From Acidobacteriota bacterium (lineage in GTDB: Bacteria > Acidobacteriota > UBA6911 > RPQK01 > JAPXNP01): a stretch of 25,533 bases of DNA. Below the pieces are notes generated by a model, which saw only the letters and a program-made list of their open reading frames with translations, was not told the origin of the DNA and did not search any database. The position numbers were made by a program, and so were the translations under genes. Shown here in pieces: positions 1 to 25,533 of the stretch; position 1 is the first letter of the stretch; every line of letters starts with the position of its first letter. The stretch is from contig DATKAT010000035.1 of assembly GCA_035514675.1 (NCBI GenBank), forward strand, positions 1 to 25,533, given 5' to 3'.

Positions 1-1
1 C

Positions 2-265
2 GTTTCGGGGATTGCGATTCTCGGACACCCGGACAATTTCCGTTTCCCTCAGCCGCTTCGAATTCACACCGGGTATCCCTATTTCGCATTCGCTCCGCAG
101 CGGATGGGTTCGATGGCGATCCAGCCGGGATCCACCTATCGGAGCCGATTTCGGTTCGTGGTGTTTGACGGACCAGCGGATACCGAATTGCTGGAAAGGC
201 TGTGGGGCGATTTCGCTGATCCAGCCGCCATCCGAATCGTCGATCCGGACGCGGAACGCAAATAG
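2..265 (+). CDS. 3' end of a gene entering from the left edge; resembles the PmoA-like/DUF6807 (PF14100) family
   Basis: Not in the ORF track. Frame 2 is open from base 2 to TAG at 263-265 and reads VSGIAILGHPDNFRFPQPLRIHTGYPYFAFAPQRMGSMAIQPGSTYRSRFRFVVFDGPADTELLERLWGDFADPAAIRIVDPDAERK*. The GIAILxHPxN..P and YxxRFRFVVxDG segments match my recollection of this family's C-terminus. Confidence 0.6.
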   Translation, partial: VSGIAILGHPDNFRFPQPLRIHTGYPYFAFAPQRMGSMAIQPGSTYRSRFRFVVFDGPADTELLERLWGDFADPAAIRIVDPDAERK

Positions 266-380
266 GCCGGCCGATCCGAACAGGGCGTTTAATCGAGTCG
301 CGATTCGCGATGGCTGAACCGTCGTAAATCGCCCCGGCGATCCGAGCCATGAGTTGCGGAACCGGCGCCTGCCTCCCGGA

Positions 381-1667
381 TCAGGTAGCCCTTCCCTCCG
401 GATACAGTCCGTCCGGAATCTCCAGGGCCGCCTGCTGCGTGACCGCTTCATGTCCCAGCGCGGTGGCTACGGCCGCATTCATTCCCTCGACGCCGTCGCA
501 GAGGTTGGGCGCGCCGTTGCGGATCGTGCGCGCGAAACCTTCCAGCTCCAGCCGGTAGGCCGTCAGGGCGTTAAAGGACACGCCGTCGCCGGTGACGGTA
601 GCTCCTGCGGCGTCCAATGCACGACTGGCCGAAGCCTGCATCACTGGCGCGTCCGCTTCAATGGTCTGCGTTCTGAGCTCCGTCGGCTCGTGGCCGCCTT
701 CGTAAAAGAGCATGGCGTCGCGCTCGCCGCTCAGCAGAATCGTTCCCTTCGTGCCCATGATCGCCTCGTAGTAGTGGTCCCAGGCGTTGGACTGGATCGA
801 CGAATAGCTGAAGGTCAGGTTCTCCGGGTACTCGTAAATCAGGTAAACGTGATCCGGAAGCTCTCTTCCATCCTGAAAGCGCTGGACGCCGCCGGTCCCG
901 TACACTTTTTGGGGAACCCGCTCGAAAAACCAGTTGACGACCTGCAGTTGGTGACTGCCCAGCTCGGCCATCAGTCCCAGCGAATACTTGTTGTAAAGCC
1001 GCCAGTTCGTCAAGTGCTCGAGGTCGGGGTAGCCCCACGGGCTCGGGTCGAATTCCACCTCCGGAACCCGCCGCCTCCAGTCGTTGTTTCGGTGCCAGAC
1101 GGCGCGGACGTGATAGACGTCTCCGATGACTCCGTTGTCGATCAGATTCTTGGCTTCCTGATACAGGGGATTGTAATTGCGCTGATGGCCGATCTGCAGG
1201 TTTCGTCTGGCGGACCGGGCGGCCTGAATCATCTGGTCGCATTCGTCGACGGTCTTGGCCATGTTTTTTTCGCAGAACACGTGCTTTCCGGCCTGCAGCG
1301 CCTCGACAGTCATGGGACCGTGCAGCCACAGAGGGGAAGCGATGATGACGGCCTCCAGATCCCTGCGCTCCAGCAGCCGCCGATAATCCTGGTACCCTTC
1401 GGCATACGGGTCATGCCGTTCCTGAGCGATCTTGAGGCCGCGTTCCAAATGCGAAGGAAGGATGTCGGCCACGGCCGAAATCCGGATGTGGGTCGGGGGA
1501 CAGTTCTCCAGCAGTACGCCTCCCTGTCCGCCGATTCCGATGACGCCTGCCTTGACCGGCGTCATCGACGTAGCCTTCCAGATCAGGCTGGCTGCAACCG
1601 GCGTGGCCGCCACGGCCTTCAAGAAGTTTCTTCGCCCGATTTTCTGTTGTTCTTCGGTCAGGTTCAC
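381..1667 (-). CDS. Gfo/Idh/MocA family oxidoreductase with twin-arginine signal (428 aa)
   Basis: GTG start with GGAG upstream. N-terminal GRRNFLK plus hydrophobic stretch; Rossmann motif AGVIGIGGQG; IASPLWLH; EKNMA in place of EKP; ELGSH. Confidence 0.9.
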   Translation of the reverse strand: MNLTEEQQKIGRRNFLKAVAATPVAASLIWKATSMTPVKAGVIGIGGQGGVLLENCPPTHIRISAVADILPSHLERGLKIAQERHDPYAEGYQDYRRLLERRDLEAVIIASPLWLHGPMTVEALQAGKHVFCEKNMAKTVDECDQMIQAARSARRNLQIGHQRNYNPLYQEAKNLIDNGVIGDVYHVRAVWHRNNDWRRRVPEVEFDPSPWGYPDLEHLTNWRLYNKYSLGLMAELGSHQLQVVNWFFERVPQKVYGTGGVQRFQDGRELPDHVYLIYEYPENLTFSYSSIQSNAWDHYYEAIMGTKGTILLSGERDAMLFYEGGHEPTELRTQTIEADAPVMQASASRALDAAGATVTGDGVSFNALTAYRLELEGFARTIRNGAPNLCDGVEGMNAAVATALGHEAVTQQAALEIPDGLYPEGRAT

Positions 1668-1679
1668 GGTCGGTTTCTC

Positions 1680-2147
1680 CTAGCGTCTGCGGATAATATC
1701 CAATCCTATCATACGACCCGTGGGCAAGGCAGCCAGCACCCAAAGCGCCAGAACTTCGATCAGGTTCTTGTCCACCCAGAGTTCGGTACCCTGTGGTCCG
1801 GGCGTGACGAATCCGGTGTAATCGAGTGGCGGCAACGCTAGATAGAAAAGTAGCACGAGGAATCCGCCCAGCAGAGCGGCAATCCGGGTAAACAGCCCCA
1901 CCATCAGCAGAACGCCCAGAATCATCAACCCCCAGATCACGACGATGTCCGCTATCGCCAGCAGAACCGGCTGATTCGCGATCCACGCAAAGAGGCCCCA
2001 GGAAGCTCTCAGGAACCCGGCAGAGCTCCACTCCACGGCCACTACTTTTCCGAAGCCCTGGTAGAAGAGATGCCACCCGATGGCGAAGCGGAGCGTTACC
2101 AGCAGAATCAGTTGCGGCATCGAAAACGAAGACGCGGGCAGGCTCAA
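1680..2147 (-). CDS. DoxX/DoxD-family membrane protein (155 aa)
   Basis: RFAIGWHLFYQGFGKV, GVLLMVGLFTRIAA and WVDKNLIE motifs; about four hydrophobic segments; TTG start overlaps the apbE stop (TTGA) with GGAGG upstream. Confidence 0.85.
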   Translation of the reverse strand: MSLPASSFSMPQLILLVTLRFAIGWHLFYQGFGKVVAVEWSSAGFLRASWGLFAWIANQPVLLAIADIVVIWGLMILGVLLMVGLFTRIAALLGGFLVLLFYLALPPLDYTGFVTPGPQGTELWVDKNLIEVLALWVLAALPTGRMIGLDIIRRR

Positions 2148-3175
2148 ATTTCCACCTCCGAAAGTTCCAGGAGGGACCCCCTCAGCGCGCCGAATCGCTG
2201 ATACAGAAACTCCCCCCCATCGCTCTCTTCTACCACGAGCGCGCCGATTTCGGAATTCCTTTCGCAGAATTCGTTGATTTCAGACGAAGAGAGCACGAAA
2301 AAAGCCGTCGCCAAGGCGTCGGCCCGAGCCGCCTCCGGGGCGACCACCGAGGCCAGCGCCCGATTTTCGACGGGCCATCCCGTTCGCGGGTCCAGAATGT
2401 GCCCGTACCGCTTCCCCCCATGCTCGAAGAACTGCTGATTGAGTCCAGAGGTCGCCAGCGCCTGATTCCGCAGCCTCACCCGAGCCACCGCCGTATCCGG
2501 CAGCCACGGGTGCGCAATCTCGACGTTCCATCCCGAATCCGGGCTTCCCGAGTCGCCCCAGGCCAGCATGCTGCTGTGGCCGGCATGCAGCAGAGCCGCT
2601 GAAAGCCCCGCCTCCTGCAGCACTGCCGCGGCCTGGTCCAGCGCGTATCCCTTGCCGATGCTTCCCAGATTGATTTCCATACCCGGTCGATTCAATCGAA
2701 CCGTCCCTTTCTTCGCGTCCAGATCGATCCGCCGGAAGTCTACATGCCGCAGCGCTTCAGAGATTTCTTCCGGGCTGGGCATCCGCCCCTTTCGCCTGTG
2801 AAATCCCCAGCAGCGCCACAGAGGGCTGGCAGAGATGTCGAACGCCCCGGCTGTCGCCCGGCAATGATCGAGCGCCTGTGAGAGAACGTCCACACAATCG
2901 GGGCCGAGCTCCAAAGGTCCTTCGGCGGCCAGGCGATTGATCCTTCCCAGATCGGAGTCCTCGCGAAAGTAGGACAGGCGGGCCTCCAGTTCCTGCACTC
3001 GGTTCAGGGCCAGATGCGCCGCCTCCATGCAGCTGCGGTCTTCGGCGCGGATTACGACCTCGAAAAGGCAGGCCATCGCCCGACGCCCGGCCCGAATCAG
3101 GCGGAGCGGGCCGTCCGGCAGAGGAGCCGACCGCGCCTGCAAGAATTCTCTCCGGGTTCGCCGCTTCGCATTCAT
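2144..3175 (-). CDS. apbE: FAD:protein FMN transferase (ApbE family), 343 aa
   Basis: INLGSIGKGYALD, ATSG, YGHILDPRTGWP and ADALATAF motifs. Confidence 0.92.
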   Translation of the reverse strand: MNAKRRTRREFLQARSAPLPDGPLRLIRAGRRAMACLFEVVIRAEDRSCMEAAHLALNRVQELEARLSYFREDSDLGRINRLAAEGPLELGPDCVDVLSQALDHCRATAGAFDISASPLWRCWGFHRRKGRMPSPEEISEALRHVDFRRIDLDAKKGTVRLNRPGMEINLGSIGKGYALDQAAAVLQEAGLSAALLHAGHSSMLAWGDSGSPDSGWNVEIAHPWLPDTAVARVRLRNQALATSGLNQQFFEHGGKRYGHILDPRTGWPVENRALASVVAPEAARADALATAFFVLSSSEINEFCERNSEIGALVVEESDGGEFLYQRFGALRGSLLELSEVEI

Positions 3176-3267
3176 CCGACCGTTGCTTCCTTTCGCCTCC
3201 TCACTACTTTAGCGCAGCCGCGGATTCCTCAGGATTTCTGGCTCCGAGACCGCTCGGACGGCCCCAC

Positions 3268-3296
3268 TTGCGAACAGGCGCCGCCTTGAACATAAT
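3268..3296 (+). promoter_or_regulatory. Putative sigma70 promoter for xylB-xylA
   Basis: TTGCGA (3268-3273), 17-nt spacer, CATAAT (3291-3296), ending 14 nt before the xylB ATG. Confidence 0.4.
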
Positions 3297-3310
3297 CGGC
3301 AAGCTGAACG

Positions 3311-4831
3311 ATGCGCTTTCTTGGAATCGATTGCGGAACGCAGAGCTTAAAGCTGTTGGCCTGGGATCCCGAAAAGCGGAAGTCCTGGTCGACGTCGGAG
3401 GAATACGGTCTGATCCAGGGGCTTCGGCCGGGTCATAAGGAGCAGGATCCTCAGGTCTGGATCCAGGCTCTGGAGACCTGTTTTGCAAAGTTCCGCCGTG
3501 AAGGCTTCGATTTCACCCGGATCGAGGGAGTGGGCGTTTCGGGGCAGCAGCACGGACTGGTGGTTCTGGACGACTCCGATCGGGTGATTCGCCCCGCCAA
3601 GCTCTGGAACGACACCAGCACGCAGCCGCAATGCGCTGCGGTCGTGGAACGGGCCGGCGGCCCGCAGGCCTACCAGCGCGAAATCGGAAATTTGCTGCCG
3701 CCGGGATTCACCGCCTCCAAACTCCTCTGGCTGAAGGAAAATGAGCCCAACAACTATCGGCAGGTGCGAACCTTCTTCCTTCCACACGACTACTTGAACT
3801 TTTATCTGACCGGCGAAAAGACGGCGGAACCGGGCGACGCCTCCGGAACCGGCTACTTTCAGGTGGCGGAACGGCAATGGTCGCTTCGAGCTCTGAAATG
3901 GATCGACCCGGAGCGCGACCTGAGCCAAGGCCTTCCGCGTTTGATAGCTTCTGCCGAACCGGCCGGCGAAGTGCGATCGCAGCTTCAAAAGAAATGGGGC
4001 TTCTCCAAGGGAGTCACGGTCAGCTCCGGGGGCGGCGACAACATGATGGGCGCCATTGGAACCGGCAACGTCGAGCCCGGCGTGCTCACCGTGAGCCTGG
4101 GCACGTCCGGTACGATTTACGCGTACAGTGAATCCCCGGTGATCGATCCCGCCGGCGAAATCGCCGCGTTTTGCGACAGCACGGGCGGCTGGCTTCCGCT
4201 GGGGTGTACGATGAACGTTACCGTCGCGACCGAGATGGTTCGCAAGCAGCTGCTTCAGGTGGACCACCCGAGATCGGAACGGCTTGCGGCATCGGTTCCC
4301 GCGGGATCCGACGGGCTCCTGCTGCTCCCCTATTTGGAAGGCGAGCGGATGCCGAACGTGCCCGCGGGAACGGGCGTGCTGCTCGGCCTCCGACCGTCGA
4401 GCTGCACTCCCGGTCATCTGGCGCGCGCAGCGATGGAAGGGGTGACGTTCGGCTTGAGGTTCGGCAGAAAACGCTTGGAGACGCTGGGCGTGTCAAGCGA
4501 CGAGATCCGCTTGACGGGAGGCGGAGCGCGCAGCCCCCTGTGGCGGCAGATCGTCGCCGACATCTTCGGATTGCCGGCGGTCTGTCCAGCCGATCTGGAG
4601 GGCCCGGCCTTCGGCGCCGCCCTGCAGGCGTTCTGGCGCCGGAGCGGCGAAGAGATGCGCCAGGTCAGCCGCAATCATCTGAAATTGGATGAATCGACCC
4701 GGTGCCGGCCGGACAAAGTTCGCGCAGATCTCTACGATCGCTTGTTTGAAGTTTATCAACGCTTGTCCGTTCAGTTGATCCAGAGCGACGTATTCCCCGC
4801 TCATCGATCGTTTATTCAAGGACGGACCTGA
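3311..4831 (+). CDS. xylB: Xylulokinase (FGGY family), 506 aa
   Basis: [40 protein letters not shown] and SLGTSGT motifs; directly upstream of xylose isomerase. Confidence 0.93.
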
Positions 4832-4848
4832 ATCGCAAAGGAGTTCTC

Positions 4849-6015
4849 ATGGCTGACTACGCGCCCCGCCCGGAACACAAGTTCACCTTCGGCCTCTGGA
4901 CGGTCGGAAATCCCGGTCGGGACCCGTTCGGGGAAGCCGTCAGATCGGCGCCCTCGCCGGTCGAAATCGTCCGCATGCTGGGCGAGCTGGGGGCGTGGGG
5001 AGTGAATTTTCACGACAACGACCTGGTTCCCATCGATGCATCGGCCGCCGAACGCCACCGGATCGTCCGCGACTTTCAGAGGACCCTGGACGAGTCGGGC
5101 GTGCGCGTTCCGATGGCCACCACCAATCTGTTTTCAGACCCGGTGTTCAAAGACGGCGCTTTTACGTCGAACGACGCCGATATTCGGGCCTACGCTCTTC
5201 AGAAGACGATGAACGCCATCGATCTGGGAGTCGAGCTGGGCGCCGGAGTGTACGTTTTCTGGGGAGGCCGCGAGGGGGCGGAAGTGGACGCCGCCAAGGA
5301 CGCAGCGGAAGCTCTGAAGCGGATGCGCGAGTGCATGAATTTTCTAATCGCTTACGTGAAAGATCAGGGCTACGATCTGAAATTCGCATTGGAAGCAAAG
5401 CCGAACGAACCCCGGGGAGACATCTATCTGGCGACCACCGGCCACATGCTGGCTTTTATCGAGACGCTGGACGATCCCGAAATGGTGGGAGTCAATCCGG
5501 AAATGGCGCACGAGCAAATGGCGGGGTTGAACTTCTACCACAATCTCGCCCAGGCATGGGATGCCGGAAAGCTGTTTCACGTCGACTTGAACGATCAGAA
5601 GCCGGGTCGCTTCGATCAGGACCTTCGCTTCGGTTCCGAAAACGTCAAGGCCTGCTTTTTCCTCGTGAAATTTCTCGAAGACGTCGGATACGAAGGCTCT
5701 CGACACTTCGACGCCCACGCATACCGGAGCGAGGATTTGGCCGGCGTTCGCGACTTCGCGGCCGGATGCATGCGCACCTACCTGATCCTGAAGGAGAAAG
5801 CCCGGAGGTTTCGCGAGGACCGGGAGATTCAGCAGATTCTGGAAGAACTGAACTCGGCGGATTCCCCATGGGCACCCATAATGCGGCAGTATTCCCGCGA
5901 AAACGCCCGCCTGATCAGGGAAGCCTCGCTGGACCGCAAGGAGCTGGCAAGCCGGCCACTTCCCTACGAACGCCTCGATCAACTGGTCGTGGAGCTGCTC
6001 ATGGGCGTGCGGTAG
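4849..6015 (+). CDS. xylA: Xylose isomerase, short class I (Thermus/Streptomyces-like), 388 aa
   Basis: [47 protein letters not shown] and HFDAH motifs; AAGGAG SD. Confidence 0.96.
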
Positions 6016-6059
6016 AACCGAGCGTCCTGCCGGTCTCGCGGGCTGGAAGCCCGCGCTCC
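6012..6059. repeat. REP-like inverted doublet
   Basis: Plus strand GTAG+AACCGAGCGTCCTGCCGGT from 6012; minus strand GGAG+CGCGGGCTTCCAGCCCGCG at 6059-6037. Confidence 0.7.
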
Positions 6060-6104
6060 AAGTTCTGCCTCCAAATCGCGCGGAACGAAGAACGCGGGAC
6101 GCCC

Positions 6105-7379
6105 TCACACCGGCTTCGAATCGACGTCTTCGTGGTAGTCGGAGCCGGAGGAGTTCATTGCGGACAGCGGACTTGACTCGTCCTGGAGCAGATCGACCGC
6201 CACCTCTTGCTGCCGGGAGATGAGTTTTTGCGCCCACTCTCGTTCTTCTTCGGGTCGATTCAGGATGAATGCGGCGACGACCCGGCACCCTTTGAGCCAC
6301 CAGGCGCTGAAGCGGCCGTCCTCGATCGATCCCCGCACGACTTTACGATCGGCGCCGGAGGCGTCTCCCCAGAATTCGAAGGAAAGATCGAACATGTCGG
6401 AAAAGAAGTGCGGCACTCGCAGGAACGGCTCGCGCAGGCCGGTCATTCTTCGCGCCAGGTATTGTCCCTGAGCCACCGCGTTGTCCCAGTGCTCGACCCG
6501 CCGTGTGGTGTCGAAGAGTTGATCTCGATATCGCGCTACGTCGCCGGCGGCGAACACGCCCTCGAGATTGGTCTCCAGGAACTCGTTGACGAGAACTCCG
6601 TCGCCCACCTTCAGCCGGGAGCCATCGAACAAACGGGTGGAGGGCTGCACTCCGATTCCCGCAACGACGGCGTCTGCCCGCAGAATCTCGCCGCTCTCCA
6701 GCTTAACTTCCCGAACGCGGCCCAGCCCGCCCAGTGAAGCGACCGCGTCGTTGCGTTGGAACCGCACGCCTCGCTCCTTGAAGGGGCCTTCGATGAATCC
6801 CGCGATGTCGTCCGAGAAGACGTGGCGCAGGAGGCGGTCTCCACGGAAGACGACGGTCGGCTCCAGGCCTCTCCGAGCCAACGTCGCCGCCACTTCCAAG
6901 GCGATGAAGCCCCCGCCTACGACCACCGCGTTCTCAACCTCCTCCAGCCGGCTTCGGAGCCGCGAGGAGTCCTCGATGGAGCGAATGTAATAAACGCCCT
7001 TCAGATCGTAGCCGTGGCAGTCCAGTTCCCGAACCTGACAGCCGGTGGCGATGACCAGGTTTTCATATTCGATCACTTGACGCTTGTCCCGACCGAGCAG
7101 CCGTCGGTTGGGCAAGTCGACCTCTTCCACACGCCGTTCCGTCAACAGCCGGACGCCGTTTTTTTCGTAAAACTCCCTGGGGTTGATCAGAATTCCGTCG
7201 GCAGAGGCATTCGGGTCGGCCAGAAAATCCTTAGTCAAGGGCGGACGTTCATAGGGCGGTTCGCTTTCCGCCGACACGATGGCCAGTTCGTCCTTCTTGA
7301 CGCCGCGCGCAACGAATTCCCTGGCCGCGTAGCCGGCGACCATTCCCCCGCCCAGAATGACGAATTTGAATCGGTTCAT
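6105..7379 (-). CDS. FAD/NAD(P)H-dependent oxidoreductase, ferredoxin reductase / monodehydroascorbate reductase-like (424 aa)
   Basis: Start moved to MNRFKFVILGGG at 7379 because the upstream extension crosses REP DNA. Motifs YERPPLTK, VVVGGGFIALE, AAGDVA, RVEHWDNA, PHFFSDMFD. Confidence 0.88.
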   Translation of the reverse strand: MNRFKFVILGGGMVAGYAAREFVARGVKKDELAIVSAESEPPYERPPLTKDFLADPNASADGILINPREFYEKNGVRLLTERRVEEVDLPNRRLLGRDKRQVIEYENLVIATGCQVRELDCHGYDLKGVYYIRSIEDSSRLRSRLEEVENAVVVGGGFIALEVAATLARRGLEPTVVFRGDRLLRHVFSDDIAGFIEGPFKERGVRFQRNDAVASLGGLGRVREVKLESGEILRADAVVAGIGVQPSTRLFDGSRLKVGDGVLVNEFLETNLEGVFAAGDVARYRDQLFDTTRRVEHWDNAVAQGQYLARRMTGLREPFLRVPHFFSDMFDLSFEFWGDASGADRKVVRGSIEDGRFSAWWLKGCRVVAAFILNRPEEEREWAQKLISRQQEVAVDLLQDESSPLSAMNSSGSDYHEDVDSKPV

Positions 7380-7482
7380 CGAATCGGCTCTTCGGCCCGC
7401 GCCCCCGGGAATCGCTCCCCCGGCGCAGCTCCGACGCTCCAAGTCGGCACCGTTCCAGAATACCGTAGATCGAAGCGATCCG

Positions 7483-7539
7483 GTAGGAACAGCATCCTTG
7501 CCGGTCATTTCCAAATCGCCGGCTGGAAGCCGGCGCCAC
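7483..7539. repeat. REP-like inverted doublet
   Basis: Plus strand GTAG+GAACAGCATCCTTGCCGGTC at 7483-7506; minus strand GTGG+CGCCGGCTTCCAGCCGGCG at 7539-7517. Confidence 0.75.
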
Positions 7540-7541
7540 GT

Positions 7542-8666
7542 CTACTTCACTTTGACCCACTTCTTTGATTTCGCCGACTCTTCCATGGCGTGGAGCACCT
7601 TCTGATTCTTCACCCCGTCCTCGAAATTAGGAGACGGAATCGTTCCTTCATGAACCGCCTTCAGCAGGTCGTAGACGGTATGCGTAAAGGTATGCTCGTA
7701 CCCGATGATATGACCCGGAGGCCACCACGCGCCGAAATAGGGATGCGCCGACTCGGTGACCAGGATTGTGCGGAAACCCTGGCTGTATACCGGGTCGTCA
7801 GTGAGATACAGCTCGAGTTCATTCATCCGCTCCAGGTTGAAGGCCAGGCTTCCCTTGCTGCCGTTGATTTCGAAGCGATTGTAGTTCTTTCGCCCCGTGG
7901 CGAACCGGGAGGCCTCGATCGTGCCGAGCGCTCCGTTTTGAAATCGAACGATGGCGGCCGAGGCGTCATCGACGGTGACCTTCCCCATTTTCCGAGGCCG
8001 ATCCGGAAGCGGACGTTCTTTGATAAAGGTTTGGAGGGCGGCCGAAACTTCCAAGATCTCTCCAACCAGGTATCTTGCCAGGTCGATCGAATGGGAGCCG
8101 ATATCTCCCAGGGCGCCCGACCCCGCCTTCTTCCTGTCCAGGCGCCAGACCAGGGGAAACTTCGGATCGACGATCCAGTCTTGCAGATAGGTCCCGCGAT
8201 AATGATACAAGTCGCCGAGGCGGCCTTCTTCGATCAACTGCCTTGCCAGGGCTACGGCGGGCGCCTTTCGATAGTTGTGGCAGATCATGTGGGTGGCCTT
8301 GGCCTTCTGCACGGCCTTGTACATCGTGACGGCCTCGTCGACGGTGTTGGCGAGCGGCTTTTCGCAGAAGACGATTTTTCCCGCGCGCGCGGCCGCAACG
8401 GCGATTTCGGCGTGCGTGTCGCCGGGCGTGCAAATGTCGATCAAGTCGATGTCGTCCCGCTGCACTGCTCTTCGCCAATCGGTTTCCACTTCCTGCCATC
8501 CGTATTGTCGAGCGGCCTTTTTCGCCTGTTTCTCATCCCGCCCGCAGATCACCTTCATGACCGGTTCGATCGGCGGACCGAAAAACGCCTTCACTTGCCG
8601 ATAGGCGTTGCTGTGAGCTTTCCCCATGAATGCGTACCCGATCATCGCTACATTGATTTTGTTCAT
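7542..8666 (-). CDS. Cytoplasmic Gfo/Idh/MocA oxidoreductase (374 aa)
   Basis: Start moved to [15 protein letters not shown] at 8666, with GAGGAG SD. Canonical EKPLA and GALGDIGSH motifs; [14 protein letters not shown]. Confidence 0.92.
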
Positions 8667-8802
8667 TCGCTCCTCGCTTTCCCGCCCCCACGGCGGATTG
8701 ACCAGCTTTCGGCGGAAACGGCTGCGCCGAGGCGGCAAAGACCGAACCCGCCGGAAACCGGGACTCACTCCCAGACCGCGGATTCAACCGCTTGCATTGG
8801 AA

Positions 8803-8831
8803 AGTTTATGCACCATTCCGGACGGAGTCCA
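8803..8831 (-). promoter_or_regulatory. Possible promoter for the Gfo gene starting at 8666
   Basis: Minus strand TGGACT-N17-TAAACT; overlaps a TGCAT-N10-ATGCA inverted repeat at 8793-8812. Confidence 0.3.
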
Positions 8832-8922
8832 CCGATCCCGCTACGCGGCCCCTTCAGGCATCTCCGAATCCCACCCCGTTTCGCTTTCGCATTCTCTTCA
8901 GATCTGATTAAATAAAAGCATT

Positions 8923-9627
8923 ATGAAGATAAGAGGCCTGATCATTGCGGGCAGCGTCCTGGCAACCGTCTCTGCCCTGCTGGCGGCCGATTTCTGGGAC
9001 CAGCCATTCCGAGAGTGGAAACGGGACCAGGCGGTCAAGTTGCTGCAGGATTCGCCGTGGGCCAAGCAAGTCGTCCTGTCCGATCAGCGCGGCGGCAGGG
9101 ACACCCGCAACGTGGGCGGCGAGATGGATGTGCATCACGTCTACACCATTCGATTCTTCACCGCCCTTCCCGTTCGCCAAAGCTACGTGCGCCTCGTTCA
9201 AATCGGAAATAATTACGATGAACTGTCGGCCGACGACCAGAAGGCTTTCGACCAAGCCTTTTCCAGAGCGCTTGCGATGGACACTTCCAATGAAATCATC
9301 GTCAGCTTGGAATTCTCATCCAACGAGAGACAAACTGCCATGGACGTCGAAAGGCAGCTCAGGCAGATTACCGCAGATCAGCTGCGTCAAAGCGTCTTCC
9401 TGATCACGGACAGGCACGGCCGCATCGACCTGACCTCCTATTTCCCTCCTTCCCCGGACGGAACCGGGGCGAAATTCGTGTTCCCTAGAGTGATCGACGG
9501 CCAGCCTGCGGTCACTGCGGAGGATCGCGAGGTTAGGTTTGAACTTTCCATGCCCGGGACGGATCACAGAGTTTATGCGACCTGGAGAATCAGGGACATG
9601 CTCTACGGGGGAGAGCTTGCGCTCTAA
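8923..9627 (+). CDS. Exported hypothetical protein (234 aa)
   Basis: Signal-peptide-like N-terminus [21 protein letters not shown], then FWDQPFREW...[10 protein letters not shown]; protein-like composition; no family recognised. Confidence 0.8.
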
Positions 9628-11290
9628 TCGCCTGCTGCCGGGGACCCTGCTTCTGCTGCTGTCGCCGTTTCTGGCGGCGCCTGTCTCGGACCGGGACGAA
9701 GCGCCTTTCACGTTCGTCGACATTCGCGAGACGGCGGGTATTCGATTCTTCCACAATTCCTCGCCGGACAAAAAGTACATTGTCGAATCGATGGCCGGAG
9801 GAGTCGCTCTGTTCGACTATAACAACGACGGCCTGCTGGACATCTACTTTGTCAACTCCCTGACCGTTGACACCGCGAACCGCCCCGAAAGCTCTCGCAG
9901 CCATCTGTACCGTAACAACGGAGACGGGACGTTTACAGACGTCACCGACGAAGCCGGAATCGGATTTCCGGGTTGGGGAATGGGCGTCTGCGTTGGAGAC
10001 TACGACAACGACGGCTGGCTCGACGTCTACGTGACCTGCCTGGGCCCCAACCGCCTGTTCCGGAACAATGGGGACGGGACTTTCACGGAAGTCGGAAAGG
10101 ATCTGGGAGTTGACGACGACCGCTGGTCCTCAGGCTGCGGATTCGCCGACTTCAACGGCACTGGAAGACTGGATCTTTACGTCGCCAACTACGTGGACTT
10201 CAAGCTCGACGATCTGCCGGAGTTCGGCAAGGGCGCCTTCTGCCAGTATCGAGGGATTCCAGTGCAATGCGGGCCCAGAGGGCTTCCCGGCGCCGGCAAC
10301 GCACTGTTTCGCAACGACGGGGACCGCTTCGTCGACGTCTCCACGGAGGCGGGCGTGCACGATCCCGACGGCAATTACGGCCTGGGCGTCATCTGGACTG
10401 ATCTGAATCGCAATGGCTTTCCAGACCTCTTCGTCGCCAACGACGCCCGCCCGAATCTTCTGTTTGAAAACAACGGCGACGGGACCTTCACGGAATTGGG
10501 CTTCATCTCAGGGACCGCCGTCGGCGAAGACGGCAGCGAGCAGGGCTGCATGGGCGTGGCGATCGGGGATTACGACAGAGACGGGGATTTGGACATTTTC
10601 ATCTCCAATTTTTCTGACGAATACAACGTCCTGTACCGCCAAGAGCGCTCCCTCGTTTTCACCGACGTTTCATTTGCCAGTCGAACGGCCGAGTCGAGCT
10701 TTCCGTTTGTCGGCTGGGGCACCGAATTCGTCGATTTCAACAACAACGGCTGGCTGGACCTGTTCGTGGCCAACGGCCATGTCTACCCTCAGGTGGACAA
10801 CGTGAATCTGGGCACCAGCTACGCACAGCGAAAGCTCCTGTATCGCAACAACGGCGACGGCACTTTCACAGAAGCCGCCGCCCGCCACGGGGACGCCCTG
10901 ATGCAACCGAAGGTCAGCCGCGGAGCCGCTTTCGGCGACCTGGACAACGACGGAGACATCGACATCGTCCTCAACGATCTGGACGGCTTTCCCACGATCC
11001 TGCGCAACGACGGCGGGAACCGGAAGAACTGGCTGCGGGTCCGCCTGGAAGGGGACGGGCCGAACCGTTTCGGCCTGGGCGCGTGGGTCACGGTGCAGAC
11101 CGGCGACTTCGTCCAGGTTGCCGAGGTCCGCTCCGGATCCAGCTATCTTTCGCAAAACGACCTGCGACAGCATTTCGGCCTGGGAGACGCAACCATGGTC
11201 GACCGTGTGGAAGTGCGCTGGCCCGACGGGAAGGTCACGGTTCGGGAAAACGTCGAGATCAACCGCGAGCTGATCGTTCAGCCCGACTAA
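9617..11290 (+). CDS. FG-GAP repeat / ASPIC-UnbV (CRTAC1-like) exported beta-propeller protein
   Basis: Seven D(Y/F/L)xxxGxxD repeats (e.g. [27 protein letters not shown]) and C-terminal [22 protein letters not shown]. Start inferred at TTG 9617 (GGGGAG upstream, signal peptide follows). Confidence 0.88.
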
Positions 11291-11295
11291 GCGAT

Positions 11296-12081
11296 ATGGG
11301 ATTCTGGGGGGAGCATTTGCTTACCGAGGGAGAGGAGCGCCGCCTGCATGTCGGCCGGACGGATCTCTGGTGCGCCCTTCGAAGCAAGGAACTGCAGCTG
11401 TTTTGGAAGGATCGCGCCGCCGCCGACGGGAATCCGGATGAAGCGGACCCGGCGGCCCCGGAAGATGCGGCTTGGAGCCGCTGGGCGGTGGAGGCCTCGC
11501 GCGTCGCTCTGCACTTCTCTCCCATTTATCCCGACCGATCTCTGGTAGCCCGTCCTAGCTCTCCCTTTTTCATTCCAGCCGGCGGTTCGGCCCGCATTTA
11601 CGTTCGGACTCCGCTTTTCATTCGGGCGGAGGCTTCCGCCTCGACGAAAACCCTCCGACTGACGGAAATCCCAAGCATGGTGCTCTCCAACACCTGGTTC
11701 GGCAGCTTTGAATCAGGCGAACTCTGCTACTGGTTGACGACCACTGCACGCAGAACCTTACTGGAGGAGCACTTTCAGCCTCACCTGGCGGTTTGTCCGA
11801 TTCAGATCGAAAACGCCTCCTCCTCGGAATTGCACGTCTCGGAACTGTGCTTGAGAGTCGCTCATCTTTCGATCTTTGAGGAAAGCCGCCACTTCTGGTC
11901 CGACGAGGTCCGAATCTCATATCGCGGCGGCGAACAGGCCGGCTCGATCGAGTTTGGAGGGGCGGCCCCGCCGGAAGCGCCGGCCGGCCGACTGGTCTGT
12001 CCGCCGCGCGCACCGCTGCGCAGGACGCTGGCAGCGCGCACTTTCGACACTTTGAGATCCGGGTTCGGGGGAATGGTTTAG
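11296..12081 (+). CDS. Hypothetical protein, probably DUF432-like (261 aa)
   Basis: Start moved to MGFWGEHLL at 11296, 5 nt after the upstream stop. PIYPDRSLVARP, LSNTWFG..GELCY and AVCPIQIEN segments; the family name is from memory. Confidence 0.65.
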   Translation: MGFWGEHLLTEGEERRLHVGRTDLWCALRSKELQLFWKDRAAADGNPDEADPAAPEDAAWSRWAVEASRVALHFSPIYPDRSLVARPSSPFFIPAGGSARIYVRTPLFIRAEASASTKTLRLTEIPSMVLSNTWFGSFESGELCYWLTTTARRTLLEEHFQPHLAVCPIQIENASSSELHVSELCLRVAHLSIFEESRHFWSDEVRISYRGGEQAGSIEFGGAAPPEAPAGRLVCPPRAPLRRTLAARTFDTLRSGFGGMV

Positions 12082-12157
12082 CCCGCATTTTTCACACGGG
12101 TCCGTTGCGAGGCGTTGGAGAGCGATGCGGATGCGAGGCGCGTGAAAAATGCGGGCT
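12079..12157. mobile_element. 78-bp MITE/REP-like element with 16-bp perfect terminal inverted repeats
   Basis: AGCCCGCATTTTTCAC (12080-12095) and GTGAAAAATGCGGGCT (12142-12157); homologous copy at 17308-17372. Confidence 0.65.
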
Positions 12158-12290
12158 GCCGCTCAGGTTCACAGAAACGGGAACGTCTGTGGCGAGCGCC
12201 ACAGCTCGATTTTCCGATCCGACATCCGCTTCAGGGCGCATCGGACGGGACCCGAATAAGATCGAACTCTAAGACAGGAGCAGAAAAACC

Positions 12291-13145
12291 ATGGAATCCG
12301 CGTCATTTCTGGGTTGGAACGTTACGCACCTCATCTCGCCCGAAAACTTGAAGGCCTTCATTCGAATTCTCGTGCTGATTGCCGTCGGAATCCCGCTGGC
12401 GGCCGTCTTGAGCCGCTACCTGAGGGAGCACGTCTCAAAACGCTACACTCGACAAAAGGGGATGGTCGCCGGCAAGCTGCTCCTCTACTCGGGCCTCATC
12501 CTGTTGACCGCCACCGTGATGTACGAATTGGGCTTTTCACTGGCGCCCCTGCTGGGCGCCGCTGGCATCGTCGGCATCGCCCTTGGATTCGCCTCGCAGA
12601 CCAGCGTATCGAACATCATCAGCGGTTTCTTTCTGATCGCCGAACAGCCCTTCGTAGTGGGAGACGTCATCATCATCGGCGACACGCGCGGAACGGTCCT
12701 TTCGATCGACGTCCTCTCGGTCAAGCTGCGCACGCTTCGAAACGAATACGTCCGCATTCCAAATGAAAGCATCATCCGCACGCAGTTGATGAACCTCACG
12801 AAATTTCCCATCCGCCGGTTCGACCTTCCCGTCTCAGTGGCCTACAAGGAAGATCTCGCGCGTGCCCAAAAGATCCTGAAGGAAGTCGCGCACGAGCACC
12901 CCCTGGTCCTGGCTCAGCCCGAGAGCCAGGTCTTTTTCGACCAGTTCGGCTCTTCCTCGATCGATCTCATCCTGGCGCTCTGGACCGCCCGCGAAGATTT
13001 CCTCAGGCTGAAACACTCCATTCCTCTGCAGATAAAGGAGCGCTTCGATCGCGAGGGGATCGAAATTCCCTTCCCGCATCTTTCCATCTATGCCGGGTCG
13101 GCCAGCGGCCCGCTTCCGGTTGCAGTCCAGTCGCAGTCCAAGTAG
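12291..13145 (+). CDS. mscS: Small-conductance mechanosensitive channel, MscS family (284 aa)
   Basis: Three N-terminal hydrophobic segments; GAAGIVGIALGFASQTSVSNIISG; PFVVGDVI; VRIPNE; GIEIPFP; AGGAG SD. Confidence 0.92.
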   Translation: MESASFLGWNVTHLISPENLKAFIRILVLIAVGIPLAAVLSRYLREHVSKRYTRQKGMVAGKLLLYSGLILLTATVMYELGFSLAPLLGAAGIVGIALGFASQTSVSNIISGFFLIAEQPFVVGDVIIIGDTRGTVLSIDVLSVKLRTLRNEYVRIPNESIIRTQLMNLTKFPIRRFDLPVSVAYKEDLARAQKILKEVAHEHPLVLAQPESQVFFDQFGSSSIDLILALWTAREDFLRLKHSIPLQIKERFDREGIEIPFPHLSIYAGSASGPLPVAVQSQSK

Positions 13146-13164
13146 GGCCGGCTTCCAGCCGGTC
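13142..13164 (+). repeat. REP-like unit
   Basis: GTAG+GGCCGGCTTCCAGCCGGTC, with the same GGCTTCCAGCC core as 6037-6055 and 7517-7535. The mscS TAG stop lies inside the GTAG. Confidence 0.7.
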
Positions 13165-13181
13165 GAAGCAGGGACGCTCGC

Positions 13182-14147
13182 TCAATCATGGATTTCCAGC
13201 AGGTCGCCGTCCTCCAGCACATAGTCTCGTTCCACCATCTGGCCGTCGTATTTTCCGGCGGCCCAGATGCGGGCGAAGGCGAAGTTTTCAGCCAGCTCCT
13301 TGTGCACAGCGGCGGCCGCTTCCAGCACGGTGCTGCCTCGCCTCAGTACGAACGGCTTTTGGTCTTCCTCGACTTTCTTGCCGGGCGCTTTGGTGTAAAC
13401 GCGAAGGACGTCGAGCAACTCGAACACCTTTTTTCGAAACCAATCCAAGCGATCGGAATTGTGGGCGGAAAAGGGCGCGGGGTCGATTCGACCGGCGAAC
13501 AGCTCACGCCAGGCCCGAAAGTTCTCCGTCCCCCCGGGAAGATCGGTCTTGTTTCCCAGAACCAGGACCGGAGGCGTTGAATCGATGCGTGCGCTGAGCC
13601 CTCGCTCGTCGAGCAGCGACAGCAGATAGTCGGTTTGATCCAGCAACAGGGGATCCTGCACGTCGAACAGAAGCACGACGACGTCTGACTGCTCCAGCAT
13701 GGCCATTTGCCACGGCTCCAGAATCTCGGGCGCAAGCGGAGGAGTGTCGACCAACTGAATCTGGACGTCTTCGAACTCCATCATGCCGGGCTGGGGAGCC
13801 CGGGTCACAAAAGGGTAGTCGGCGACATCCGGGCGGGCGGAAGTCAAACGGGACAGCAGATCCGACTTTCCGCTATTGGGAGGCCCGGCCAGAACCGCTC
13901 TGCCGGCGCCTTCGCGCTCCACGTAATGAAACGGCCGCTGAGCGGGAGCGGAAGATTTCTTCTCAGCCGCCTGCTTTCGAAATTTGGAAAGCCGACGCTT
14001 CAAGTCGGCCTGCATCTTCTCAGTTCCCTTGTGCTTGGGAATCAGACGCAGCATCTCCTCCAGCGCAGCCAGTTTCTCCTCATGTTTGGAGGCCTTTTTA
14101 AAACGCTCTTCCGCGTCCAGATATTCGGGCGTCAGATTGGCCGGCAC
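13182..14147 (-). CDS. DRG/Obg-family GTPase with C-terminal TGS domain (COG1163-like), 321 aa
   Basis: IPKHKGTE N-terminal motif; G1 GPPNSGKS, G2 YPFVT, G3 DTPP, G4 NKTD; TGS segment RVYTKAPGK..GSTV..VH..ARIW..LEDGD. Confidence 0.88.
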   Translation of the reverse strand: MPANLTPEYLDAEERFKKASKHEEKLAALEEMLRLIPKHKGTEKMQADLKRRLSKFRKQAAEKKSSAPAQRPFHYVEREGAGRAVLAGPPNSGKSDLLSRLTSARPDVADYPFVTRAPQPGMMEFEDVQIQLVDTPPLAPEILEPWQMAMLEQSDVVVLLFDVQDPLLLDQTDYLLSLLDERGLSARIDSTPPVLVLGNKTDLPGGTENFRAWRELFAGRIDPAPFSAHNSDRLDWFRKKVFELLDVLRVYTKAPGKKVEEDQKPFVLRRGSTVLEAAAAVHKELAENFAFARIWAAGKYDGQMVERDYVLEDGDLLEIHD

Positions 14148-14153
14148 AATGAG

Positions 14154-14159
14154 ATTTTA
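14154..14159 (-). promoter_or_regulatory. -10 box of a probable leaderless transcript for the GTPase
   Basis: Minus strand TAAAAT, 6 nt before the GTG start; no SD. Confidence 0.4.
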
Positions 14160-14325
14160 GCCCAGCCGGAAAGGGATTACAGGGGGAACGGCCCCCTCGC
14201 GGCGCGGCGTCCAGAGAAGGTTGAGAAATCACGTATTGAACTCAGGGCCGCTCAAGAACGACGTCGCGCTTTGAGGTAAGCGCCCCCTCCCCATCCCCAA
14301 AACGTGAACCCGCCTTGCATCGCCC

Positions 14326-16077
14326 TCAGCGTCGATTCGACCTTCGTTCGGAGGCCTGGATGAACCGCCGGGCCGGTTCGTAGCCGGAATTCGCGGCCTT
14401 CCACAGCAAGGCCCACCCCTCTTCCCGTCTCTGCTGTCGCAGTCGGGTCATGGCCAGGTGGTAGACGTACTCGATCCTGCCAGTTCGTTCGGCAAGCATT
14501 TCAAACTGGCTGGCGGCTTCTTCCAGGCGTGAAAGCAGGAGCAGCGTCGAAGCCAAATTCAAGCGGGCCCAGTCTTGGCCTGGATCCAGCCCCAGTCCGC
14601 GTCGATATTCCTCCGCCGCTTCGGGCAATCTTCGCAATTGCTGCAGGGCATATGCGCGGCGAAGGCGAACCGAGGCGTTCAAAGGCGCATCCGACAGCAG
14701 AGCTTCGTAAGTGCCCAGCGCGGCTTCCCAGTTCCCGTCGTCCTCCAGCTTGGACGCGAAGTCCAACCTGATTTCTCGTGAGCGGGTCTCGATCGTCGGG
14801 TTCGACGGCTGAACGGCGGCTGCGCTGCGCAGCGTCTCCAAAGCCTCCTCATGGCGGCCGACGGCCTCCAGGCACCGGCTCAGATGCAGCAGAATTCCCG
14901 CCTCCAGAGGCGCCTGATCCGCCGCCTGACGGTACCGGTCCAGAGCCGCGCTCCAGTCCTCTTTCAGCATGTGGTCGTAGGCTTCAATCAGCAGTCGGTT
15001 CAGATCCTGAGGATCGTCCGTCTCAGAAAAGCGGACGGCCGAAAGTTCCCCGCGCGAGGCGCGAATAAACGCCGCGCTGTTTCGCGCGCTCGGCGAATGG
15101 GCGTCCTTCTCCAGCATCTCTTCATAGAGGCGCAGCGCGCGCTCCGACTTCCCCATTCGCTGCAGGAGTCCGGCAAGGTAGAGGGCCCCTGTTTTAAATT
15201 CGGGATTCCCCTGCACCGCTTCCTCCAACAGTTCAATCGCCCGCGTCGGCCGGCCCTCCCCAACGGAGGTCAGCGCATCAATGTAAAGATCAAACGCCTT
15301 CTCCAACCGATCTGCGGTCGCCGCGGCCCGGCCGGCCTCGCTCTCAAGTCCCTGCACCATCAGAACGTCGGCCAGCTTCCGATGAAACAAGGGATTTTCC
15401 GGATCTCTGGACGAAGCCGCCGCCAGCAACTCTTCGGCGTCCGTGATTCGCCCCTGCGCCAACGCCCGGTCGGCCATCCACAACAACGTCTGCGGCCTCT
15501 GCGGATCCGCCCGAAAAGCCTCGCGCAAGTGAACGTCGGCCTCGTCCGACAAGCCGCCGATCCCCAGCAGCAAGCTCAACAGCCGCCGATTGTTCCAGTC
15601 AGCGGGTTCCCGCTCCACAGCCTTTCGCGCGGCGTCCAGCGCTTCCCGGTCCCTGCCCTGCTGGAACAAAGCCGCACCGCGCAGATGGTGCAACTCGGGA
15701 TCGTCCGGGAAATCCAGCAGCGCCCGGTTCAGAAGTTCTTCGGCCGCCGAAGCTTCGCCTTTGCGCAGCTTCACGCGGGCCGACCAGGCATGCAGCGAGG
15801 GATCCGAAGGATACAGCCGCCGCAACCGTTCCAGCCGGCGTTCGGCGTGTCCCAGCCGCCCGAATTGTATATCCAGGACGGCCGCCAGACTCCCCAACGC
15901 GGGATCGTCCGGATAGCCCGATAGTCCCCTCTCTGCAATCTCGAAGGCGCCGGACAGGTCGCCTGCCCGCAGCAGAGTAAGACTCTGAACCTGGAATTCC
16001 GCCAGACTCTGCGCCGAAACCGCAACCGACAGGAGCGCGGCTGCCAAGGGGGTCGATAGAAGGATTCTATAGAACAA
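14326..16077 (-). CDS. Exported tetratricopeptide-repeat protein (583 aa)
   Basis: Signal peptide (AAALLSVAVSAQS) and many TPR-like A/L/G helical repeats; start overlaps the galK stop. Confidence 0.85.
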   Translation of the reverse strand: MFYRILLSTPLAAALLSVAVSAQSLAEFQVQSLTLLRAGDLSGAFEIAERGLSGYPDDPALGSLAAVLDIQFGRLGHAERRLERLRRLYPSDPSLHAWSARVKLRKGEASAAEELLNRALLDFPDDPELHHLRGAALFQQGRDREALDAARKAVEREPADWNNRRLLSLLLGIGGLSDEADVHLREAFRADPQRPQTLLWMADRALAQGRITDAEELLAAASSRDPENPLFHRKLADVLMVQGLESEAGRAAATADRLEKAFDLYIDALTSVGEGRPTRAIELLEEAVQGNPEFKTGALYLAGLLQRMGKSERALRLYEEMLEKDAHSPSARNSAAFIRASRGELSAVRFSETDDPQDLNRLLIEAYDHMLKEDWSAALDRYRQAADQAPLEAGILLHLSRCLEAVGRHEEALETLRSAAAVQPSNPTIETRSREIRLDFASKLEDDGNWEAALGTYEALLSDAPLNASVRLRRAYALQQLRRLPEAAEEYRRGLGLDPGQDWARLNLASTLLLLSRLEEAASQFEMLAERTGRIEYVYHLAMTRLRQQRREEGWALLWKAANSGYEPARRFIQASERRSNRR

Positions 16078-17218
16078 CGGACTTTACTCCATCGGTTGAA
16101 TTCAGAAAGCGCGCCTCAGCCGGCTTTGCGAATGCATGCGCATACCTGCTAGTAATGAATTCCGCGAAATCTTCTTGACCTTCGCTTTTTACCAAATGAA
16201 TCGAAGACCCGCCGAACCCCGCCCCCATGAGACGGCCTCCCAGAACCGCCTCGTGGCTGCTCGCCTCATCCACCAGAAAGTCCAATTCGGGAACGCTGAC
16301 CTCGAAATCGTCGCGCAAACTGCGGTGAGACTCGTACAGCAGCGGCCCCAGCGCACCCACGTCGGCTTCCATCAGCGCCTTCGAAAAAAGGCGCACCCTC
16401 TCGATCTCCGTCACGACGTGGCGGGCCCGCTTCAGCAGTTCGATCGGCAGAATTCCTGCATATTCGGAAAGCTTTTCGAATGTCAGATCGCGCAGAGAGG
16501 AAAGTCCTCGAATGCGATCGTTCACCAGATACAGAGCTTCCTCGCATTCTCTGCGCCGCCGATTGTAGCCTGAACCGGCCAGGCTGCGCGAAACGCCGCT
16601 GTCGACCGCCACAAACGAGATTCCGGAAGGCAGGGGAATCCCCTCGTGCCGTCTCGACCGGCAATCGAGCAGAAGGGCCGATCCTTTTTCGGAAAAGACC
16701 GCCGCATACTGGTCCATGATCCCGCAGCGAACCCCGACAAACAGACGCTCAGCCTGTTGGCAGAGCGTCGCCAGTTCCAAGCCCGACAGCTCCAGACCTG
16801 AATGGAGGCGGCAAGTTTCGGCAAAAGCGACTTCCAGGGCGGCGGAACTGCTGAGGCCCGCCCCGGCGGGAACGTCTCCGTAAATGAAGCAGTCCATTCC
16901 GCACAGCGGAAGCTCCCTCTTCTGGAACTCCCGAATCACTCCCGCCGGATACAGCGCCCAGCCCTCAAAGCCGTTCTGTTGCAAGGGTTCTGAAACCGAT
17001 ATGGAAACGGTCTGAGAGAAAAGCGTCGAATGAATGCGCGCCCGACGATCTTCCCGGGGACGACTCAGCATCCGCCCGTAACGGTCGATGCCGCATGGAA
17101 TCGCCAACCCGTCGTTGTAGTCCACATGCTCGCCGATCAGGTTGATTCTTCCAGGAGCTTCTACCAGATGCGTGGGGCTTGCGCCGAAGATTTCTCGAAA
17201 CTCTCGCGTTGGATGCAT
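16067..17218 (-). CDS. galK: Galactokinase (GHMP family), 383 aa
   Basis: APGRINLIGEHVDYNDG, GAGLSSSAA, CGIMDQ and GAGFGG motifs. Confidence 0.9.
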   Translation of the reverse strand: MHPTREFREIFGASPTHLVEAPGRINLIGEHVDYNDGLAIPCGIDRYGRMLSRPREDRRARIHSTLFSQTVSISVSEPLQQNGFEGWALYPAGVIREFQKRELPLCGMDCFIYGDVPAGAGLSSSAALEVAFAETCRLHSGLELSGLELATLCQQAERLFVGVRCGIMDQYAAVFSEKGSALLLDCRSRRHEGIPLPSGISFVAVDSGVSRSLAGSGYNRRRRECEEALYLVNDRIRGLSSLRDLTFEKLSEYAGILPIELLKRARHVVTEIERVRLFSKALMEADVGALGPLLYESHRSLRDDFEVSVPELDFLVDEASSHEAVLGGRLMGAGFGGSSIHLVKSEGQEDFAEFITSRYAHAFAKPAEARFLNSTDGVKSVVL

Positions 17219-17229
17219 CGCTTCCGCCT

Positions 17230-17257
17230 ATTATATAGGCCAGGCGCCGGCGGTGAA
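17230..17257 (-). promoter_or_regulatory. Putative promoter for galK and the TPR gene
   Basis: Minus strand TTCACC-N16-TATAAT; the perfect -10 box ends 11 nt before the ATG; no clear SD. Confidence 0.45.
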
Positions 17258-17307
17258 CGTTCGAATGGAACGCTCGGCGCCCAGGATGGTCGTGACCGGA
17301 GCGCCGT

Positions 17308-17372
17308 TAACCCGCATTTCTCACACGGCTCCGTCGCGAGGCGTCGGAGTGCGGCGCGGAACCAAGGCGCGT
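17308..17372 (+). repeat. Decayed copy of the 12079-12157 element
   Basis: 17311-17349 matches 12082-12120 at 35 of 39 positions, about 52 of 62 to 17372; right inverted repeat lost. Confidence 0.8.
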
Positions 17373-17452
17373 TACGAAGGCCCGCAAATCAGCGAAACCC
17401 GTCACGCTCGCTCCATCGAACAAGCGACCCGCATTCCGAAAACACCCTCAAA

Positions 17453-18616
17453 TCAGTACAGGAACATCGGTTGCCCCAAAACGCTGGCAAGTTTGGGGTG
17501 GTAGGTTTCCACGTCGTAGAAGGAATCGACGTCGACTCGCTTGACTCCCTGAGCGACGATGTCGAGGTCTTCGTGCCGGTATCGCCCTTCCCGCAGCACC
17601 ACGAGGCGACCGGTCTCTCCAGCCAGGATCAACTCGATGGCCAGATTGCCGAAATTAGTCGATACCATGCGGTCCAAAGAGTCCGGCGCCCCGCTTCGCA
17701 TCAGGTAGCCAAGCTGCTGATAGATGATATTGATTCCCGTCCGACGCTTGATCTCCTCGGCGGTGAATCGACCGATCCCGCCTAACTTGCGATGCCCATA
17801 CGCGTCTTCCGGACCCGTCTCAATGATGTCCCCGCCGATCATGCGCGCACCCTCGGAAATCGTCATCACGGCATAATTGCTGGGGCTCTTCTGCTGATCC
17901 TCTTTCAATAGGCGGCTGAGTTTTTCAGGATCGAAAGGGACTTCGCTGATGATGGCGCGGTCCACTCCCGTCAGATAGGCTGCGATCAGTGAAGTTTCGC
18001 CGGAATTCCTTCCAAAGAGCTCGACGATGCCGATCCTTTCATGAGAGCCGATGGAGGTCCTCAACTGCGTGATGTATTCCACGCTGCGACTCACGGCCGT
18101 CGAAAATCCGATGCAGTAGTCGGTTCCGTGCACGTCATTGTCCATCGTCTTTGGAATCGCAACCACCGGCACGCCCTCCGTGTGCATTCTGTGGCCGTAG
18201 CTCAGCGTATCGTCTCCCCCGATCGGAATCAGGGAATCGATGCCCAGCTTGTCCAGCACGCGGAGGATGTGCGGCGTGAAATCAAATCGATCCTTTCCCG
18301 ATTCCATTTCAGGCCAGCTTTGCAGAAAGTCGGGCACATCCGCCTTCTTGACATTGCTCGGGTTCGTCCGAGAGGTGTGCAGAAATGTTCCCCCGGTCCG
18401 GTCGATGGTTCGGACGGATTCCTTGTTGAGCCGCAGGGTGTTTCGACGGAGGGTCTCTTCGTCGTCAGGATTGGAGTGGAGCAGCCCGCCCCAGCCCCTC
18501 CTGATTCCGACCACCTCATCCCCGCGTTCGGCCGCATGGTAGACGACCGTTTTGATGCAAGGATTCAATCCCGGCACGTCCCCGCCCCCCGTGAGAATTC
18601 CGATTCTTCTTGCCAT
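17453..18616 (-). CDS. pfk: Phosphofructokinase (PfkA family), PPi-dependent signature, 387 aa
   Basis: [37 protein letters not shown] and GYLMRSG motifs. Confidence 0.92.
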
Positions 18617-18624
18617 AGGCCATC

Positions 18625-18630
18625 ATTGTA
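18625..18630 (-). promoter_or_regulatory. -10 box immediately upstream of pfk
   Basis: Minus strand TACAAT, 8 nt before the ATG; no SD. Confidence 0.4.
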
Positions 18631-18824
18631 ATGAAAAGAGCGGGATTCAGACAAACTCAGCGCCGTCGCGCAAGAGATCGATGGATGGGACCTCAATCCG
18701 CAGGAGCGCCGAACGAAACGCCTGGCAGCCGCCCCGCTGGAAGCGCCTCAGTTCCGAGCACCCCTTGACTTGCGTCCCGATTCCAGCTAGGTAAGGGATA
18801 CTGGCAATCGAAGGAGAAAAGAAG

Positions 18825-20156
18825 ATGAAGCATTGGAACAGACGGGATTTTATCAAGCGGTCGGCGGTGTCGGCAGTCGCCGCGCCGATCGTGATCGCAG
18901 CCGTGGAGCGAGTTTCCGGGGCCGCCGAACGGATTCAGGTCGCGGCCGCGGGAGTGCGCGGACAGGGGCGAGCCAATATCGCTGGATTTCAACAGCTCCC
19001 CAATGTCGAGGTGGCGGCCATTTGCGACGTCGATGAAAACGTCCTGGCGGAACGGGTGAAGGAATTCGAAGATCGCGGCTGGAAGAAACCCACGACCCAT
19101 ACAGACATTCGCAAGCTGCTGGAAAATCCGGAGATCGACGTCGTCAGCTTCGCCACGCCCAACCACTGGCACGCTCTGGGAACCATTTGGGCCTGTCAGG
19201 CGGGCAAGGACGTCTACGTGGAGAAGCCGGCCTCCCACAACATCTGGGAGGGCCGGAAGATGGTCGAAGCGGCTCGAAAATACAATCGGATCGTGCAAAC
19301 CGGAATGCAAATCCGCAGTTCCATCGGAGTGCGCGCGGCGATCGACTTCATGCGCAGCGGGCAACTGGGCGAGGTCTATATGGCCAAAGGGCTTTGCTAC
19401 AAATGGCGGGATACGATCGGACGCACGCCGGACGAGCCGGTTCCAGCGGGCGTCGATTACGATCTCTGGCTGGGACCGGCGCCGGTCCGCGCCTTCTCCA
19501 GAAACCGGTTTCATTACAACTGGCACTGGCACTGGGACTATGGCAACGGTGACATCGGAAATCAGGGCGTGCACCAGCTCGACATCGCCCGCTGGGGGCT
19601 TGGCCTGGATCAACATCCCGTCCGCGTCTCCTCGATGGGCGGACATGTGATGTTTGACGACGATCAGGAGACTCCCAACGTTCAGCACGCAGTCTTCGAA
19701 TATCCCACCACGGAAGTGACTGGAGGCAAGAAGTTGCTGCAGTTCGAAGTCCGGCACTGGATCAGCAACCACGAAGGGGGCGTTAGCGAAGGCGCTCAGG
19801 ACAACATCGGAGTCATTTTTTACGGCTCCGAAGGGTATCTGGTGATCGACAGCTACTCAAGCTGGCGCAGCTATCTGGGACGCGAACGGACTCCTGGGCC
19901 CCACGCCACTGCCGGGGGCGATCATTACGGTAACTTCATCGAAGCCGTCCGCTCGCGCGACCGGTCGCTGCTCAACTGCGACATCGAGGAGGGACATCTG
20001 AGCGCCACCCTGAATCACCTGGCAAATATCTCCTACAGACTGGGACGGTCATTGGATTTCGATCCGCAAAAGGAGCGCTTCAGGAAAGACGAAGAAGCCG
20101 ACGGGATGCTTTCCCGCCAGTACCGCGCGCCGTTCGTAATACCGAAAGAGGTCTGA
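18825..20156 (+). CDS. Tat-exported Gfo/Idh/MocA oxidoreductase (443 aa)
   Basis: NRRDFIK twin-arginine signal; ATPNHWH, DVYVEKP, YDLWLGPAP and WHWHWDYGNGDIGNQGVH motifs; AAGGAG SD. Confidence 0.92.
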   Translation: MKHWNRRDFIKRSAVSAVAAPIVIAAVERVSGAAERIQVAAAGVRGQGRANIAGFQQLPNVEVAAICDVDENVLAERVKEFEDRGWKKPTTHTDIRKLLENPEIDVVSFATPNHWHALGTIWACQAGKDVYVEKPASHNIWEGRKMVEAARKYNRIVQTGMQIRSSIGVRAAIDFMRSGQLGEVYMAKGLCYKWRDTIGRTPDEPVPAGVDYDLWLGPAPVRAFSRNRFHYNWHWHWDYGNGDIGNQGVHQLDIARWGLGLDQHPVRVSSMGGHVMFDDDQETPNVQHAVFEYPTTEVTGGKKLLQFEVRHWISNHEGGVSEGAQDNIGVIFYGSEGYLVIDSYSSWRSYLGRERTPGPHATAGGDHYGNFIEAVRSRDRSLLNCDIEEGHLSATLNHLANISYRLGRSLDFDPQKERFRKDEEADGMLSRQYRAPFVIPKEV

Positions 20157-20166
20157 TTTCGGGGGG

Positions 20167-20207
20167 CTGGAATTCCTGGAATTCAAAGTTCCGAGTTCCG
20201 AGTTCCA
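20167..20207 (+). repeat. Short tandem repeats
   Basis: CTGGAATTC x2 (20167-20184) and AGTTCC(G/A) x3 (20187-20207). Confidence 0.8.
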
Positions 20208-20317
20208 GTCCCTCCGCACCCCTTAGGTTCGGGCAGATGGGTGAAACTTTTTGAGATTTTAGTCGGTGTTGGCAATCGGAATAAAGATCTTGAATGCGGC
20301 GCAAGGCCGGCAGTCAT

Positions 20318-20410
20318 TAGCCCAGTCACGTGAGGGCCGGGATGAGGCCGCCCTCAGAATTCGTAGCGCCCGTCACGGGGCGCAAGCCCCAGAAGCCCGC
20401 AAAGCGGGCG
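20318..20410. repeat. Degenerate REP/BIME-like hairpin cluster
   Basis: GTAG+CGCCCGTCACGGGGCG (20363-20382), GCCCGC-AAA-GCGGGC (20395-20409) and an upstream TAGCCCAG...GGG unit. Confidence 0.45.
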
Positions 20411-20646
20411 ACGCAATCTCGCCGCAAACGAATCGCACCCGGAAACCGATGCCCCCGGCTGAACGCGCCAGCGCAATCGTCAGAGCGACGCGGCCGCTTC
20501 GGACGCGTTGATGTGTGGCATTCCGCCCGACTGTTCCCAGGAAGCGCTCGCTGATCTCAGCCCGTCAACGGGCCCCGAACCGGGTCCCGTCGCTCCGACA
20601 TCCGGCGTTTCCGCAATTTCAGCAGCCGGAACGAGCTTCAATAGCC

Positions 20647-20693
20647 CCAGCACCAAGCACCCAGCACCAACCGCACCAGGGACGCGGAACGAA
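20647..20693 (+). repeat. Heptamer tandem repeat C(C/A)AGCAC with dispersed tail
   Basis: CCAGCAC-CAAGCAC-CCAGCAC-CAACCGCAC; the AGCACCAAC...CGGAACGAA segment recurs inverted at about 25504-25533. Confidence 0.65.
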
Positions 20694-21857
20694 TCAAGAA
20701 TGCAATCGCGGGATCTCGGTCCAGCTCCGCTTTTGATGAGATTCCAGAGCCTTTTCGGCCAGTTGCACGCCCCTGGCCCCCGCCAGCAGTGTCCAGGGAA
20801 ACGGACTCCCTGTGACGACGTGCTTCAGGAACTCCTCCCACTGGGCCTGAAAAGCGTTGCCGTACTCCATCTGATCGGGAACCTTCATCCAGTCCCGAAA
20901 ATAGTCGAGCGACGCCTCAACGTCCGGGTCCCAGACGGGCCTTGGAGTCCCGTCCAATGGCTGTATCCAGCAGTCCCCAAGCCCCGCCACTGCCGATCCA
21001 CGCGTCCCGTCCACCTGGAGCGTCAGCAGGTCGTCGCGCCTGACCCGCACCGCCCAGGAGGAATTGAAATGGGCCACGACGCCGCCGGAAAGCTCAAAGG
21101 TGGCGTATGCAGCGTCGTCGGCGGTGCACTGGTACGCTTTCCCCCTTTCATCCCATCGCTCCCGCAGGTGGGTGGCGGCATGACAGCTGAGTCTTTCCAC
21201 CGGGCCGAAAAGCCCTTCCAGCAGGTAATGCCAATGGGGAAACATGTCCAGAACGATCCCGCCTCCGTCCTGTTGACGATAATTCCACGACGGTCGTTGG
21301 CTTGGAACCGCGTCTCCGACGAAGACCCAGTATCCGAACTCTCCCCGGATCGACAGGATCTCCCCAAAGAATCCGCTTTCCACCAGAGATCTTAGTTTTT
21401 GAATGCCGGGCAGCCAGAGCTTGTCCTGCACCACCCCGTGCCGCAACCCCGCCTCTTCGGCCTTCCGATAAAGCCGATACGCCGTATTGGAGTCCTCGGC
21501 TACCGGCTTTTCGCAGTAAACGTGCTTTCCTGAATCAATCGCCTGCTCGACGGACTCCGCGCGCAGACGGGTCAACTGCGCATCGAAGTAAATGGAATAC
21601 GCGGGGTCCTCCAGAACGGCGCCGAGATCCGTCGTCCAGCTTTCGATCCCGTACTGTCGGGCCAGCCCCTCCAGCTTGGCCGCGTTTCTCCCGACCAGTG
21701 CAACCGGATCGGGCAGAATCGATTCCTCGTCGCTCAGGCGGACGCCGCCCTGAGCGATGATAGGCAGAATCGACCTTTTCAGATGCTGATTCGACCCCAT
21801 TCGTCCAGTCGCGCCGTTGAGTACGATTCCGATGCGGTGGATTTTTCGCTTCGACAT
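20694..21857 (-). CDS. Cytoplasmic Gfo/Idh/MocA oxidoreductase (387 aa)
   Basis: IGIVLNGATGRMG, HVYCEKPVA, GEFGYWVF, QRPSWNYR and LDMFPHW motifs. Confidence 0.9.
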   Translation of the reverse strand: MSKRKIHRIGIVLNGATGRMGSNQHLKRSILPIIAQGGVRLSDEESILPDPVALVGRNAAKLEGLARQYGIESWTTDLGAVLEDPAYSIYFDAQLTRLRAESVEQAIDSGKHVYCEKPVAEDSNTAYRLYRKAEEAGLRHGVVQDKLWLPGIQKLRSLVESGFFGEILSIRGEFGYWVFVGDAVPSQRPSWNYRQQDGGGIVLDMFPHWHYLLEGLFGPVERLSCHAATHLRERWDERGKAYQCTADDAAYATFELSGGVVAHFNSSWAVRVRRDDLLTLQVDGTRGSAVAGLGDCWIQPLDGTPRPVWDPDVEASLDYFRDWMKVPDQMEYGNAFQAQWEEFLKHVVTGSPFPWTLLAGARGVQLAEKALESHQKRSWTEIPRLHS

Positions 21858-21872
21858 GCCAAATTTCCGACA

Positions 21873-21895
21873 ACCCGCTTGAAAAACGCGGATTA
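21873..21895 (-). repeat. Third, fragmentary copy of the left end of the 12079 element
   Basis: TAATCCGCGTTTTTCAAGCGGGT versus TAGCCCGCATTTTTCACACGGGT (18 of 23); starts at the cupin stop codon. Confidence 0.45.
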
Positions 21896-22327
21896 AGCGC
21901 GCTGAGGCCTTGCTCCGTCAGGAAGCGGAGGCGCATCGACGCCGGCTTTCGGAAGCGTCCCTTCCAATTCCTGCTTCCAGTGATCGACTTCGCCCGCCGG
22001 ACCATAACAGTAAATCAACTTCAGGGGCGCATCCCCTATATTGGTCAGTTGGTGGAAAACCCCCGACGGCACGTAAACGGCCTGCCCGCCCTCGACGGTG
22101 CGGCGCTCGTTATCCACGCACATCTCGCCGACTCCTTCCAGGATCAGGTAGATTTCCTCCTGAGGATGGTTGTGCCAGGGGACCTGGCCTCCCTCCCCAT
22201 CCAGCGTCACCATGCCCATGCAAAAATGGGTGGTCTGAATGGCGGAGGCTCCCCCCGCGATGTTTCGAGTGCTTCGTCCGGCGGGAAACCGTGGCCCGTC
22301 GGCTGTCGTCAAGTCCTCTATCAGCAT
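21893..22327 (-). CDS. Cupin_2 domain protein (144 aa)
   Basis: Start moved to MLIEDL at 22327. Metal-binding motifs WHNHPQEEIYLILEG and VYVPSGVFHQLTN. Confidence 0.85.
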   Translation of the reverse strand: MLIEDLTTADGPRFPAGRSTRNIAGGASAIQTTHFCMGMVTLDGEGGQVPWHNHPQEEIYLILEGVGEMCVDNERRTVEGGQAVYVPSGVFHQLTNIGDAPLKLIYCYGPAGEVDHWKQELEGTLPKAGVDAPPLPDGARPQRA

Positions 22328-22483
22328 CGTTCCGGATCCCTTCGATGCCAGCCTATACCAATCTCCGACGGAAGTGAAGAACAGCGCATGAAACCGCGCC
22401 TTGAGAGCCCTTCCGAAATCCGCAAAGGGAACCGATTCGAATCGGCTGAATCGCAATCCGAAATGTTCTACAATCGCCGCGAC

Positions 22484-23344
22484 GTGAAACTCTCCTTATG
22501 CAACGAAGTCCTGCGGGAATTTCCGTTTCCGGAACAGTGTCGCCTGGCGCGGGATTTCGGTTACGACGGTCTCGAAATCGCACCCTTCACGCTGGACGAA
22601 AACCCTCATCTCATTCCACCATACAGAGCCCGGAAATTTCATCGCGTGGCAGCGGACTCCGGGATTTCCATCACCAGCCTGCACTGGCTTCTGGCCGCTC
22701 CGGCCGGACTCTCCATCAACTCGCCGGACGCTTTCGTTCGCGGCCGAACGGTCGAGGTCTTGCAAGGGCTGATCGAGCTTTGCAGCGAACTCGGCGCAAG
22801 AACCATTGTCCACGGCTCGCCAAAGCAGCGAAGCTACGGAACGACCGTCGGGAAAGCTCAGGCGGAAGCGCTGGCTCTGGAAACTTTCCGAGCCATCGCA
22901 ACGGAGGTGGAAGCCGCCGCAATCACCTACTGCATCGAGCCGCTTTCGCCGCAGGAAACGAACTTCCTAAACACGGTCGAGGAGTCGATCCGATTCTGCC
23001 AACGAATCGGAAGCCCGGCTTTTCGAACCATGCTGGACACGCGCGCCGCCCGTTCCATCGAGCAGTCATCCGTCGAAGAGCTGTTTGCCGCCTGGTATCC
23101 GAAGGGTTGGATCGCTCACGTCCACCTGAACGATCGGAACCGCAGGGGTCCGGGCCAAGGAGACGATCCCTTTGCGCCGCTGCTGGCCGAAATGCACCGT
23201 CAAGATTATCAGGAGGTCGTCGTCGTCGAACCCTTCGACTACTTCCCCGATGGTCCGGGCGCCGCTTCCTACTGCGCCGGCTACCTGCGCGGAATTTTTG
23301 AAACCCTGGCCCCCCGCGGATTGAACGGAGCCTCCAACGAATGA
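22484..23344 (+). CDS. Sugar phosphate isomerase/epimerase, TIM barrel (ketose 3-epimerase-like)
   Basis: Start inferred at GTG 22484 (MKLSLCNE; ATG 22463 is an alternative). GYDGLEIAPFTL; metal ligands in IEPL..E, MLDT, HVHLND and VEPF. Confidence 0.88.
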   Translation: MKLSLCNEVLREFPFPEQCRLARDFGYDGLEIAPFTLDENPHLIPPYRARKFHRVAADSGISITSLHWLLAAPAGLSINSPDAFVRGRTVEVLQGLIELCSELGARTIVHGSPKQRSYGTTVGKAQAEALALETFRAIATEVEAAAITYCIEPLSPQETNFLNTVEESIRFCQRIGSPAFRTMLDTRAARSIEQSSVEELFAAWYPKGWIAHVHLNDRNRRGPGQGDDPFAPLLAEMHRQDYQEVVVVEPFDYFPDGPGAASYCAGYLRGIFETLAPRGLNGASNE

Positions 23345-24735
23345 TCCGCATCGACGATTCCACCCGCCCCGAGCGACTCCAATCGGCCATCGAATGCCTC
23401 TGGCCGCTGGCCGCCCGGAAACTCCGCTCCATCGACGAATGCTTCGAGGACCGCGACGACGCCCCCGTCTTCACGGTAGATGGTCGATATACGTCAAGGG
23501 GCTGGACGGAGTGGACGCAGGGCTTCCAGTTCGGCTCCCTACTGCTGCAGTTCGACGCCACGGACGACGATGAGTTTCTGCACAAGGGCCGCGCTCGGAC
23601 GCTTGAAAAAATGGCCGCGCACCTGACGCATTTCGGAGTCCACGACCATGGATTCAACAACGTCAGCACCTATGGCAACCTTCGGAGACTGGCGCTGGAA
23701 TCCCGATTTTCGGCTTCCTCTTGGGAACGGGAGTTTTACGGTCTGGCTCTGAAAGTCTCCGCCGCCGTTCAAGCTCGACGTTGGACCTCGCTTCCAGACG
23801 GCGGCGGCTTCATCTATTCATTCAACGGCCCCCATTCGCTATTCGCCGACACCATTCGCTCGCTGCGCAGCCTTTCGCTGGGCCACCTGCTGGGGCACCG
23901 GATGCTGGAAGAAAACGACCGCGCCGTTTCCTTGCTGGAAAGGCTCGTCCAGCATGCGCTTTCCACCGCCCGCTACATCGTCTTTTACGGTCAGGGCCAC
24001 GATATATACGACGTTTCCGGTCGAATCAGCCATGAGGCCATCTTCAACCTCAACGACGGCAGCTATCGCTGTCCCGGCACCCAACAGGGCTACTCCCCCT
24101 TTTCGACTTGGACCCGCGGTCTGGCCTGGGTGATCTGCGGATTCGCCGAACAACTCGAGTTCCTGGAATCTCTCCCGCATTCATCGTTTGACAGATTGGG
24201 AGGCCGCGCGAAGATCGAATCGGCGTTTCGCCGCGCCTGCATCGCTACAGCCCAACACTACATCGAGTGCTGCCCATCCGACGGAATCCCTTACTGGGAT
24301 ACCGGGGCGCCCGGACTCCGTTTCCTGGAGGGGTGGGCCGATCGGCCGGCCGATCCCTTCAACCCCCACGAACCGGTCGACAGCTCCGCCGCTGCCATCG
24401 CTGCGCAGGGCCTGTTGCGCCTGGCCAATTACCTTTCTCGAAATGGAAAAACACCGCTTGAGAAGCGCTTCCGCCAGGCGGGCCTGACAGTGGCCGGGCG
24501 ACTGCTGCAGGAACCGTATCTTTCAGCCGATCCAGACCACCAGGGGCTTCTCCTGCACTCCGTCTACCACCGGCCGCGCGGCTGGGACTACGTTCCGGAC
24601 GATCGAAACATCCCGTGCGGCGAAGCGAGCATGTGGGGCGACTACCACCTGATGGAACTGGGCGTCTACCTGCAGCGACTCATCCGCAACGACGCTTACC
24701 TGACGTTCTGGGGAGGCTCCCAAACCGATGTCTGA
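23341..24735 (+). CDS. GH88-like glycoside hydrolase (unsaturated glucuronyl hydrolase fold), cytoplasmic, 464 aa
   Basis: WTQGF, HDHGF, FADT, WTRGLAW, PYWD, DSSAAAI and WGDY motifs; ATGA overlap with the upstream gene; no signal peptide. Confidence 0.8.
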   Translation: MIRIDDSTRPERLQSAIECLWPLAARKLRSIDECFEDRDDAPVFTVDGRYTSRGWTEWTQGFQFGSLLLQFDATDDDEFLHKGRARTLEKMAAHLTHFGVHDHGFNNVSTYGNLRRLALESRFSASSWEREFYGLALKVSAAVQARRWTSLPDGGGFIYSFNGPHSLFADTIRSLRSLSLGHLLGHRMLEENDRAVSLLERLVQHALSTARYIVFYGQGHDIYDVSGRISHEAIFNLNDGSYRCPGTQQGYSPFSTWTRGLAWVICGFAEQLEFLESLPHSSFDRLGGRAKIESAFRRACIATAQHYIECCPSDGIPYWDTGAPGLRFLEGWADRPADPFNPHEPVDSSAAAIAAQGLLRLANYLSRNGKTPLEKRFRQAGLTVAGRLLQEPYLSADPDHQGLLLHSVYHRPRGWDYVPDDRNIPCGEASMWGDYHLMELGVYLQRLIRNDAYLTFWGGSQTDV

Positions 24736-25495
24736 ACCAGTCGCGCTGATCACAGGAGGAACGAGAGGCATCGGCGCCGCCGTAGCCCAAGCCCTGGCCG
24801 AGCGGGGGTTTTCACTGGCTCTCTGCGGCGTGCGAGCGCCCGACGAAGTTCAAGCGATACTTACGGAATTATCACACACAGTCTCTCAAATAAGATATTT
24901 TCAGTGCGACGTCGGCGATTCCAGGCAACGGAAGCGGTTGGTGGATGACGTCTCCAAGCGATTCGGGCGGATCGACACCCTGATCAACAACGCGGGAATC
25001 GCTCCCGCGGAACGGGTCGACATCCTACAGGCTACCGAGGAGAGTTTTTCAACAGTCCTGCGGGTCAATCTGCAGGGCCCGTACTTTCTGACTCAGCAGG
25101 TGGCGCGGAGGATGCTGGAGCAGGAAATTGGTTCAGTCCCTCCCTGCGTTATCAACATCACTTCAGTCTCGGCGTTCGCCGCCTCCTTGAACCGGGGCGA
25201 GTACTGCATCTCAAAGGCAGGGCTGAGTATGGCCAGCCGCCTCTGGGCCTTGCGCCTGGCGCCATGCGGAATTTCGGTCTTCGAGATTCAGCCCGGGATC
25301 ATTCGAACCGACATGACCAAGGAAGTCGCCGACAAGTACGATCGCCTGATCGAACAGGGGCTGGTGCCGGAGGGTCGCTGGGGGCGGCCCGAAGACGTCG
25401 GTCGGGTCGCGGCGGCAATGGCCGCCGGCGAACTCCCCTACGCCACGGGGCAGATCTTGATCGTCGACGGCGGCATGACGATTCCGCGGCTTTAG
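24728..25495 (+). CDS. Short-chain dehydrogenase/reductase (classical SDR), 255 aa
   Basis: ITGGTRGIG, NNAG, ITSVS, YCISK and PGII.TDMT motifs; overlaps the GH88-like stop by 8 nt. Confidence 0.92.
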   Translation: MSEPVALITGGTRGIGAAVAQALAERGFSLALCGVRAPDEVQAILTELSHTVSQIRYFQCDVGDSRQRKRLVDDVSKRFGRIDTLINNAGIAPAERVDILQATEESFSTVLRVNLQGPYFLTQQVARRMLEQEIGSVPPCVINITSVSAFAASLNRGEYCISKAGLSMASRLWALRLAPCGISVFEIQPGIIRTDMTKEVADKYDRLIEQGLVPEGRWGRPEDVGRVAAAMAAGELPYATGQILIVDGGMTIPRL

Positions 25496-25533
25496 TTTGG
25501 TTCTTCGTTCCGAGTGCTGGGGGCGTTGGTGCT

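Follow-up and report, generated by a model that had tools for sequence, protein, structure and literature searches.

Why should a gene for a flavin transferase, one for a small DoxX-type membrane protein and one for an exported Gfo/Idh/MocA oxidoreductase stand together, in one direction and almost without spacing? This question is raised by the 25,533-nucleotide stretch of acidobacterial DNA analysed here (the window). The preliminary description had proposed a flavinylated extracytoplasmic sugar dehydrogenase linked to the quinone pool, and our analysis sustains that reading in part: the trio is conserved and the idea that the Gfo protein is the client of ApbE is supported, whereas the candidate attachment site proves degenerate and DoxX is no universal partner. 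Taken as a whole, the proposal that the three genes encode one flavinylated, exported dehydrogenase module feeding the quinone pool, by the steps set out below, seems to us evenly poised between right and wrong.

The apbE–doxX–Gfo locus and its conservation

The trio comprises three ORFs, all on the minus strand, whose products match the Pfam families from which they had been named:

2144–3175, minus strand: apbE, FAD:protein FMN transferase family, 343 aa (PF02424, E 1.6e-72)
1680–2147, minus strand: doxX, small DoxX/DoxD-family membrane protein, 155 aa (PF07681, 25.5 bits)
381–1667, minus strand: Gfo/Idh/MocA NAD(P)-type oxidoreductase with a twin-arginine N-terminus, 428 aa (PF01408, PF02894, PF22725)
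2144–2147, minus strand: TTGA, overlap of the apbE stop (TGA) and the doxX start (TTG)
1668–1679, minus strand: spacer of exactly 12 nt from the doxX TAG to the Gfo GTG start

The overlap and the 12-nt spacing are both as first described; an alternative doxX start is the in-frame ATG at 2120. The divergent neighbours of the trio are xylB and xylA. A promoter and terminator scan of positions 1–3500 gave no operon-relevant signal above shuffled background, and a sequence-run search found the locus in soil metagenome DNA runs only, and in no RNA run.

Conservation of the triplet, which the preliminary description had proposed as a check, holds in Acidobacteriota and Gemmatimonadota; one Akkermansiaceae record has the trio as well. 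ApbE, DoxX and Gfo occur together in three of four ApbE-anchored genome neighbourhoods. With DoxX as the anchor, essentially every long-enough locus among 61 holds the trio, in the order ApbE, DoxX, Gfo, down to identities to the window proteins of 28–31% for ApbE and 24–31% for Gfo. Four single Gfo representatives (P0159, P0162, P0183 and P0247) lie on contigs of 1.4–2.7 kb, too short for a neighbourhood to be read. Throughout the 401 sampled Acidobacteriota genomes, Gfo orthologues adjoin this DoxX in 28 of 28 cases. At 16 more distant loci DoxX adjoins a Tat-Gfo gene, with ApbE found in 12, and eight of these have Gfo followed by DoxX.

The three genes are a conserved module, in an arrangement that lies far beyond chance and recurs across phyla. 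The numerous Gfo paralogues (13 tblastn matches to Gfo-like genes on 10 contigs in 2.5 Mb) might have suggested chance neighbours without shared function, as might a second ApbE copy, on contig C230, which has a Gfo gene some 2.8 kb away. We judge the latter proximity to be probably fortuitous because Tat-Gfo paralogues are so numerous. For the window trio, however, the 4-nt overlap, the 12-nt gap, the unbroken adjacency of Gfo orthologues to DoxX and a synteny held below 30% protein identity already contradict mere chance, which we find scarcely credible as an explanation.

A sister clade of Gfo proteins, which bears the canonical flavinylation motif in the loop described below, has other surroundings: DoxX is a neighbour in none of 80 loci and ApbE in one, 39 of the loci being flanked on each side by 2 kb or more. 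DoxX is therefore not needed by every motif-bearing Gfo. Genes for 3-keto-disaccharide hydrolases adjoin both this sister clade and the Gemmatimonadota trio, and xylose-isomerase-like TIM-barrel genes also accompany relatives.

The predicted exported dehydrogenase and its candidate FMN site

The Gfo protein combines an N-terminal Rossmann domain with C-terminal alpha/beta domains (PF01408, PF02894 and PF22725), and G44, G46 and G49 of its GxGxxG motif are invariant, as are E133 and K134 of the conserved EK pair and the conserved His, H239. The best PDB matches of its AF2 model (mean pLDDT 80) are periplasmic aldose-aldose oxidoreductase and GFOR (Foldseek E about 1e-22), two periplasmic Gfo enzymes that hold non-dissociable NADP. 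Membership in the BT_2158/BT_2159 families of glycoside 3-dehydrogenases was considered and rejected because the scores lie far below the cut-offs (NF058561, 69.6 against 750; NF058563, 25.3 against 650), as do those of the protein's relatives. We regard the window Gfo as a probable NAD(P)-type sugar or glycoside dehydrogenase, which, by analogy with its structural matches, may bind its cofactor tightly.

The N-terminus and one loop of the C-terminal domain hold the following features:

1566–1667, minus strand: Gfo residues 1–34, Tat signal or possible membrane anchor (GRRNFLK at 1617–1637; AF2 helix 5–34)
573–677, minus strand: flexible insert loop of the Gfo C-terminal domain, residues 331–365 (35 residues), pLDDT below 50
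621–647, minus strand: PVMQASASR, best candidate FMN attachment segment (Ser346 at 630–632, Ser348 at 624–626)
597–614, minus strand: DAAGAT (Asp352–Thr357), a motif lookalike; Thr357 is not conserved, and the segment corresponds to a downstream G-x-x-V element

The twin-arginine signal ascribed to this protein is indeed there: GRRNFLK is followed by AVAATPVAASLIW, so that the twin-arginine motif and hydrophobic region are both present, and R12, R13 and F15 are invariant in 34 homologues. The TIGR01409 model falls just under its cut-off (16.6 against 16.7 bits).

The structural resemblance to GFOR and aldose-aldose oxidoreductase also bears on an alternative in which Gfo is redox-neutral with a bound cofactor, acting either in a GFOR-like two-sugar ping-pong or in glycoside cleavage by oxidation, elimination and reduction, so that ApbE and DoxX would only rescue enzyme trapped in the reduced state. 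The 3-keto-disaccharide hydrolase and xylose-isomerase-like TIM-barrel genes beside the relatives would fit such chemistry as well. However, ApbE and DoxX are strictly co-inherited with Gfo, in two gene orders and across phyla, which suggests an obligatory rather than an occasional role, and we consider the redox-neutral alternative improbable.

Under the flavinylation proposal, the question becomes which protein ApbE would modify. The window holds none of the usual clients, as had been noted from its sequence. Neither there nor elsewhere in the genome, which is 85% complete, did our search find an FMN_bind, NqrB/RnfD or DUF2271 gene as expected of the known flavinylation systems (NQR, RNF, Nos, EET and the NapH-, MsrQ-, PepSY- and DsbD-like types), nor a DUF3570 gene, for which the search was weak, its control matching nowhere; at this completeness a client of a classical kind may have escaped notice. 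When the whole genome was translated in six frames and scanned for D..[ST]GA[ST], 15 matches came up, most of them in spurious arginine-rich frames and none a convincing client.

The insert loop of the operon Gfo points to a client closer at hand. Of 80 sister-clade loci, 79 encode the motif DGV[STA][GS]AT in this same loop, as DGVSGAT or something close to it. When the two clades are aligned with hhalign (probability 100), the modified Thr falls opposite S346 and the Ala of the motif opposite A345. BLASTP also puts the canonical Thr on S346 and MAFFT puts it on S348; the loop alignments disagree by up to two residues. Falling on Ser346, with Ser348 as the alternative, and not on Thr357, the canonical Thr reveals a degenerate motif in the window, where A-P-V-M-Q-A-S346 fits D-x-x-[ST]-G-A-[ST] at positions 3, 6 and 7 only. 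S346, S348 and R349 are nonetheless invariant among 27 clade members, and the loop motif is found in only one of the window's four Gfo paralogues, that of the operon. The other two ApbE- and DoxX-linked Gfo clades keep a Ser/Thr in the loop, as DVRESVS in one and as the near-canonical DAVTTAT in the Gemmatimonadota. Thr357 of DAAGAT was rejected as the primary site because the residues after DAAG vary (GAT, GSS, GSQ, GTA, GGAA, GQS, GRT) and because this segment aligns with the downstream G-x-x-V element of the canonical relatives.

Judged from these alignments, the Gfo protein is very probably the flavin target of ApbE. The earlier suggestion to this effect gains from the homology of the loop to the canonical motif loop and from the fusion of DoxX to flavinylation-motif domains described below, and loses from the degeneracy of the window site; given that degeneracy, flavinylation of the window Gfo itself is something that we infer. 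A degenerate motif, in the window and in its clade, would equally be expected if the module were real but Gfo of the acidobacterial clade were no longer, or had never been, covalently flavinylated. The AS(E/A)SR loop would then be a docking or regulatory element, for example for DoxX, and ApbE would act as a FAD pyrophosphatase or flavin-trafficking enzyme giving non-covalent FMN, or would modify an unrecognised target. Such a role would agree with the canonical clade managing without an adjoining ApbE and with the reported ability of some ApbE/Ftp proteins to hydrolyse FAD rather than transfer FMN (PMC4767422). We nevertheless think it rather unlikely that Gfo is left unmodified: neither S346 nor S348 varies in the clade, and they occupy the site that corresponds to the modified Thr, the transferase triad of ApbE is intact, both other linked clades retain their Ser/Thr, and the 85%-complete genome yielded no other client.

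ApbE, DoxX and a possible route for electrons

The window ApbE scores 244.7 bits against PF02424 (cut-off 25.6) and 124.7 bits against NF007774, the E. coli-type ApbE equivalog, whose cut-off is 498; by these models it is a member of the ApbE family and not the housekeeping equivalog. Its closest solved structures are FmnB and Ftp/ApbE. Two segments bear on its activity and location:

2318–2449, minus strand: ApbE catalytic segment, from Ser243 via His259 to Asp286 (triad from PMC12052999; aligned to FmnB 7esa)
3137–3163, minus strand: N-terminal RRTRREFLQ of ApbE, twin-arginine-like, with no hydrophobic stretch after the motif

The catalytic Ser-His-Asp residues are S241/H257/D285 in Vc_ApbE and S257/H273/D301 in FmnB (PMC12052999), and the window triad is intact, Ser243, His259 and Asp286 being invariant in an alignment of 11 homologues. 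At the N-terminus, RRTRREFLQ is followed by a non-hydrophobic 20-aa spacer, and the protein lacks a lipoprotein or Sec signal of the kind that is typical, though not universal, for ApbE. Acidobacterial homologues keep [ST]RRxFL, only some of them with a hydrophobic h-region, and the Gemmatimonadota homologues are without a leader. The window ApbE is probably cytoplasmic, or carries a merely vestigial Tat leader; as it seems to have no working signal peptide, flavinylation would most likely occur in the cytoplasm, ahead of Tat export.

DoxX matches PF07681 weakly, at 25.5 bits against a cut-off of 23.6. Within its subfamily the DoxX model is matched by 30 of 31 members and the DoxD model by 14 of 31 (PF07681/PF04173), and the block LRFAIGWH(L/F)F(Y/F)xG is strongly conserved, with R20, F21, G24, W25, H26, F28 and G31 invariant. 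DoxX is also found in fusions of 529 aa, which join it to an RRxL transmembrane helix, a flavinylation-type motif (e.g. VDAVTGAT, VDTLSGAT or VDTVSSAT) and a further, C-terminal domain for which the Pfam search matched no family; apbE adjoins two of these fusions. In thiosulfate:quinone oxidoreductase the membrane subunit is DoxD. By analogy with what is known at the family level, DoxX may serve as the quinone-side electron acceptor. Complex prediction for Gfo and DoxX returned no answer (score 0.00), a result that weighs on neither side.

The weak Pfam match, and a canonical-motif clade that works without a neighbouring DoxX, would also suit a flavinylated Gfo whose DoxX is not a quinone reductase at all but an anchor, an assembly factor or an aid to flavin supply, the electrons going instead to a cytochrome, a soluble carrier or oxygen. 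Set against this are the role of DoxD in thiosulfate:quinone oxidoreductase, the 14 of 31 subfamily members that match DoxD, and the fusion of DoxX both to an NADH dehydrogenase (of extracellular electron transfer) and to flavinylation-motif domains. Because of these fusions and DoxD matches, electron transfer fits better than transport, and we regard an accessory DoxX as unlikely. A part in flavin supply might be sought in the unknown route of FAD to periplasmic ApbE (PMC12052999); with the window ApbE apparently cytoplasmic, FAD export would be unnecessary.

We posit the following steps for a module that feeds the quinone pool. The Gfo protein would be a NAD(P)-containing sugar or glycoside dehydrogenase. 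The operon ApbE would attach FMN by a phosphoester to a serine of its insert loop, with Ser346 the best candidate and Ser348 the alternative, most likely in the cytoplasm and before export. The folded enzyme would then leave through Tat and probably stay at the membrane. There a periplasmic substrate would reduce the bound NAD(P)+, the tethered flavin would re-oxidise the resulting NAD(P)H, and electrons would pass to the quinone pool at DoxX, in a scheme where flavinylation of Gfo, its tight NAD(P) binding, its contact with DoxX, quinone reduction and the substrate are all putative.

A more specific version is offered tentatively, as we think it rather less likely than not. In it, a leaderless ApbE would flavinylate a non-canonical Gfo serine in the cytoplasm and Tat would export the holo-enzyme with both NAD(P) and tethered FMN. 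In the periplasm the flavin would swing into the active site and serve there as an internal second substrate, re-oxidising NAD(P)H that does not dissociate. A ping-pong enzyme of the GFOR type would thereby become a respiratory sugar:quinone oxidoreductase, its quinone site being DoxX. At least three divergent acceptor motifs (DAVTTAT, PVMxAS(E/A)SR and DVRESVS) would each have evolved together with a dedicated ApbE.

Relation to known systems

Zymomonas glucose-fructose oxidoreductase and Caulobacter aldose-aldose oxidoreductase, which have their fold in common with the window Gfo (Foldseek E about 1e-22), are Tat-exported and have a tightly bound NADP that is re-oxidised by a second substrate at the same site. 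They lack the 331–365 insert and, in contrast to what is proposed for the window protein, have no flavin loop, ApbE/DoxX partner or respiratory-chain link. The BT_2158/BT_2159-type glycoside 3-dehydrogenases, which go with 3-keto-disaccharide hydrolases, are exported Gfo enzymes too; in place of such a hydrolase, the window locus has its divergent xylB and xylA. In DoxDA thiosulfate:quinone oxidoreductase and the membrane-bound PQQ/FAD sugar dehydrogenases, an extracytoplasmic dehydrogenase delivers electrons to membrane quinone, with DoxD on the quinone side. The outcome proposed here is the same, but the catalytic partner differs, as it would use NAD(P) and tethered FMN, and not PQQ or FAD with cytochrome c. 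The flavin-based extracellular electron transfer of Gram-positive bacteria, as in Listeria (Ndh2/FmnB/PplA), likewise pairs a DoxX-type membrane domain, in the Pyr_redox_2+DoxX fusion Ndh2, with ApbE-type flavinylation; there electrons leave cytosolic NADH and travel outward by way of quinone to flavinylated PplA, whereas here they would run inward, from a periplasmic dehydrogenase to quinone.

The systems of Méheust et al. 2021 (PMC8238504), including the orphan-apbE clients DUF2271 and DUF3570, similarly place a dedicated apbE beside an extracytoplasmic redox protein with a Ser/Thr motif and a membrane protein that connects to the quinone or cytosolic electron pool. The present module departs from them in its probable client, a Rossmann-fold NAD(P) dehydrogenase instead of an FMN_bind or DUF domain; in its membrane partner, DoxX instead of a NapH-, MsrQ-, PepSY- or DsbD-like protein; and in its ApbE, which has no signal peptide. 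That survey retained only clusters with a predicted signal peptide on ApbE, FMN_bind, DUF2271 or DUF3570, and its text mentions neither Gfo nor the DoxX trio (PMC8238504). Our literature search found no description of the ApbE–DoxX–Gfo trio, nor of an ApbE with no leader or a vestigial one that modifies a protein later exported by Tat. A leaderless cytoplasmic ApbE has a precedent in Klebsiella pneumoniae, where it acts on fumarate reductase (PMC12052999), and twin-arginine leaders occur in the Tat-exported family members NosX/NirX (PMC7660919). In contrast with both, the leaderless or vestigial-leader ApbE of the window would modify a protein that is subsequently exported through Tat.

If the proposal is correct, NAD(P)-dependent Rossmann dehydrogenases would be a new class of ApbE substrate and DoxX a new membrane partner in flavinylation-based extracytoplasmic electron transfer, and it would become clear how a Gfo enzyme that has been exported with its nicotinamide cofactor trapped inside can operate as a net oxidase. 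The divergent acceptor motifs and their dedicated ApbEs would, moreover, provide new orthogonal flavin-tag pairs for protein labelling. The module could allow soil bacteria to respire with electrons drawn from sugars or glycosides that they need not take up. It could also be common, since 65 of the 401 Acidobacteriota genomes sampled, spread over 35 of 227 genera, encode a member of the DoxX subfamily, as do many Gemmatimonadota; both phyla are abundant in soil.

A conserved three-gene module

The minus-strand region 381-3175 holds three closely packed open reading frames. Pfam matches and the reading frames themselves bear out the layout proposed in the preliminary description: three co-oriented genes, a TTGA overlap of the apbE TGA stop with the doxX TTG start, 12 nt between the doxX TAG and the GTG start of the Gfo gene, and a twin-arginine signal on the oxidoreductase (Gfo).

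Features of the window discussed in the text
2144-3175, minus: apbE, 343 aa (PF02424, E 1.6e-72)
1680-2147, minus: doxX, 155 aa (PF07681, 25.5 bits against a cut-off of 23.6)
381-1667, minus: Gfo/Idh/MocA gene, 428 aa (PF01408, PF02894, PF22725)
3311-6015, divergent from the operon: xylulokinase-like gene and xylose isomerase gene
7542-8768, minus: Gfo/Idh/MocA paralogue
18825-20156, plus: Gfo/Idh/MocA paralogue
20694-21857, minus: Gfo/Idh/MocA paralogue

A DUF6807 gene, represented by its end, is convergent with the operon. The Gfo protein starts with MNLTEEQQKIGRRNFLKAVAATPVAASLIW, a good twin-arginine consensus in which R12, R13 and F15 are invariant among 34 homologues; its TIGR01409 score lies 0.1 bit under the cut-off.

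The three genes form a genuine module that is widely conserved, and we consider it very probable that they are functionally linked. Surveyed by four independent routes (anchored on ApbE, on DoxX, on Gfo, and through more distant DoxX loci), the triplet proved conserved by each. Around ApbE, the ApbE-DoxX-Gfo arrangement recurs in three of four long-contig neighbourhoods. Anchoring on DoxX yields 61 loci belonging to Acidobacteriota and Gemmatimonadota, together with a single record each from Akkermansiaceae and Bacteroidota; the order ApbE, DoxX, Gfo on a single strand is kept in essentially all sufficiently long loci, across which identity to the window drops to 28-31% (ApbE) and 24-31% (Gfo). 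Among 401 sampled Acidobacteriota genomes, 28 carry a Gfo orthologue (E <1e-90), which adjoins a DoxX match in all 28. Sixteen more distant loci likewise pair DoxX with a neighbouring Tat-Gfo; ApbE was found in 12 of them, and eight have a second order, ApbE-Gfo-DoxX. The DoxX subfamily itself occurs in 65 of the 401 genomes (35 of 227 genera).

Several variants were encountered among the retrieved loci (L-numbers). A third trio type (L165-L167, L170, L172-L174, L176) has the order ApbE-Gfo-DoxX and a Gfo of about 480 aa, whose loop reads [AL]DVRE[ST]V[SA]PD without a recognisable [ST]GA[ST] motif. In Gemmatimonadota, the trio Gfo (L059:6530-8266 and others in L030-L068) carries a 50-65 aa acidic, proline-rich extension before the twin-arginine motif, an n-region unusually long for a Tat signal, and an additional insert of about 30 aa in the Rossmann domain. 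On one complete acidobacterial chromosome (L028:6548-7818) the trio Gfo is interrupted near residue 324 and continues in a second, overlapping frame, which could reflect gene decay or long-read indel errors; no other ApbE of the acidobacterial set has diverged as far as the one there (38% identity). A match in the sampled genome G136 resembles this split Gfo.

The Gfo insert loop and its candidate flavin site

The AF2 model of Gfo (mean pLDDT 80) shows a normal Gfo fold except for a 35-residue segment, 331-365 (pLDDT <50), which leads from the last strands to the C-terminal helices. Among 1.84 billion representatives searched, 374 relatives scored below 1e-30; many of these, at 34-40% identity to the window protein, carry VDG[VMI]SGAT, TGAS, VAGAT or similar sequences at the same loop. 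Loops of the VDG[VMI]SGAT type correspond to the ApbE acceptor motif, D-x-x-[S/T]-G-A-[S/T] (PMC12052999). Trio Gfo loops read GVDAVTTAT or DAVTTPT in Gemmatimonadota, and DAVTTAT, DTVTSAT or DVRESVSPD in other Acidobacteriota.

The window motif, A-P-V-M-Q-A-S, is degenerate. Its clade, represented by 27 members, keeps S346, S348 and R349 without exception and P341, A345, A353 and G355 at 90% conservation or more. When this clade is aligned by hhalign (probability 100) with its sister, canonical clade bearing DGVSGAT-type motifs, the modified Thr falls on S346, the motif Ala on A345 and Val on V342; BLASTP places the Thr on S346 against representative P0162 and on A347 against P0159, and MAFFT on S348. 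The ASAS segment thus corresponds to the acceptor site, and within it we favour S346 as the first candidate and S348 as the second. Thr357 of DAAGAT (Asp352-Thr357), favoured in a separate preliminary note, is not retained as the leading candidate: it is not conserved, relatives having GSS, GSQ, GTA, GGAA, GQS or GRT after DAAG. Mutagenesis of the acceptor motif found Asp dispensable and only the hydroxyl residue essential, with G-to-A and A-to-V changes each roughly halving flavinylation (PMC12052999). On balance, we think that the window Gfo is probably flavinylated.

The canonical clade (L075-L154) is large, mostly marine and Tat-leadered, with DGVSGAT in 68 of 80 loci. These loci came from a metagenome scan for the clade; 79 of them carry DGV[STA][GS]AT and 75 an RRx[FLIVM] leader. 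DoxX is nearby in none of the 80, which shows that it does not partner every such Gfo, and ApbE in one; 39 of the loci extend 2 kb or more to either side. Typically these Gfo genes stand next to a second Gfo and a double 3-keto-disaccharide hydrolase, which suggests flavinylated glycoside dehydrogenases with ApbE encoded elsewhere. The pattern fits a division between canonical motifs, which would rely on an ApbE from another locus, and divergent motifs, which would come with a dedicated ApbE of their own.

ApbE, DoxX and the proposed electron route

The catalytic triad Ser243-His259-Asp286 is present in the window ApbE and invariant in its homologues. An [ST]RRxFL motif, followed in the window by ARSAPLPDGPLRLIRAGRR, is kept in acidobacterial homologues, only some of which have a hydrophobic region behind it; Gemmatimonadota homologues have no leader whatsoever. 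Among the clade members that keep the motif (window 3137-3163) are some in which the residues after it are too few and too polar for a signal peptide; it is a vestige of a Tat leader or serves another role. Because Tat exports folded, cofactor-loaded proteins, the simplest reading is that Gfo is flavinylated in the cytoplasm and then exported. Precedents exist for both leaderless (PMC12052999) and Tat-exported ApbE (PMC7660919).

Members of the DoxX subfamily match PF07681 (30 of 31) and DoxD (14 of 31), the latter being the quinone-side subunit of thiosulfate:quinone oxidoreductase. The strongest link between DoxX and flavinylation is provided by naturally fused proteins about 529 aa long, present in a single Bacteroidota genome and in several from Acidobacteriota:

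L063:5968-7557, DoxX fusion
L155:5722-7326, DoxX fusion
L157:1235-2821, DoxX fusion
L158:3208-4794, DoxX fusion
L160:5453-7039, DoxX fusion

These combine DoxX (four transmembrane segments), an RRxL transmembrane helix, a flavinylation motif (VDAVTGAT, VDTLSGAT, VDTVSSAT, VDAVSSAT or LDGMTTAT) and a C-terminal domain of about 290 aa that matches no Pfam family. Two of the fusions, L160 among them (apbE at L160:7098-8201), have apbE next to them.

The best structural matches of Gfo are periplasmic aldose-aldose oxidoreductase and GFOR, enzymes with trapped NADP; no NCBIfam equivalog was reached (BT_2158 family, 69.6 against 750). Neighbouring genes point to sugars or glycosides as substrates: nine DoxX-anchored acidobacterial loci have a divergent xylB, at times with xylA, 16 DoxX-anchored loci, acidobacterial ones included, have a divergent AP_endonuc_2 gene, and Gemmatimonadota-type loci have an MFS symporter gene after Gfo and a 3-keto-disaccharide hydrolase gene nearby. 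We propose, as the likeliest mechanism, that the dedicated ApbE would flavinylate the insert loop of a Tat-exported NAD(P) dehydrogenase, and that electrons would pass from the flavin via DoxX to quinone, a complete chain to which we assign about even chances. Full-text literature joining ApbE or flavinylation with DoxX, Gfo-type names or 3-keto terms yielded no description of the trio, and neither the eLife survey (PMC8238504), the preprint that followed it up in 2024 nor the 2025 review (PMC12052999) mentions it.

ApbE and Gfo copies in the source genome

The source genome (2.53 Mb, 370 contigs, 85% complete; the window is contig C35) has Acidobacteriota as the window's relatives, and the window DNA is present in soil metagenomes. 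It encodes three ApbE copies and at least eight Tat-leader Gfo genes. The reported absence of the usual ApbE clients from the window extends to this 85%-complete genome, where FMN_bind, NqrB/RnfD, DUF2271 and DUF3570 genes were not found, which makes each of the three apbE genes an orphan under the client types now catalogued. On contig C349 (L003: 1-789, 795-1694, 1869-3044) a leaderless ApbE copy is directly flanked by two Gfo genes: the upstream one has the loop variant LLADATQLL, of a type, [VI]ADAT[KQ], common to representatives P0247, P0260 and P0268, and the downstream one has an RRDFL leader, with no motif within the part held by the contig. The insert-loop motif is absent from all three other Gfo paralogues of the window; the one at 18825 combines an RRDFIK leader with a PF19051 C-terminal domain.
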